A stretch of DNA of 64,000 nucleotides, from NCBI GenBank assembly GCA_963797555.1, contig CAWCPV010000003.1:736001-800000 (forward strand), written 5' to 3'. Position numbers and translations under genes: made by a program. The notes under the pieces are model-generated. The model had not been told where the DNA came from. It did no database searches and saw nothing but the letters and a program-made list of their open reading frames with translations. Source of the stretch: an uncultured Gammaproteobacteria bacterium (GTDB lineage: Bacteria; Pseudomonadota; Gammaproteobacteria; CAWCPV01). Shown one piece after another: positions 1-64,000 of the stretch. Numbering within the stretch: position 1 is the first letter of the stretch; each line of letters starts with the position of its first letter.

Positions 1-2
1 TC

Positions 3-332
3 GTGGTGGGGGCCGATGACGCGTCCATGGCCATCGCCCTGAACCATCTGCGCGACGTGGATGGGGGCATCGTCGTGGCCGGGGCGCAAGCCGTGCTGGA
101 GACCCTGCCGCTGCCCGTGGCCGGACTCATGTGCGACCGCGACCCGGCAGAGGTCGCCGAGGCGCTGCGGCGGCTGAAGGCGAGCGCCTACAGCCTGGGG
201 TGCTCCCTGGAGGAGCCGTTCCTTCAGCTCTCGTTTCTGGCGCTGCCGGTCATCCCGTCCCTCAAGATCACCGACCGCGGGCTGGTGGACGTGGTCGCGT
301 TCCGCGCGGTCTCCCCCCTGCTGGCAGCCTGA
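3..332 (+). CDS. ade: Adenine deaminase, C-terminal part (gene starts before the window)
   Basis: GGIVV...LPLPVAGLM...[26 protein letters not shown] is the characteristic adenine deaminase C-terminal domain. Confidence 0.9.
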   Translation: MVGADDASMAIALNHLRDVDGGIVVAGAQAVLETLPLPVAGLMCDRDPAEVAEALRRLKASAYSLGCSLEEPFLQLSFLALPVIPSLKITDRGLVDVVAFRAVSPLLAA

Positions 333-385
333 TCTCGTCGGGCCGCGGGCGAACGGCCTGCGAGACGGAAGGTCCGTTCGCGCCC
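138..385 (+). repeat. Copy 1 of a ~248-bp direct repeat (ade 3' end plus downstream); copy 2 at 1188-1435
   Basis: Near-identical sequence at offset 1050 (cgcgacccggcagaggtcgccgag...ggtccgttcgcgccc). Confidence 0.95.
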
Positions 386-544
386 ACGGGCAGCTCGCTG
401 CCTCCCCCGACCACATACAGGCTCGCCTCCATCTTTGTCCCCGCGCTCGCTGAATCGCGGAGCGCGCCAGTGGCCCGCCCAACCGCGCACCGGTTCGTCC
501 CTGACGTTATGCTAGACTCTGAATCGCACAGGAGAAATCCAACG

Positions 545-1114
545 ATGGCCACTACCGCTGAATCCCTGCTTCAGCGCCACCGTATTACGGTCGGGGATTA
601 TCACAGAATGGGCGAAGTCGGCATCCTCGCCCCCGACGCCAGGGTGGAGCTGATCGACGGGGAGATCATCGACATGCCTCCTACCGGGAGCCTACACGCG
701 GGGAAAGTCAAGATCCTGCTGAACCGTCTCACACCCGCCGTGGCGGGGCGCGCCATCGTCGCGGTTCAGGATCCCCTGATTCTCGGGTCGGACACCGAAC
801 CCCAGCCGGACCTGATGCTGCTCCAGCCGCGGCCTGACTTCTATCAGGCCAGCCACCCGCACGCCGCCGACGTGCTGCTCGTCATCGAGGTAGCCGAGTC
901 CTCGCTCGCCTATGACCGGGACGTCAAACTGCCCCGGTATGCGCGCCAAGGGATCCCTGAGGCATGGTTGATCGACGTGGAGCAGAACGAGATCACCGTG
1001 CACCGCCAACCGGCGCCAGATGGCTATCGGGAAGTGACTCGCCTCGAACCGCCCTATCGCATCGCGCCGGTGACGATCCCCGACATCGAGCTGAATCTCG
1101 GCGAAGTGGTGTAA
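545..1114 (+). CDS. Uma2/DUF820 family putative endonuclease
   Basis: [17 protein letters not shown]...[13 protein letters not shown]...PQPDL...[34 protein letters not shown]; start at ATG 545 after GGAGA. Confidence 0.92.
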
Positions 1115-1187
1115 AAGCGGTGGGGTACGAGCGGAGGCTTCAGCGGGCGGGAGACACCCGCATCCTGTAATCCGCGACAATGGAGTG

Positions 1188-1435
1188 CGCGACCCGGCAG
1201 AGGTCGCCGAGGCGCTGCGGCGGCTGAAGGCGCGCGCCTACAGCCTGGGGTGCTCGCTGGAGGAGCCGTTCCTTCAGCTCTCGTTTCTGGCGCTGCCGGT
1301 CATCCCGTCCCTCAAGATCACCGACCGCGGGCTGGTGGACGTGGTCGCGTTCCGTGCGGTCTCCCCCCTGCTGGCAGCCTGATCCAGTCGGGCACCGGGC
1401 GAACGGCCTGCGAGATGGAAGGTCCGTTCGCGCCC
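1188..1435 (+). repeat. Copy 2 of the ade 3'-end repeat (non-functional ade fragment 1188-1382; carries the stop of the antisense Hsp70 gene)
   Basis: Translates to the same C-terminal ade peptide but has no upstream ade sequence. Confidence 0.9.
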
Positions 1436-2932
1436 GCTCCCCCGATCCGCGATGGTCACCGTCAAGATGCCGTTCGCGTCGCATTGGTAGCGTTCCTGTA
1501 CGAGGTGAGGCGCCACCTGCCCGCGGCGCTGCACCGCAACACGGGACAGGTTGTCCTCCTCCCAGAGACCGCCATCGAAGGGGAAGTAAATCTCGTCCCA
1601 AGGCGTGATGTCCCCCGCCGGCCGGCCGTCTTCGACCCGACCGCATTCCAGATAGCGAAAGTGCCCGAGATTATGCGCTGGGCGGTAGGCACGGGTGTGC
1701 ACCAAGGGACGGCCGTCGGCCGGCGGCAGCGGCGTCCCCTTGGGGAAGATGGGGTCGAAGACGATCGTGCGCCCCGCGTCGGCCTCGCGCCACACGCCGA
1801 AATGGCGGGTGAAGCGTTCCCTTATGGTGGAAGGGACATCGGCATCTGCTGCGATGGCCAGGCCCACGGCCGTGGCCGCATGCGGATACGCCGACCGGCG
1901 GACCTTGCGCCCATGCCACTCCCGAAGCATGCGGCCGACCAGGGGCAGCTCGCTGCCTCCCCCGACCACATACAGGCTCGCCACCTGCTCGCCGTTTATG
2001 CCCGCGGCCTCCGCCTGGGCCAGGGCCGACTCGACCGCGTCCAGACTGCGCTGCACCAACGGAGCGCAGCGCGCATAGAATTCCGCGGCACCGACCACGA
2101 CCTGCCCTCTATCGGGAAACGCGACGCTCAGGTCGACGACGATCCTGCGCGTGTTCGGATGCAGCGCCTCTTTCTTCTGCCGGCACTCCTCCAGGAGCCG
2201 GAAGCGGGCTGCCTGGGACAGATGGGGCTCACCGCCCGCCGCCTCCACCGCCATCTCCAAGAGCGCTGCATCGAAGTCGTCGCCGCCGAGCCGGGCGATC
2301 CCCTGGTCCGCGAGGACCTCGTACCGATGGCCGCCCATGCCGATCAGCGAAACATCGAAGGTGCCGCCGCCCAAGTCATAGACCAGCAGATATTCCTGGC
2401 GGCCCTTCGCGCTCTTCGATCGGTAGCGGTGGGCGTATTCGATGCCGGCCGCAGTGGGCTCGTTGACGAGGGCGAGCACCGTGAAGCCGGCGCGGCGGAA
2501 TGCTTCCAGGGTCAGGAAGCGCTGGTTGTTATTGGCGTTCGCGGGGACGGCTACGAAGGCCTCCAGAGCCTCGCTCCCTTCCAGGTCCAGGTTGGAGCGC
2601 TCCTGAAGGTCACGCCGCAACTGTCCCAGGTAGGCCGCCAGAAGCTGCAATGCGGGCATCGCCGCCTCCCCGACCTGCACCGCCGTGTCGACCGCGCTCG
2701 TCGGCAGCAGTCGTTTCATGGACCGCAGCGGTACCCAGTGGGGGTCGTCGGTGCGCTCCAGGGCATCCAACCCGAATGCCCACTGGCGGCCGCGCGTTGC
2801 CACCAAAGACGGGTACCAGTCCAAAGTGTCTCCGCTGCGGCAGTGGAAGTTGACCACGGGGTAATTGCCCCGATCGACTGCAGCCACAACCGTGCGCGTG
2901 GTACCGAAATCAATCCCCAGCCGCATATTCAC
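1274..2932 (-). CDS. Hsp70-family (DnaK-like ATPase domain) protein
   Basis: [38 protein letters not shown] and VVGGGS motifs; non-canonical C-terminus. Confidence 0.9.
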
Positions 2933-3147
2933 CTCGGTTTACCGCAAATGGCCCGTGCCGGGCGGATCCGACTATCATCATGCACTGGTGCCCATGCTAA
3001 CGTATTCGCCCGCGCCGTTGCACCGCGGGAGAACCCTAGCCCGCCCCAGTCGTGCGCGGCAGACGGCAGAATAGCGCAGCCGGGCTGGCCGGGCGTGGTC
3101 GCAGCGTGACGGGCTCCGGCGACTCTTTGGACACGACGAGTCGGGTC

Positions 3148-3371
3148 TGACGCTGGGGAGAAATTATCGTCGCGCGCGGCCCGAGAACAAGGCGCACGGA
3201 GGCCAGCGGCGAGACCTATCCGGATTGAGAGCCGAGGAGCGACCGGATGGCAGGACTGCCGTTCGGCACGTCCGCAGGACGCCCCGGAAGGGGGGGCGTA
3301 CAGGGAGGTCCGCCATGACCACCGCGCAGCGCCGCTATCGGGACGCGCAGCAGATTCATTGACAGGCTCTC
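3148..3371 (+). repeat. Modular MITE-like intergenic repeat, copy A (one internal module)
   Basis: Shares gagcgaccg-atggcagga...ggcacgtccgc-ggacgcccc-gaagggg..gcgtacagggagg..cgccatgacc and the terminal cagatt...acaggctctc with copies B-G. Confidence 0.8.
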
Positions 3372-4189
3372 GGGACCCCTCCCGGGCCTTCACACGCCAC
3401 GAGGCGCCTTTGCAGACCTCCGAAGGACTCACGCAGCGCGTGAGCTTCCCCGGACACCGGGGCAACCTGCTCGCGGCGCGCATGGAGCGGCCGGCCGGAG
3501 CACCGCTCGCTCACGCGCTCTTCGCGCACTGCTTTGCCTGCTCCAAGGACAGCCTGGCGGCGGTCCGCATCTCCAGGGCGCTGGCCGCTCGCGGCGTGGC
3601 GGTCTTGAGATTCGACTTCACCGGGCTCGGCGGCAGTGAGGGAGACTTCGCCAACACCAACTTCTCCTCCAATGTGGAGGACCTCTTGCAGGCCACCGCC
3701 TTTCTGCGCGAGCTGTCCGAGGCGCCAAAGCTCCTCATCGGGCACAGCTTCGGAGGCTCCGCCGTGCTGGCCGCCGCCGGAGAAATCCCCGAGGCCCAGG
3801 CGGTCGCCACCATCGGAGCGCCCTGCAGTCCGGCGCACCTCCGTCACCTGTTGACCGCGATCGAGCCGCAGATCGATGGGCAAGACGAAGTGGAGGTACG
3901 CCTGGCAGGGCGTGCGTTCCGCATCCGGCAGCAGTTGCTCGAAGACATCGACGAGCAGAGGCTGCTCCCGAGGATCCATGACCTGGGCAAGACGCTGATG
4001 GTCTTCCACGCGCCCCAGGACGAGATCGTCGACATCGAACGCGCGTTGCGCCTGTTTGAAGCCGCTCGCCACCCGAAGAGCTTCGTCTCGCTCGAGGGAG
4101 CGGACCATTTGCTATCGAGGGAGCAGGACGCCGTCTTCGTGGCCGAAGTGTTGGCTGCCTGGGCCAAGCGGCATCTTCTGGAGCACTAA
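3359..4189 (+). CDS. Alpha/beta hydrolase (N-terminal-domain type of OsmC-fused hydrolases); true start probably ~3409
   Basis: ALFAHCFACSKD, LRFDFTGLGGSEGDF, GHSFGG nucleophile elbow, HPKSFVSLEGADHLL. Confidence 0.9.
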   Translation: MTGSRDPSRAFTRHEAPLQTSEGLTQRVSFPGHRGNLLAARMERPAGAPLAHALFAHCFACSKDSLAAVRISRALAARGVAVLRFDFTGLGGSEGDFANTNFSSNVEDLLQATAFLRELSEAPKLLIGHSFGGSAVLAAAGEIPEAQAVATIGAPCSPAHLRHLLTAIEPQIDGQDEVEVRLAGRAFRIRQQLLEDIDEQRLLPRIHDLGKTLMVFHAPQDEIVDIERALRLFEAARHPKSFVSLEGADHLLSREQDAVFVAEVLAAWAKRHLLEH

Positions 4190-4255
4190 CCGCCCCTCGC
4201 TGCGCAATCGGCAGCGCGTTGGGCGGGCACTAAAAGGCTTTCCGCGGGGCCGACG

Positions 4256-4477
4256 TCAGCCCTCGTCGATCATGTTGTCGGTGGGGTTGTCCAAGTTCAC
4301 ATGGTGGTCGATCGGGTGCTCGACCTCGATGTCTAGATACTGCTGTTTGGTGCCTTCGGACTCGAAATAGATCACCAAGTCGTCGGCCGTACCCTCGCCC
4401 TCGACGACGTAGGGCTTTCCGGGAAGATCTTCGATATCCCGGCGGCTGATCGGATCCGTCGTCTCGATTCTGTGCAT
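4256..4477 (-). CDS. Small acidic hypothetical protein (73 aa)
   Basis: GGAGG RBS before the ATG; protein-like composition (TTDPISRRDI...PYVVEG...LVIYFESE). Confidence 0.7.
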   Translation of the reverse strand: MHRIETTDPISRRDIEDLPGKPYVVEGEGTADDLVIYFESEGTKQQYLDIEVEHPIDHHVNLDNPTDNMIDEG

Positions 4478-4673
4478 GGCGTGAACCTCCTCCGTGGAGC
4501 CTGACGGTGTATGGTCATTCAACTCCACCGGTCTATTGTATAGATTATCCGACTCCCTCCGTCAACAATTGGTTTTTCTTGGCCAGCCTCGGCGCATCTG
4601 CGCCTATCGCTCCTCGTCCGCCGGGACGGTCTTGCCATTCGCGTGCGGCGCCGCCTGCTCGCTCACAGCTCGC

Positions 4674-7600
4674 CTATCTACTCGATATACCCGTGTCTTG
4701 CTCCGGGGCGCCGCGCTGACCTTGATCGAGACGTTCCTCGGCAACCTCTGGGTCCTGTCGGGCCGTGGGAATGGCGCCTTCGGATGCCTGGTCGGCGGAC
4801 TCGGTGTGGGGCATGTCCTGCAACTGTTGTGGGGCCGAGCGCGCGCCGACCTGCACCAAGTTGCGCAGCTCGCCGATCGCCACCGCGAACATCGGCAGCT
4901 CTGTCGTTCCGGCCGCCTTGATCTCGCTGATGACCTGCAGCACACGCTCCACCGCGTGGCGGTGGGTCTCGGCCCAAGCGGCGACGGCGTCACGCGGCGA
5001 GCCGAACGAACCGGCGTGGCGCAGCACGGCCGCGGTCAATGCCCGCCGCTGCAGGTAGAGCTGGTCCTCCAGGGCCGACCGCCCCCTGCCCTGCCATCGG
5101 TTGATGGCCGGCGCCCCGCTCAACTGGTCGCTCAGCCAGGAGAGATTCAAGAGGGCCCCCACGCCGGTATAGACAGCCGCAACGTCCTCCGCCGGGAGGC
5201 CACGTTCGTGAGCCACCTCGATGACGTTGAGGGCCGAGAACAGGTACTCCAGACACGCGACCCGAGTGGCCAGAGGCTCGGGAACCCCCGATTCCACCAG
5301 CGGGCGGACCTCTTGCCGCAGACGCTCCGCGTCGGCCGGATACAGCGACCCGCCTCGTGCGGCGGTGAGGCGAGCGACCCCGGGGGAATAGCGCGCGATG
5401 GCCTCCGCGATGTCCGCAAGCCCGCGGCCGTGGTGCAACAGCCACAGCGCAGCACGCTCCGCCAGCGCGGTGGTGCGGCGCATCATGTCGAGCTGCCGGC
5501 GGGCGGGAACTACGTTATCGAGTGCCGCGATCTCCTGCCACAGTTCGCCCAGACCGAACACCTCTCTGGCCACCGTGTAAGCCCGAACGGTGTCGCGTAT
5601 CGTGGCGCCATGGTCCTCCTGCACGCGGAAAGCGAAGGTGGGACCGAGATGGTCGACCATGCAATTGGTCAGGTAGGCCGTGATGATCTCGCGCCGCAGC
5701 GGGTGCCGATTCATCTCCCGCGCGAACCGCTGCCGAAGCGGAGTCGGGAAGTAGCGCTTGAGGTCCTCACCCAGGTAAGCACCCTCCGGAAGGTCCGAGT
5801 CCACCAGAGCCTGCTGGATCGAATCCTTGGCGTGAGCCAGCAGCAGCGCGATCTCCGGCCGCGTGAGGCCGCGGCCGGCGGCCTGGCGTTCGCTCAGGTC
5901 CTCGTCGCTCGGGAGACCGTCCAGAGCCCGGTTCAGGACGCCGGCGCGATCCAGGGCGCGGATGAAGCGGCCGTGCTCCTCCAGCCGGGCGGCGGCCTCG
6001 GACTCCACCACGCTGATGGCTCCGGTCTGCCAGTAGCTCTCCCGCAGGACCAGCCCGGTCACTTCGTCTTTCATTTGCGCGAGAAGCTGGTTGCGCTGCT
6101 TGACCGTCATGTCCCCGTTGGCCACGACCTGATCGAGCAGGATCTTGATGTTGACCTCGTAGTCCGAACAGTGCACGCCGCCGACGTTGTCGATGAAGTC
6201 GGTGTTGATGCGTCCGCCGGCCGCCGCGTACTCGATCCGCCCCGCCTGAGTGAAGCCCAGATTGCCCCCTTCGGCGACCACCCGGCAGCGCAGCTCCTCC
6301 CCGTTGACACGCACCGGGTCGTCGGCCCGGTCCCCCGCTTCGCTGTGGCTTTGGCTGCGGCTCTTCACGAAGGTGCCGATGCCCCCATTCCAGAGCAGAT
6401 CGACGGGCGCCCGGAGAATGGCTCGGATCAGCTCGTTCGGAGTCAGCGCCTCGACCGCGTTGTCCAGTGCCCGGCGGACCTCGGGGGACAGTCGGATCAG
6501 CTTGGCACCCCGCGGGAATACGCCGCCTCCGGGGGAGATCAGGGCAGCATCGTAGTCCGCCCAGGTTGATCTGGGCAGCTTGAATAGACGGCGGCGCTCC
6601 TCATAGCCGGTCCCGGGATTCGGACTCGGATCGAGAAAGATGTGCCGGTGGTCGAAGGCGGCGACGAGCTTGATGCGGCGCGACAGGAGCATTCCGTTGC
6701 CGAACACGTCGCCGGACATATCGCCGATGCCGGCCACGGTGAAGTCGCCACCTTCGATGTCCCGACCGATCTCGCGGAAGTGGCGTTTGACGGCCTCCCA
6801 GGCGCCCCGCGCGGTGATCCCCATGCGCTTGTGGTCGTACCCGGTGGCGCCGCCGGAGGCAAATGCGTCGCGCAGCCAGAAACGGTACTCGCGGGCCAGG
6901 TCGTTGGCGATGTCGGAGAATGCCGCGGTTCCCTTGTCCGCCGCCACGACCAGATACGGGTCATCGCCGTCGTAACGCACCACGCCCTTCGGCGGTCGGC
7001 TCTTTGCGCCCACCACGTTGTCCGTGAGGTCCAGGAGGCCGCGGATGAAGGTGCGGTAACAGGCGACCACCTCGGCGTCCAGGGCATCCCTGTCGCTTCC
7101 GGGCGGCTGCTTGACCACGAAACCGCCCTTCGCTCCGGTGGGCACGATCACCGCGTTCTTGACCATTTGGGCCTTCATCAGGGCCAGAACCTCGGTACGG
7201 TAGTCCTCGCGCCGGTCCGACCAGCGGATGCCGCCCCTGGCCACTCTGCCCCCGCGCAAGTGGACCCCTTCCACGCGGGGCGAATACACGAAGATCTCGA
7301 ATCTCGGCCGCGGGGGCGGGAGATCCGGGACCAGGGACGGGTCCAGCTTGAAGGCCAGATACGGCTTGGGCTCGCCATCGGGCGTCGGCTGATAGTAGTT
7401 GGTCCGCAATCCGGCCTGAATCAGGGCCAGAAACCCGCGCAGGATGCGGTCTTCATCCGGGCTCGCTACGGCATCGAGGGACTCCTGCAGCCGGGCGACC
7501 AGACGCGCCCTGCGCGCTGCCGGCCGCTTCTGCTCCCTCGGGTCGAACCGGGCATGGAACAGGGTCACGAGCAGCCGCGCCACCCGAGGGTTGTCGGCCA

Positions 7601-9662
7601 GGACCTGCTCCATGTAGGGCTGACTGAAGGTCGTGCCGGCCTGGCGCAAGTATTTGCAGCACGCCCGCAGGACCACAATCTCGCGCCACGTGAGCCCGGC
7701 GCGCAGCACCAGGCGGTTGAAGCCGTCGTTCTCCGCATCGCCGCGCCACACACGCGCGAAGGCATCCTGGAAAACGCCTCGCAGGTCCTCGGTCTCGAGC
7801 TGCCCCGCGTCCTCATAGGCCAGGCCGAAGTCGTGCAGCCACGCCGGCAGCCGGCCTTGGGGCCGGATTGCGTAAGGGCGCTCTTCCATCACCCGCACGC
7901 CCATGTTCTCGATCATCGGCAGGGCCACCGAGAGGGGAACGGGCTGACCGCCGGCGAATACCTTGAAGCGCAGCAGCCCCTCGGGCGCATCCGCAGGACG
8001 ATAAAGGCTCATCTCCAACTCGCCGATGGCCTCGAGGCGCTCGAGCCGCTCCAGGTCGTGCAGTGCCGCGTGGGCGGGGAAGTCTTCCCGATAACCGACC
8101 GGAAACGCGTCCTGGTAACGGGCTAGCAACGCGTTACCGCGCTCCTCGCCGAAGTGCCCCAGCACCAGATCATGCAGGTCGTCGTGCCAACGGCGTGTAG
8201 CTTTCAGCAGGCGCGCTTCGAGGTCCTTGATGTCGTATTGCGGCACCGTCCCAAGCGTGCTGTGGATGGTGAAGTACACCCGCGCCAGCACCGATTCCGA
8301 GAGCTGGACGGTGAACTCCGAGCTGTTCCCGCTCAGCGCCTGCATGAGCACCCGCTCCATGCGGCGGCGGGCGTCCGTGTCGTAATGGTCCCTGGGGACA
8401 TAGACGATGCAGGAGTAGAACCGGCCGTAGGTCTCGCGCCGCACGAACAGCCTGATGCGCTGGCGCTCCCCGAGGTGCAGGATGCCCATCGCGTTGTCGT
8501 AAAGCTCCTGCTCCGCGATCTGGAACAAGTCGTCCCGAGGATAGGTCTCCAGGATGTGCAGCAAATGGCGGCCATCGTAGCCGCTGGGAGACAAGCCCGC
8601 CCGGGCCATCACCGCGCCGACCTTGCGGCGCACCAGCGGGACGGTCCACGGGTCGCTGTGGTAGGCCGAAGCGGTGTAGAGGCCGAGGAAGCGGTGCTCC
8701 CCGACCAGGCGGCCTCGGTCATCGAAACGCTTGACCCCCAGGTAGTCCATGTATACGGGGCGGTGCACGGTCGCCGGATAGTTGGCCTTGGTCAGGATGA
8801 GCAGGGGGAAGTCGTGGAACCGCTTGCGCATCTCCACGGGCAAGGCCGCGAAAATCTGCGACCGGGGACTCTTGCCCCCTCGACGCGAAATCCCCAGCTC
8901 GGAGCCCGCCACCGCGATCAGCGCGTCCTCGCCGTCCTCCTCCACCAGCGCGAACTCCCGGTAGCCGAGGAAAGTGAAGTGGTCGTCCGCGATCCAGCGC
9001 AGGAATGCCTTGGCTTCCTCCAGCTCTTCGGGGTCGCTCGGCGGAGGATGGCGCTCCAGCTCCGACACGATCTCGGCGGCCTTGGCCCGCATCGGATGCC
9101 AGTCGGAGACGGCGGCCCGCACGTCATCCAGGACGCGCCCCAACTCCCCTTCGAGGGCGTCGAGGATGTGGTCCGGCTGGCGGTCGACCTCGAGGTGCAT
9201 GACGGACTCCTGGAGCGCGCCCGCGCCCTTCGCTGGGTAAGCCGTCAGGCGGCCCTTGCGGTCCCGGCACAGGGTCAGCACCGGGTGAATCGTCAGGTGG
9301 ACGGTCAGACCGCGGCGGTTGAGCGCCATGCGGACCGATTCCAGCAGGAAGCGCATGTCGTCCGTCACGATTTCCGCAACGGTGTGGGTGGACTCCCAGC
9401 CGTGGGGCTCGAACTTGGGGTTGTAGACGTGGACCTTCGCCGTACCCGGCTCCCGCACGCGCAGGAAGTTCCACATGAACAGGGCCGCCCCATAGAGGTT
9501 CAAGGGATCTCGCCCGACCAGGTCCTCCGGATCCAGCATGCCGTAATAGGTCCGGACGAAATCCTCCACCGAGGAAACTTGATCCGCCGGGAGTCTGGAT
9601 CGGAGCTGGGCCACGACCCGTTGGATGGTGTCCGCCTTGCGGTCTTCGGGTGTGAGCGTCAT
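4674..9662 (-). CDS. gdhB: Large NAD-specific glutamate dehydrogenase
   Basis: 1662 aa; VEGVHLRGGRVARGGIRWSDRREDYRTEVL, VKNAVIVPTGAKGGF, YLVVAADKGTA, GIGDMSGDVFGNGML. Confidence 0.97.
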   Translation of the reverse strand: MTLTPEDRKADTIQRVVAQLRSRLPADQVSSVEDFVRTYYGMLDPEDLVGRDPLNLYGAALFMWNFLRVREPGTAKVHVYNPKFEPHGWESTHTVAEIVTDDMRFLLESVRMALNRRGLTVHLTIHPVLTLCRDRKGRLTAYPAKGAGALQESVMHLEVDRQPDHILDALEGELGRVLDDVRAAVSDWHPMRAKAAEIVSELERHPPPSDPEELEEAKAFLRWIADDHFTFLGYREFALVEEDGEDALIAVAGSELGISRRGGKSPRSQIFAALPVEMRKRFHDFPLLILTKANYPATVHRPVYMDYLGVKRFDDRGRLVGEHRFLGLYTASAYHSDPWTVPLVRRKVGAVMARAGLSPSGYDGRHLLHILETYPRDDLFQIAEQELYDNAMGILHLGERQRIRLFVRRETYGRFYSCIVYVPRDHYDTDARRRMERVLMQALSGNSSEFTVQLSESVLARVYFTIHSTLGTVPQYDIKDLEARLLKATRRWHDDLHDLVLGHFGEERGNALLARYQDAFPVGYREDFPAHAALHDLERLERLEAIGELEMSLYRPADAPEGLLRFKVFAGGQPVPLSVALPMIENMGVRVMEERPYAIRPQGRLPAWLHDFGLAYEDAGQLETEDLRGVFQDAFARVWRGDAENDGFNRLVLRAGLTWREIVVLRACCKYLRQAGTTFSQPYMEQVLADNPRVARLLVTLFHARFDPREQKRPAARRARLVARLQESLDAVASPDEDRILRGFLALIQAGLRTNYYQPTPDGEPKPYLAFKLDPSLVPDLPPPRPRFEIFVYSPRVEGVHLRGGRVARGGIRWSDRREDYRTEVLALMKAQMVKNAVIVPTGAKGGFVVKQPPGSDRDALDAEVVACYRTFIRGLLDLTDNVVGAKSRPPKGVVRYDGDDPYLVVAADKGTAAFSDIANDLAREYRFWLRDAFASGGATGYDHKRMGITARGAWEAVKRHFREIGRDIEGGDFTVAGIGDMSGDVFGNGMLLSRRIKLVAAFDHRHIFLDPSPNPGTGYEERRRLFKLPRSTWADYDAALISPGGGVFPRGAKLIRLSPEVRRALDNAVEALTPNELIRAILRAPVDLLWNGGIGTFVKSRSQSHSEAGDRADDPVRVNGEELRCRVVAEGGNLGFTQAGRIEYAAAGGRINTDFIDNVGGVHCSDYEVNIKILLDQVVANGDMTVKQRNQLLAQMKDEVTGLVLRESYWQTGAISVVESEAAARLEEHGRFIRALDRAGVLNRALDGLPSDEDLSERQAAGRGLTRPEIALLLAHAKDSIQQALVDSDLPEGAYLGEDLKRYFPTPLRQRFAREMNRHPLRREIITAYLTNCMVDHLGPTFAFRVQEDHGATIRDTVRAYTVAREVFGLGELWQEIAALDNVVPARRQLDMMRRTTALAERAALWLLHHGRGLADIAEAIARYSPGVARLTAARGGSLYPADAERLRQEVRPLVESGVPEPLATRVACLEYLFSALNVIEVAHERGLPAEDVAAVYTGVGALLNLSWLSDQLSGAPAINRWQGRGRSALEDQLYLQRRALTAAVLRHAGSFGSPRDAVAAWAETHRHAVERVLQVISEIKAAGTTELPMFAVAIGELRNLVQVGARSAPQQLQDMPHTESADQASEGAIPTARQDPEVAEERLDQGQRGAPEQDTGISSR

Positions 9663-9769
9663 GAGAGCAAAACGTCAGTCCAGAGCACTCCGGGGCCTGC
9701 GCATCGCGCTTGGCGTGTCGCGACGCAGCCTGCATACAGCCTAGCACGGGTCGCCGGCGCGCCAGGCAG

Positions 9770-9969
9770 AACAGCCTCTGCGAGGACGCGACCTATCGAG
9801 TAGATCAGGTAAGAGCGACCAATTGGCAGGATAGCCATTCGGCACGCCCACGGGGCGCTCCGAAGGGGTGGCGTACAGGGAGGTACGCCATGACCGAGTG
9901 GCAGGATAGCCATTCGGCACTTCCACGGCCGCCCCAACCTCGCGCCGCAGTTCATTCACAAGCTTTCAG
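9770..9969 (+). repeat. Modular MITE-like repeat, copy B (partly duplicated internal module)
   Basis: tggcaggatagccattcggcac occurs twice; ends ttcattcacaagctttcag. Confidence 0.8.
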
Positions 9970-9990
9970 CAGCCGAGTAGCATCGCACCC

Positions 9991-10863
9991 ATGCACTGGC
10001 TCCCTCTCACGCTGCTGTGCGCCTTCAGCCTGGCCTCGGCGGACGCCGCCACCAAGAAGTACCTCTCCAGCTATACCGTGCGCGAACTGGTGATGGTCCG
10101 ATTCGCCTTTCCGGCCATGCTGCTGGCGCCGCTGCTCCTGATCTACCCGTTGCCGCCGGTCCCGGCGGCCTTCTGGGGCTGGGTGGGAGCGCTCGTGCCG
10201 CTCGAGGTCCTGGCCATGCTCCTGTACATGCGCGCCATCCGTGACAGCCCCCTGTACCTCACCCTTCCGTATCTGGCGTTTACGCCGGTGGTCACCACCG
10301 TGATGGGGTTGCTCCTGCTCGGCGAGCAGCCCTCCCCCAAGGGTTTGAGCGGCATCCTCCTGGTGGTCGCGGGAGCCTATCTGCTCAACTCGGAGCCCGC
10401 CGAGAGCGTGAAGCGCCCTGCATGGCGCGCGCCTTTACAGGCTGCCTGGCGCGATACCGGCTCCCGCCTCATGCTGGCGGTCGCGGCCATCTACGGCCTC
10501 ACGTCAGTGATGGGCAAGGCCGCCCTGCGTTACGTCCCGCCCCGGACCTTCGGGCCCTTCTACTTCGTCCTGTTGGGCGCGCTCACCGTCACCGCGCTGG
10601 CCGCTCACCGCCCGTCTTCCCTCCGCGTGCTGTGGCGCCGACCACGGGCCCACCTGCTCATCGGCGCGTGCATGGCCATCATGGTCATCACCCACTTCAC
10701 GGCCATCGAGCGCGTCGAGGCCGCGTACATGATCGCGGTCAAGCGCGTCAGTGTGCTGTTCGGGATCCTTTACGGGGCCTTGCTGTTCAAGGAGCGGCGT
10801 TTGGGCCGCAACCTGCTGGCCGGGGCACTGATGGTCGCGGGCGTGGCGCTCACAGCGCTGTAA
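9991..10863 (+). CDS. EamA/DMT family membrane transporter
   Basis: About 10 hydrophobic segments with two-repeat DMT architecture (LLLGEQPS...GILLVVAG; YMIAVKRVSVLFGIL). Confidence 0.88.
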   Translation: MHWLPLTLLCAFSLASADAATKKYLSSYTVRELVMVRFAFPAMLLAPLLLIYPLPPVPAAFWGWVGALVPLEVLAMLLYMRAIRDSPLYLTLPYLAFTPVVTTVMGLLLLGEQPSPKGLSGILLVVAGAYLLNSEPAESVKRPAWRAPLQAAWRDTGSRLMLAVAAIYGLTSVMGKAALRYVPPRTFGPFYFVLLGALTVTALAAHRPSSLRVLWRRPRAHLLIGACMAIMVITHFTAIERVEAAYMIAVKRVSVLFGILYGALLFKERRLGRNLLAGALMVAGVALTAL

Positions 10864-11156
10864 GAGTGCGCCGCGACCCGCTCTACCAGCTCGGCGCCGT
10901 GGCGAAATCACATGGGCGCACCGTCCCGGTCTGCCGACTTCGGGACGACACCATCAGCTTTCCTCGTCGCACTCGCACTGCGCCTCTGCAATAATGCCCC
11001 CAGCGGCCGTCCGTCGCGCACGGCCGCAACCTATGGTTCGAACAGGGCAGCGCTGATCCGGTCGCTGACCCACGTACCAATGACGGCTGACCGACAGCGG
11101 GATCGGGAAGGTGGGGGCGCGCGCAGGCGAACGTCCAGCGAAGGTTCGGCCCGCCG

Positions 11157-14010
11157 ATGCAACTGACTGACTTTCACGCCAAGTATTACGCCCACGAGCT
11201 GACCAAACGCTCCGCGTCGGACAGTGTGGAGAAGCTTGCCGGTGCCGTTGCCAGCGCACAGGTGGACCTGAACCCGCATCAGGGGGACGCCGCGCTTTTC
11301 GCCTTCAACTCTCCGCTGTCCAAGGGCGCACTGCTCGCGGACGAAGTCGGCCTCGGCAAGACCATCGAGGCAGGCCTCGTCCTTTCCCAGAAATGGGCCG
11401 AACGGAAGCGCCGCGTGCTCGTGATCACGCCGTCCAACCTCCGCAAACAGTGGCATCAGGAGCTGACGGAGAAGTTCTTCCTGCCTTGCCGGATATTGGA
11501 GACGAAGTCCTACAACGAGGCAATCAAACGGGGGAACTTCCGCCCCTTCGAGGCAAAGGATGTCGTCGTCATCTGCTCCTATCACTTTGCGCGCAACAAG
11601 GCGGCCGATGTCGCGGCGACACCGTGGGATCTCGTGGTCATCGACGAAGCCCATCGCCTGCGTAATGTTTACAAGCCGTCCAACGTCATCGCCAACACGC
11701 TCAGGGCAGCGCTGCAGGAACGCCGCAAGCTGCTCCTCACCGCCACCCCGCTGCAGAACTCGCTGCTCGAGTTGTTCGGCCTCGTCAGCATCATCGACGA
11801 GCACGCCTTCGGCGATCTGAAAAGCTTCCGCGAGCAGTTCGCCAATCTGAGCCAGGAGCAGGTGTTCCAGACGCTCAAGGCGCGCCTCAAGCCGGTGTGC
11901 CATCGCACGCTGCGCAGGCAGGTCATTGCTTACATTCCATATACGAACCGGTTGCCGCTCGTCGAGGAGTTCACCCCGGAGGAAAGCGAAGACCGTCTCT
12001 ACGATCTCGTCTCGGAATACTTGCGCCGCCCGAACCTGCAGGCGCTCCCCCCCAGCCAGCGCTCGCTGATGACCTTGGTGCTGCGCAAGCTGCTCGCCTC
12101 TTCGACCTTTGCCATCGCCGGCGCGCTCACGTCCATCTCGAACCGACTGAAGGCCAATCTGCGCAGGCAGGAACCACCGGAATCGCTGGAGGAGGAGCTG
12201 GACCAAGAGTACGAAGGGCTGAGCGAGACCGTCGATGAATGGGGAGACGATCAGCCAGGCGAGGTGCTTGCGGAGGCCGATCGCGCGGCGCTGGAGGCTG
12301 AAATCGCCGATCTCGACGACTTCGCCCGCCTTGCCACTTCCATCGAGCACAATGCCAAGGGTAAGGCCCTGTTGAAGGCGCTGCACATCGCCATGGACAA
12401 GGCCGCGGAACTGAGCGCCGAGCAGAAGGCCATCATCTTCACCGAATCCCGCCGCACGCAGAGCTACCTGTTGCGCGTGCTGGCAGACAGCCCGTGGAAG
12501 GACGGCATCGTCCTGTTCAATGGCTCGAATACCGACGACCGTTCCAGGGCCATCTACGCCGCCTGGCTGGATCGTCACCAGGGCAGCGACCGCGTCACCG
12601 GCTCGCGCACCGCGGACATGCGTTCCGCCCTGGTGGATTACTTCCAGGAACAAGGGCGGATCATGATCGCCACCGAAGCGGGCGCGGAGGGCATCAACCT
12701 CCAGTTCTGCTCCCTCGTGGTGAACTACGACCTGCCGTGGAACCCCCAGCGCATCGAGCAGCGGATCGGTCGCTGCCACCGCTACGGCCAGAAGCACGAC
12801 GTGGTCGTGGTGAACTTCCTCAACCGCAACAACGAGGCCGACCAGCGCGTGTTCCAACTTCTTTCGGAGAAATTCCAGCTCTTCGAGGGCGTCTTCGGCG
12901 CCAGTGACGAGGTGCTCGGCGCCGTCGAGTCCGGCGTGGACTTCGAGAGACGCATCAACGACATTTACCAGCGCTGCCGCAAGACCGAGGAGATTCAGGA
13001 CTGCCTTCGACCAGCTCCAGCTCGAGCTCAGCTTCGAGATCAACGAGGCGATGACCCGGACGCGCCGCAAGCTGCTGGAGAACTTCGACGACGAAGTCCG
13101 CGAGAAGCTCCGCGTGCAGGATGAAGCCTCCAAGGCAGTCTTGAGCCGCTTCGAGCAACTCCTCATGCGGCTCACCCGCCACGAGCTGGACGGCCACGCC
13201 GAGTTTCTGAACGACTCATCGTTTCGACTGCTCGCTGCACCGTTTGCCGGCGAGATCCCTACGGGTCTCTACGAGTTGCCGCGCCGTTCCGGCGAGGCGC
13301 ACACCTACCGCTTGAACCACCCACTAGCCGAGGCGGTGATCGCGCAGGCGAAAGCTCGCGAGCTGCCCTCTGCCGAGATCCGCTTCGATTACACCGCCCA
13401 CGAAGGTAAGGTGAGCATCCTGGAGCCGCTGCGCGGGCAAAGCGGCCATCTCTCCCTGTCGCTGTTCACGGTGGAGTCCCTGGATCAAGCCGAGGACTAC
13501 CTCGTTTTCGCCGCCGTCACCGATACCGGGCAGCAGCTCGACGAAGAAGCCGCCCGTCGCCTCTTGTCCCTACCGGGCCAGGTGGGGCAAGGGATGTTGT
13601 CGCTGGCTCCCCCCGGTGACCTTGATGAAGTCATCCAGCGCCGCCAGGCTGAAATTCAACGCACCATCTCCGAGCGCAACGCCCGCTTCTTCGAGGCGGA
13701 AGCCGAGAAGCTCGACGGCTGGGCTGACGACCTGAAAGTGGGTCTCGAACGCGAGATCAAGGAGCTGGACCGCCAGATCAAGGAAGCCCGCCGTGCCGCC
13801 ACCATGGCGCTCACGCTGGAGGAGAAACTGGCCGGCCAGAAGCAGGTCAAGGCCCTGGAATCCCAGCGCAACGACAAGCGGCGCTCGCTCTTCGATACGC
13901 AGGACAAGGTAGACCAACGGCGGGAGGAGCTGATTGCCCGCACCGAGGGGAAGCTCAAGCAGGAGGTCGCTCTGAGCCGCCTTTTCAGCATCCGATGGAG
14001 CCTCCAATGA
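11157..14010 (+). CDS. SNF2-family helicase associated with Type III R-M (split by one frameshift near 13000)
   Basis: LLADEVGLGKT, VIDEAH, LLLTATPLQN, EAGAEGINLQ, NYDLPWNPQRIEQRIGRCHRYGQ; continues in frame 12904..14010 with a coiled-coil C-terminus. Confidence 0.9.
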
Positions 14011-15854
14011 ATGTCGAGACGCCCATCGAGATCGTTCACTTGCCGGGTCAGCTTCGCCTTCTCTTCGGGGGCAAGCTCCGCGAGGCCACGACCGGCAGTG
14101 CGCAGGAGCGAGAAGCGAACTTTCTCTCCCGTGCGCTTGCCGCCTACGCGGTCCATAGACTTGCCGCTTGCTCTCTGGAGGAAGCTGCTACCGCCGTGGT
14201 CGACGGGGGAGGAGACGGCGGGATCGATGCCATTTATTACTCGCATGCGACCCAGACCCTCCACGTCGTGCAGTCGAAGTTCTTCATGGATGGGCGTGGC
14301 GAGCCGGCACTGGGAGACGTGACAAAATTCAAGGAAGGATTGAGCAATCTGCTGCAGGGAAACTTCGAAGCATTCCGGGCCAACGAATCCTGGGCGACCA
14401 TGATTCCAGGGCTTCATGCGGTATTCAGAGTTCCGTCACTGCAGGTCCGCGCCGTCCTGGTCTATTCGGGGATCAACCTGGTCTCGGAAGACCGCCGAAG
14501 GCTTTTCGAGAATCTCAAGCGGCGCTTCTCCCCTGGTGACGACTACCTCGAGGTGCTGGTCTGCAATCTTACCACGGTGCACGATTGGGTCATTGGCGCG
14601 GATACGGGACCCGGAGTGCCTGAGATCGAGCTGATGCTTCGAAAACCTGGTTGGGTTACCACCCCTTATGAAACGGTCTACGGCCTCCTGCCCCTGGCCG
14701 AGCTGGCGCAATTGCGTGCAGTCCACGGACGACGCCTGATCGCAGCCAACATCCGCGCCTACAAGGGCGACACGGAGGTCAACACCGAGATTGCCAGCAC
14801 TTTGCGCGAAGAACCGGAGCATTTCTTCTACCTCAACAACGGACTGACCGCCTATTGCGAGCGCTTGGAGGTCAACCACCTCGACCGTGCAAACACGGAG
14901 CAGAAACGCATCCGCGCCTTCGGATTTTCCATCGTCAATGGTGCTCAGACACTCGGAGCGGTCGCCGACATCTTTGAACAACCTCGGGATCCTCCCCCGC
15001 AGAGGCACGTCTTCCTCAAGATCGTCTCGCTTGAACGATGCGTCGATGATCGGGCCTTCGCCAAGCGGATCACCCGCAGCACGAATTATCAGAATCAAAT
15101 CGGCTCCCGCGACTTTGTGGCTCTGGACGATGAGCAGGAGCGGATCGCAAACCAGCTCGCACTGTCTGGAATCAGCTACCACTGTAAGGATGACGCTGAA
15201 GCCCCCGCGCCTGATGCTACCAACTTCAACCTCGGAGAAGCCACCACAGCCTGCGCATGTCTCGCCCAATTCAAGGACTGCGACTTCTGCGCTCGCGTGC
15301 TAGCCAATCGGCGCTCGCTTTGGTCGTTTGAAGAGGTTTATCCCGCAGTCGAAGAGAATCGCTCGCGCTACTCGCGGGTGTTTCGCTCGGATAGATCGGC
15401 CCGCACCGTCTGGCGCGCAGTCCAGACGCAGCGGCTTGTCATCGCGGCGATGCAGGAAAACGCTCGCTCAAGTGCAGGGGTCCGGAAGGCATTCTTCGAG
15501 AACGCCCGTTGGTTGGTCCTGAACCTTGTTTTTCTCCGGCTCCGTCCGGAACGGGGCGAGGAGCTTTGGCTGGGCCCAGACTCGGCTGCGGTAGTATCGA
15601 GGGCTGCCGTGGAACTTTCTGAGGCACTTTGGGACGTCTGCGAGGCGCAAGGCTATGCGTCGAGGCGCGTCACTGACGGTGCTGATCAGTACGAGCAGGT
15701 TCGCCATTTCCGCTCGGTCTTCAGCGACGCCTCGGACTGCCAGAGGCTTCGCAACGCCCTGCCGGACAAAATCGCAGCGCAGGCACAGCCTGCGCCGGCA
15801 GGTGCGGACGCGAACTCGCAAGCCCGACAACTCTCGGAACACCCTCGGTCGTGA
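14007..15854 (+). CDS. AIPR (abortive infection phage resistance) family protein
   Basis: VVDGGGDGGIDAI..VQSK nuclease-like N-terminus; NIRAY, FFYLNNGLT, IVNGAQT, TNYQN motifs; ATGA overlap with the helicase stop. Confidence 0.9.
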   Translation: MNVETPIEIVHLPGQLRLLFGGKLREATTGSAQEREANFLSRALAAYAVHRLAACSLEEAATAVVDGGGDGGIDAIYYSHATQTLHVVQSKFFMDGRGEPALGDVTKFKEGLSNLLQGNFEAFRANESWATMIPGLHAVFRVPSLQVRAVLVYSGINLVSEDRRRLFENLKRRFSPGDDYLEVLVCNLTTVHDWVIGADTGPGVPEIELMLRKPGWVTTPYETVYGLLPLAELAQLRAVHGRRLIAANIRAYKGDTEVNTEIASTLREEPEHFFYLNNGLTAYCERLEVNHLDRANTEQKRIRAFGFSIVNGAQTLGAVADIFEQPRDPPPQRHVFLKIVSLERCVDDRAFAKRITRSTNYQNQIGSRDFVALDDEQERIANQLALSGISYHCKDDAEAPAPDATNFNLGEATTACACLAQFKDCDFCARVLANRRSLWSFEEVYPAVEENRSRYSRVFRSDRSARTVWRAVQTQRLVIAAMQENARSSAGVRKAFFENARWLVLNLVFLRLRPERGEELWLGPDSAAVVSRAAVELSEALWDVCEAQGYASRRVTDGADQYEQVRHFRSVFSDASDCQRLRNALPDKIAAQAQPAPAGADANSQARQLSEHPRS

Positions 15855-15915
15855 CCAAGAAGCTAAAGACTGGACTGGATCGGGCGAGGATCGAACCGCG
15901 TATCCTGCTTGAGCA
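15851..15915 (+). pseudogene. Decayed duplicate of the 5' end of the mod gene
   Basis: MTKKLKTGLDRARIEPRILLE resembles the Mod N-terminus MSRQKLELTWMGKENRPRLEPRILLE; DNA ccgcgtat..tgct.ga is shared. Confidence 0.6.
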
Positions 15916-16031
15916 TCATGGGAAGTGTTGCGACGCCGTGACCCCGAAGCCAAGCTGTGAACCCGTCGACAACGGACGAGTCTTTCGGTACAACCGTTTG
16001 GCAACGCAACGCGGGGAGTCATGCCGTGACC

Positions 16032-16278
16032 ATGAACTATCAGTCCTACATCGTCCCGCGACACGTCCATCTGCGGCGGCGAGCCAGTGGTGAAAGGAAC
16101 CCGTGTTACCGTGCGCACCGTGCTCGCAAGCCTGGCCGAAGGCATGAGCGTGGAGGAAATCGTCAGGGATTTTCCGACGCTGGACGAAAAAGCGGTACGC
16201 GCAATCATCGCGTTCGCCGCCGTCTCCGCCGAGGAAGATCTTCCGGTGCCGCCCGTCCCGTCGTTGCTATGGACATGA
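16032..16278 (+). CDS. DUF433 antitoxin-like protein (one frameshift near 16055); usual PIN toxin partner absent
   Basis: Rejoined: MNYQSYIVRDTSICGGEPVVKGTRVTVRTVLASLAEGMSVEEIVRDFPTL. Confidence 0.8.
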
Positions 16279-16374
16279 GGCTTATAGGGCGGGCTCGACC
16301 AGCCCGGAATATCGGGCGGAGCCCGGCCTACTGGACAGCTTGATGCCCAGTCCGTCATTGAAACGAGGCACGCC

Positions 16375-16665
16375 ATGAACCGCACCCAGGTACTCGCTCT
16401 GCTGGCCCGCCACAAGCCCGAGCTGGTGCGGCGCTTCGGCGTCACCGATCTTGCCCTCTTCGGTTCCACCGCACGGGATGCTGCCCGCGAGAGTAGCGAC
16501 GTGGACGTATTGGTTTCCTTCGACGGCCCGGCCACTTCCGACCGATATTTCGGTGTGCAGTTTTACCTCGAAGACTTGCTGGGCCGTCCGGTCGATCTGG
16601 TCACGGACAAGGCGCTGCGGCCGGAACTGCGGCCCTACATCGAGCGCGAGGCGATCCATGTCTGA
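16375..16665 (+). CDS. Minimal nucleotidyltransferase (MNT) antitoxin
   Basis: LALFGSTARD...SDVDVLV...LEDLLGRPVDLVT. Confidence 0.92.
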   Translation: MNRTQVLALLARHKPELVRRFGVTDLALFGSTARDAARESSDVDVLVSFDGPATSDRYFGVQFYLEDLLGRPVDLVTDKALRPELRPYIEREAIHV

Positions 16666-17002
16666 ACGGGAATGGCGCTTTTACGTGGATGACATGATCG
16701 GTTTCGCCGAGAGGGTCGTCGTCTACACAGACGGGCTCGATCAGGCCGGTTTCGTGGACAGCGGCATGCACTACGACGCCACGCTTCGCAACCTGGAACT
16801 GATCGGCGAGGCCGCCGGCCATATTCCGGAGGATGTACGTCGGGCAAACCCTGCCATCGCCTGGCGGCTCATCATCGCCACGCGCAACCGCCTGATCCAC
16901 GGTTACCTGGGCATCGACAACCACACCCTGTGGAGCATCGTGCGGAGAGATATTCCCGCGCTCCTCCCGCAACTGCGCAAGCTCAAAGAACAGTCGGCAT
17001 GA
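16658..17002 (+). CDS. HEPN/DUF86 toxin (HepT-like)
   Basis: RNLELIGEAA and RNRLIHGY (R-X4-H) motifs; overlaps the MNT stop. Confidence 0.92.
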   Translation: MSEREWRFYVDDMIGFAERVVVYTDGLDQAGFVDSGMHYDATLRNLELIGEAAGHIPEDVRRANPAIAWRLIIATRNRLIHGYLGIDNHTLWSIVRRDIPALLPQLRKLKEQSA

Positions 17003-18632
17003 GCAGGCAAAAACTCGAGCTCACCTGGATGGGCAAAGAGAACCGGCCGAGGCTGGAGCCGCGTATTTTGCTCGAAGGTCCGGAGAAGTCCTACCACGCG
17101 ACGCACCGGGTGACGGACAACGACATCTTCGACAACCGGCTCATCTTCGGCGACAACCTGCTGGCCCTAAAGGCGTTGGAGGCGGAGTTCGCGGGCAAGG
17201 TGAAGTGTATTTACATAGACCCGCCATACAACACCGGCAGCGCCTTTGCTCATTACGACGACGGATTGGAGCATTCGATCTGGTTGTCACTGATGCGCGA
17301 CAGGCTGGAGATCCTCCGGCGGCTGTTGTCGGACGATGGGTCGCTGTGGATCACCATCGACGACAACGAGGCGCATTACCTGAAGGTGCTGTGCGATGAG
17401 GTGTTTGGGCGGGCAAATTTCGTTGCGAACATGATATGGGAGAAGCGCACTTCGGAGAGAACCGGCGGGTGTTTTCGTTCAACCACGATCACTTGATGGT
17501 CTACGGAAAGACGAAACCTGACTTCGAGCGCGTCCGGAATCCGCTTGGCCTAAGCCATGAGGTCTTATCGCGGTACAAGAATCCCGATAACGACCCTCGT
17601 GGTGCGTGGCAATCGGTCTCGGCGAACGCTCAGGCGGGGCACGGGACAGCAAGTCAGTTTTACAAACTCAAGCTGCCGTCAGGTCGTGAGATTGATCCGC
17701 CGAAGGGACGATGCTGGCTTTACACGAGGGAACGGATGGAGCAGGAAATTGCCGCTGGAAATGTCTGGTTCGGAGCGGATGGGGACAACGCTCCGCGCAT
17801 AAAGAAGTTCCTTCGAGACAACGAGGACAAAGGACTGACGCCGGAAACCATCTGGCCCGCTACGGAAGTCGGCACGAACGATGACGCCAAAAAGGGCCTG
17901 CTCCAACTACTTCCTGATGTGCCGGTTTTCGACAATCCGAAGCCTGAAGGGTTGCTGGAACGAGTTGTCCATATCGCCACCAACCCCGGTGACCTCGTCC
18001 TCGACTCCTTCGCCGGCTCCGGCACCACCGGCGCAGTCGCCCACAAGATGGGCAGGCGCTGGATCATGGTGGAGCTGGGCGAGCACTGCCACACCCACAT
18101 CATCCCGCGCCTGAGGAAGGTCATCGACGGCCAGGACCCTGGCGGCATCACGCAGGCGGTAGGCTGGAAGGGAGGCGGCGGCTTCCGCTACTACGGCCTC
18201 GCCCCGTCCCTTCTGGAAAAGGACAAGTGGGGCAAGTGGGTCATCAGCCACGAGTTCAACGCCGCCATGCTGGCCGAGGAGGTGTGCAAGCTGGAAGGCT
18301 TCGTCTATGCGCCGAGCGACACACTGTACTGGGAGCACGGCCATTCCACGGAGCGAGATTTCATTTACGTCACCACGGCCAACCTGAGCCGCGACCAGCT
18401 CCAGCAATTGAGCGATGAGGTGGGCCGCGACCGGTCGTTGCTGGTGGTGTGCAGCGCCTTCCGCGGCCCGAGGGAGGGCTACGCGAACCTGACGGTCAAG
18501 AAGATACCCAAGGCCGTCCTCTCCCGCTGCGAGTGGGGCCACGACGATTACAGCCTGAGAGTGGAAAACCTCCCCGAGGCGCCGGCAGCGCCCGGACAGA
18601 CGGAGATCCAGCTTGGTTGGCAAGACGATTGA
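16999..18632 (+). CDS. mod: Type III R-M methyltransferase Mod (frameshift near 17450)
   Basis: LIFGDNLLALK, IYIDPPYN (motif IV), PKPEGLLERVV, VLDSFAGSGTTGAVAHKMGRRWI (motif I). Confidence 0.92.
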
Positions 18633-18882
18633 CTACGAGATGACCGAGCACGCTCGTGAGAGCCTGCGCAGGCGTCCAGATATCCGCCTGGAATGGCTGG
18701 AACGAGCGCTGCAACAGCCCATGCGGGTGCAGTCCGATGCCATCGACCCGGACCTGGAGCACCGGTTGCTTCGAATCGACGAGCATGAAGGCCGGGTCCT
18801 GCACGTGATCGTGAATAGGACCACTCGGTCCATCCGAGTGATCACCGCGTATTTCGACCGTAACATGAGGAGCAAGCTATGA
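18613..18882 (+). CDS. DUF4258 family toxin-like protein
   Basis: TEHARESL.RR...RVLHVIVN...VITAYFDR. Confidence 0.8.
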   Translation: MVGKTIDYEMTEHARESLRRRPDIRLEWLERALQQPMRVQSDAIDPDLEHRLLRIDEHEGRVLHVIVNRTTRSIRVITAYFDRNMRSKL

Positions 18883-19106
18883 GACTCCGAATAGACGAAG
18901 AGGCGGACGCTCTGCACCTCGAATTGGTTGACGTGCCGGTCGCGGAGTCGGAGGAAGTCGCTCCTGGCGTGATCGTCGATTACGACGCAACCAATGAGGT
19001 GGTTGGCATCGAGGTGCTGTACCTCTCGAAGCGGCCGCATCCTGTCAACCTGATGGATTTTCAATTTCAAACCAGCCCCAAGAAGCTTGCCGCGAGCGGA
19101 AGGTAA
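18879..19106 (+). CDS. DUF2283 family antitoxin-like protein
   Basis: MRLRIDEEADALHLEL...SEEVAPGVIVDYDATNEVVGIEVL. Confidence 0.88.
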   Translation: MRLRIDEEADALHLELVDVPVAESEEVAPGVIVDYDATNEVVGIEVLYLSKRPHPVNLMDFQFQTSPKKLAASGR

Positions 19107-19357
19107 TCGGCTTCTCGGTGGCGGCGTCGGCGTGAAGATCGGTCCGTGATACACAGTGCAAAGGAATTTGGCGTGACGCGCGAGCGGCTTCCGAAGCCCG
19201 GCCGAATGCCGGGCAGGCTGTGCAGCACGCCGAGGCCGGAGGGATGGCCGGCGTTGCGCGGGAGCTATCGCCTGGAGATCGAACGAATGCAACTTGAGAT
19301 CCTGGATTGCCTCGGGCGGGGTGCGTCCAAACATCTCGAAGGAACGCTGGGCGAGCG

Positions 19358-22048
19358 ATGAACCGCCACGTCAATGCCATCGCCGGGCGCCTCTCGCTGC
19401 GACCTCCGCAGCGGCGGTCGCTGGAGATCCTGGACCGCATTACGGAGATCGTCCCGCCGAAGAAAGGGGCGGACGTGGCCGCCGCCCTCGCCGCGATCCA
19501 TGCCGAGTTTCCGACCGTGACGGACTTCGAGCGCGAGTTCCCCTCGCTGTGCTTTGCGCTGGCCACCGGCGTCGGCAAGACGCGGCTCATGGGCGCCTTC
19601 ATCAGCTATCTGCACCTCGCGCACGGCATCGACAACTTCTTCGTGCTCGCGCCGAACCTGACCATCTACAACAAGCTCGTCACTGATTTCACACCCGGCA
19701 CGCCGAAGTACGTGTTCAAGGGAATTGCAGAGTTCGCCACGGACGCCCCGGCGGTCGTCACCGGCGACGACTACGAGTCGCGGGCGCGGACGCTTTTCGA
19801 CGAGTTCATCCGCTGCAAGGTGAACATCTTCAACATCTCGAAGATCAACACCGAGGTGCGCGGCGGCAAGTCGCCCCGCATCAAGCGTCTGTCGGAATAC
19901 ATCGGCGAGAGCTATTTCGACTACCTCGCGGGCCTGCCCGACCTCGTGCTGCTGATGGACGAGTCGCACCGCTACCGGGCCTCGGCCGGCGTTCGGGCGA
20001 TCAACGAGCTGAAGCCGCTGCTGGGTCTCGAGCTGACCGCGACGCCGTTCGTGGAGACGAGTAAAGGCTCCGTGGCGTTCAAAAACGTCGTACTCGACTA
20101 TCCCCTCGGGCGGGCCATGGCGGACGGCTTCGTAAAGGAACCAGCCGTCGTCACGCGCAAGAACTTCAATCCGGCGGGCATGTCGCCGGACGCGATCGAG
20201 CGCCTGAAGCTCGAAGACGGCCTGCACCTGCACGAGCAAACGAAGGTGCTTCTGGAGACCTACGCGCGCGAGACCGGCGAGCCGATCGTAAAGCCGTTCG
20301 TGCTGGTCATCGCCCGGGACACGACCCACGCCGCCCAGTTGATGCAGTTGATCCAGCGGGATGACTTCTTCGAGGGCCGCTACAAGGACAAGGTCCTCCA
20401 GGTGGACTCGAGCAGGACCGGGGTGGAGGAAGACGCGATGGTCCAGCGTCTGCTGAAGGTGGAGCACACGGGTGAGCCGACAGAGATCGTCATCCACGTG
20501 AACATGCTCAAGGAAGGATGGGACGTGACCAACCTCTACACCATCGTCCCGCTGCGCGCGGCCAACGCGCGCATCCTGATCGAGCAATCCATCGGGCGTG
20601 GATTGCGCCTGCCCTACGGCAAGCGCACCGGCGTTCCGGCCGTGGACCGGCTCAACATCGTGGCCCACGACAAGTTCCAGGAGATCATCAACGAGGCGAA
20701 CCGGCCCGATTCCCCGATCCGGCTGCAGGCCGTCGTGCTCGCTCCCGAGGACCTCGGGCAGAAGACCAAGACGGTGGTCTCGCAGTCCACGCTCGCGAAC
20801 AAGTTGGGGATACGGCCAGCGCAGGCGACGACAGCCACCGAGGTGGCGGGCGGCGATGAGGCGCCTGCGTTCCAGACACCGGAGGAGCAGAAGGTCGCGC
20901 AGATCACCTATGAGGTCATCCGCAAACTGGAAAACCGGCCGCAGACGCTGCAGAGCGTCTCGCACTTGGCCCGGCCCGAGGTGCAGGCCGAGGTCATCCA
21001 GGAGGTGGCGGCGCAGTATCGTCCCGCGCAACTGGAGCTGGAGGGCGTCACGAAGCCGCCGGACATCGCCGCAGTGGTGGCGAAGACCACCCAGTTGGTC
21101 ATCCAGCAGACCATCGATATTCCCCGCATCCTCGTGGTTCCCAAGGGCGAGGTGCGATCCGGTTTCAAGCCGTTCGCGCTCGAGCTGAGCACACTCAACT
21201 ATCAGCCTCCTTCCGAGGAGATCTGGATCCAGTATCTGCGGACCGGCGGAACGGAAGTGGTAGGCCTCGGCAAGGGCGGCATCGAAGAAGCGCGGCTGGA
21301 GGATTACATCGTCAGCGGCCTGGTGGACTTCGACGACGTGGCCTACGACAGCCACGCCGATCTGCTCTACGACCTGGCGACACAGACCGTGCAGCACTTT
21401 CGGGCTTATCTGTCCGAACAGGACACGCGCAGAGTGCTGCGGCTGCACCAGCGGGAAATTGCCCGCTTCATCCACGTGCAAATGCAGCAGCACTATTGGG
21501 AGGAAGCGGTCGGCTACGAGGTGGTGGTGAGCAAGGGTTTCACCGAGCTCAAGTCGAGCGCCTACGCGGCCTCCGCCACCGAGCCGCCGCTGGATTACCG
21601 GCAATCACCCGCGGACAAGACCAACATGGCGAAGTATCTTTTCGGCGGCTTCGAACGGTGCCTCTACCCGGTGCAGAAGTTCCAATCCGAGGCCGAGCGT
21701 GTCCTCGCCGTCATCCTCGATCGAGAAACGCAGAAGTGGTTCAAGCCCGCCAAAGGGCAGTTCCAAATCTTCTACAAATCCGGCGCCGACCACCTGGAAT
21801 ACCAGCCCGATTTCGTAGCCGAGACCAAGGACTCCATCTACATACTGGAGCCAAAGGCCAGGAATCAAATGCAGGATGCCGACGTTTTGGCGAAGCGCGA
21901 TGCCGCAGTGAAGTGGTGTCAGCGAGCCAGTGAGCACACGGCTGCGCACGGCGGCAAACCTTGGACGTATGCGCTCATACCGCACGACCTCATCGCAGCC
22001 AACATGACGGTCGCTGGGCTCGTAGGTGCATCGGGCGTCAGCGGATAA
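19358..22048 (+). CDS. res: Type III R-M restriction subunit Res (helicase plus PD-(D/E)XK nuclease)
   Basis: ALATGVGKT, MDESHRY, LELTATP, MLKEGWDV, EQSIGRGLRLPYG; C-terminal YQPDFV...ILEPK. Confidence 0.93.
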   Translation: MNRHVNAIAGRLSLRPPQRRSLEILDRITEIVPPKKGADVAAALAAIHAEFPTVTDFEREFPSLCFALATGVGKTRLMGAFISYLHLAHGIDNFFVLAPNLTIYNKLVTDFTPGTPKYVFKGIAEFATDAPAVVTGDDYESRARTLFDEFIRCKVNIFNISKINTEVRGGKSPRIKRLSEYIGESYFDYLAGLPDLVLLMDESHRYRASAGVRAINELKPLLGLELTATPFVETSKGSVAFKNVVLDYPLGRAMADGFVKEPAVVTRKNFNPAGMSPDAIERLKLEDGLHLHEQTKVLLETYARETGEPIVKPFVLVIARDTTHAAQLMQLIQRDDFFEGRYKDKVLQVDSSRTGVEEDAMVQRLLKVEHTGEPTEIVIHVNMLKEGWDVTNLYTIVPLRAANARILIEQSIGRGLRLPYGKRTGVPAVDRLNIVAHDKFQEIINEANRPDSPIRLQAVVLAPEDLGQKTKTVVSQSTLANKLGIRPAQATTATEVAGGDEAPAFQTPEEQKVAQITYEVIRKLENRPQTLQSVSHLARPEVQAEVIQEVAAQYRPAQLELEGVTKPPDIAAVVAKTTQLVIQQTIDIPRILVVPKGEVRSGFKPFALELSTLNYQPPSEEIWIQYLRTGGTEVVGLGKGGIEEARLEDYIVSGLVDFDDVAYDSHADLLYDLATQTVQHFRAYLSEQDTRRVLRLHQREIARFIHVQMQQHYWEEAVGYEVVVSKGFTELKSSAYAASATEPPLDYRQSPADKTNMAKYLFGGFERCLYPVQKFQSEAERVLAVILDRETQKWFKPAKGQFQIFYKSGADHLEYQPDFVAETKDSIYILEPKARNQMQDADVLAKRDAAVKWCQRASEHTAAHGGKPWTYALIPHDLIAANMTVAGLVGASGVSG

Positions 22049-22106
22049 CAAAGCCCCACCATCCTCTGCTACCGGTCGTCAGTCGCTGCCCTTGATGGCG
22101 CGCCCA

Positions 22107-22280
22107 TGCGAGTGCCGGAGATAGCGAAGAAAATGCCGCCACAGAACCGGTGGCGGCGCTGGGCGTGCTGCGGACGTGCCGAATGGCTGTCCTGCCATTC
22201 GGTCGCTCCTCGCCTATCTGCTGGACAGGTAGCGCCCCCGCGCTCCGTGCACGCTGTTCTCGGGCGGCCCGGACGCGTCT
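22107..22280 (-). repeat. Modular MITE-like repeat, copy C (partial; overlaps the rlpA 3' end)
   Basis: gcggacgtgccgaatggctgtcctgccattcggtcgctcctcgcctatc is identical to copy E. Confidence 0.8.
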
Positions 22281-22807
22281 GCACTGGCCGCGGCCCGTGT
22301 CGGCTCGCCGACACATGTTACCTCGACCGGGGCCAGACCCAGCACCTTCAGCGCCCGCGCGGCCCCGTAAGAGAGGTCGATGAGTCGCCCCGGCCGGAAC
22401 GGCCCGCGGTCGTTCACCAGCACCTCCAGGCTGCGGCCGTTCCTCAGATTCGTCACCCGCACCCAGGTGGGCAGGGGGAGCGTGCGGTGCGCCGCCGTCA
22501 GCCGCTGGGGATCGAAACGAGTGCCCATCGCGGTACGCCGGCCGGACTCCCAACCGTACCAGGACGCCAGCCCGCGCGCCCGGTAGCCCTCGGCGCTCGT
22601 CAGCGGGTAATACGTCCGGCCGTGGACCGTATAGGGACGGTTGTAAGCGGGACGGTTGTAAGCGGGCTTCGGACCGCCCGGCTCCGCCTCGCGCGGGGGA
22701 GGCGCCGAAGCACAGCCGGCGCACAGGCAAACCAGACAGATCGGTGCCAGCAAACGCTGAACGCGCGTCGTCCGCGGCCCGCTGACCCTCCTCCACTGCG
22801 CCCGCAT
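22214..22807 (-). CDS. rlpA: Septal ring lytic transglycosylase RlpA family lipoprotein
   Basis: Lipobox-like CAGC; [44 protein letters not shown]. Confidence 0.9.
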
Positions 22808-23169
22808 GGTTGTGCCCTCCCCGGCCTGAGGCGCTCGCGTGCGGCATCTCGCGCCTGCGGTGCGGTGTCGATTTTAACGCGATATCCGTCAAAATGCTTC
22901 TAACGCCGCATTTTTGTTTACCATTCGTCATCGGTCACGGCACGACGAGCGGATCGCGCGCACCGCTGCGACTCGACGAAAAAGCCGTAGCCCACGCGGA
23001 ATCCCGCATCACCGCTTGAGCCGGGGTCGGGCAAGTCGCACTACGGTGATATGCTTCTGCTCATAGGAGGAGCATCTGCCCCAGAGCCTTCGTTGCCCCT
23101 GTCTGTCGAAAGGCAGGTGCCGCGCGACCGCCAATCATGGGGTAGACCCGGCCACTGGAGGAATCACCC

Positions 23170-23432
23170 ATGCGGAACAATTTCTTGGCAGTCGCCGTGC
23201 TCAGCACCGCGGTCGCGGCCGCCCCGGCGGCGGCCCAGCAGGGACTCTGGACCAAGGAAAACATCGGCAAGGCGGTGGGTGCCGCCGCTGGCGCGCTCCT
23301 CGGCTCCAGGATCGGAGGCGGGTCAGGCAAGCTGGCCGCGGTGACCATCGGTACCCTCGCCGGCTACTGGATCGGCGGCTAAGTGGGCCGCAGACTCAGC
23401 CAGAACGACCGCGCCGGAATCGCCCACACCTC
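23170..23432 (+). pseudogene. Glycine-zipper 2TM surface protein, with internal stop and truncated by IS110
   Basis: Signal peptide, GKAVGAAAGALLGSRIGGGSGKLAAV.IGTLAGYWIGG*VGRRLSQNDRAGIAHT, then the IS end. Confidence 0.7.
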
Positions 23433-24906
23433 TCTCAAGAAACAGAACTGTAGGCAGCCGTTTTCATGCGGCTGCTCCTATCGGGTTGATTGGGAAGCCC
23501 AGCGCAGTGGCGCGGCGCTTAAGGGCGGCGATACTGCGTTCGCGCTGGTGCTGCTCGTAGCGCTGCTGGCCCTGATCGACGAAGGTCTCGCCGCGGGTGA
23601 GCATGAAGTACACCATGCGCGCGAGCTTGTGTGCGGTGGCGGTGTTGGCGCGGGGCTTGTCCATCCGGGCGCATAGCCGACGGTAGAGCGCCCCGAGCGC
23701 CGAGTCGCTGTGCGCCAAGCTCATCGCGGCCATCTTCAGCGCCTGACGTACTCGGTTGGCCGAGCGCTGGGTGCGCGCCGACAACACCTTGGCGCCGCTG
23801 ATCTTGGTGGCCGGGCACAGTCCGAGCCAGGAGCAGAAGTGCTTGAGGCTTTCGAACCGCTCCAAGTCGGTGCCGATCTCGCTCCAGATCTTCATCACCG
23901 AGTCCAGCCCCAAGCCGTTGATGCGCGTGAGGTCGGCACCCGCCCAGTTGGCGAGGTGCTGGCGCACGTCGAACTGCGCTCGCGCCCTGCTACCGGCGCG
24001 CGGCGCTTTACCCAAATCGACGCTGACGGCTCGGCGAGCAGCGCTTGCAGCTTGAGATCGCACTCTCGAAGATGCTGCGCGATGTCCTCATACATCCCCA
24101 GCGCCTGCTTGAGCACGAACAGGTGCTCCTCGCGCCAGTTGCCCGTCAGCGCTCGCGCGATGTCTTGCTCGCTGGCCCGGATGCGCCGGCTGACGGTGCC
24201 GCGCCAGCACCCGCGCATCGCGCTGGCCGGACACAATGTCGCCGATGATCGCCTGGCCCATCACGTCGCTGATGACCTCGGTGAGCTGGATGTTCATCTG
24301 CACTAGCGCCTTTTGCATGCGCTGCACCCAACTGGCCTGCTCGGTGAGCCGCGGGTCGCAACGCTGCGCGCAGCAGCCCATGGCTCATGAGCTTTTGCAG
24401 CCACTGGCAGTCCTGCACGTCGCTCTTGCGCCCCGGCACGTACTTCACCTGCCGCGCATCAACCCGCCACACCTTCAAGCCGCGGCTCTCCAACACCTCC
24501 TACACCGGGACCCAGTACCCCCCAGTGGACTCCAGCGCCACCCCATCGACCCCGCAGGCGAGTAGCCAGTCGGCCAGGGCGTTGAGGTCATCGGTCATCG
24601 TAGCGACTTCGCGCACCGGGGCATCGCTGCGATGCGCAGGCACTGCCACCCAGTGACTCGATGCCCCTACCTCCACCGCCGCCGCGTTGGGAAAAACCTC
24701 CTCTTCTCGCTTGCGCATCGCCATGGCCTGCTCCACTATCGTTGAGGAACGGCCTCGATCTCTCAAACGGGATGCGGCTCGCGCCGCTCACCCATGTCAC
24801 CGACGATTCCCGGACCACGCTCAGAGACGAGCTCGCACCAAGGCGTCGGCTAACGCCGCGGGCTCGCACCCATGACGTGTCGGTCATCTCGGCGCTTTCA
24901 TACTCC
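23433..24906 (-). mobile_element. IS110-family element with degenerate transposase (24724..23464, several frameshifts/deletions) and ~180-bp 5' non-coding end
   Basis: RuvC-like DEDD motifs (AVEVG, ALESTGGYW, PGRKSDVQDCQWLQ) and C-terminal HFCSWLGLCP...ISG...ATAHKLARMVY; no long terminal inverted repeats; ends approximate. Confidence 0.85.
24725..24906 (-). ncRNA. Putative bridge-RNA-encoding non-coding end of the IS110
   Basis: Position and length upstream of the IS110 recombinase ATG; function inferred from family knowledge only. Confidence 0.5.
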
Positions 24907-25242
24907 CCGGCTCCTCGTCCCGGGTCTCACAGTCTGCTCCGCGGGCCTTCGGCGAAGGCGGGTGCATCCCTGCCGAGACAACGGGCTGGTCCGAGGCGCC
25001 GCTGGAGCCCCGGCCCGAGCGAGCGAGGCCCGTGTGTGCGGCAACCCGTTGCCACCGCCCACGGGGTCGACTAAAGTTAGCCGTTGAAGGGCGTGTGGAA
25101 ACGCACCTTTCAGCGCAACTGGCGCTGCGATAATGTCGTGCGCGGGTGGGTGTGTTCCTGCCTCGCCGATGTGCCGCTGCGCCAAGCCAGGGAGGGCGTC
25201 CTAATCGAGAGTTCCCGGGCATCGGGGTGAGCCGATACGACC

Positions 25243-26584
25243 ATGGCGCCGTTCTGGAAACGACGTTCTACAGCCAGCACGCCTTCGCAGTCCGAGAAGC
25301 TAATCGACAGCCACCTGGTGCGGCCCGGGGTGTTCGTGGCGCGCCTTGACCGGCCGTGGACCGAAACGCCCTTCCTGTTGCAGGGCTTCCTGGTCCGCAC
25401 ACAGGACGAGGCCAATGATCTCCCGGCAGTACTGCAAGTACGTGTACATCGATACCCAGCGCGGTGCCGACGTAGGGGATATCACCCCGCCCACGGAGCC
25501 AGAGGCGCCGGAGGTGTACGGCCACATGACCCCGGGGCGTGCCCAGGGCGACGCCGCCGCCGGACCGGCGGTGCGCCACGTAGCGGAGGAGCCGCGCCAC
25601 ATCATCGGACCCTATCCGGTCAGCATGGAGGAAGAGGTTCATCGGGCGCTCGACCTCCACAAGAACACGCAGGCGATCGTGAACAACATCCTGGAGGATG
25701 CCCGCCTTGGCAAGAGCATCGATTCTCCGGCGGCCAAGGCCGTCGTCGCAGAGCTGGCCGAGAGCATCCTGCGCAACCCTGATGCTCTGACGTTTCTCAC
25801 CCAGTTGCGCGCGAAAGGCGAGTACCTGATATTCCACTCTCTGAACGTCTGCGTCTTCTCCCTGGTTTTCGGGCGCCACCTCAATTTCTCCGTGGACGAC
25901 CTGCGAGTGTTGGGATTGGGAGGGCTGCTGCACAACGTCGGGTATGTCACGCTGCCGACCGATCTCCTCAACAAGCCGGGAGAGCTCACGCCGGAGGAAT
26001 TCCGGCAGATGAAGGGCCATGTCGAAGAGGGAATATCGATACTGCGTAAGGCCCAAGGCATTCCCGGCACCGTGCTGGAAGGCGTTCGGGACCATCACGA
26101 GCGTCTGGATGGCAGCGGCTACCCTCAGGGACTACAGGGCCAGGAAATCAGCCTCTACGGCATGGCGACCGCCATCCTCGACACCTACGACGCCTTGACC
26201 ACGGACCGGCCATGGCGACCGGGAGTGACGGCTGCGGAGGCCCTTCGACAGCTCTACCAGGGACGCGAGAAAAAATTCCATGAGGGCTTGGTGCTGCAAT
26301 TCATCCAGTGCATCGGGATCTATCCGGTCGGGAGTCTGGTGGTGCTCAGTACCGGCGATACCGGCGCCGTGGTGGCCTCCGATCCGCGTTACCGCCTACA
26401 GCCCAAGGTGCGGCTGATATTCGACCGCGACGGTCATCGCTACGATACGCCAGTGATGGTGGACCTGCTTCATCAGCAGGTTTCGGCGGGGGTCAGCCCC
26501 ATCACTATCAAGTCCGCCCTCCATCCCGCAGAATGCGGACTGAGTATGGCGGAGGTGGCGCAGCTCGCGTTGCCCCCGTCATGA
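25243..26584 (+). CDS. DUF3391 plus HD-GYP domain protein (frameshift near 25415)
   Basis: PGVFVARLDRPWTETPFLLQGF N-terminus; HSLNV, LLHNVG, HHERLDGSGYPQGL, DTYDALT.DRP, IGIYPVGSLV. Confidence 0.9.
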
Positions 26585-27363
26585 ATCGAGACGCTGGCTC
26601 AGGCGCTGCGCAAGCCGGGCGAGGCGTCTGGAGGAAAGCGAGTAAAGGCGGTCGACGGCTTCGTTGAACCGGGTTCCGGTAACGGCGCTGAAGGACCACA
26701 CGCTGGCCGGAGCACGCTGCGAACGTCACGGAACGGGAACGATGCATTCACGGAGATGTCATCCGGCGGGCGTACAAATCAGGTGTTCCTACACCCGTCG
26801 TCCCACCGCCAGCGCTTGAATGCCCAGCCCTCAATCACGCCGCCCCCCACTTGCCCGAGGCACGACAATGAAACAGGACCCAATCGGCCCTCTTCAACAC
26901 CCGACGACCAACGAGCCGGTATCCCCGGCGCATGGCTGCTGGGACCCATCGGTGTCCAGCGAATGGCAAGGTGTTCTGACGGCGCACGATCAAACGGAGC
27001 GGTACGCCGCGCTCATCACCCGGGTCGCCGCTGCTCGCATCGGAATCGCCTGCCTGGAGGCAGACGCCGTGTAGCCCGCGGAGAAGGCGCACACCGCGAC
27101 TCGGCGCGGGCCGATCCTGCCTTCAGCGTCGCGGGGCGGGGACAGGCCGTGCAGTCCGCCCGCGACCGAGCTGGGGCGGTCGGTCCAGATATGCGCGCCG
27201 GAGACGCGGGGCGGTGTTGGCAGCAACGCCGTTATCGGGACCCGCAGCAGCTCGATTTACAAGGTCTCGCTCCATCCCAGCCGTTCCGGGGTCAGCTCCT
27301 TAACCCATCGCCGCCCGGCTGTTATCATGCGCCGGTACCAGCACGAAACCAGCTCGCCGAGGC

Positions 27364-28852
27364 ATGCCCACCGCAGGTCACACCCATCACGAGCCGCTCG
27401 GGGCACCACGGCGCCTGGCGTACCGGCTCGCAGCGATCGGCATCATGTTCGCACCCTTCGCCACCACCGAGGCGTTTGCCGAAGACGGGCCCAACCTGCT
27501 CGATCTGACGGCAACGCCGCACGCCATCGCGTCCCTCGCCATTTTCGCTGTCGCCTATCTGCTGGTGATGGGAGAGGAGTTCCTGCACCTGCGCAAGTCC
27601 AAGCCCGTCATGGTCGCGGCCGGGCTCATCTGGGTGCTGGTGGCGTTGGCGTATGCCGCGCATGGCGACACGCATACGGCCGGTCAGGCGGTGCGCCACA
27701 ATCTGCTGGAATACGCGGAGCTGCTGCTGTTCCTGCTCGCGGCGATGACCTACATCAACACCATGGAGGAACGCCAGGTGTTCAGCGCCCTGCGTGCCTG
27801 GCTGGTGTCGCGCGGCCTGTCTCTGCGGGCGGTGTATTGGTCCACCGGTGTCCTGACCTTTTTCATCTCCCCCATCGCCGACAACTTGACCACGGCCCTG
27901 TTGATGGGCGCCGTAGTCACGGCGGTAGCCGCCGGCAACCGCCCTTTCATGACGCTGGCCTGCATCAATGTGGTCGTGGCCGCCAACGCGGGTGGTGCCT
28001 TCAGCCCGTTCGGCGATATTACGACCCTCATGGTCTGGCAGAAGGGCGTAGTGCATTTCCAGCAGTTCTTTGCGCTGTTCATTCCGTGCACCGTGAATTG
28101 GTTGGTCCCGGCCCTGCTCATGTCGTTCGCATTGCCCGGCGGAAAGCCGGTACAGGCGGGGCAGCAGGTCACAATCCGCCAGGGCGGCCTGGTCATCATC
28201 GGGCTGTTTCTGCTGACTATCACCCTGGCGGTCGTCTTCTACAACTTCCTGCATCTTCCCCCGGTGGTCGGCATGATGACCGGACTCGGCCTGCTGAAGT
28301 TCTACGGCTACTACCTCGAGCGCACCGACGTGCCCGGGCCCGCCGCGGAGGGCATGTCCAGCGAAGCCGGCAGCGTCGTGGCTACGACGCAGCGCTTCGA
28401 ACGTCTTCCACGGCATGCAGCGGGCGGAGTGGGACACCCTGATGTTCTTCTACGGTGTGGTGCTGTGCGTGGGCGGGCTAGGCACCCTCGGCTACCTCGC
28501 GCTGCTGTCCGAGACCTTCTACGGTCACCTGGGCCCCACTACCGCCAATGTCTTGGTGGGCCTCATCTCCGCCGTCGTCGACAACATACCCGTCATGTTC
28601 GCGGTGCTCAGCATGACGCCGGACATGTCCACGGGGAACTGGCTGTTGGTCACGCTAACCACGGGCGTGGGCGGCTCCCTGCTCTCCATCGGCTCCGCGG
28701 CCGGCGTGGCGCTCATGGGTCAAGCGCGCGGTATCTACACCTTCTTCGTCCACTTGCGCTGGAGCTGGGCTATCGCCTTGGGCTATGCGGCGAGCATCTA
28801 CGCGCACACGCTGCTCAACGCGGCTGCGATGCAATCACCGGTGGTGCCATAG
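27364..28852 (+). CDS. nhaD: NhaD-type Na+/H+ antiporter (frameshift near 28400)
   Basis: EEFLHLRKSKPV, SPIADNLTTAL, VVAANAGGAFSPFGDITTLMVWQKG, EWDTLMFFYG, SAVVDNIPV, GGSLLSIGSAAGVALMG. Confidence 0.93.
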
Positions 28853-28876
28853 GTTCGGCCGGCCCCGCATCCCCCG

Positions 28877-29662
28877 ATGATGCTCGCGTCCTATCTGGTG
28901 CTGGGCGCCATGGCCGGTCTGCTCGCGGGTCTCCTGGGTGTCGGCGGGGGCCTCATCATCGTCCCAGTGCTCGCGCTGCTGTTCTCCGTACAGGGCTTTT
29001 CGGACCAGCACCTCATGCATCTCGCCATCGGCACCTCCCTCGCGACCATCGTCGTGACCGCGCTGTCCTCGACCCTCGCACACCAGCGCCGCGGGGCGGT
29101 CCACTGGTCGGCATTTCGGGGCCTGTCACTGGGTATCTTGGTGGGCGCCGGGGCCGGGGCACTGTCGGCCGACCGTCTGTCCGGGCCCATGCTGCGCGCG
29201 CTCTTCGGAGTGTTCGAGCTGGTGGTGGCCGCTCAACTGGCGATCGACCGCGTACCGCGAGCACACCGCACCCTGCCGGGTGGCGTGGGCCTCGGAGTGA
29301 CGGGCGCGGGCATCGGCGCGGTCTCCGCGGTGCTTGGCATCGGCGGTGGAACTATGACGATGCCGTTCCTGCTTTGGTGCAACGTCCCCGTCCGCCAAGC
29401 AGTGGGCACGTCCGCCGCGTGCGGTCTGCCGATCGCTGCTGCCGGGACGCTCGGCTTCATAATCTCGGGCCACGACGCGAGCGGACTGCCCCCCGGCGCT
29501 ATCGGCTACGTATACGCGCCTGCCGTCGCGGCCATCGTCGCGGCGAGCGTGCTGGGCGCTCCGCTCGGCGCATCGCTGGCGCACAAGGTGCAACCCAGCA
29601 CGTTGAGGCGCGGGTTCGCCCTTTTCCTCGCGGCCTTGGGCGCCCGGATGCTCGTCCGATAG
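28877..29662 (+). CDS. TauE/SafE sulfite exporter family protein
   Basis: GLLGVGGGLIIVP, AIGTSLA, LGIGGG, AVGTSAACG repeats. Confidence 0.92.
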   Translation: MMLASYLVLGAMAGLLAGLLGVGGGLIIVPVLALLFSVQGFSDQHLMHLAIGTSLATIVVTALSSTLAHQRRGAVHWSAFRGLSLGILVGAGAGALSADRLSGPMLRALFGVFELVVAAQLAIDRVPRAHRTLPGGVGLGVTGAGIGAVSAVLGIGGGTMTMPFLLWCNVPVRQAVGTSAACGLPIAAAGTLGFIISGHDASGLPPGAIGYVYAPAVAAIVAASVLGAPLGASLAHKVQPSTLRRGFALFLAALGARMLVR

Positions 29663-29685
29663 CCCTGTCAGGCACCTGACAGGGC
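29662..29685. terminator. Perfect 11-bp inverted repeat between convergent genes (possible bidirectional terminator)
   Basis: gccctgtcagg-ca-cctgacagggc; no clear U-tract. Confidence 0.5.
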
Positions 29686-29711
29686 CCGCATCCACGACGC
29701 TTCAGTAGCCG

Positions 29712-30023
29712 TTAGTAGCCGTCGGAGAAAGTGGCGTCGCCCAGTGGGCGGTTGAACGTGAACTGGGCAGGCTGCGCCACGAGTGTATTCCATGCCTGCT
29801 GCGTATTACCCCCCGCCGCGCTGAACGGGAGCGAGACGACGTAGGCCACCCCACCGATGAGGGTGGCTACGAACCCCGCGGGACGCAGCACCAGCGCGTC
29901 CACGATCATTCCCACGCCGGTAGGCGCTGGATTTCCGGACATCGACTCCGAACGCGCCGTCCCGGCAGACGCCAGGGACGCTGCGATAGCCAGAGCCATC
30001 AACACACGCTTGAGAGCGCACAT
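29712..30023 (-). CDS. Conserved small exported/membrane hypothetical protein
   Basis: AGGAGG RBS, signal peptide, MIVDALVLRP.GFVATLIG..AYVVSLPFSA.GGN...LV.QP..FTF.RPLG. Confidence 0.8.
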   Translation of the reverse strand: MCALKRVLMALAIAASLASAGTARSESMSGNPAPTGVGMIVDALVLRPAGFVATLIGGVAYVVSLPFSAAGGNTQQAWNTLVAQPAQFTFNRPLGDATFSDGY

Positions 30024-30227
30024 CGTTCTCCCCTCCTATACCATCCCCATCGACCGCCCCCACTCCGAACGCGCCATGGCGTCATCGCGAAAGTGGGCAG
30101 CGCAATCATTATTTCAAAAGGGTGGCCGCGGCGCCAGATAATCGCGGGCCGTTGGCCCCGCTTGATGCCCTGCCACACCTCCGGGGGGCGGCGCCTCGAC
30201 TGCCGGCGGCTGGTATGATAGCGCCCC

Positions 30228-31550
30228 ATGCCGCGCTCCTGGTCCGCTGCCCTCGCAGTCTATCTCGACCGCCGAGTGCTCTCCATCCTGTTTCTAGGTT
30301 TCTCCAGCGGACTGCCGCTGCTGTTGGTGTATTCCACTCTTTCGGCCTGGCTGCAAGAGGCGGGCGTCTCCAAGACGACCATCGGCTTCTTCAGTTGGGC
30401 GAGCTCGGCGTACGCCCTGAAATTCCTCTGGTCTCCCCTCGTGGACCGTCTCCCCCTTCCCATCCTTACGCGGCACCTGGGGCGTCGCCGGGGCTGGATG
30501 CTCCTGGCTCAGCTTAGCGTAATCGCCGCCATCGTAGGCCTCGGCAACACCGACCCGGCGCGCGATCTCGCAACCACTGTGATCTGGGCCGTAGTGCTGG
30601 CCTTCGCGTCTGCAACACAGGACATCGTCATCGACGCCTATCGCGTGGAGATCTTGGAGCAGGCCAAGCTAGGCGCTGGGGCCGCCAACTACGTGTTCGG
30701 CTATCGAATCGCCCTGCTCGCCTCGGGAGCCGGAGCCCTGATCCTTGCCGACCGCGCCAGCTGGTTCTGGGCCTACGTCGCCATGGCTGGCCTGATGGTC
30801 GTGGGTATCATCACGGTGCTGCTCAATCCCGAACCGAGGGAGGCGATTTCCGACGACACCCAGCGGCGGGATCAGCACGTGCGCGAGTTCCTTGGTCGGC
30901 GCGGCCATCTGCCGAGACCCCTGCGCCAGGCGGGTGCCTGGCTGCATGGCGCGGTCATCGCCCCGTTCGCGGACTTCATGACGCGCCCGGCTTGGATAGT
31001 GGTGTTGCTGTTCATCGCCCTGTACAAGTATGGCGACGCTCTGCTCGGCGTGATGGCCAACCCTTTCTACCTGGAAATGGGCTTCTCCAAGACGGAGATC
31101 GGGCTGATCTCGAAGGGCTACGGGTTGGTGATGACGCTCGTGGGCACCTTCGCGGGGGGGGTGCTGGTCGCCCGTTTGGGCATCCTGCGCAGCCTGCTCC
31201 TCGGTGGAATCCTGCAGGCCGCGTCCAATCTCGTGTTCGCACTTCAAGCGTACGTGGGATACTCCGTCCCCATGTTGACCGCCACTATCAGCGTGGAGAA
31301 TTTCACCGGGGGGGTCGGGACGGCGGCCTTCGTAGCGTACCTGTCCAGCCTCTGCAACATGGCCTACACGGCGACCCAGTACGCGCTGCTGTCTTCCCTG
31401 ATGGCCTTCGCGCGCACGTTCTTCGCCTCCGGAGGCGGCTGGCTGGCCGACCACCTGAGCTGGGTCAGCTTCTTCCTGCTGACGACCGTCGCCGCTGTTC
31501 CCGGCCTGTTGTTGCTGCTGTGGATGATGCGGCGCTTCCCCGCGCGGTGA
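30228..31550 (+). CDS. ampG: AmpG family muropeptide MFS permease
   Basis: LGFSSGLPLLL, LKFLWSPLVD, GRRRGWML, SATQDIVIDAYRVE, YTATQYALLSSL. Confidence 0.95.
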   Translation: MPRSWSAALAVYLDRRVLSILFLGFSSGLPLLLVYSTLSAWLQEAGVSKTTIGFFSWASSAYALKFLWSPLVDRLPLPILTRHLGRRRGWMLLAQLSVIAAIVGLGNTDPARDLATTVIWAVVLAFASATQDIVIDAYRVEILEQAKLGAGAANYVFGYRIALLASGAGALILADRASWFWAYVAMAGLMVVGIITVLLNPEPREAISDDTQRRDQHVREFLGRRGHLPRPLRQAGAWLHGAVIAPFADFMTRPAWIVVLLFIALYKYGDALLGVMANPFYLEMGFSKTEIGLISKGYGLVMTLVGTFAGGVLVARLGILRSLLLGGILQAASNLVFALQAYVGYSVPMLTATISVENFTGGVGTAAFVAYLSSLCNMAYTATQYALLSSLMAFARTFFASGGGWLADHLSWVSFFLLTTVAAVPGLLLLLWMMRRFPAR

Positions 31551-31755
31551 GTTTCCCGAATAAATCGTCGCGGGCGGTCCGGAAGCAAGCCGCATGCGGC
31601 GCAGCAACGAGAACTATCCACTGGATAGGCGGGGAGCGACCGAAGGGCGGCACGTCCGCGGGACGCCCCGAAGGGGTTGCGCACAGGGAGGTACGCCATG
31701 ACCACCCGGTAACGGCGCTATGGGGACGCGCGGCAGATTTGCTCACTCGCTCTCA
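31547..31755 (+). repeat. Modular MITE-like repeat, copy D
   Basis: aataaatcgtcgcg...ggagcgaccg..ggcacgtccgcgggacgccccgaagggg..cagggaggtacgccatgacc...gcagatttgctcactcgctctca. Confidence 0.8.
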
Positions 31756-32121
31756 GAAGAGCCGGTTCATGGTTCGCAGCCGGTGGGTGAGCACCTTCAT
31801 GAGCTCGAGCGCAAAGAATGGGGTCTGCTGAACCATGAAGAGGAAGCGCTTCTGGTCGATGGGCACTACCTCGCAGTCGCCCCGTGCCATGGCAGTGGCG
31901 CTGCGCGCTTCTTTGTCCAGCAGCGCCATCTCCCCGAAAATCCCACCGGGCGCCACGGTCTCCACCACCTTGTCATGAATGTGGATATCCACCTCGCCGG
32001 ACCTGATCACGTACATGCAATCGCCCGGGTCACCCGCTTGGAAGATTATCTGCCCATCCTTGTATGCTATTACGTTATCGGCGTGTTGCACGAGCTTCTC
32101 GAAGCTGGCTACTGAACTCAT
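31753..32121 (-). CDS. Stand-alone cyclic-nucleotide-binding domain protein
   Basis: IIFQAGDPGDCMYVIRSGEV...FGEMALL...RSATA. Confidence 0.92.
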   Translation of the reverse strand: MSSVASFEKLVQHADNVIAYKDGQIIFQAGDPGDCMYVIRSGEVDIHIHDKVVETVAPGGIFGEMALLDKEARSATAMARGDCEVVPIDQKRFLFMVQQTPFFALELMKVLTHRLRTMNRLF

Positions 32122-32451
32122 AGGGTTGCTCCCGGCATCGTAGTGAGTGAAAGGCTAGCCTCCGCAGTACAACGTTGCAAGGGCCGGGGAGCAAACCATC
32201 GACTGGCGACTCTGCGGGGGAATCGGTATGCGTGCAACTCGCCATCAGCGAAGGCCATGAGTTGCTGAAATAGCGCCCAGCCTCGCGCCATGCTTATGAG
32301 ATACGTCAAGTGCGTCTCCCAACCCTCTGAAGTGCCGCACGCCGGTGGCACTCGCCGCGACGGACAGTGGGAAGCGCCCATGCGCTCCGGGTCCCAGGTG
32401 CGGGAGCAGGGTCTCAAAGAAGGGTCGGCGGACTTGGACCAGTGGCGCCCA

Positions 32452-33051
32452 TCAGCGGCGCAGGACTTCCCGGAGGTCGGCGACGAACCGAGAGGCAATC
32501 TTTCCCAGCGCCTGCTCGAAGGCCAAGGCAGCGTCGGTCGGCGCCGGCGTCGCGGCCGCCGCGGTCGCCTCGTACTCGCGCAGCAGCAACGGTCGTCTGC
32601 CGTTGGCTCGGTCCACCTGAAGTTCTAGCTTTACCGCGACGTGCGAGGCGTCACCGTCAACGAGCTGCTCGAAGCGCCAGATCTTCCCGCCGATCACATA
32701 GTCGGCAACGGCGGCGGGGTCGTAACGGTCCACGACCCGGGCGACGCCGGCGCTGCGGAGGTAAGCGATGAGGTAGTCGCGCAGCAGCCGTGGCGGCGGG
32801 TCCGCCCAGAAGTGGTAGTGGTACTGCTGGAGCACCCTGTGCCCGGCGTCCGTGCTATGCAGCAAGGCCCGCTCGCCGTGGATGCCATCGGAGCGCAGCT
32901 CCTCCACGGCCAGGACGGTGTTCACCGGGACCCCTGCGGCGATCTCGGGGGTCTGCAGTCGGTAGAAGCTTTCGTCCGGGACAGGGGGAGCCGCGACGCA
33001 ACCACCCAGCCCGAGCGCGATAAAGGCCGCCGCACGCGCGCTCATGATCAT
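32452..33051 (-). CDS. ABC-transport auxiliary lipoprotein (PqiC-like)
   Basis: Lipobox LGGC, FYRL, YHYHFWADPPPRLL, RFEQ. Confidence 0.85.
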   Translation of the reverse strand: MIMSARAAAFIALGLGGCVAAPPVPDESFYRLQTPEIAAGVPVNTVLAVEELRSDGIHGERALLHSTDAGHRVLQQYHYHFWADPPPRLLRDYLIAYLRSAGVARVVDRYDPAAVADYVIGGKIWRFEQLVDGDASHVAVKLELQVDRANGRRPLLLREYEATAAAATPAPTDAALAFEQALGKIASRFVADLREVLRR

Positions 33052-33854
33052 CGTAGCGCGCGCTCCGCCGGCCGCGTGATGCCCAACAGAACCGTGGGGT
33101 TCTCGCGCACCTGCCGGCTGAACTCATTCAGGTTCCGGCTTGCGCCATCCAGGCGATGGGAGAGCGCGTCCACACTTTGGGCGATGACGTGCATGGTAGC
33201 CCGTAGCTCTTGAACCGTCGTCCTGAGGTCCTGGCGGTTGTCTGCCACTAGTCCGTCCACGGCGACGACTAGGTGGTCCAGCGCGTGGGTGACACGCCGG
33301 GCGTCGTTCGAAACCTGGAGGAAATTCTCCGTCAAGGTGTTCACATTCCCGAGCAGGGTGGTCAGGTGCTGGCGGTTCTGCTCGCCAAGGCCCTCGCGGA
33401 GGAAGTCCGCGCTCTCGTTGAGCTTGGCCGTGAGCTTGCGCAGATCCTGGATCAGCGCCGTCGCCTGGGTCTCCGCAATACCAGCGCCATCGATACGCAG
33501 GCGGAGGTTGTCCAGCAGCGGCCGCACGTGCTGGTCCATGAGCTGGCGTACATCGGTGGAGATGCCTCCCATGTCGGCCATGTTCTGACGCATCCCGGCC
33601 ACGGAGTCGTTCATGGCAGGCATCACTCGGACACTTGTCGCCATGGCCCCCATGTCCCTGGTAAGAATGTACAGCAGGTAGAACATGATGATCCCGAGAA
33701 CCAGAAGCGCGACCATGGAGAACCGAATGATTTGAGTCGTGCGGCGCCCGATGCGGATGGCGAGAGCCTCGGTCTTGGTCATCGCCGAATTGAGTTCGCG
33801 CAGCGAGCTCTCCACGATCCGCGCAAGCTCTCCGATATCGTGCGGCTGCGGCAT
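33048..33854 (-). CDS. Membrane-anchored helical protein whose C-terminal half is paralogous to the MlaD helical tail; no MCE domain
   Basis: One TM segment; C-terminus RLDGASRNLNEFSRQVRENPTVLLGITRP matches MlaD RLDGASRNLNEFSRQIRENPALLLGTTRP. Confidence 0.75.
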   Translation of the reverse strand: MPQPHDIGELARIVESSLRELNSAMTKTEALAIRIGRRTTQIIRFSMVALLVLGIIMFYLLYILTRDMGAMATSVRVMPAMNDSVAGMRQNMADMGGISTDVRQLMDQHVRPLLDNLRLRIDGAGIAETQATALIQDLRKLTAKLNESADFLREGLGEQNRQHLTTLLGNVNTLTENFLQVSNDARRVTHALDHLVVAVDGLVADNRQDLRTTVQELRATMHVIAQSVDALSHRLDGASRNLNEFSRQVRENPTVLLGITRPAERALR

Positions 33855-34059
33855 CTCCTGACTCGCTTGTTACGAGATTCGTCGCGAGGCTACCACGGTT
33901 CCCGAGGCGATGGTTATTGTGGGCACACCTCTTCCGCGCCCGCCGGGGATGCATCCGCCGCGACCCCGACGCGTGCGTGGGTCCACGGTCGCTGCCAACC
34001 CTCGGAGGGGAGCGCCTGAGACCCCGGCGCTGGCAGTCCCGTCACGCCTCGCAGCAGGG

Positions 34060-35001
34060 CTATTGTAGCGCGCGCTTGGTCGGCCGTGTGGTGCCCAACA
34101 GCAGCGCCGGGTTCTCGCGGATCTGCCGGCTGAACTCATTGAGGTTGCGGCTGGCACCGTCCAGGCGGTAAGAGACCGAGTCGATGCGCTCGGCTATGAC
34201 ACGCATGGAGGTGCGGAGGTCCTGGACGCTGGCTCTGAAGTCTTCTCGGTTATCTTGCACCAGACCGTCCGCGTCCGCGAGCAGCCGGTCGAGGGCACCG
34301 GTGACATGCCGGACGTCCTGCGACACTTGGAGGAAGTTCTTCGAGAAGGTATTGACGTTGCTGAGAAACGAGGCCAATTGCCTTCGGTTGTCCTGGCCGA
34401 GAGCCTCACCGAGAGAGTCGGCGCTCCTGTCGAGCTTGGCCAGCAGCTTCCGCAAGTCCTGAAACGCAGCCGTGGTTTGGGCCTCGACGTTGGCGGCAAC
34501 GCCATCGACGCGTCGGTTCAGGCTCTGGAGCAAGGGCTGCGCGCTTTCGTCGATGAGTCGACGTGCGTCCGAGGCCACATCGTTGATAGCCGCGAACAGG
34601 TCATCCCCTTCCCTGCCAGGTATCTCCGAATTCGCGGTCAAGAGCTGTCGCGCTCGCCCCTCCAGGATCTCGATCGAGACGGCCGACAACAGGCCACTCA
34701 TGGCTATCTTGGCCACGCTGTCCCGCGGCACCGGCCAGCCTTGTCGGACACTCAGCTCCACCCGATACCGCAGCCCTTGGGCGGACGGTTGCGGCGTCAC
34801 CTTCTCCACCTGCCCCACCTGGTAGCCCTCATAGAGGACGGGCGTGCCGGGCTTGACGCCAGTGACGTTGTGATAGATGACGTAATACGCATCCGTGGGC
34901 CCCCTGCGTCCCGTTATCGCCAGCAGCACGACCACGAAAGCGACCGCCATGGCCAGGACGAAGCTGCCCACCGTCAGGTAGTTGACCGTATCGCGCCTCA
35001 T
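34060..35001 (-). CDS. mlaD: MCE/MlaD family protein with long helical extension
   Basis: NYLTVGSFVL TM, NVTGVKPGTPVLYEGYQVGQV MCE motif, GLLSAVSIEI. Confidence 0.9.
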   Translation of the reverse strand: MRRDTVNYLTVGSFVLAMAVAFVVVLLAITGRRGPTDAYYVIYHNVTGVKPGTPVLYEGYQVGQVEKVTPQPSAQGLRYRVELSVRQGWPVPRDSVAKIAMSGLLSAVSIEILEGRARQLLTANSEIPGREGDDLFAAINDVASDARRLIDESAQPLLQSLNRRVDGVAANVEAQTTAAFQDLRKLLAKLDRSADSLGEALGQDNRRQLASFLSNVNTFSKNFLQVSQDVRHVTGALDRLLADADGLVQDNREDFRASVQDLRTSMRVIAERIDSVSYRLDGASRNLNEFSRQIRENPALLLGTTRPTKRALQ

Positions 35002-35028
35002 CCAGCCTGTAGTCGCTGATCCTGCACG

Positions 35029-35826
35029 TCAGCCGGTGAGGCGGCGGAGGTACTCCTCCGCGTCCACCATCGCCTCCCGCGGGCGTCTGTGCAACAGGTC
35101 CTGCACCCGGGAGTCGTCCGAAGCGCGCACCTCTTCCACCGTGCCCACCAGCAGGATCTCCCCCTGGTCCAGCACGGCGATGCGGTCGGCGATCTTGAGC
35201 GCACTCTCCAACTCGTGGGTGACGACGACGATGGTGGTTCCCATCGCGTCCCGTACTCTCAGGATGAGGTCGTCGAGCTCCGCCGACACCACCGGATCCA
35301 AGCCGGCTGAGGGTTCATCGAAGAACAGCAGCGGCGGGTCCATCACGGTCGCCCGAGCCAAGGCGGCACGCTTGATCATTCCTCCGGATAGCTGAGCGGG
35401 CATCAGCGCGTCGAACCCGCTCAGATTGACCAGCTCCAGCTTCAGGCGGCACATGATGTGAATCGTGCTCTCATCCAGTTGGGTGTGCTCGCGAAGCGGC
35501 AGAGCGACATTCTCGCCCACCGTCATGGACGTGAACAGCGCACCGCCCTGAAAGGCCACTCCCATCTTCTTTCGCAGGTCCTGCATCTGCTGCGCGCTGA
35601 GCAGATTGATGTCCTTGCCGAGAAGCCGGATCGTTCCCGAGGTGGGCCGTTTCAGACCGAGCAGATGCCAAAGCAGCGTGCTCTTCCCGCTGCCGCTTCC
35701 GCCCATGATGACCAGAATCTCTCCCCGGTGAACGCACAGGCTCACGCCCTTGAGGATGACCCGATCCCCGTAGTGGGTGACCAGGCTGTCCACCTCGATG
35801 ACTGGTACAGTGCCGGGTCCCCCCAT
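35029..35826 (-). CDS. mlaF: MlaF-like ABC ATPase
   Basis: GGSGSGKST, FQGGALF, LSGGMIKRAALARA, FFDEPSAGLDP, VVTHEL. Confidence 0.93.
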   Translation of the reverse strand: MGGPGTVPVIEVDSLVTHYGDRVILKGVSLCVHRGEILVIMGGSGSGKSTLLWHLLGLKRPTSGTIRLLGKDINLLSAQQMQDLRKKMGVAFQGGALFTSMTVGENVALPLREHTQLDESTIHIMCRLKLELVNLSGFDALMPAQLSGGMIKRAALARATVMDPPLLFFDEPSAGLDPVVSAELDDLILRVRDAMGTTIVVVTHELESALKIADRIAVLDQGEILLVGTVEEVRASDDSRVQDLLHRRPREAMVDAEEYLRRLTG

Positions 35827-35827
35827 G

Positions 35828-36640
35828 TCAACGCGTGAGAACGAAGGTGAAGGCCATGTCGGCGATGAGAATGTACGCGATCGACAGGACCACCGAGCGG
35901 GTCGTAGCGCGTCCCACGCCCTCGGCTCCCCCCGCGACGCTGAACCCGTTGCTCACCCCAATTAGAACGATGATGACGGCGAACACCAGGCTCTTGAGAA
36001 GGCCATGACGGACGTCGTCCACGCTCAGCACCTCCAGGCTGCGGTCCACATAGGCCTGCAGAGTCATGCCCATCTCGATCCCGCTGTACAGGCCACCGCC
36101 CAGGATCCCCAGCATGTCCGCAAGCAAAGTCAGGCACGGCAACATCAGCAGCATGCCCAGCAAGGCCGGGGCGACCAGATAGCGCACAGGGCTCACGCCC
36201 ATCACGCGCAAGGCGTCGATCTCCTGGGAGACCTGCATGGTTCCGAGACGCGCCGTGAGGGCCGAGCCGGACCTTCCGGCAACCAGGATACCGGTGATGA
36301 GGGGTGCGAACTCCCGCGTGACCGAGAGGGCGATCCCGAGCACGACTTGGGACTCGGCACCAAAGGTCCTGAGAGTGTGGATGCCCTGGATGGCCAGCAT
36401 GACGCCCACTGTCATGGAGAGCACCGCGACGATGGGCACCGCCTGCACCCCCATCTCCATCATCTGGCCGAATACTGCCGCTGCCCGGACGGGCTGGCGC
36501 CGCCGCGCTCCGGCGAGGAGCCAGTAGAGACTCTCGATCAGTAGACTGGCCGCGTAGCCGAGCTCTTCTACGCCTGCCACCGTGCGTCGCCCCACACCCT
36601 CTACGTAGCCGAGGACCGAAGGGCGCCGAGGGGAGGTCAC
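35828..36640 (-). CDS. mlaE: MlaE-like ABC permease
   Basis: REFAPLITGILVAGRSGSA...LGTMQVSQEIDALRVMG, GAEGVGRATTRSVV. Confidence 0.93.
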   Translation of the reverse strand: MTSPRRPSVLGYVEGVGRRTVAGVEELGYAASLLIESLYWLLAGARRRQPVRAAAVFGQMMEMGVQAVPIVAVLSMTVGVMLAIQGIHTLRTFGAESQVVLGIALSVTREFAPLITGILVAGRSGSALTARLGTMQVSQEIDALRVMGVSPVRYLVAPALLGMLLMLPCLTLLADMLGILGGGLYSGIEMGMTLQAYVDRSLEVLSVDDVRHGLLKSLVFAVIIVLIGVSNGFSVAGGAEGVGRATTRSVVLSIAYILIADMAFTFVLTR

Positions 36641-36766
36641 AGCGCGGGCCTCCTCCCGGGCTGCCTGGGGGCGCCGGCCCTGGCCGTTTGTCGGAACCCC
36701 GTGGACCCAGGAGGGGCTTTCAACGGACCCTCTCCGGTCCACTCGGGCGGCGCACCGGCATGAGCT

Positions 36767-37099
36767 TTAATGACCGGCTCGCCGGTATTCGGCCACGGAG
36801 GCATAGATCGGAAACACCTGGTCCAAACGCGCCAGCCGCAGCACGCAGAGCGCCTCGAAGCTCACGTCCACCAAGGCGAAGCGACCCCCACTCTTGCGGG
36901 CGACTTGGTATGCTTCCACGAGACAGGCCACACCGGAGCTGTCGAGGTAGGTGACGCCCGAGAGGTCCACCAGCAGGCTTCCCCGGCGGGTCAGTTCCTG
37001 GAGGACAAGCCGCCGCGCCTCCGGGGAGGAGGAGATGTTGATCTCGCCGGTGAGGAACGCCACCGCGTAGCCGTCCTGCTCCTGCACGGTGTAGGTCAC
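36767..37099 (-). CDS. STAS-domain (anti-anti-sigma / MlaB-like) protein
   Basis: GEINISSSP, VDLSGVTYLDSSG (phospho-acceptor Ser motif), LARLDQVF. Confidence 0.9.
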   Translation of the reverse strand: MTYTVQEQDGYAVAFLTGEINISSSPEARRLVLQELTRRGSLLVDLSGVTYLDSSGVACLVEAYQVARKSGGRFALVDVSFEALCVLRLARLDQVFPIYASVAEYRRAGH

Positions 37100-37180
37100 C
37101 GGGCGCAACCCCTGCGGAGCATCCGCTGCGCCGCGCACAGGCGCGCCCAAGACTGCGGTACCGCCGCCGACACGGGACTG

Positions 37181-37471
37181 AGAGCTTGCAAATAAATCTG
37201 CTGCGCATCCCGATAGCGGCGTTGCGCGGTGGTCATGGCGTACCTCCCTGTACGCCACCCTTCGGGGCGTCCCGCGGACGTGCCGAATGGCTATCCTGCC
37301 ATTCGGTCATGGCGTACCTCCCTGTACGCCACCCTTCGGGGCGTCCCGCGGACGTGCCGAATGGCTGTCCTGCCATTCGGTCGCTCCTCGCCTATCCACT
37401 TGATATGTCTCGTCCCTGCGCTCCGTGCACCTTGCTCTCAAGCCGCTCGCGACGATTTCTTCACAAGCTCT
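37181..37471 (-). repeat. Modular MITE-like repeat, copy E (most complete: 18-bp TIRs, two tandem 74-bp modules at 37231-37304 and 37305-37378)
   Basis: Left end agagcttgcaaataaatc vs right end reverse complement agagcttgtgaagaaatc (15/18); near-exact internal tandem duplication. Confidence 0.9.
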
Positions 37472-37771
37472 GAGAGTTCCTCGCCTATCGACTGGATAGG
37501 ACTCGTAACCGTGCTCCGCCACGTTTAGCTCACAAGTTCAAGGCCAGAAGCATCCGCGAGCACCGGTCCGAGCACCGGCCTGGACTCCCGGCCGCGATGG
37601 TCGCACACACATCTAGTGTTCCCCCCCCGGCGCCGTTCGCCCGGCATTCGTTACCGAGCGCACACAGGGTGAGTCCCCCGGGCCATGAATTGCCGCCAAG
37701 CTCAGCCTGGCGGCATAACGGGCAGATCGAGCTTCTGCCCGCCGCCATTATTCCGCATCCCCGGAGGAATT

Positions 37772-39088
37772 TCACCCGCGTGGGCGGTCTGGCCCATCCG
37801 CCGCTGCTGACGCCGCGTGGGGACTTCCCACCAGCAGCAACGTAATGTCGTCGCGGCGTCTTGAGCTGTGTTCCAGAACTTGTCGCGCGACGCTCTCGAT
37901 CCGTTCTCTTGGAGGAAGCTCAGCAGCCTGCGATAGGGCCTGCTGCAGTCCTTCGATGCCAAAGACCCGCCCCGCGGCGTCTACCGCCTCCGTGATGCCA
38001 TCGGTGAACAGATACAGCAGCCCATCCTGGAGGGACACCTGAGTTTCCGGGATCTGGAGCCCAGACAGCACCCCGAGGGGCGGTCCCGCGTCGCCCACGC
38101 TGTGGTACATGCCGCCCACGGTGCGCAGCAACGGCGCCGGATGTCCGGCATTCGCGAACGTCACCTCCCCTTTCTGCGGGTCGAGCCATCCAGCCACCGC
38201 GCTCACGAATTTCCCGCGAATTGCGGTCTCGTACAGCTCTTCGTTCACGCGCGACAGCAGCTCGGAGGGCGAGGCCAGGGTCTTGCCCAGGCAGCGCAGC
38301 AGACTGATGGATTTGGCCATGAGGAGGGCCGCGTCCACACCTTTGCCGGCCACGTCGCCGATGCTGAAGACAATGCGTCCGTCCGGACACCTGAAATAGT
38401 CGTAGAAGTCTCCGGATACCTCGTAGGCCGGGAGGTTCACGCCGGCCACCGGGAGCGCTGCCGTCCCGGGGCCGGGGAGCAGGCTGCGTTGAATCTCGCC
38501 GGCCAGCTCCAGCTCGCGGCGGATGCGCTCCTGCTCGACCAGCGACTGGGCCATGCCCGCATTGCGGATCGCAAGCGCGGCCAAGGACGCCAGCGCGCCG
38601 AGCACGTGCCGGTCGCGCTCATCGAACAGGCCGTCGCCTCCCTGCTTGTTGAGGACCTCGAGGGCACCGATGCAGGCACTGCCGACACGCAGCGGGGCAC
38701 TCAGGATAGAGCGCGTCAGGAATCCCGTGGTCTGGTCAACGTCCCCGGCGAAGTCCGGGTCCGACCGAACGTCTCTCACCATGTAGCAGGCGGCGTCGCG
38801 CACCGTCCGCCCGACGACGCCCTGACTCACGGGAAGGCGCACACCGGTGATGTCCATGGGGCCGGCGCACGCCCTGCAGACCAGCTCCCCCCCGTCCTCC
38901 AGAAGGAACAGGGAACTCGCTTCCGCATCGAGGTATGACTTCATGCGCCGGACTACGTGCTGCAGCGTCTCCTCGATCTTCAGCGAGCCGGCGAAATCCT
39001 CCGCCGCCGACACCAGCAGCTCGAGGTGCTCGTCGAACTCCGCTCGGGCCTCCGCCTCGCGCAGCCGTTCCGAGGTGACATCAGGCAT
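37772..39088 (-). CDS. GAF plus SpoIIE/PP2C phosphatase (RsbU-like)
   Basis: GAF (GVVG...D..F...VD..TGF.TRSIL.APL); ELELAGEIQRSLLP, VSGDFYD, GDVAGKG, NAGHP, FTDGITEA, DDITLL. Confidence 0.93.
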   Translation of the reverse strand: MPDVTSERLREAEARAEFDEHLELLVSAAEDFAGSLKIEETLQHVVRRMKSYLDAEASSLFLLEDGGELVCRACAGPMDITGVRLPVSQGVVGRTVRDAACYMVRDVRSDPDFAGDVDQTTGFLTRSILSAPLRVGSACIGALEVLNKQGGDGLFDERDRHVLGALASLAALAIRNAGMAQSLVEQERIRRELELAGEIQRSLLPGPGTAALPVAGVNLPAYEVSGDFYDYFRCPDGRIVFSIGDVAGKGVDAALLMAKSISLLRCLGKTLASPSELLSRVNEELYETAIRGKFVSAVAGWLDPQKGEVTFANAGHPAPLLRTVGGMYHSVGDAGPPLGVLSGLQIPETQVSLQDGLLYLFTDGITEAVDAAGRVFGIEGLQQALSQAAELPPRERIESVARQVLEHSSRRRDDITLLLVGSPHAASAAADGPDRPRG

Positions 39089-39577
39089 GGATCGCCTTCC
39101 GGCGCCGCGTGGCCGCCGGACCGCCGACCCCCGCGAGCAGGGGTACGCTGTCAGCCGCAACATCGTCATGGGCTCTTGTGTCGAGGGCGCATGAGCGCCT
39201 CGGTGGTGACGATTATCCTACGGACTCGTCTGGCCCGCACCCGCGCATGCCATCCGCGCGCTGGAGCCCTGGCGGTGCTGAGCCAGTGCCGAAGCGGCGT
39301 TTCTCGTCATTCCCGCCGGGCGCATGGGCACCGGAATACCGTCCGGCAGCCCGCGGCGAGCGAGCATCAAAACCGTTCGGCTGTTGGCTTGGTCATCTCG
39401 GAGACGTTATAACCCATGGCAAGACGCGCTGAACGGAATCCGTAGACCTCTGCTTCAGAGCCAATAGCCGCTGGTCGAGTTTGCGCCTGTCCGCGCTCAC
39501 GCTCGCCGCGGCGCAGGATACGCCGCCAAGCGCCTCGGTCTCGGCAATCACCGGATGCAGCTCGGGCAGTGAGATAT

Positions 39578-39680
39578 TGTGAGTGCATCTGTTGCGCGTT
39601 CCGACGGGAGGCGCTGCGCGGTGCTCATAGCGCACCTCCCTGTACACCACGCCGAATGGCTATCCTGCCATTCGGTCGCG
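39578..39680 (-). repeat. Modular MITE-like repeat, copy F (partial)
   Basis: acctccctgtac...gccgaatggctatcctgccattcggtcgc. Confidence 0.75.
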
Positions 39681-39768
39681 CGGCCACCGGTAAGGTATCC
39701 TGCACATGCATTTGCTCGACCGCCGGACGCACGGATGCGAGAGGATCACGCCGCCCGCTCTCGCCCAT

Positions 39769-40134
39769 TCAGTGCCCCGCCAAGATGAGGACCCACGCCA
39801 TGAGGGCTAGCAGTAGCGTACAAAACACCGCCGCCGAGCCCAGGTCCTTGGAGCGCCCCGCGAGATCGTCGCGTTCCGATCCGCCTCGGTCGACCGCCGC
39901 TTCGATGGAGGAGTTGATTAGCTCTACGATCAGCACCAGCCACCAACTGCCGATGAGCACTATGCGCTCCAGAGCGCTGTGTCCAAAACGGAGCCCCAGC
40001 GGGACCGCAATGGCGAGAACGAGGAGTTCCTGGCGGAACGCCTGCTCATAACGTAGTGCCGCGTGTATGCCCGATACCGAGTAACGTGTCGCCCTGGCAA
40101 CGCGCAGCAAGGGGTTGACACTGTGATTGGACAT
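39769..40134 (-). CDS. dgkA: Diacylglycerol kinase (DgkA)
   Basis: YSVSG..AA.RYEQAFRQE, VELINSSIEAAVDR, SKDLGSAAV. Confidence 0.95.
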   Translation of the reverse strand: MSNHSVNPLLRVARATRYSVSGIHAALRYEQAFRQELLVLAIAVPLGLRFGHSALERIVLIGSWWLVLIVELINSSIEAAVDRGGSERDDLAGRSKDLGSAAVFCTLLLALMAWVLILAGH

Positions 40135-40509
40135 CGGGGGTCTCCAGGGCGGACGCGCAACAATTCTATGCCGATTCGCCGGCGTCGCGGTAATCCCGGA
40201 GTTTCCCGAGGCGCCCTATCGGGCGACGGGGCGCGGTCGCCCATCGCGCGGTACAGACCAAGCTCGTCGCCGAGGATGATGCGCGCCATCATCGCTGCAC
40301 CCCCATGGCGGTGACTAGCTTGTCCATGAGCTCTTCAGTTCGGCCTCGTTCATTGCCTACCTACGTTCTCCGGAAAACACCTACGTATCGGACTGCCTCT
40401 TCCCGTGGAGAATCCTCCTCTCTTTCTGGCCGGGATGCCTGACACCGGACCTCAGCGGCGTGCGTCTTTGGCGCGTCCAGTGAATGACCCGCCGTGCCAG
40501 CCGATCATC

Positions 40510-40710
40510 TCAGACACCCTCCTCCGCCTTGCGCGGTCTTCCTTTCGGCAGCGGTGCCACGCGGCGGGCCGCGGCGGATGCAATCTGTTCCGTGAAACGC
40601 TCCGACCCCAGCACCCACCCCTTGCTGGTAGCCTCGCGAAGCTCCTTCAGCGTCGCTTGCCCGATATGGCCTTTGAACAAGGCGCCGTACGCTGTCTGCC
40701 GCGTAGACTC
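40510..40710 (-). pseudogene. C-terminal remnant of a RAYT-type transposase (not in the ORF track)
   Basis: Manual translation RQTAYGALFKGHIGQATLKELREATSKGWVLGSERFTEQIASAAARRVAPLPKGRPRK aligns with the C-terminus of the 42771-43469 protein. Confidence 0.8.
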
Positions 40711-40841
40711 TTATAGAATTGCGAGCGATGTAGCGCTGGCGGTAGCATGGGCGCCTACTACCCTAATCTGTCTGCGCAAGACCCAGCGAAGCGGGACATG
40801 AGGGACGAGACATTGCGAGGCACTGGACTTTGGAGGGGTCG

Positions 40842-41207
40842 ATGGCAACGGCATGGGACACCCTGACAGGGAAGAGTATTGAGTGGACAGGCGTTCACCA
40901 CTCCGTGCATGGGGACTTCAACGACCTCTCGACCCATGTAGTAAGCTACGAGACCGAAGACACATGGTACGTGACAGCTGATGGGAAACTCGTAGGCGAA
41001 GCGACATACACGTACAAGAAGTTGGACGACCGAATGGCGATCCTGATCTACCGACCCGAGCGCTACCAAGGCAGAGCCGACGTCGTTTTGTACGCAATGC
41101 TGGATTTCGCACAGGCGACCGATCGCGCCGTTATCCTCGCGGGGGGCGAGCCGTTCGCGGTTGCGGACGGCACCATACGCGAAGTCGCTACTCCGCCGCG
41201 ACCGTAG
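40842..41207 (+). CDS. Hypothetical beta-rich protein (possibly MoaF/lipocalin-like)
   Basis: GGAGG RBS, ATG, plausible globular composition; family assignment weak. Confidence 0.65.
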   Translation: MATAWDTLTGKSIEWTGVHHSVHGDFNDLSTHVVSYETEDTWYVTADGKLVGEATYTYKKLDDRMAILIYRPERYQGRADVVLYAMLDFAQATDRAVILAGGEPFAVADGTIREVATPPRP

Positions 41208-41297
41208 CGGTACCGTTCGGGACATGCCGCTTAACGGCGATTAGGGGACCCGACGACAGGTATCAACGCCTCACGCTAGGCGGGGAGCTGCCGGGTC

Positions 41298-42570
41298 TCA
41301 GCCATTCACGATGCCATCCGCGATTCTGGCAGCGAGCGCGACGCCCGTGAGCGTCGGATTGACGGCCATTCGTGTAGGAATCAGCCCGTTCGTTGCCAGG
41401 CGGAGATTGTCGAAACCCCAGACCCGGCCGTTGTAGTCGGCAACGCCGGTACCTGCCGAGCAGGCTGGTGAGCTCGTCCGCATCCCCTTCGGCACCCGCG
41501 AGTCTCGACTCGTCGGCCGCGGAGAGAGGTACTTCGAAACTGGGCCGGCTACGCTCGTCGAAACGGATTCCATTCTTTTCGTCAACGTCGACCGGGCAGA
41601 TGAGTTGCATCTCGACAATTCGGTTCGGGTCGATCGCCACGTCCGGTTCCGTCGGCTTGAATGGCGACACGTCGCGCAGGACTAGCGCATACCACTCCGC
41701 CGCTCCGGTCGGAGGGATCTGCAGGCGCGGCACGCGGTCGGGGACCCCCGGCTCGGCGCACACGCTCGCGTCGAGAACCAGTTGGGTGATCAGGATGGGG
41801 TGGTAGGAAAGCCAGCGCCCCAATGCCCGCGGACGGATCCCGGACCGGTGGAGAAGCTCGGGTGTGCCGATCGCGCCGGCGGCGATGACGACCTCTTTGG
41901 CTTCGATCGTCTCGGTCCCCACGACCACGCCGGTGATCCTGGAGCCATGCCCGACCACGGCGCTCACGTCCGCGCGGGAGATCCGGACCCGCCTGGACGT
42001 GGCCGTCGAACCGGCCAGGATGTCGTATGGCGCGGAGAAATGGAGATCGCCTTCGGCGTCGAACCGGGCGGCAACCGGCAATGCGCTGATAGTGCGTCCA
42101 CGCGCAGCCAGATGACCCGCAAGCTTGGCCCGGATACGTCGCTGGCGCAGCGATGCCTCGAACCCCTCGGCTTCCACCCCGAGATACTTCTCCGCGATCG
42201 CGTAATACTCGTCCCATTGGGCGGATGTGAGGGCACCCCAGCGGGCGTCGCCGCGCGGACAGAGGTTCGTCCAAATCACCCCTTGGCCGCCGCGCGCCCT
42301 CGTGACCGCTGCGCCTGGCAGACGGTCACGGGGGGCCGCGCTGTCGAAGTGCGCGAGATGGCCGGCTGCAACTTCGAGATAGGCGTCCGGATCTCTCCGG
42401 AAGCAAGCATCGTTACGTACATGTGATCCAGGGGGGTCTGAGATCGCGGGCCCCTGCTCGAGGATCAAGACACTCCGCCCGTGCTCGGCGAGTCTGCGCG
42501 CTACGGTCGTACCAAGCGGGCCGCTGCCCACGATCAGCACGTCAAATTTCTGGGCCATCGAGTCCGCCAA
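41298..42570 (-). pseudogene. GMC oxidoreductase (pyranose oxidase-like) with internal deletion/frameshift near 41450
   Basis: DVLIVGSGPLG..VAR.L...G.SVLILEQG, GGQGVIW, VVIAAGAIGTPELL.RSG; tail VADYNGRVWGFDNL...NPTLT lies in another frame and the H-x-x-G-T segment is missing. Confidence 0.8.
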
Positions 42571-42770
42571 ATGGGAGGGTCCTTCGTTGCGCAGACCGGG
42601 GCCTGGAGCCGAACCAACGCCTTAAGTTAACTGGAGGGGCCTGCCGGAGCGGCGAAGCCGCGGAGGCAGGGCCGTTGGGTGGAACGCCTGGTTGGGCGGC
42701 GTGTGTCGACATGGCTCAAGAACGCTGTTCAACGTGGCTTTCATGAACGGGCAACGGGGTCACACACGCA

Positions 42771-43469
42771 TCATCTTTTCTCGGCCTGCCCACACACCCC
42801 CTTGGATGCTGCACGCCGCTGCCCCAGCGCCTCGACTTGGTCCCTGAACCGCTCGCCACCGAGCGCCCAGCCCTTGTGCGTGCATTCGCGGATCTCCCTC
42901 AGGTCGTTGCCGGAGACGGCCGCCCGGAACAATTGCCGGTAGGCTCCTTGCCGGTCTGCCGCAGTGCGGCCCAATCGCAGATATTCCTCGTGCGGCCTCA
43001 TCCAGTCTGCGTTCAATCCCGACTCGCCATGCGCATGGTAACGGTAGCTTGACCAGGGGTAATCCCTGGGGTGCGCCACCAGGCCCGCCCGCACCGGGTT
43101 GAGCTCGATGTAACGCATCAGCGTCAGCAGATACCGCTCGCTATCGACCACCGTCGCCCGGTAGCGGCCTTCCCACAGGGTGCCGCTGCGCCGGTACGTG
43201 AAATTGAAGTACTGCACATAACGCCGACCCACTGACTGGAGGACTTTGCTGATGCTGTGGTCGAGTTCAGGCGTTGCCAGCAGATGGATATGGTTGGTCA
43301 TCCAGACATACGCGTGGATCGCCAGAGCATGCTGACTTGCCGCTTCCACCAGGGCATCGCGAAAAAACTGATAGTCCGCCTCCGCGGCAAAGATGACCTG
43401 GCGGTTGTTGCCGCGCTGGATGATGTGCTGCGGCTGCCCAGGGATGACGTAGCGGGGAAGGCGAGCCAT
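42771..43469 (-). mobile_element. RAYT-type (IS200-like Y1 HUH) transposase, full-length copy
   Basis: MARLPR...HIIQRGNNRQ.IF, YVWMTNHIHLL (HUH), GTLWEGRY, RYIELNPVRAG, YPWSSY; bracketed by inverted GGGGTCA(G/C)ACACG motifs at 42756 and 43523. Confidence 0.92.
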
Positions 43470-43572
43470 GGCGGTTCAGGTCGTGAGGTGACTGGACGAA
43501 GCATAGCACAGATATCGGATATCGTGTCTGACCCCATTCGTCTTTGCAGATATCGGATATCGTGTCTGACCC

Positions 43573-45072
43573 TAATGGCACTTACTTAACCTTTTTCGGA
43601 TGTCCGTTCTCGCGGATTTCTTCCCGTACGAGCTGTCTTGGCTTGCAGAGCAGCGGAAACGGTTTGGGTCGGCGTTTGACCGCTCTTGGCTCGACGCGCC
43701 GGGGGCGTTTCCCGACCCGCTGCTCGGCGATCATCACGAGTAAGGCAGACAGAGTGACGGGGTCCTGCGCCCCGCCACGTTGCTGCCACACTGTCCAGAT
43801 CTGGACGGTATGCTTGAAGCTGAGCTGGCGCGGGGTCTGATCGGCCAGCCAGGCGGCCTGGGCCATCAGCAACCGGATCAGATTGTAGGCCAGCAGATGA
43901 ACCCAGACCTCTTTGATCGCCATCTCCGGGGTCTTGCAGCTCAGCATCTCCATGCCGAGCGTGGTCTTGATGTGGCGTAAGTCCAGCTCCACGTGCCAGC
44001 GCCGGCGATACAGCGTCTTGAGGGCGGGCTTCGGAGTGTGCCTGGGGCAGCAGAGCTGGTGACCAGGGTCTTGCGGCCGGTGTGTAGCTCGCGCACCTGC
44101 AGGCTCTCGGGGGCTTGCTGTAGTCGGCCTGGCGCATCCAGTCGGGCTTCTTGGGCTTGTGCAGCACGATGAGGTGGTCGCGCTCGCCGAGCTTCTCGCC
44201 CACAGAGAAGTCGATGCTGCGTCGCCGTGCCCCGTACTGTTCGAATACTCCGTCCACGCCCCGTTGCACCAGCTCGGAGAGCAGGAAATAGGTCGCGTAG
44301 AAGGCATCCCCCAAGAGGATGTCACCGGGGCGCAGGGTATCGAGCTGGGAGCGCAGCAGAGTCTGTTCATCGCTTCCCTTGCCTTGGCACGGGCCAGTGG
44401 CCACATCGAGCAACCGCCACTGCCCAGGCACAGCAAAGCGACCAGGCGGCACTGGGGAAAGCCCAGGCCCGCCTTCTGGCTGGCCGGTTGCGGATAGGCC
44501 GCTTGATTCTCCGGTGTATCCGGCAGCACCACCGTCGCCCCATCGACCAGACGCACCGGGCGACCCTGCCAGTGCCACATCGCCGGGGCACCCTCGGCGA
44601 TGAGCCGCCCGGTGTGGCGGCACAGCCGCGTGACCATCTGAAGCGGCAGGCGCTGTCGTGCCTTGCAGTACGCCCCGGTGTGGGTACTGCATCGCGGCAG
44701 GCCGCCCACCAGGCGCTTGACCGCAGCATCATTCACCGCTTGCTGGCAGGAGCGGTCCGCCGAGAGCGTCTGCGCAAGAAACATCGACAGCGTCTCGGTG
44801 GGTGCAAACAGCCGCTCACGGTGCTCCGGCAGCAGCGACTCGACTTGCTCGAACAAGCGCGGGCCGGTGAGCAGGTTGAAAAACGCGTAGGTATCCGTGT
44901 TGGCAGCCTGATGACGAACCCGTCGCTGTTGCTGAACGCAGGCGCAGTGGCTAGGATGCATGAGGGCTGGCTCCCTGGGTGATGGACGTTGTGTTTGGCG
45001 ACTCAACAGCCTATCACCTACGCCAGCCCTTCTGCATGCAAATTCAGTCAGTTGCGCTTAAGTAAGTGCCAT
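43573..45072 (-). mobile_element. IS4-family element copy 1 (DDE transposase frameshifted)
   Basis: TIRs taatggcacttacttaa / ttaagtaagtgccat; LVDGATV, LGDAFY, LYRRRWHVELDLRHIKT (YREK); flanked by direct repeat cgtgtctgaccc. Confidence 0.93.
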
Positions 45073-45095
45073 CGTGTCTGACCCCATTCGTCTTT

Positions 45096-45317
45096 GATGA
45101 TGCTGTGGTCGAGTTCAGGCGTTGCCAGCAGATGGATATGGTTGGTCATCCAGACATACGCGTGGATCGCCAGAGCATGCTGACTTGCCGCTTCCACCAG
45201 GGCATCGCGAAAAAACTGATAGTCCGCCTCCGCGGCAAAGATGACCTGGCGGTTGTTGCCGCGCTGGATGATGTGCTGCGGCTGCCCAGGGATGACGTAG
45301 CGGGGAAGGCGAGCCAT
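45096..45317 (-). pseudogene. RAYT copy 2: 5' fragment nearly identical to copy 1, cut off at the end motif
   Basis: Sequence 45098-45392 matches 43250-43544. Confidence 0.9.
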
Positions 45318-45394
45318 GGCGGTTCAGGTCGTGAGGTGACTGGACGAAGCATAGCACAGATATCGGATATCGTGTCTGACCCCATTCGTCTTCC

Positions 45395-45787
45395 GCCAGC
45401 GCCGCCCGCACCGGGTTGATCTCGATGTAGCGCATCAGCGTCAGCAGATACCGCTCGCTATCGACCACCGTCGCCCGGTAGCGGCCTTCCCACAGGGTGC
45501 CGCTGCGCCGGTGCGTGAAATTGAAGTACTGCACATAATGCCGACCCACTGACTGGAGGACTTTGCCGATGCTGTGGTCGCATTCAGGCGTTGCCAGGAG
45601 ATGGATATGGTTGGTCATCCAGACATACGCGTGGATCGCCAAACCATGCTTCCCTGCCGCCTCCACCAGGGCATCCCGAAAGAACTGATAGTCCGCATCT
45701 GCGGCAAAGATCACCTGGCGGTTATTGGCGCGCTGGATGATGATGCTGTGGCTGCCCAGGGATGACGTTGCGGGGAAGGCGGGCCAT
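45395..45787 (-). pseudogene. RAYT copy 3: diverged 5' two-thirds, cut off at the end motif
   Basis: MARLPRNVIPGQPQH...YVWMTNHIHLL...RYIEINPVRA, then the motif; one frameshift. Confidence 0.9.
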
Positions 45788-45947
45788 GGCGGTCCGTGTC
45801 GTGAGGTGACTGCACGAAGGATAGCACAAAATATCGTGTCTGACCCCATTGACCCCATTGCCTTGCCTGCCATTGCCTTGCCTTGTGTCGCGAAGGGTGA
45901 GACCGGTCAATCCGACATGCGCTCCTCATACACCCTCAAGCTTGCTC

Positions 45948-46820
45948 TCAGTTTAATGACCGCGGATAGTCAAACGGATTTTCATTGAGCTCGATCAGGA
46001 AACCCTCCGGCGCGCTCCTTTTGAAATAGATCTCCCAGTCGTTATTTGGAATGATAACGTCATTCTCGCCGATCCTAATTCCGATCGGTCTGCATTTCAC
46101 GTCCTTTCCGAATACCGCGTAGACAGCCATATCGACGAACACCTCGTTATCAGGATTGCTGCTTCTCAGATGCGTATCCTGAATAGCAAACGATTTAAAT
46201 CTGCCTCGCCCGTCGTTCAACGCGACAAGATCCTTGACCACAATTGGGAACTCGTGGGACCCGTCAAACTGAACAAACACGCCGCTTGGGTGACCCGGCG
46301 CACCGCTGCTTTTCACGTAGCTCGGGAAATCGCCGTGAAAGATGCGCACTCTGCGCGCAAGAGTCGGAAAAATCGCGAGGAGCCGTTCGTAAGCAAAACC
46401 AAGATAGTGGGGATTCACGTCGATCAGATCGAGCGTGAAGTCGAAGTCCTCTGCAGCTTGGATCAGGAACTGAGATGCACCGCCGAGAAATACGCCGACC
46501 TCGCAAACATGTTTGATAACGCCGCGATTCTTCTCGATATAATCCATCAAGTCCAGGTAGTATTGCCCCGAGCACTGCTCCGCGTGTGGCACAAACGTCC
46601 CGTCCAGGGCCGACAGGTATTTATCGAAGAACGCGCTCCTGCCTCGCAGGGAATCGTGCACTGCGGAACTCCAGGGCTCGCGGGATACCAATTGAGGCTC
46701 AAGATTGTATTTCTTGACGATATCGCCGCCCTCGCTACATCGGCTGACATCGAGGAACGTACCGAAGGTGGGGGTGGTTCGAAGGTAATTGATGACCTCG
46801 TTCTGCACTTGTCTACTCAT
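45948..46820 (-). CDS. Class I SAM-dependent methyltransferase (Methyltransf_24-like), lower GC than flanks
   Basis: VCEVGVFLGGAS, DLIDVN, VQFDGSHEF..V..D, AIQDT. Confidence 0.75.
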   Translation of the reverse strand: MSRQVQNEVINYLRTTPTFGTFLDVSRCSEGGDIVKKYNLEPQLVSREPWSSAVHDSLRGRSAFFDKYLSALDGTFVPHAEQCSGQYYLDLMDYIEKNRGVIKHVCEVGVFLGGASQFLIQAAEDFDFTLDLIDVNPHYLGFAYERLLAIFPTLARRVRIFHGDFPSYVKSSGAPGHPSGVFVQFDGSHEFPIVVKDLVALNDGRGRFKSFAIQDTHLRSSNPDNEVFVDMAVYAVFGKDVKCRPIGIRIGENDVIIPNNDWEIYFKRSAPEGFLIELNENPFDYPRSLN

Positions 46821-46837
46821 GGAACCCCTCTCATTCT

Positions 46838-47250
46838 CCTGATTCCGTGACTTCGCGTCTTAGCGGATGGCTGCAACCTGCTGATTTATCGTTGCAGTTC
46901 AGCTAAAATCGGCCCGCGGCTCAACTCACCCGACAGGTGAACGATGAAGCGGTTCATCTTGGAGCGGTCCGATGAGCAATTCTACACCTCCCATTCTGGT
47001 CTGGCCTTGGTCGGTCTTTGCGTCAACCGCTTTAGCGGGCTGGGCAAGGCGCTGAGGCAGGCGATCCCGCTACGCCACGGCATCTCCCATGAAGACGTAG
47101 CCAAGAGCTATCTGGGGTTGATGTGTTTGGGCAAGAGCGACTTCGAGGCGCTCGCCAACGTCCGAGAGGACAATTTCTTCCGCCAGGCGCTGGGGCTGGA
47201 TCGGGTACCCTCAGCAGAAACGCTGAGGCAGCGTCTCAACGAGCAGGGAG
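46838..47250 (+). mobile_element. Truncated IS1380-family element (left end plus transposase N-terminus from 46944)
   Basis: MKRFILERSDEQFYTSHSGLALVG...LGKSDFEA...FF.QALGL.RVPSAETLRQRL; begins cctgattccgtga; cut at the GGGGTCAGACACG motif. Confidence 0.8.
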
Positions 47251-47268
47251 ACAATGGGGTCAGACACG

Positions 47269-48757
47269 AATGGCACTTACTTAAGCGCAACTGACTGAAT
47301 TTGCATGCAGAAGGGCTGGCGTAGGTGATAGGCTGTTGAGTCGCCAAACACAACGTCCATCACCCAGGGAGCCAGCCCTCATGCATCCTAGCCACTGCGC
47401 CTGCGTTCAGCAACAGCGACGGGTTCGTCATCAGGCTGCCAACACGGATTCCTACGCGTTTTTCAACCTGCTCACCGGCCCGCGCTTGTTCGAGCAAGTC
47501 GAGTCGCTGCTGCCGGAGCACCGTGAGCGGCTGTTTGCACCCACCGAGACGCTGTCGATGTTTCTTGCGCAGACGCTCTCGGCGGACCGCTCCTGCCAGC
47601 AAGCGGTGAATGATGCTGCGGTCAAGCGCCTGGTGGGCGGCCTGCCGCGATGCAGTACCCACACCGGGGCGTACTGCAAGGCACGACAGCGCCTGCCGCT
47701 TCAGATGGTCACGCGGCTGTGCCGCCACACCGGGCGGCTGATCGCCGAGGGTGCCCCGGCGATGTGGCACTGGCAGGGTCGCCCGGTGCGTCTGGTCGAT
47801 GGGGCGACGGTGGTGCTGCCGGATACACCGGAGAATCAAGCGGCCTATCCGCAACCGGCCAGCCAGAAGGCGGGCCTGGGTTTTCCCCAGTGCCGCCTGG
47901 TCGCTTTGCTGTGCCTGGGCAGTGGCGGGTTGCTCGATGTGGCCACGGGAGTGCCAAGGCAAGGGAAGCGATGAACAGACTCTGCTGCGCTCCAGCTCGA
48001 TACCCTGCGCCCCGGTGACATCCTCTTGGGGGATGCCTTCTACGCGACCTATTTCCTGCTCTCCGAGCTGGTGCAACGGGGCGTGGACGGAGTATTCGAA
48101 CAGTACGGGGCACGGCGACGCAGCATCGACTTCTCTGTGGGCGAGAAGCTCGGCGAGCGCGACCACCTCATCGTGCTGCACAAGCCCAAGAAGCCCGACT
48201 GGATGCGCCAGGCCGACTACGAGCAAGCCCCCGAGAGCCTGCAGGTGCGCGAGCTACACACCGGCCGCAAGACCCTGGTCACCACGCTCTGCTGCCCAGG
48301 CACACTCCGAAGCCCGCCCTCAAGACGCTGTATCGCCGGCGCTGGCACGTGGAGCTGGACTTACGCCACATCAAGACCACGCTCGGCATGGAGATGCTGA
48401 GCTGCAAGACCCCGGAGATGGCGATCAAAGAGGTCTGGGTTCATCTGCTGGCCTACAATCTGATCCGGTTGCTGATGGCCCAGGCCGCCTGGCTGGCCGA
48501 TCAGACCCCGCGCCAGCTAGCTTCAAGCATACGTCCAGATCTGGACAGTGTGGCAGCAACGTGGCGGGGCGCAGGACCCCGTCACTCTGTCTGCCTTACT
48601 CGTGATGATCGCCGAGCAGCGGGTCGGAAACGCCCCCGGCGCGTGAGCAAGAGCGGTCAAACGCCGACCCAAACGTTTCCGCTGCTCTGCAAGCCAAGAC
48701 AGCTGTACGGGAAGAAATGGAGAACGGACATCCGAAAAAGGTTAAGTAAGTGCATTA
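47269..48757 (+). mobile_element. IS4-family element copy 2 (inverted relative to copy 1)
   Basis: Same TIRs and transposase; flanked by direct repeat gggtcagacacg at 47257-47268 and 48758-48769. Confidence 0.93.
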
Positions 48758-48773
48758 GGGTCAGACACGGTTA

Positions 48774-48835
48774 TCATCCTTTCTCGGTCTGCTCACATCC
48801 TTGGACGCTGCACGCCGCTGCGCCAGCGCCTCGAG
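48774..48835 (-). pseudogene. RAYT 3'-end remnant
   Basis: tcatcctttctcggtctgctcacatccttggacgctgcacgccgctgcgccagcgcctcga matches the 3' end of RAYT copy 1 (42771-42835). Confidence 0.8.
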
Positions 48836-48961
48836 CGGCACGCGTCGGCCGAGCAGGAGGCCGACGTGGCTCACGCCAGTAGAGCACCTGGTGGCGGCGC
48901 CCAGCCGCCTGATGGCGCGGCACCGCAGGGAACCCGCGGGGCGGCCGGCGCCGGTCCACCG

Positions 48962-49120
48962 CTAGCCCGCAACGCGCTGCACATCCACCCGGACCGTGAG
49001 TTCATGGTCCCCTCCTCCCAGAAGCACGCCCTTGAGGGGCGTCACGTCTCCATAGTCCCGGCCCCAGGCCAGGGTGACATAGCGCTCGCCGGGGGCCTGG
49101 TCGTTGGCAGGGGTTCGAAG
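48962..49120 (-). pseudogene. C-terminal remnant of a bacterial transglutaminase-like gene
   Basis: ANDQAPGERYVTLAWGRDYGDVTPLKGVLLGGGDHELTVRVDV. Confidence 0.75.
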
Positions 49121-49306
49121 TCTGACAGCATGAGGCCCTGGACGAGAATGCTGCCTTCGGGTCGGACCCGCTCTTCCCCCGCGTGCGGTGGCCGATCGGC
49201 GGCCCGCTTGCGGGGAAGAGGCCGCTATCTTAACCTCCCACGGTGCGTTTTGGTTCCTGATCTGGGGGGCGGTCGGGCTGCCTCTCGGGAGTCCACGAGA
49301 AGAGTG

Positions 49307-49450
49307 AAAGCTTGCGAAGAGGTCTGCTCGGCGTCCCGGTGGCGGCGTCGCGCGGTGGCGGCTCCTCGCCCATGGACGGGACGAGTCTCGCCGCTGCGCT
49401 TCGTGCGCGTTGCTCTCGGGCCGCTCGCGACGATTTCTTGGCAAGCCCCG
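49307..49450 (-). repeat. Modular MITE-like repeat, copy G (empty form, no internal module)
   Basis: aaagcttgcgaagaggtctgct...gctcctcgcc...gttgctctcgggccgctcgcgacgatttcttggcaagcc matches both arms of copy E. Confidence 0.75.
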
Positions 49451-49576
49451 AGGCAGCAGGGCTCCGGTGCGGACCGCCCGACGGGGTTGGGGGAACGGGA
49501 GCACGCACGCGGCGCAATGTTGCGGAAGCGGTAGCGGAGGCCCGATAGGCAAGGCGCTGAGCGCGAGGTACAAGCT

Positions 49577-50923
49577 ATGCAAACTGCGGACTTCATCGTC
49601 ATCGGAAGCGGCCAGGGAGGGGTACCGTTCGCCGCCGACATGGCCCAGGCGGGCAAGCGGGTCGTCCTGTTCGAGCGCGGCGCAATAGGCGGGACCTGCC
49701 TCAACACCGGCTGCACCCCCTCCAAGGCGTTCCTGGCATCGGCCCACGCGGCCGGCAGAGCGCGCCTGGCCGAGCCGCTCGGGGTGCACGCCCGAGTCCA
49801 GGTGGACTTCCCCCGGGTCATGGAGCGGGTGCGCCGCATCCGCGACGAGTTCGGGCAGGGCGCGGAGCGCCGGCTGCGGGATGCCGGCGTGCGGCTCGTC
49901 CGGGGGGAGGCCCGTTTCGTGGGCGAGCGGGCGGTCTCGGGCGGCGGCGTCGTGGTGCAAGCCCCGGTGGTCGTCATCAACACCGGGGCCTCCCCGTCCC
50001 GACCTCCTGTCTCCGGCCTGGAGGACATTCCCTTTCTCACCAGCAACAACTTCTTCCAGCAGACCGAATTGCCGGCGCGGGTGCTGGTCATGGGCGCCGG
50101 GTACGTGGGCCTGGAACTGGGCCAGGGCATGGCCCGGCTGGGCAGCAGCGTGACAATCATCGACCTCGCGGGCCGAGCGCTGCCCGCCGAGGAGCCGGAC
50201 GTCGGCCGCGCTCTCCAAGAGGCCCTGGAGCAGGACGGAGTGAGGTTCCGCCTGGGAGCGAGAACGACGCGGGTGGAGCACGCCGGAGGCGTCTTCACGG
50301 TGACGCTGGACGACGGCTCCCGGCTGGAGGGGGAAGCGTTGCTCGTCGCGGTGGGGCGCCATCCGAACACCGCCGCACTGCACGCGGACGAGGCGGGCAT
50401 CGAGTTGGACCAGCGGGGCTTCGTCAAGACCGACAGCCGGTTGCGCACCTCTGCGGCGGGCGTGCACGCCATCGGCGATGTGGCGGGCCAGCCGCAGTTC
50501 ACGCATGTGTCCTGGGAGGACTACCGGCGCCTCAAGGGCGTCCTGGCCGGTGAGCCCCGCAGCCGAGACGATCGCGTGCTGGGCTATGCCGTCTACACCG
50601 ATCCCCAGGTGGGTCGCGTCGGGGATACCCTGGAACAGGCCGAGCGCCGGGGCCTTCGCGCCAGGGCGGTCACCTTGCCCCTGGAGAATGTCGCTCGCGC
50701 CTACGAGCTGGGACAGACCAACGGCTTCTTCCGGCTGGTGGTGGACCAGGACAACGACAAGATCCTCGGCGCGACCCTGGTCGGCCCGGAGGCCGCGGAG
50801 CTGGTCCACGTGCTGCTGGCCCACATGGAAGCGGGCTCCACTTGGCGGGTCCTGGAGCGCTCGGTGCACATTCACCCCGCTCTCGCGGAGGGCCTGCCCA
50901 GCCTCGCCAGGCTCCTGGTGTGA
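49577..50923 (+). CDS. Flavoprotein disulfide reductase (dihydrolipoamide dehydrogenase/MerA-like family)
   Basis: VIGSGQGG, GGTCLNTGCTPSK redox disulfide, GAGYVGLE, AIGDV, HIHPALAE; lacks the MerA C-terminal CC. Confidence 0.92.
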   Translation: MQTADFIVIGSGQGGVPFAADMAQAGKRVVLFERGAIGGTCLNTGCTPSKAFLASAHAAGRARLAEPLGVHARVQVDFPRVMERVRRIRDEFGQGAERRLRDAGVRLVRGEARFVGERAVSGGGVVVQAPVVVINTGASPSRPPVSGLEDIPFLTSNNFFQQTELPARVLVMGAGYVGLELGQGMARLGSSVTIIDLAGRALPAEEPDVGRALQEALEQDGVRFRLGARTTRVEHAGGVFTVTLDDGSRLEGEALLVAVGRHPNTAALHADEAGIELDQRGFVKTDSRLRTSAAGVHAIGDVAGQPQFTHVSWEDYRRLKGVLAGEPRSRDDRVLGYAVYTDPQVGRVGDTLEQAERRGLRARAVTLPLENVARAYELGQTNGFFRLVVDQDNDKILGATLVGPEAAELVHVLLAHMEAGSTWRVLERSVHIHPALAEGLPSLARLLV

Positions 50924-51125
50924 GGCACCCCGGCAGGGTGCCCGCCTCACGGGGCTGACCGAAGGATTTCGAACGCGGGCAATGCATGGCTGCGGCCGCC
51001 GCTACGCGCGCCGTCATGAACCCATTGCGCGGGGATGCGCCCCCCACTATGCTACGCCGGTCTCGATCCACGAGTCCGAACAAACACAGCACACCGCACC
51101 GTCGATTTCTCTGGAGCACCCGAGC

Positions 51126-54100
51126 GTGTCCGCCTGCAGCTCGACTGCGCCGTTTCAGCCCTCGGCACCGGTACTGCGTTCCGGCTCCGGCCTGCTCCCG
51201 CTGTACCGCCGCCTGATCCGAAACCTGGGGCTCGTGAGCCTCGCCGCCGGCGTGTGGGCTGCCGACCTTCCGGCGGCCTTGGGGGAGGTCAAGAGTGCTG
51301 CTCAGATCGTCAGCGTCGAGGGACCGGGGCAGATGCGCCCGGACGAACGCGCGAACTGGCGGCCCGCAGTAGCGGATCAGGATCTCTTCGCGGGAAACTT
51401 CGTACGCACGGGCGCTTACGGCCGCATGGGGCTACTGTTCCGGGACCGTACCCAGGTGCGCCTCCACCAGCGGACCCTGCTGCAGATCAAGGAGGTGCAG
51501 GACGCGGCGCGTCAGACCGGCACGACCCTGCTGCGCCTGAGCCTGGGCCGCGCGTGGTCACAGACCAAGACGCCGCCGAAAGAGCTGTTCATGGAAACGC
51601 CCTCGGCGACGGCGGCCATCCGCGGCACCGACTGGGAGCTGGAGGTCGCCGACGACGGCCGTTCGACCCTGACGGTGTTCAGCGGGGAGGTGGACTTTTT
51701 CAACGATTTCGGGAAGGTCACCGTTCCGGAAGAACGAACAGGCCCTGGCCGAGGTGGGCAAGGCCCCCCTCAAGTTGATCATCGTCAATCCCCGGGACCG
51801 CGTGCAGTGGGTCACCGCATATGCCGTGGAACCCCTGCGGCACATCTACCTTCACGGGTCCCAATTGGACGCGCTCAGGCGCGACCTGGCGTCGGCCCAG
51901 GGTGACCGGCCCGACATCCGCGTGCGCCGCGCCCGCATCCTCGCGGACCTGGGGGACTGGACGCACGCGGAGGCTGAATTCCAGGCGGCCCATGGCGCCC
52001 AGCCGGAGGCTGCCGGACCCATGCTCGGTCTCGGCTTCGTGGCCCTCAAGCAGGGTCATCCCAGGCAGGCCACGGGATGGTTCGACCGCGCTGCGGACGG
52101 TGCCGAGGCACAGGATCGGGAGGTGCTGGCGCTCGGGCGGGTCGCCGCCGACATCGAGTCCGAGCACGTCGCGTCAGCCGTCGGCGCCCTCCAGGACATG
52201 CTCGCAGCGCCGTCTCGGCAACCCGCTCCGTATCTGCTGCTGTCCGATCTCATGGTCCAAGACGGAAGGCTGGACCGTGCGACCGAGTATGCCCAGATGG
52301 GTCTTGCCCGCTTCCCGGACGACGCTCGCCTTTACAGCCAGCTCGCCCGCGTGTACCTGGTCGCCGATCTGTCCGCGAAGAGCGCTCAGGAAGCCCGGCG
52401 CGGCCTGGCGCGGGATCGCGACTCCTATGAGGCGCGCATCGTCCTGGGCGATCGCGCCCGCGTCGAAGGGGACGCCCAGGGCGCGCTGCACGCCTATTCC
52501 GAGGCCGCGGACTTGAAGCCGGCCGACGACCGTGCATGGTACGGACGAGGCGTGGTGCAAAGCGAGCGCGAATACGTCCGGCAGGCGCGCCAGGACCTCG
52601 GAAAGGCCCTGGAGCTGAACCCGGCCGGGCCGGGGTACGAGGGCGAGCTGGGCACGCTGGAAACCTTCGCCAACCGCTTCGACGCAGCGGACAAGGCGTT
52701 CCACACGGCCCTGAAGGCCAAGCCGGACGACTACGTGGCCCTCACCGGTCTGGGGCTCCTCGACCTCAAGCGCGGACGCACCCGGCAGGCGCTGGATGCT
52801 TTCCTGCGGGCGGGCTTGCTGGAGCCGCGTTATGCCCGGGCCCACGTGTACACGGCAGTGGCCTACTACCAGCTCGGGCGCGTCCCGCAGGCATTGGAGG
52901 AGCTGCAGCGCGCAGCCGAGCTGGACGTGAAGGACCCTCTCCCCCACTTTCTCGCCAGCATCATCTACACCGACCTGTTCCAGGCCGACCGGGCCGTGCA
53001 GGAGGCGCGCCAGGCGCTCGAGCTGCTGCCGTACCTGAAGTCTCTGAACGAGATTCAGACCAACCGGCAGGGCACAGGCAACCTGGGCCAGGCCTTCGCC
53101 TTCTTCGGCATGGAGGAGTGGGCCAAGAATTACGCGCAGGAGTCCTACTATCCGTTCTGGGCCGGCAGCCACCTGTTCCTGGCGGACCGCTATCCGGGAC
53201 TGTTCGACAAGAACTCCGAACTGTTTCAGGGCTTCATCGCCGACCCTACCGTGTTCGGGGCGAGCAACCGCTTCCAGACCCTGTTCACCAAACCGGGCTA
53301 CTACTTCACCGGCGGCATCACAGGAGGTGGGAGCAACGACGCGGACGCTTACCAGCCCATCGCCCAGGCGAATGGGCTCAACAACGCCGCCCTGCCCTTC
53401 TCCTACTTCCTGAACTACGAGCCCTTGAGGGCGAATGGGAACCTCGGACCGATCGACCAGGACTCCTACACCGCCGCCATCGGGCTCGTGCCGACTCAGG
53501 AATCCGCCCTGTTCGTGTTCGGCAATCGCGACGCCTAGATGGTGTGTTCGCGGGCTTCCAGTCCGATCTGCGCGACCGCTTGGGGTTGCAGCGCGGGGAC
53601 GCCGGCGGGATGACGCCGAACGTTGCGTAGTCGGCGCTCCGCGGGTGGCGGCGCGCACTACAAGCTCTCGCCCACCTCGCAGGTGTGGCTGAAAGTCGGA
53701 CGGTTCGAGTCGTCCGATCATAACCACGGCACCCTCGACGGGACGCAAGTGGACTCCCAGACGGACGTGGGGGAGCCGGAGTACGCCCTGCGGCACAGCT
53801 TTGCCCTGGGCCAGCGGCACGAGGTCACGTGGGGAATGGAATACGCCAACCGCGATACGGGTTCCCAATTCAGCGAGCTGCTGTTTCCGGAATTCAACGG
53901 ATCCTTGCTGACCGACATGCAGTTCCGGGACGAGTCCTGGGAGTTCTACGTCTCCGACCGGTTCAAGGCCACTCCCCGCCTGCTCATCGAGGTGGACCTG
54001 CTGTACCAGCGCTGCAGCAGCTCTTCTCCTCCTCCACGGAGCGGTTCAACCCCGGCCAAGTGAGCCCCCGCGTCGGCCTGGTTTACGGTTTCGGGGGCAA

Positions 54101-54821
54101 TCGGCTGATCCGGCTCGCCTTCCAGAACTGGATTCGGCCCGCGGCCTTCAGTACCCTTGGCCCGGTGGCCACGGCGGGTATCCCTCTGGAGGACCGGCTG
54201 GTCGGGAGCGGAGGGGAGCTGACCAGCTACCGCGGCCAGTTAGAGTGGGAGTGGACGCCGCGCACCTTCACGCTCGCATACGTGGACTACAAGTCGATCC
54301 ATAACAACCTGTTTCAGCTCAGTCCGTTCACTATCACGGACATCGAGGACCTGCTGAAGCTGCGTTCGCGCAGCTTCGCCACGCTGGCCTCCGACGATCT
54401 CCTGGATGTCGGCGCGGGAGCGGACTTCGACGCCGGCCGGGCCACTTCCGCGGGAGCCGCCATCAACCACATCCTGTCGCAGCGCTGGTCCATGTTCCTG
54501 CGCTACGTATACACCAGCTCGGAGAATACCAGCGACGCCTTCCACGGAAACCGCATCCCGTTCCTGCCCCTCGACGCCGGGGCGGTCGGCGTAACCTACG
54601 TGGGACCCCGGGGGCTGTTCTTCATTACGCGAGCCATTTGTCGGAGCGAACGTTTCTCGGACCAGGCAAACGCCGCCCGGCTCAAGGCGAGCTGGGACTC
54701 GGCCGCCGACCTGTTCTGGGAGTCCCCGCAGAAGCGCTGGTTGCTGCGCTTGGGCATAGACCAGGCATTCAACCGCAACCAGCCCACATTCTACAGTGCC
54801 GAGGTCAACGTCCGCTTCTAG
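51126..54821 (+). CDS. FecR-domain plus TPR plus outer-membrane beta-barrel protein (several frameshifts; start approximate)
   Basis: FecR (VRTG..GR..L.F.D.T.VRL, TPSATAAIRGTDW, LTVFSGEV), TPR repeats 51900-53050, barrel-like C-terminus SPRVGLVY...AEVNVRF ending in Phe. Confidence 0.8.
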
Positions 54822-56812
54822 CGACCCGAAACACGCCTCCCGCAATTTTCTTGTCCGCGCAGCGCTCATCGGCGGCGTGGTGTGGACGGCGGTGGCGCTG
54901 GCGAGCCTCCTGCCCGAGTGGCGGAAGCTCGACCTGGCCTGGTTCGACCTGCTGACGGTCGTCACCGCTCCCGACCGCATGGACCTGCCCATCGTCATCG
55001 TGGGCATCGACGAGCCCTCCTTCGCGGAGTTGCGCCGGCAGTGGCCCTGGCCGCGCAGCCTGCACGGTCGGCTGATCGAGCAGCTCAAGCGCGCGGGGGC
55101 GGCGGTGATCGCCGTGGACGTAGTGTTTGCGGAGCCGTCCGACCCGGCTGAGGATCGGCGCTTCGCTGACTCCATTCGCGCCGCCGGCAATGTGGTGCTG
55201 GCCGGGGACGTGGCCGTTCAGGAGACGCCGCAGTTCCGCCAAGTCATGCGGGTGGAGCCGCTGGAAATTCTGCAGTCGGCCGCCGCCGCGACCGGCATCA
55301 GCAGCATCACCGTCGATTCGGACCTCGTCGTGCGGCAGGTGCCGAGCAGCTCGGACGCGTTTTGGCGGCAGATCCTGCGGGTCTACAGGCATGGCCGGAG
55401 CGCCGCGGTAAACAGCGGTGCCGTTTCTCGGGGTGCCCTGCTCCGCTATCTCGGCCCGGACCATTGGTTCCCCTATGTCTCCTACTACCAGGCACTGGAG
55501 CCCGATGCTTTGCTGCCCGAAGGCACCTTCCGCGACCGGATCGTCCTGGTGGGCTTGGACATCAAGGCGTCTCCGGAGCCGGGCGCCGCCCGCGCCGACA
55601 TGTTTGCCACCCCCTTCCTGGCCTTCACCGGATGGCTGACGCCCGGCGTAGAAATCCAGGCCAACTTTCTCGCCAACGCGCTGTTCGGCCGGGCCATCCA
55701 TGAAGTGCCCGCGAGCGTGCCGCTCGGCCTGACTGGCGGCGCGCTGACGCTCGCGATTCTGTGGGCCCGCCGGTGGCGTCCTCTTGCGGGCGGACTGCAG
55801 CTCTTGGCGCTGGCCGGGCTTCTGGGGGCGGGGAGCTGGGGGCTATTCGCCTTCCGCGATACCTGGCTACCGATCCTCGCTCCGGTGTCCGCGCTCCTGC
55901 TCATGTACACGGGGCAGGCGGGGCTCGCGTTCGCCACCGAGCGCCGCCGACGCCGCCAGATCAAGCATGCCTTCCGGCACTATGTCTCGCCTCAGGTGGT
56001 CGAGGAGATCCTGGCCCATCCGGAGAAGCTGGTGCTGGGAGGCGTCCGCCGCGATCTTACCCTGCTATTCACGGATCTTGCCGGCTTCACCTCCGTCTCC
56101 GAGAAGCTGAGCCCGGAGCAGGTGGCGCAAGTGCTGAACAGCCACCTCACCGCCATGACCCGCATCGTGCTCGCCCACGGAGGAACCGTGGACAAGTTCA
56201 TCGGGGATGCGATCATGGCTTTCTGGGGTGCCCCGCTGGAGGATCCCGAGGAGGCGCTCCATGCGTGCCAGGCAGCGTGGGAGATGCAGGAGGAGATTGA
56301 AGAGGCTGCGGCGAGCCCACGAGGATGACCCGACCTTCCCGAGCATCAGCATGCGCATCGGCGTGCACTCGGGGTGCGCGGTGGTCGGCAACATGGGCTC
56401 CCTGGATCGGTTCGACTACACGGCGGTCGGCGACAACGTCAACCTCGCCTCACGCCTGGAAGGCGTCAACAAGCTCTACGGCACGGAGGTGCTGCTGAGC
56501 GCTGCAACTGCGGAGCAGCTTCGAGGGAGGATGCCCCTTCGCCTCGTCGACAAAGTCCGGCTCAAGGGCAAGACGCAGCCCATCGAGGTCTACAGCTTCG
56601 CCATGGACCCGACGCTGGGTGGGCTCGACGAGCAGGCTATCGCCGCCTATCGACCACAGCAGTGGGACCAAGCCGAGAGCGTGTGGCACGAGGTGCTGCA
56701 GCGTGTCCCGGGCGACGGGATCGCTCAGGTCTACCTCAAGCGTATCACGGCCCTTCGTAACGCCCCGCCCGGAGCCGACTGGGACGGGTCCGTAGCCCTG
56801 GACAAGATGTGA
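54796..56812 (+). CDS. CHASE2-domain adenylate/guanylate cyclase (frameshift near 56300)
   Basis: IVIVGIDE, WPWPRSLH, PGVEIQA, three TM segments, LFTDLAGFT, VDKFIGDAIMAFWGAP, YTAVGDNVNLASRLEG. Confidence 0.93.
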
Positions 56813-58045
56813 TGAGAGGCCGGCCCGCGCTCGCCGGCCGCTTAGCACGATTCGCACCCCTCGCGTGCGGTCCACCAGGGTGACTCTCTCGCGGCGGGCG
56901 GGCCGTCCGCCGTGCTCACCCGGTACCGGTCACGACGGGAATCACTTTATCGACGATTCCCTTTCCGGCATCGGCGGCTTTGTCGACGAGCCCGGAGACC
57001 CTGCTGATGCGCTCGGCGAGCCTTTCCTTGGTCTTCACCTCGTCCTTGAGATCTTTCGTCGCCTTCTTGAGATCTGAAACCGCCGATTAACCGATCATGG
57101 TACAAGGCTTGACGCCCTCTCCGTGGCGCCAGCGGGTGGTGCCCTCTGGCACCGGCGGCGCTGCCCTCCAGGGAAATCCACACCATCCCGAACGGTGGTA
57201 TAAGACCCGGCGCTTTGTGGATTCTCGGCTCGGCGGTCGGTGACACGTGGCTTACCGGACCAAGGACGACCGGGGGTTAGGAGTCCTGTACCTATAAGAT
57301 GCAGTTAAAGATTTGAAACGTTTTACCGCCGTGAAACCCCTTACCCACGCACTGCCGCCCAACCCCCGAGGGGTGACCAAAAGGAAAAACGGGAAAATTC
57401 CCTAACCCGGCCGAGCCGGAACCAAAAGGTTGGACCACCGGAACATCGCCACCAACCCAACAGCGGCGCTGGTTTCCAGGATCGGCGACAGAAAGCTTCC
57501 GTGAAGAACATAAGACTTCAACGGCAAGGACTAAGGGAAATCCCCTATTGCTCTTCCGCGCCCACGGGACCAAAAATGTGCGCAACTGAACTCAGGCTAT
57601 TCAGTGAGCGGCAGACTAACGGATACCGGCACCTGGCCGTACCTGCGAGCACCTTCGCGCTAGGCTGACGGAGAGTTTCGGAGCGGCATCATAAGGCGAC
57701 GGTGCGCTGTACAACATCTGGCAGACGGTGCCGCACGCGGGACCATGGAGCCGCGGGAACCGCGTGGGCGGCTGGGTGAGTTCCGACGGAGCCCTGGGAA
57801 GTGTTCGGCATCGGTTCGGAGTGAGCTGATCGAGCAGTGTCGGCAGGAAGCGAAAGGAGGAAGAACCACATGCTTGGTTCGGCGGTTCAGCATCACCAAG
57901 TCATGAATCACTGGGTATCGATCACACCCTCAGTCTTCCTTCGGAAACCGTATGATCGTACGGGACTTGACAACATACCCCATCCCAAGGGATCACACAT
58001 GATCCATTGGGAGTGGGAAATTACCGGCACAACCTTGGAGTATCC

Positions 58046-60250
58046 ATGATGGAAACCAAGAGCGATCCTGCAAACGTACTGACAGAGGAACAGGCAGAGA
58101 AGAGTGCTCATCCAGAGGCGCCTACCGAGTTACCACTCGAGCGGCAACAGTTCAGAGCCCTGATCCTGGCCAACCCCAATTATTTCGGGAACATAAAGGT
58201 CAGCCCATTCAAGCCGGTGCTCAACATTCAGTCGAACACGACCTATGAGGAGATCGGCTGCGTCGGCTTCCAGCCGCAGTTCAATCGACTGGACGCCGTC
58301 GTTTATGTCAAGCAGTCATTTGGCTACGGCGGCAGCGTGTGTTCCAACGGCACCCCCGAATACGTCCGCTTCTATCTGTCGTGCGACCACGGCGCGACCT
58401 GGCAAGACCTGGGTCTGGCGAACTTCACGGCGTACGACATTCCGGAAGGCACGGCAGGCGCTAAGCGGCTCGAATATGATGTGACGCTGCAAATCAATCT
58501 CTCGAAGAAGTTTTGCTTTGTCAACAATCTCTGCCGTGTTCGAGCGATCCTATCGTGGAATGTTCCACCTCCGCCGAATGAGCCAAACTTCACGCCAGTG
58601 TGGGGTAACGTTCACGATACTTACATCCAGATTGATCCGATCAAGCTGATCATACTCGGTGATCTCTTGAAGGAAGCCAAGCTCAAGCTTCCGCCGCAGA
58701 TCGATGCTGCCCTCGACCTGTCTCAGCCTTTGCTCGCCACCCAGCCCAAGACACTCGGTGCGGCAGAGCTACAGGCGCTCTACAAGGACAAAGGGGTCGA
58801 GCCGCATCGCCTCGCGTTGGACGAACTTCAGAAGCTGATCACCACTCCGACTTTCAGCGAATCATTGATGTCGTCTGGCTTCAAAGGTGTGCTACCAGGT
58901 CTTGAGATCAATTGGGCAGACATCATCGGCAAGTTGTTTCCGGTTGACGGCGACACACGCTACGAGCAGCTGGAGTGTGTCGGCCTTAACTCCGATCAGG
59001 ACACCCTCGTAGGCGTCCTCCGCGTGAAGCTTTCCTCAGGTTACTCGGGCGGCCCTTGTACGGCGGGCAGCAGAGAGTATGTCACGTTCTGGGGCGATTT
59101 CGACGACAACGGCACTTTCGCAACCTGTCTGGGGACCACTTCGGTTAGTGTCTATGACATCGCCAATATCCCGAAAGAAGGGCTGGAATACGTCGTCTTT
59201 CTCCCGGTCAACTTGAACGAACATCGCCAGCCTTGCGAGAAAGGTCCCAAGGTCGTGAAGATCCGGGCGATTCTCTCATGGCAAGTCCCGCCTCCTTGCA
59301 ACAATCCCAACTTTATCCCCGTATGGGGCAACCGCGAGGAGACCTTGATCCACATCAAGCCGGGCTCCGTCCAGACTGGTCACGCGCCGTTTATCGAAAC
59401 AGTCGGACGCGTGCAGGTCCCGCATATCAACGCTGTCACTGGCCTGGCGAATGGGGGTGCAGCGGGCTTCACGCCTCAGGACAGTCCCTTTGGAGGACTG
59501 GTACTGATAGGTGGACATATCGCCAACCCCACGGACATCAGCAGCGGTGCTCCGCCGCTCAAGTACAAGGTTTCGGTAAGCAACGACGGCGGCGCTACGT
59601 GGCAAGCCTTGACCAACACGTTCTCCGTCGGGCGCAGCCAACTGCTCAACGGGATCTGGAGCTTTCTGCCGGATGCAACTCAAGCCGATCTCGGAGGCGG
59701 TTTTTACGAGTACCGCGAAGACCTGACGAACGGGCCCGGTAATGCCCAAATCTTTGTTACAGAGAACATGCTGGCGCAGTGGCAGACTTCCGGTCTGACG
59801 GGTCTGTGGCAGATCATGATCGAGGCTACGGACGGTGTTAACACGTACGTTGGTAATGTTGTGACCGTGCGTCTGGACAACCAGGCACCACAGTTCCCGG
59901 CGGGAAGCTTCAAGATCACTTCCGGCGGCGGAAGCTGCGCGGACTTCGTCATCGGTGACGTGATCGAGGGCACCTATGAAGTCGCCGATGAGCACTTCGG
60001 AAGCCTCAACCTCGCCGTGCTACCCGCACTGGGCGGTGCCTTCACAAGCCCTGTACCGTTGCCACGGACGTACCCGACCGTCCCGACCACCGGCGAAGCA
60101 GGGACTTGGAAGCTCGACACTACCGGGATGCCGAAGTGCGGTTACGTGGTTAGGCTCAGCGCTACCGACAGAACCATCGTCAATAGCGGTGGGATCGGCT
60201 TCTACAACGAAATCTTTGTCGGCTTATGTTTAAGAGAAAAGACTGAGTAA
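58046..60250 (+). CDS. Uncharacterised ~735-aa protein with two homologous Cys-containing domains; putative gene cassette
   Basis: Repeats YEEIGCVGF...GY.GSVC..GTPEYVRFY...RVRAILSWNVPPP...PVWGN and YEQLECVGL...GYSGGPC..GSREYVTFW...KIRAILSWQVPPP...PVWGN; lower GC; followed by an attC-like site. Confidence 0.8.
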   Translation: MMETKSDPANVLTEEQAEKSAHPEAPTELPLERQQFRALILANPNYFGNIKVSPFKPVLNIQSNTTYEEIGCVGFQPQFNRLDAVVYVKQSFGYGGSVCSNGTPEYVRFYLSCDHGATWQDLGLANFTAYDIPEGTAGAKRLEYDVTLQINLSKKFCFVNNLCRVRAILSWNVPPPPNEPNFTPVWGNVHDTYIQIDPIKLIILGDLLKEAKLKLPPQIDAALDLSQPLLATQPKTLGAAELQALYKDKGVEPHRLALDELQKLITTPTFSESLMSSGFKGVLPGLEINWADIIGKLFPVDGDTRYEQLECVGLNSDQDTLVGVLRVKLSSGYSGGPCTAGSREYVTFWGDFDDNGTFATCLGTTSVSVYDIANIPKEGLEYVVFLPVNLNEHRQPCEKGPKVVKIRAILSWQVPPPCNNPNFIPVWGNREETLIHIKPGSVQTGHAPFIETVGRVQVPHINAVTGLANGGAAGFTPQDSPFGGLVLIGGHIANPTDISSGAPPLKYKVSVSNDGGATWQALTNTFSVGRSQLLNGIWSFLPDATQADLGGGFYEYREDLTNGPGNAQIFVTENMLAQWQTSGLTGLWQIMIEATDGVNTYVGNVVTVRLDNQAPQFPAGSFKITSGGGSCADFVIGDVIEGTYEVADEHFGSLNLAVLPALGGAFTSPVPLPRTYPTVPTTGEAGTWKLDTTGMPKCGYVVRLSATDRTIVNSGGIGFYNEIFVGLCLREKTE

Positions 60251-60289
60251 CGTGGGAATGTATTGAGTCATACATGACTAAACACGATA

Positions 60290-60354
60290 GCCTAACAACC
60301 GCTTTAGAGAGGGACGCGGCATAAGGCGCCGCGCCCTCAAGAGGAGCGTTAGGA
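60290..60354 (+). other. Integron attC-like recombination site 1
   Basis: R'' GCCTAAC ... inner stem gagggAcgcggc/gccgcgccctc with one extrahelical base ... R' GTTAGGA; 65 bp, 40 bp after a stop codon. Confidence 0.8.
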
Positions 60355-60482
60355 GAAGCACTAGAAGAGACTGGTGCGGGGGTTTTTTGTTTTCCCTGAG
60401 TAGACGAGATATCGCCGCCGAGACGGCCTAAACTTTTGCCGACCTCTATCTCGGCCGAGGTCAAGGATGAGGAGGATAAACT

Positions 60483-62099
60483 GTGCCCACAGATCCCAAC
60501 CGTTCGATAGTTCGTCACAGTGAGCGTATCCCCCTTCACGGGGCGCGCGCTGTCGGTCCGGTTCCCAAGGACGAGCGATTTGAAGTGACAGTCCGAGTCC
60601 GACGCAGGACGCCTCTCCAGAGCTTGGCAGCAAACGGCTTCCACACAGACCAATCGCCTGAGAAGCGCCGCTACCTGACCCGCGACCAATACGCTTCCGC
60701 ACATGGCGCCGATCCGGCCGACCTCGCGAAAGTCGAGGCCTTTGCGCGAACACACAATCTGATCATCATCGAAACCAGCACGGCCCGGCGTAGCGTTTTC
60801 CTTTCGGGTACGGCTGCCGACTTCGCCGCGGCGTTCGGGACGACGATTGAAGACTATGAATATGACGGTGGGACCTACCGTGGTCGGACCGGACCGTTGA
60901 CCGTGCCATCCGACTTGACCGATGTCGTTGAGGGCGTGTTCGGCATCGACGACCGCCCGGTAGCCAAGCCGCACTTCCAGCGCTATGAGCCGGCACCCAA
61001 TATCGGCATCCAAGCTCACGCCGCTGGCAACTCGTTCACCCCGCCAGAACTGGCAAAGCTCTATGCCTTCCCGACCGGCCTGGACGGCACAGGGCAGTGT
61101 ATCGCTATCATCGAGCTCGGCGGCGGATATCGCACGGCCGATATCAAGGCCTATTTTCACAAGCTCGGCTTGCCCGTGCCGAAGGTCAAGACAGTCCGGG
61201 TCGATGGCGGGAAGAACCAGCCTTCGACCGCCGATGGCGCCGACGGCGAAGTGATGCTCGACATCGAGGTGGCTGCCGCGATTGCGCCGAAGGCGCGGAT
61301 CGCCGTCTACTTCGCACCCAACACCGATAAAGGGTTCCTGGACGCCATCACCATGGCAATCCACGACACGACTAATAAGCCGTCGGTGATCTCGATCAGC
61401 TGGGGTGCCTCGGAGAAAAACTGGACCGGGCAGGCCATGACATCTTACGACCAAGCCTTTCAGACTGCGGCTGCTCTGGGGGTAACGGTCTGTTGCGCAT
61501 CAGGCGACAACGGTTCGGGGGATGGCGAAACAGACGGAAAGGCGTACGTGGACTTTCCGGCGTCCAGCCCGTTTGTGTTGGGTTGTGGGGGCACCAAACT
61601 CACCGCCTCCGAGGACACGATCTCCAGCGAGGTGGTCTGGAACGAGGGGACCAACAGCGCGACTGGGGGCGGAGTGAGTGCCTTCTTCCCCGTGCCAACG
61701 TATCAGAGCGTGGTCGGCGTCCCGACGTCCGTGAACCCCGACGGTCACGAGGGTCGTGGTGTTCCCGACGCCGCGGGAGATGCGGACCCGGCTACGGGCT
61801 ACCTCGTCCGCGTCGATGGCCAAGAGTTTGTGATTGGTGGCACTAGTGCAGTAGCCCCTTTGTGGGCCGGTCTGGTTGCGCTGATGAACCAGAAGATCGG
61901 TCATCCGGTTGGCTTCCTTAACCCGCTGCTCTACGGCTCACTCGTTGGCACGGGCTCCTTCCGAGATATCTCCTCGGGTAACAACGGTGCCTACGGAGCC
62001 AAACAGGGTTGGGACGCTTGCACCGGATGGGGGACACCCAGCGGGGTGAAGCTTCTCCATGCTCTTCGGAGGTTGAGCTTGAAGACGGCGCCTAACTAG
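60483..62099 (+). CDS. S53 family serine-carboxyl peptidase (kumamolisin/sedolisin-like) with prodomain; putative gene cassette
   Basis: Prodomain; IAIIELGGG, EVMLDIE (E-x3-D), SISWG, ASGDNG, GRGVPD, GGTSAVAPLWAG, WDACTGWGTP. Confidence 0.95.
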   Translation: MPTDPNRSIVRHSERIPLHGARAVGPVPKDERFEVTVRVRRRTPLQSLAANGFHTDQSPEKRRYLTRDQYASAHGADPADLAKVEAFARTHNLIIIETSTARRSVFLSGTAADFAAAFGTTIEDYEYDGGTYRGRTGPLTVPSDLTDVVEGVFGIDDRPVAKPHFQRYEPAPNIGIQAHAAGNSFTPPELAKLYAFPTGLDGTGQCIAIIELGGGYRTADIKAYFHKLGLPVPKVKTVRVDGGKNQPSTADGADGEVMLDIEVAAAIAPKARIAVYFAPNTDKGFLDAITMAIHDTTNKPSVISISWGASEKNWTGQAMTSYDQAFQTAAALGVTVCCASGDNGSGDGETDGKAYVDFPASSPFVLGCGGTKLTASEDTISSEVVWNEGTNSATGGGVSAFFPVPTYQSVVGVPTSVNPDGHEGRGVPDAAGDADPATGYLVRVDGQEFVIGGTSAVAPLWAGLVALMNQKIGHPVGFLNPLLYGSLVGTGSFRDISSGNNGAYGAKQGWDACTGWGTPSGVKLLHALRRLSLKTAPN

Positions 62100-62185
62100 G
62101 CGCGCACCTGACCGCGGCGGCATCACGGCTTTTCAGTGGCCAAAGCCTCACCAGCCGCCACGGCAGGTGGACTTGGTGGTTGGCT
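62090..62185 (+). other. Integron attC-like recombination site 2
   Basis: R'' GCCTAAC abutting the S53 stop; stem cacctgAccgCggcggc / gccgccAcggcaggtg; R' GTTGGCT; 96 bp. Confidence 0.75.
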
Positions 62186-62541
62186 TTGTCGAAACGTAGC
62201 CGACCAGGGGTAACGAGTTTTGTGGGGGAACCATGACACGCTCTTAATATGACGTTTTGGACCGTTTCAATTTCGGCAGCACGTCGAAACCGACACTGCG
62301 CGGTACTGAGGAGCCACCATACCTGGGTGACAAGCACGACTCGGTCGCAGCCAGCCAGGAGAAACCGGGGCCGACCAAAACAACAACAGCTCAGGTCTGC
62401 GACAATACAAGCCCTGCCGGCAGAAAAGAGCAGGTTCGGGTGCGTTTCGCCCTTGACGCAAATCGGCTGATGGGTGGCCCCTCTCCCGCGGCCGGATTGC
62501 ACTCACGGCCCGTGCGGCCGCTGCCTTGAGGAGGAGATAGC

Positions 62542-63510
62542 ATGCTCGATCCTGCCTGCCGTTTGATCAAGGCCAGCAACCTGGCCTACGCCATTTCCCA
62601 TGATGGAACGCGATTCGATTCCTCACCCGAGGTGCAAAGTGCGATCGCTGCCGTAGGGTTCGATGAGCCATCCCTGCGCTTCTTCCAACCCGCGGGCGAT
62701 GGCGGCATCAACGCCTTCTATTACGGGGAGACAGTGCATAACGAAGCCATCGTCGCCTTCCGGGGAACCCTGCCGCCATCCGTGAACCCGGGCAGCGATT
62801 TTTTCAGGATTTTGTCGGATTGGCTGAACGACGGAGAAGTCGACCTGGTCAAGGGTCAGGACCTGCCGGGCCGCGTACACAAGGGGTTCCTGGAATCCTT
62901 GGATGCGCTCTGGCCGGGTATCGAACAACTCAAGCTCGGCGAGGTGGCAGGCACGGGCAAATCGGTGCTGGTCACCGGCCACAGCAAGGGCGGCGCGTTG
63001 GTGTATCTGGCGGCATACCGTCTGGCAAGGCTCGGCATTCCCGTGGCCGCATACACCTTCGCCGCGCCGCGCACCGGCGATCGAGCGTTCGCTGCGGCTT
63101 TCGATCAATTGTTGGCGGGCGTCTTGCGCTTCGAGTACCAGGACGACATCGTACCCCATGTGCCGCCCGCCACGGGGGCCTGGCTGAGTTCACTGAAAGG
63201 CATGCAACTGGTTCAGCACGCATTTCCGGGCGAGGCGCCTCACTTGAGAGTCGGTGCCGATATCGCGGGCGCCGCCGAGCGCTTCACGAGCCGTATGACT
63301 GAACTGTCCAAGTTATCCCTGTCGTTTGCTTCGGCCGGTAAGCTTCAATTCATCGACTGGGACGATCACATCGTGGGCGATTCCCTGCCCGTCTCTCTGA
63401 AGCGCAACCTTCACCTCGCCGAAATGCTGGCTGAACTCAAGTTCATCGAGATCGCCAAGGATCATTCCAGCGCCGGGGGTTACATGTCGGTTCCCTGCGG
63501 GGACGGCTAA
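62542..63510 (+). CDS. Class 3 lipase family protein
   Basis: AGGAG RBS; IVAFRGT, GRVHKGF, VTGHSKGGAL (G-x-S-x-G), YTFAAPRTGD, DDIVPHVP. Confidence 0.9.
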   Translation: MLDPACRLIKASNLAYAISHDGTRFDSSPEVQSAIAAVGFDEPSLRFFQPAGDGGINAFYYGETVHNEAIVAFRGTLPPSVNPGSDFFRILSDWLNDGEVDLVKGQDLPGRVHKGFLESLDALWPGIEQLKLGEVAGTGKSVLVTGHSKGGALVYLAAYRLARLGIPVAAYTFAAPRTGDRAFAAAFDQLLAGVLRFEYQDDIVPHVPPATGAWLSSLKGMQLVQHAFPGEAPHLRVGADIAGAAERFTSRMTELSKLSLSFASAGKLQFIDWDDHIVGDSLPVSLKRNLHLAEMLAELKFIEIAKDHSSAGGYMSVPCGDG

Positions 63511-64000
63511 GGCGCAAGAAGCGCAGCGCCTGAGCGCCTCGACCATGAGGCGCGTCTGGGCGAAGACGATGTCCTGAGCCCGCCGCTGACCGCGAGCCGA
63601 GCGATGCGCGTCGCCTGGGAGCGCGCCGACGCCCGGATTCTGCAGCTCCGGGTCGACCACCGGCGGGTTCCACAGCAACAGGCGGGCCTCCCTCTGAGGG
63701 GCACCGCTCTCCCTGAACCACCGGCTCGCCGACCAGCCCTGCGGTCAGCTCCTCGGGCTTGGCGATGGCCGCCGAGCACAGGATGAACACCGGGTCCCGT
63801 CTGGGCGGGCAGGAGACGAGCTCGCCCGTGATGCGGCCGGCGTAACGGCGCTTGAGGTGCGCCGCAAGCGTCTTTGCATCGCTGCGGGCCGCGCAGGGAC
63901 TCGCCGTCGTTCTCGGACTGCGAGACTGGATGCTCACGGGAGGGTTGCGGCGGCGAGGCCATGACTCGAAATCCTGCCCGCGCCGCAGGAAGACCGGGCT

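Follow-up and report, generated by a model that had tools for sequence, protein, structure and literature searches.

A TIRtron with tandem partial copies and IS4-family insertions in its terminal repeats in an uncultured gammaproteobacterium

The names TIRtron and TIRYT were introduced by Di Nocera, De Gregorio and Rocco in 2013 (PMC3733652), and this class probably corresponds to the TnpA-Y1 subclass 2.1 of Quentin et al. 2018, to which 291/292 sequences of RAYT group 1 (Bertels et al. 2017; PMC5581495) were assigned (PMC6006769). Class 2 genes are described in the available text of these papers as occurring in low copy number, with formal evidence for their autonomous mobility lacking (PMC3733652, PMC6006769, PMC5581495). 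An element of this kind is present in the window, the whole 64,000-nucleotide stretch that was analysed from an uncultured gammaproteobacterium, and comprises a RAYT-like HUH/Y1 tyrosine-transposase gene (TIRYT) and a short leader between an inverted repeat pair, with neither a hairpin nor a target duplication. As far as the available descriptions go, it shares with the published class the RAYT-like HUH/Y1 gene, terminal inverted repeats at fixed distances, the lack of REP hairpins, the repeat tip (GGGGTCAG here, GGGGWSAS published), a small repeat family (a 17-mer in 15 copies here, compared with ~12 for the 16-mers flanking group 1 genes), a longer protein with a C-terminal helical extension and a patchy distribution. 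Unlike the published examples, several copies and many end fragments occur here in a single genome. The locus as a whole is likely to be explained by TIRtron copies, IS4-family insertions within their repeats and end-anchored duplications at the repeat edge, and as part of this explanation the 13-bp motif GGGGTCAGACACG is probably the core of a ~19-bp terminal inverted repeat (consensus aAATGGGGTCAGACACgAT) of a 0.79-kb TIRtron. The following features are distinguished, with the strand given in brackets:

40513..40710 (-), C-terminal TIRYT stub (~66 aa) of a third family, with 44-46 % identity to family A copies (tblastn)
42753..43538 (-), intact TIRtron 1, with right repeat (42753-42768), TIRYT gene (42771-43469), leader of ~53 nt and left repeat (43523-43538)
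43509..43572 (-), 38-bp unit repeated in tandem, made up of flank, left repeat and leader start, read from the sequence (repeat family D4)
43573..45073 (-), IS-A, IS4 family, with an 11-bp target duplication (43562-43572 and 45074-45084), from blastn to three other genome copies
45092..45392 (-), partial copy 2, with 6-nt flank, left repeat (45371-45386), leader and first 75 codons
45393..45850 (-), partial copy 3, with left repeat (45835-45850), leader and codons to ~144, frameshifted near codon 15
45841..45883 (-), stutter duplications crossing left repeat 3 at its outer edge (TRF)
45948..46820 (-), methyltransferase-like ORF (Methyltransf_24, 21.3 bits, below the cutoff of 26.3)
46837..47245 (+), IS1380-family left-end piece, truncated at 47245 (NF033539 profile positions 5-103 of 419)
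47268..48757 (+), IS-B, IS4 family, with an 11-bp target duplication (47257-47267 and 48758-48768)
48758..49107 (-), 350-nt patch copied from or to a locus on contig C14 (98 % identical to C14:122011-122359)
Motif matches: 42756 (+, one mismatch), 43523 (-), 43561 (-, one mismatch), 45073 (-), 45371 (-), 45835 (-), 47256 (+) and 48757 (+, one mismatch)

The TIRYT gene encodes a protein of 232 aa, which contains the Pfam Y1_Tnp domain (6.3e-13), scores 80.0 bits against the NCBIfam REP_Tyr_transpos model NF047646 (cutoff 80) and matches PDB 4ER8 by sequence (E 7e-7). The IS200 model gives only 19.6 bits (cutoff 55). When the predicted structure (pLDDT 85) was used in a fold search, 4ER8 was again the best match (Z 15.4, rmsd 2.6, 159 residues aligned; runner-up Z 7.6), and the residues H60, H62, Y120, N124 and P125 of the HUH and Y---NP motifs are invariant across 41 sequences. 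The fold and catalytic motifs, as well as the inverted copies of a cognate site flanking the gene, are shared with the REPtron or RAYT-REPIN groups 2 and 3 (E. coli TnpA-REP, PDB 4ER8; Stenotrophomonas and Marinomonas enzymes). Unlike these, the TIRtron has no GTAG, palindrome or high-copy REP/REPIN population, and is not single-copy; no significant hairpin was found in it (z from -1.3 to +1.1). A Y1 HUH transposase and the absence of a target duplication are also features of the IS200/IS605 family (IS608, ISDra2), the members of which are cleaved some nucleotides away from the recognised structure, but their ends are same-strand subterminal hairpins, whereas those of the TIRtron are inverted repeats. 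The initial annotation had read the motif as marking the ends of a multi-copy RAYT-like Y1 element that lacks a palindromic REP, with the full gene bracketed by an inverted motif pair, and both points hold (42756 (+) and 43523 (-)). The TIRYT leader also contains a 7-nt duplication (GATATCC/GATATCT).

Shared homology among the three full copies in the genome is confined to the stretch between the repeats. The three full family A copies are just 89-91 % identical to one another, and this family therefore gives no sign of very recent unit-level transposition in this genome. Copies of a second TIRYT family (family B) are 98.9 % alike and occur at different sites. Left end fragments outnumber right end fragments by eight to two, and a gene-less fusion of a left and a right end is found at C4:327405-327556. 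The five pieces ascribed to one RAYT in the initial annotation are all present, but do not represent a single RAYT, as the stub at 40513-40710 belongs to the third family, a second scrap of which occurs at C14:449597-449678.

At up to one mismatch the motif is matched eight times in the window, against a shuffle mean of 0.16, and none of 100 shuffles reached eight, which bears out its reported abundance. Seven positions stand as first reported, while the last match begins at 48757 and not at 48758. Across the whole genome there are 37 matches at this mismatch limit (16/37 exact), and 24 of these lie at ends or fragments of the TIRtron family or at IS4 flanks. The remaining 13/37 approximate the chance level, since 0.16 matches per 64 kb over 5.35 Mb amounts to ~13. 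The terminal repeat is conserved around 220 homologues in the beta- and gammaproteobacteria. Among 80 loci from other genomes, motif matches at up to two mismatches were found upstream in 69 of 76 testable cases, downstream in 53/80 and on both sides in 50. No target duplication was found in the 47 loci possessing both ends.

Two mutually inverted IS4-family copies, IS-A and IS-B, are present in the window, neither of which featured in the initial annotation. The 11 bp that were duplicated on insertion are the same for both (GGGTCAGACAC) and belong to the repeat, and because of these two insertions half of the motif copies in the window (4/8) are halves of IS4 target duplications. A Y1 enzyme is thereby ruled out as the maker of these four. 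The empty site of IS-B was found at C14:122348, while that of IS-A reconstructs an adjoining 38-nt unit. Relative to an intact copy on contig C8, the transposase of which scores 225.8 bits on NF033592, IS-A has three one-base deletions and IS-B ~14; contigs of runs X1-X4 do have the three bases that IS-A lacks. In every complete copy examined, this IS4 element and its relatives insert at one fixed register of GGGG(T/C)CAG-type repeats. The four full copies and one fragment in this genome all lie in the repeat or a variant thereof with 11-bp duplications (5/5). For a relative with 45 % identity, 9/9 full copies in a complete genome (G301) lie in such repeats, as does 1/1 in genome G303. All seven IS-end signatures found among the 80 RAYT loci abut the repeat core, and this target habit takes in at least three repeat variants. 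A further IS4 relative, less closely related and carried by an Acidovorax plasmid, occupies a target unrelated to the repeat. Insertion of every copy at a single point within a short repeat of the genome, with a flanking direct repeat, is known for the REP-targeting elements ISRm22 (IS4 family), ISPpu9/ISPpu10, ISPa11, ISPsy8 and IS1397 (Tobes and Pareja 2006, PMC1525189; also 2008, PMC2266710). Unlike those elements as they are described in the available text, the element here targets a TIRYT transposon end repeat instead of a REP hairpin and duplicates 11 bp, and the habit is common to relatives that are just 45 % identical and to three or more repeat variants.

The two partial copies lie upstream of the intact unit, head-to-tail and anchored at the left end. 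The first half of the 38-bp tandem duplication occupies 43509-43546, and the second 43547-43572, resuming at 45085-45096 past IS-A; when IS-A and one half of its target duplication are subtracted, the two units are identical. Partial copy 2 covers element nt 3-289, is identical to 43244-43543 at 299/300 nt, and its protein part (45093-45317 (-); aa 1-75) is 98.7 % identical, with a microhomology (AAG/CTTTG; 3-6 nt) and one changed base at its junction. The more distant partial copy 3 is 94 % identical to 43076-43375 and matches element nt 2-457 at 91 %, with 83 % identity in its protein part (45367-45741 (-); aa 16-144). Two arrays with 100 % matches cover the edge of its left repeat, with periods of 9 (x2.2; 45841-45860) and 15 (x1.9; 45855-45883). 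Three truncations had been placed close to the motif, and this is confirmed: the end of copy 2 (45092-45097) is 7-11 nt from the motif at 45073-45085, the end of copy 3 (45393) is 9 nt from the motif at 45371-45383, and the end of the IS1380 piece (47245) is 10 nt ahead of the motif at 47256, with all three junctions 6-11 nt outside GGGG.

Recurrent breakage and rejoining just outside the motif, as had been suggested for this locus, is seen across the element family. Short tandem duplications span the edge in 14/43 left and 13/47 right ends (27/90 in all), compared with 0/39 and 0/45 (0/84) at control positions 150 nt farther out. The duplication units start at -7 to -10 in 20/25 cases, the commonest end point of partial copies is after GGGGTCA (7/25), and the outer breakpoints vary from -5 to -12 with no sequence definition. 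A layout of a partial copy followed by a full copy recurs at two other loci (L019 and L021).

According to Corneloup et al. 2021 (PMC8266576), REPtron enzymes cut at CT or CA on both flanks of their site and leave a 5'-phosphotyrosine and a free 3'-OH, and the mechanism considered here borrows this chemistry. TIRYT would nick just outside the repeat, at a distance of a few nucleotides, and at a second place following GGGGTCA, a polymerase would extend the free 3'-OH, and the extended strand would be rejoined to the 5' end held by the enzyme. The outcome would be end-anchored duplications of 9 nt up to several hundred nt, with units accumulating beside the active copy and the newest lying nearest. 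In rolling-circle HUH systems (Rep proteins, IS91) nicking, 3'-OH extension and rejoining of the enzyme-bound 5' end would give one fixed and one variable end; these enzymes are of the Y2 or Rep type, unlike the Y1 TIRYT, and the likeness may be taken as an analogy. Judged from the scars, such nicking, extension and rejoining could quite possibly be the source of the end-anchored duplications, a reading we hold tentatively, and we infer that the truncated copies may be by-products of the same nicking. Counting against it, the copy-2 microhomology is also a product of enzyme-independent illegitimate recombination, copy 3 differs from the intact copy by 6-9 %, which presupposes that it has been in place for long or came from elsewhere, and 45112-45896 is without read cover in four runs, leaving the assembly, which contains many one-base indels, as the sole source of the tandem pieces. 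The variable outer breakpoints, the divergence among the full family A copies and the Acidovorax target likewise speak against the explanation as a whole.

In another reading no enzyme is involved: the region is a tolerant 'junkyard' in which replication slippage or tandem duplication mediated by microhomology took place, and the proximity to the motif reflects only recombination between repeats. The AAG/CTTTG microhomology, the leader duplication and the abundant IS debris are in its favour. This is nevertheless unlikely, considering the excess of edge-spanning duplications over controls in other genomes, the recurrence of favoured breakpoints in unrelated genomes and the many junctions without microhomology. 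Somewhat less likely still is nested transposition of whole units into resident copies, through self-targeting or a carried 6-nt flank, with later deletions removing the 3' remainders. It would fit the AAGACGA that stands before three left repeats, the common units of family B and loci L091/L092, which extend 3-7 nt past the repeat, and the grouping of TIRYT copies at three genome loci, but past the right repeat of the intact unit neither the sequence nor the element matches show a 3' remainder of copy 2 or copy 3, and several independent deletions ending at one spot would be needed.

The initial annotation proposed that a Y1 enzyme cutting beside the motif produced most breakpoints, including the IS1380 truncation and the IS4-flanking motifs, and trapped the methyltransferase and a GMC oxidoreductase as cargo. 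The distance of the three truncations from the motif and the matching offset at which the family-wide scars begin are in its favour, but it is improbable, being already contradicted for the four motifs with found or reconstructed intact IS4 sites. Cargo trapping is not supported either, as no repeat pair encloses the methyltransferase or the GMC oxidoreductase gene. The methyltransferase-like ORF is a neighbour outside every element; both repeats adjoining its segment face it with their outer sides, and its DNA, of low GC content (52-54 %, compared with ~65 % in the surroundings), is foreign and lies beside the IS1380 end, a piece matched at 18 other genome places over at least 398 nt (89-94 %). 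The 350-nt patch contains a right repeat, a 77-nt TIRYT 3' end (48758-48834; element nt 698-774, 94.8 %) and the 3' end of a gene, which we take from its ORF to be transglutaminase-like; the left edge of the patch (47248-47267 prior to the IS-B insertion) is 8 nt outside GGGG. The region is crowded with IS debris, and the GMC gene appears frameshifted. The metagenome assembly is rich in repeats and prone to indels, and the one-base deletions in IS-A and IS-B relative to other copies and run contigs, the GMC frameshift and the gap in read cover might suggest that it created the tandem partial copies artificially. This is very improbable, as the junction sequences are unique with changes of their own, two other assemblies (L019 and L021) have an equivalent layout, and copy 3 is diverged and hence no collapsed duplicate.

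In the available text of the TIRtron and class 2 papers the term 'tandem duplication' has no occurrences, and neither the end stutters nor the IS4 association are mentioned under that term. The element itself fits the published TIRtron/TIRYT class and is an already described kind of small mobile element, not the new, little-characterised system that had been proposed. Its signature motif owes half of its copies here to a second insertion sequence, which is specific for the TIRtron repeat.

The region is a cluster of TIRtrons, units in which a RAYT-like HUH/Y1 gene (TIRYT) lies between terminal inverted repeats, with typical end scars and two IS4-family insertions homing to the repeat; taken by itself, the locus is an unremarkable mosaic of debris from mobile elements. 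The motif GGGGTCAGACACG occurs eight times in the window with at most one mismatch, from 42756 to 48769, while shuffled sequences gave 0.16 occurrences and none of 100 shuffles reached eight. Both this cluster and the truncations beside motif copies had been described in the initial annotation, and the three truncation positions were found as it gave them. All of its five pieces of a single RAYT gene are likewise present, but the one at 40513-40710 is a stub of another family, being 44-46 % identical to all copies of the 232-aa TIRYT family of the window (family A). The pieces and the two IS4-family copies are:

40513-40710: stub of a different TIRYT family (tblastn match 40555-40707, 45 %)
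42771-43469, - strand: full RAYT gene, a 232-aa ORF used as the tblastn query
43573-45073, - strand: IS-A, the first IS4-family copy
45093-45317: RAYT aa 1-75 (tblastn, 98.7 % identical)
45367-45741: RAYT aa 16-144 (tblastn, 83 %)
47268-48757, + strand: IS-B, the second IS4-family copy
48758-48834: element nt 698-774 (blastn with the full element)

The source genome comprises 5.35 Mb in 20 contigs (64.7 % GC; stated completeness 84.6 %), the window being positions 736001-800000 of its contig C3, and the relatives available for comparison with it were restricted to genomes of the same class. One-base indels are numerous in the assembly, so that broken frames at the locus may be errors: IS-A is without three bases that are present in contigs of four runs and in other copies, and IS-B is short of approximately 14 bases relative to other IS4 copies. 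The contigs of these runs (X1-X4, the four best, from one study) cover the IS4 and IS1380 parts only, with none on the tandem RAYT region (45112-45896). The GMC/FAD oxidoreductase ORF at 41263-42570 shifts frame near its 3' end, with the expected C-terminus in the overlapping ORF 41298-41618, a change reflecting either a pseudogene or an assembly indel. At 45948-46820, a 290-aa ORF shows weak methyltransferase similarity that stays under the Pfam cutoff, and the DNA there has a GC content of 52-54 %, against ~65 % around it; this DNA is probably foreign. The suggestion that these two genes had been trapped as cargo found no support. A repeat of ~150 nt at 49295-49455 has some 30 copies (76-91 % identity) dispersed on many contigs. 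An Rfam search of 40000-50000 produced no match at E<=0.1, and a consensus promoter scan of 42600-46000 identified no sites. Across the whole genome, A/T runs of at least 12 give 99 overlapping 12-mer counts, while the commonest 21-mers derive from two repeats of 72 and 55 copies, which are unrelated to the motif and look like CRISPR repeats.

The 232-aa protein matches Pfam Y1_Tnp (6.3e-13) and NCBIfam NF047646, 'REP-associated tyrosine transposase', at 80.0 bits (cutoff 80), and scores 19.6 bits against the IS200 model NF033573 (cutoff 55). Both its sequence (E 7e-7) and its fold (Z 15.4 over 159 aligned residues, rmsd 2.6 A) match the E. coli TnpA-REP (4ER8), the next fold match being IS608 TnpA (Z 7.6). 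The HUH residues (H60-I-H62) and the Y---NP residues (Y120, N124, P125) are invariant in 41 sequences as regards H60, H62, Y120, N124 and P125. The predicted model (pLDDT 85.1, pTM 0.84) places three helices past the Y1 core (170-182, 187-199 and 206-216). Residues 136-232 (the C-terminal 97) matched nothing in Pfam at E<=10, and in a PDB profile search only the Y1 core was matched.

Three full-length copies of the gene, 89-91 % identical to one another, and ten fragments are present in the source genome, the full copies being that of the window, C3:414671-415423 and C4:653518-654306 (C numbers denote contigs). Their homology is confined to the stretch from AATGGGGTCAGACACG, ~55-60 nt before the ATG, through CGTGTCTGACCCCG(T/C)T, ~25 nt past the stop codon; it is bounded by inverted 16-nt repeats, and the flanks are unrelated. 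A scan of one genome per species yielded 220 relatives, and the best 80 loci (69-84 % identical) were analysed, mostly from Thiobacillus, Nitrosospira, Methylotenera and other beta- and gammaproteobacterial records. The motif (at most two mismatches) was found within 130 nt upstream in 69/76 testable loci, four of the 80 being too short, and its reverse complement within 110 nt downstream in 53/80; inverted motifs on both sides occur in 50 of these best 80 loci. The 94 ends of the 47 loci with both ends paired give the consensus aAATGGGGTCAGACACgAT, in which the 12-mer used for the end search biases the repeat core while the flanking AAAT and gAT lie outside the search probe. A second right repeat at L042, which adjoins an N run, was ignored. 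The 17-mer ATGGGGTCAGACACGAT (at most one mismatch) is present in 29/301 genomes of the class (28/300 without the unpublished G140), with 1-9 copies in most genomes, 15 in the source genome and 28 in G273, and its reversed control is absent throughout. No target duplications were found in the 47 paired loci for k = 3-8 at offsets 0-9, the result equalling that for shuffled pairs. Neither TIRtron end forms hairpins above shuffles (folding z -1.3 to +1.1), and GTAG is absent from the conserved 19 nt of the repeat.

A second TIRYT family, with a unit of ~837 bp and the repeat AAAGGGGCCAGGGTCG, is represented in the source genome by five copies (91-99.9 % alike):

C4:649954-650790: second-family unit
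C4:651416-652252: second-family unit
C18:47987-48788: second-family unit
C2:121932-122751: second-family unit
C4:563094-563915: second-family unit

One in-frame TAG is reported in the gene of three of these copies. Two at different sites are 98.9 % identical and agree in 3 nt outside the left repeat and 7 nt outside the right one. For two TIRYT copies of a single complete genome, the agreement covers 4 nt outside AAAT; the moved unit thus seems to extend a few nt past the repeat. With several copies ending exactly at repeats, and this family recurring at 98.9 % identity at different sites, the boundaries can be placed at the level of the unit. Among further derivatives of family A, C4:327405-327556 is a miniature of ~150 nt without the gene, in which nt 5-81 of the left end are fused to nt 709-788 of the right end; it carries its own edge stutter, a short tandem duplication across the outer edge of the repeat. 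At C7:296516-297083, two left-end fragments 435 nt apart both break off at element nt 134 and continue into the same 70-nt stretch; a truncated unit has here been duplicated in tandem together with its flank. Sequence containing GGGGTCAGTTC comes after the break both at this locus and at C7:298623. The sequence TGCTATGCT, conserved ~20 nt inside the left repeat (window 43480-43505, the leaders of loci L017-L035 and many genomes), could be an extended -10 element, which would place the -35 region on the repeat.

The interpretation in the initial annotation is borne out in part. The window element had been proposed as a little-characterised system, and this part of the interpretation does not stand, as it is a member of the described TIRtron/TIRYT kind. 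RAYT-like genes between inverted repeats were termed TIRYTs, and their units TIRtrons, many of whose repeats share GGGGWSAS (Di Nocera et al. 2013, PMC3733652). The window element has in common with them an HUH and Y---NP protein, terminal inverted repeats and a GGGGWSAS tip, which GGGGTCAG matches with positions 99-100 % conserved in the 94 ends. TIRYTs were described as 'probably' corresponding to subclass 2.1, present in 14.9 % of strains and characterised by a C-terminal HTH-like extension and no REP (Quentin et al. 2018, PMC6006769). That extension is recognised by C-terminal likeness to Bac_DnaA_C, HTH_23 or HTH_28, and 291/292 RAYT group 1 sequences were assigned to subclass 2.1 (PMC6006769); group 1 is the most widely distributed RAYT group (Bertels et al. 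2017, PMC5581495). The canonical RAYTs of groups 2 and 3 are associated with GTAG and a hairpin and cut at CT or CA (PMC8266576), whereas the window element lacks GT[AG]G at a palindromic REP foot and a significant hairpin. Canonical REPtrons furthermore combine high-copy REP/REPIN sequences with a single-copy gene, while the source genome holds 37 matches to the motif alongside three full gene copies and ten fragments. The element also differs from IS200/IS605, which encode an IS200-type TnpA and carry same-strand subterminal hairpins, in that its ends are inverted repeats without hairpins. The two TIRYT papers see no evidence as yet for autonomous mobility and leave tests of binding and cleavage to later work (PMC3733652, PMC6006769).

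A repeat search distinguished the two inverted copies of a ~1.5-kb element, IS-A and IS-B, which had been overlooked initially. Further copies in the source genome are:

C8:49449-50946: full IS4 copy
C4:462335-463831: full IS4 copy
C3:407110-407388: fragment

The C8 copy has an open frame of 475 aa matching NF033592, 'IS4 family transposase' (225.8 bits, cutoff 115), and DDE_Tnp_1 (3.4e-18), and the element ends are GAATGGCACTTACTTAAG and TAATGGCACTTACTTAAC. Elements of the IS4 subgroup are defined by a DDE transposase, a size of 1400-1650 bp, ends of the form -AATR--------WTW and a target duplication of about one helix turn (PMC2266710), and IS-A and IS-B agree with this subgroup of the IS4 family in transposase, size, ends and 11-bp duplications. 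Such 11-bp direct repeats flank all four full copies (GGGTCAGACAC twice, GAGTCTGACCC and GGGTCAGACTC), and the one kept end of the fragment adjoins a variant of the same target, so that 5/5 copies lie inside AATGG(G/A)GTC(A/T)GAC, all in one orientation relative to the repeat. For IS-B an empty site exists at C14:122348, reading GAGACAATGGGGTCAGACACGGTTATC..., while removal of IS-A and one repeat half leaves a 38-nt unit identical to its neighbour. Both are thus simple insertions, and four motif matches (43561, 45073, 47256 and 48757) each make up one half of an IS4 target duplication; an inversion between the two copies was rejected, as both flanks of each rebuild one intact site. The IS4 ends (43573-43590 and 47268-47285) begin with (G/T)AATGGCAC, which resembles the start of the target repeat, AAATGGGGTC.

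Similar targeting is observed beyond the source genome. Among 18 matches to ATGGCAC[TC] in the best 80 RAYT loci, all seven with a TTAAG end signature adjoin the repeat core (L021, L031, L040, L059, L086 and twice in L092), nine without the signature have no adjacent repeat, and two in L072 are ambiguous. In G301 (Betaproteobacteria bacterium UKL13-2, the genome of L091 and L092), where a 45 %-identical IS4 relative has 12 matches, 9/9 full copies (1515 bp, nine different left flanks) lie inside GGGG(T/C/A)CAG-type repeats. Matching 11-bp duplications flank eight of these and one has hybrid flanks; counted over the nine copies, the duplications are GGGTCAGACAC (six), GGGTCAGCGAC (one) and GGGCCAGGCTC (two). 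The single copy in G303 likewise lies in such a repeat (1/1), while no complete ends were found for two loci of G302. All copies counted in these genomes (5/5, 9/9 and 1/1) are inserted at one point of the repeat, the pattern of a repeat-targeting insertion sequence as described by Tobes and Pareja (2006, PMC1525189). Of 80 loci carrying the right-end 16-mer in metagenome contigs, 25 were set aside (not IS-like, duplicates or short sequences), leaving 55 distinct flanks that continue CA[TC]T; GGGGWSAS (either strand, within 20 nt) occurs in 13/55, against 2/53 in a control window, and many others are near variants. On plasmids the repeat was found in one of the two records examined: a 68 % IS4 relative in Aeromonas caviae adjoins GGGGCCAGGCCCG, and a 54 % relative in Acidovorax is flanked by a 10-bp duplication of unrelated sequence. 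Tandem doublets of GGGTCAGACAC, the 11 nt that IS4 duplicates, occur with no IS between them at C4:654280-654303 (654280/654291), C3:415410 and C2:117596-117620 (117596/117608), and may be footprints of lost IS4 copies. The imperfect 19-nt palindromes AATGGGGTCAGACTCCATT at C8:51823-51841 and C14:26467-26485, a sequence that is also the target of the C8 and C4 IS4 copies, were considered as excision footprints and dropped, since all share the same imperfection and thus look like copies of one repeat. Targeting of REPs by insertion sequences, including the IS4-family ISRm22, has been published (PMC1525189), and an unexplained 'spectacular' target specificity of IS4-subgroup elements was noted in 2008 (PMC2266710); a literature search over sources available in part turned up no publication that connects IS4 elements with TIRYT repeats.

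The left-end partial TIRtron copies 2 (45092-45392) and 3 (45393-45850) stand ahead of the full unit in the following order on the gene strand:

1: left repeat 3 and the gene as far as nt 457, followed by AAGACGA
2: left repeat 2 and the gene as far as nt 289, followed by CAAAGACGA
3: left repeat of the 38-nt unit, which the IS4 copy splits, followed by CAAAGACGA
4: left repeat 1, full gene, right repeat

Copy 2 is identical to the full copy at 299/300 positions and copy 3 at 91-94 %. Measured from the first G of GGGG, the copy-3 junction is at -9, that of copy 2 at -6 to -11, and that of the IS1380 piece with a 350-nt patch at -8. This patch is a 98 % copy of C14:122011-122359 and starts with the same GAGACAAT there. 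At the copy-2 junction, AAG (CTTTG on the + strand) is common to the gene-internal site and the flank, with one changed base. In L019 and L021, similarly, a partial gene copy of ~32 codons, headed by a left repeat of its own, stands immediately ahead of a full unit, and several same-orientation motif copies precede the gene in many of the best 80 loci. Tandem Repeats Finder (TRF) identified two stutter arrays at left repeat 3 of the window. Scars were sought at the 47 paired loci by asking whether the 10-mer across the outer edge recurs, allowing one mismatch, in the next 70 nt outward, and occur at 14/43 left ends and 13/47 right ends, against 0/39 and 0/45 in a control 150 nt further out; the same probe was positive at 5/19 ends in the source genome. 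A second control, with the edge shifted 28 nt outward, gave 7/90 but still overlaps arrays and is not clean, and reliance was therefore placed on the more distant control. Exact-run analysis of 25 duplications among 90 ends placed the unit start at -5 to -12 (-7 to -10 in 20/25), with partial copy ends after GGGGTCA (7), GG (4) and GGGGT/GGGGTC (4). Excision of IS4 as the source of the edge-spanning stutters was rejected, because IS4 duplicates +1 to +11 inside the repeat while the stutters begin outside it. By term counts, 'tandem duplication' is absent from PMC3733652 and PMC6006769.

The position and recurrence of these scars are consistent with a cycle of nicking, extension and rejoining by the TIRYT, a reading that, resting on sequence scars, we hold tentatively and at slightly less than an even chance. 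The TIRYT would nick near the outer edge of the repeat, leaving a 5'-phosphotyrosine link and a free 3'-OH as published for its relatives (PMC8266576). The 3'-OH would then be extended with displacement of the old strand, and a second cut, which would often fall after GGGGTCA and thus at a CA site like that of the Marinomonas enzyme, would allow the new strand to be joined to the enzyme-bound old 5' end, producing a tandem duplication of variable length from the first cut. Such a cycle would generate end-anchored units beside the full copy, the youngest nearest, at both element ends; in the source genome, end fragments number eight left and two right, the latter being copies of each other. Enzyme-independent slippage, which would yield the partial copies and duplications without the TIRYT, is less probable, as is nested insertion followed by deletion as an origin of the partial copies.

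Two linked proposals follow, which jointly appear doubtful rather than likely. Under the first, end processing at two sites, the TIRYT would cut 3-6 nt outside AAAT and after GGGGTCA inside the repeat, and a rolling-circle-like cycle would leave a record of its activity: stutters measuring 9-17 nt, and partial copies that are anchored at the end and can reach hundreds of nt. Under the second, a clade of the IS4 subgroup, extending down to 45 % identity, would be specialised for one register of the GGGG(T/C)CAG tip. The prediction of cleavage positions and the proposed IS4 homing clade are side results of specialist interest: the locus and its comparisons provide specific, testable strand-cleavage positions and, as a clean case, an insertion sequence family whose copies home to end repeats that belong to a different element. 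They also illustrate that duplicated "end motifs" in repeat-rich regions can be the target duplications of a second element. If true, the first proposal would supply the earliest concrete map of cleavage sites in the Y1 subclass that ranks second in size, while the second would describe a transposon living on the ends of another transposon in many proteobacterial lineages, and would explain the specificity of the IS4 subgroup remarked upon in 2008.
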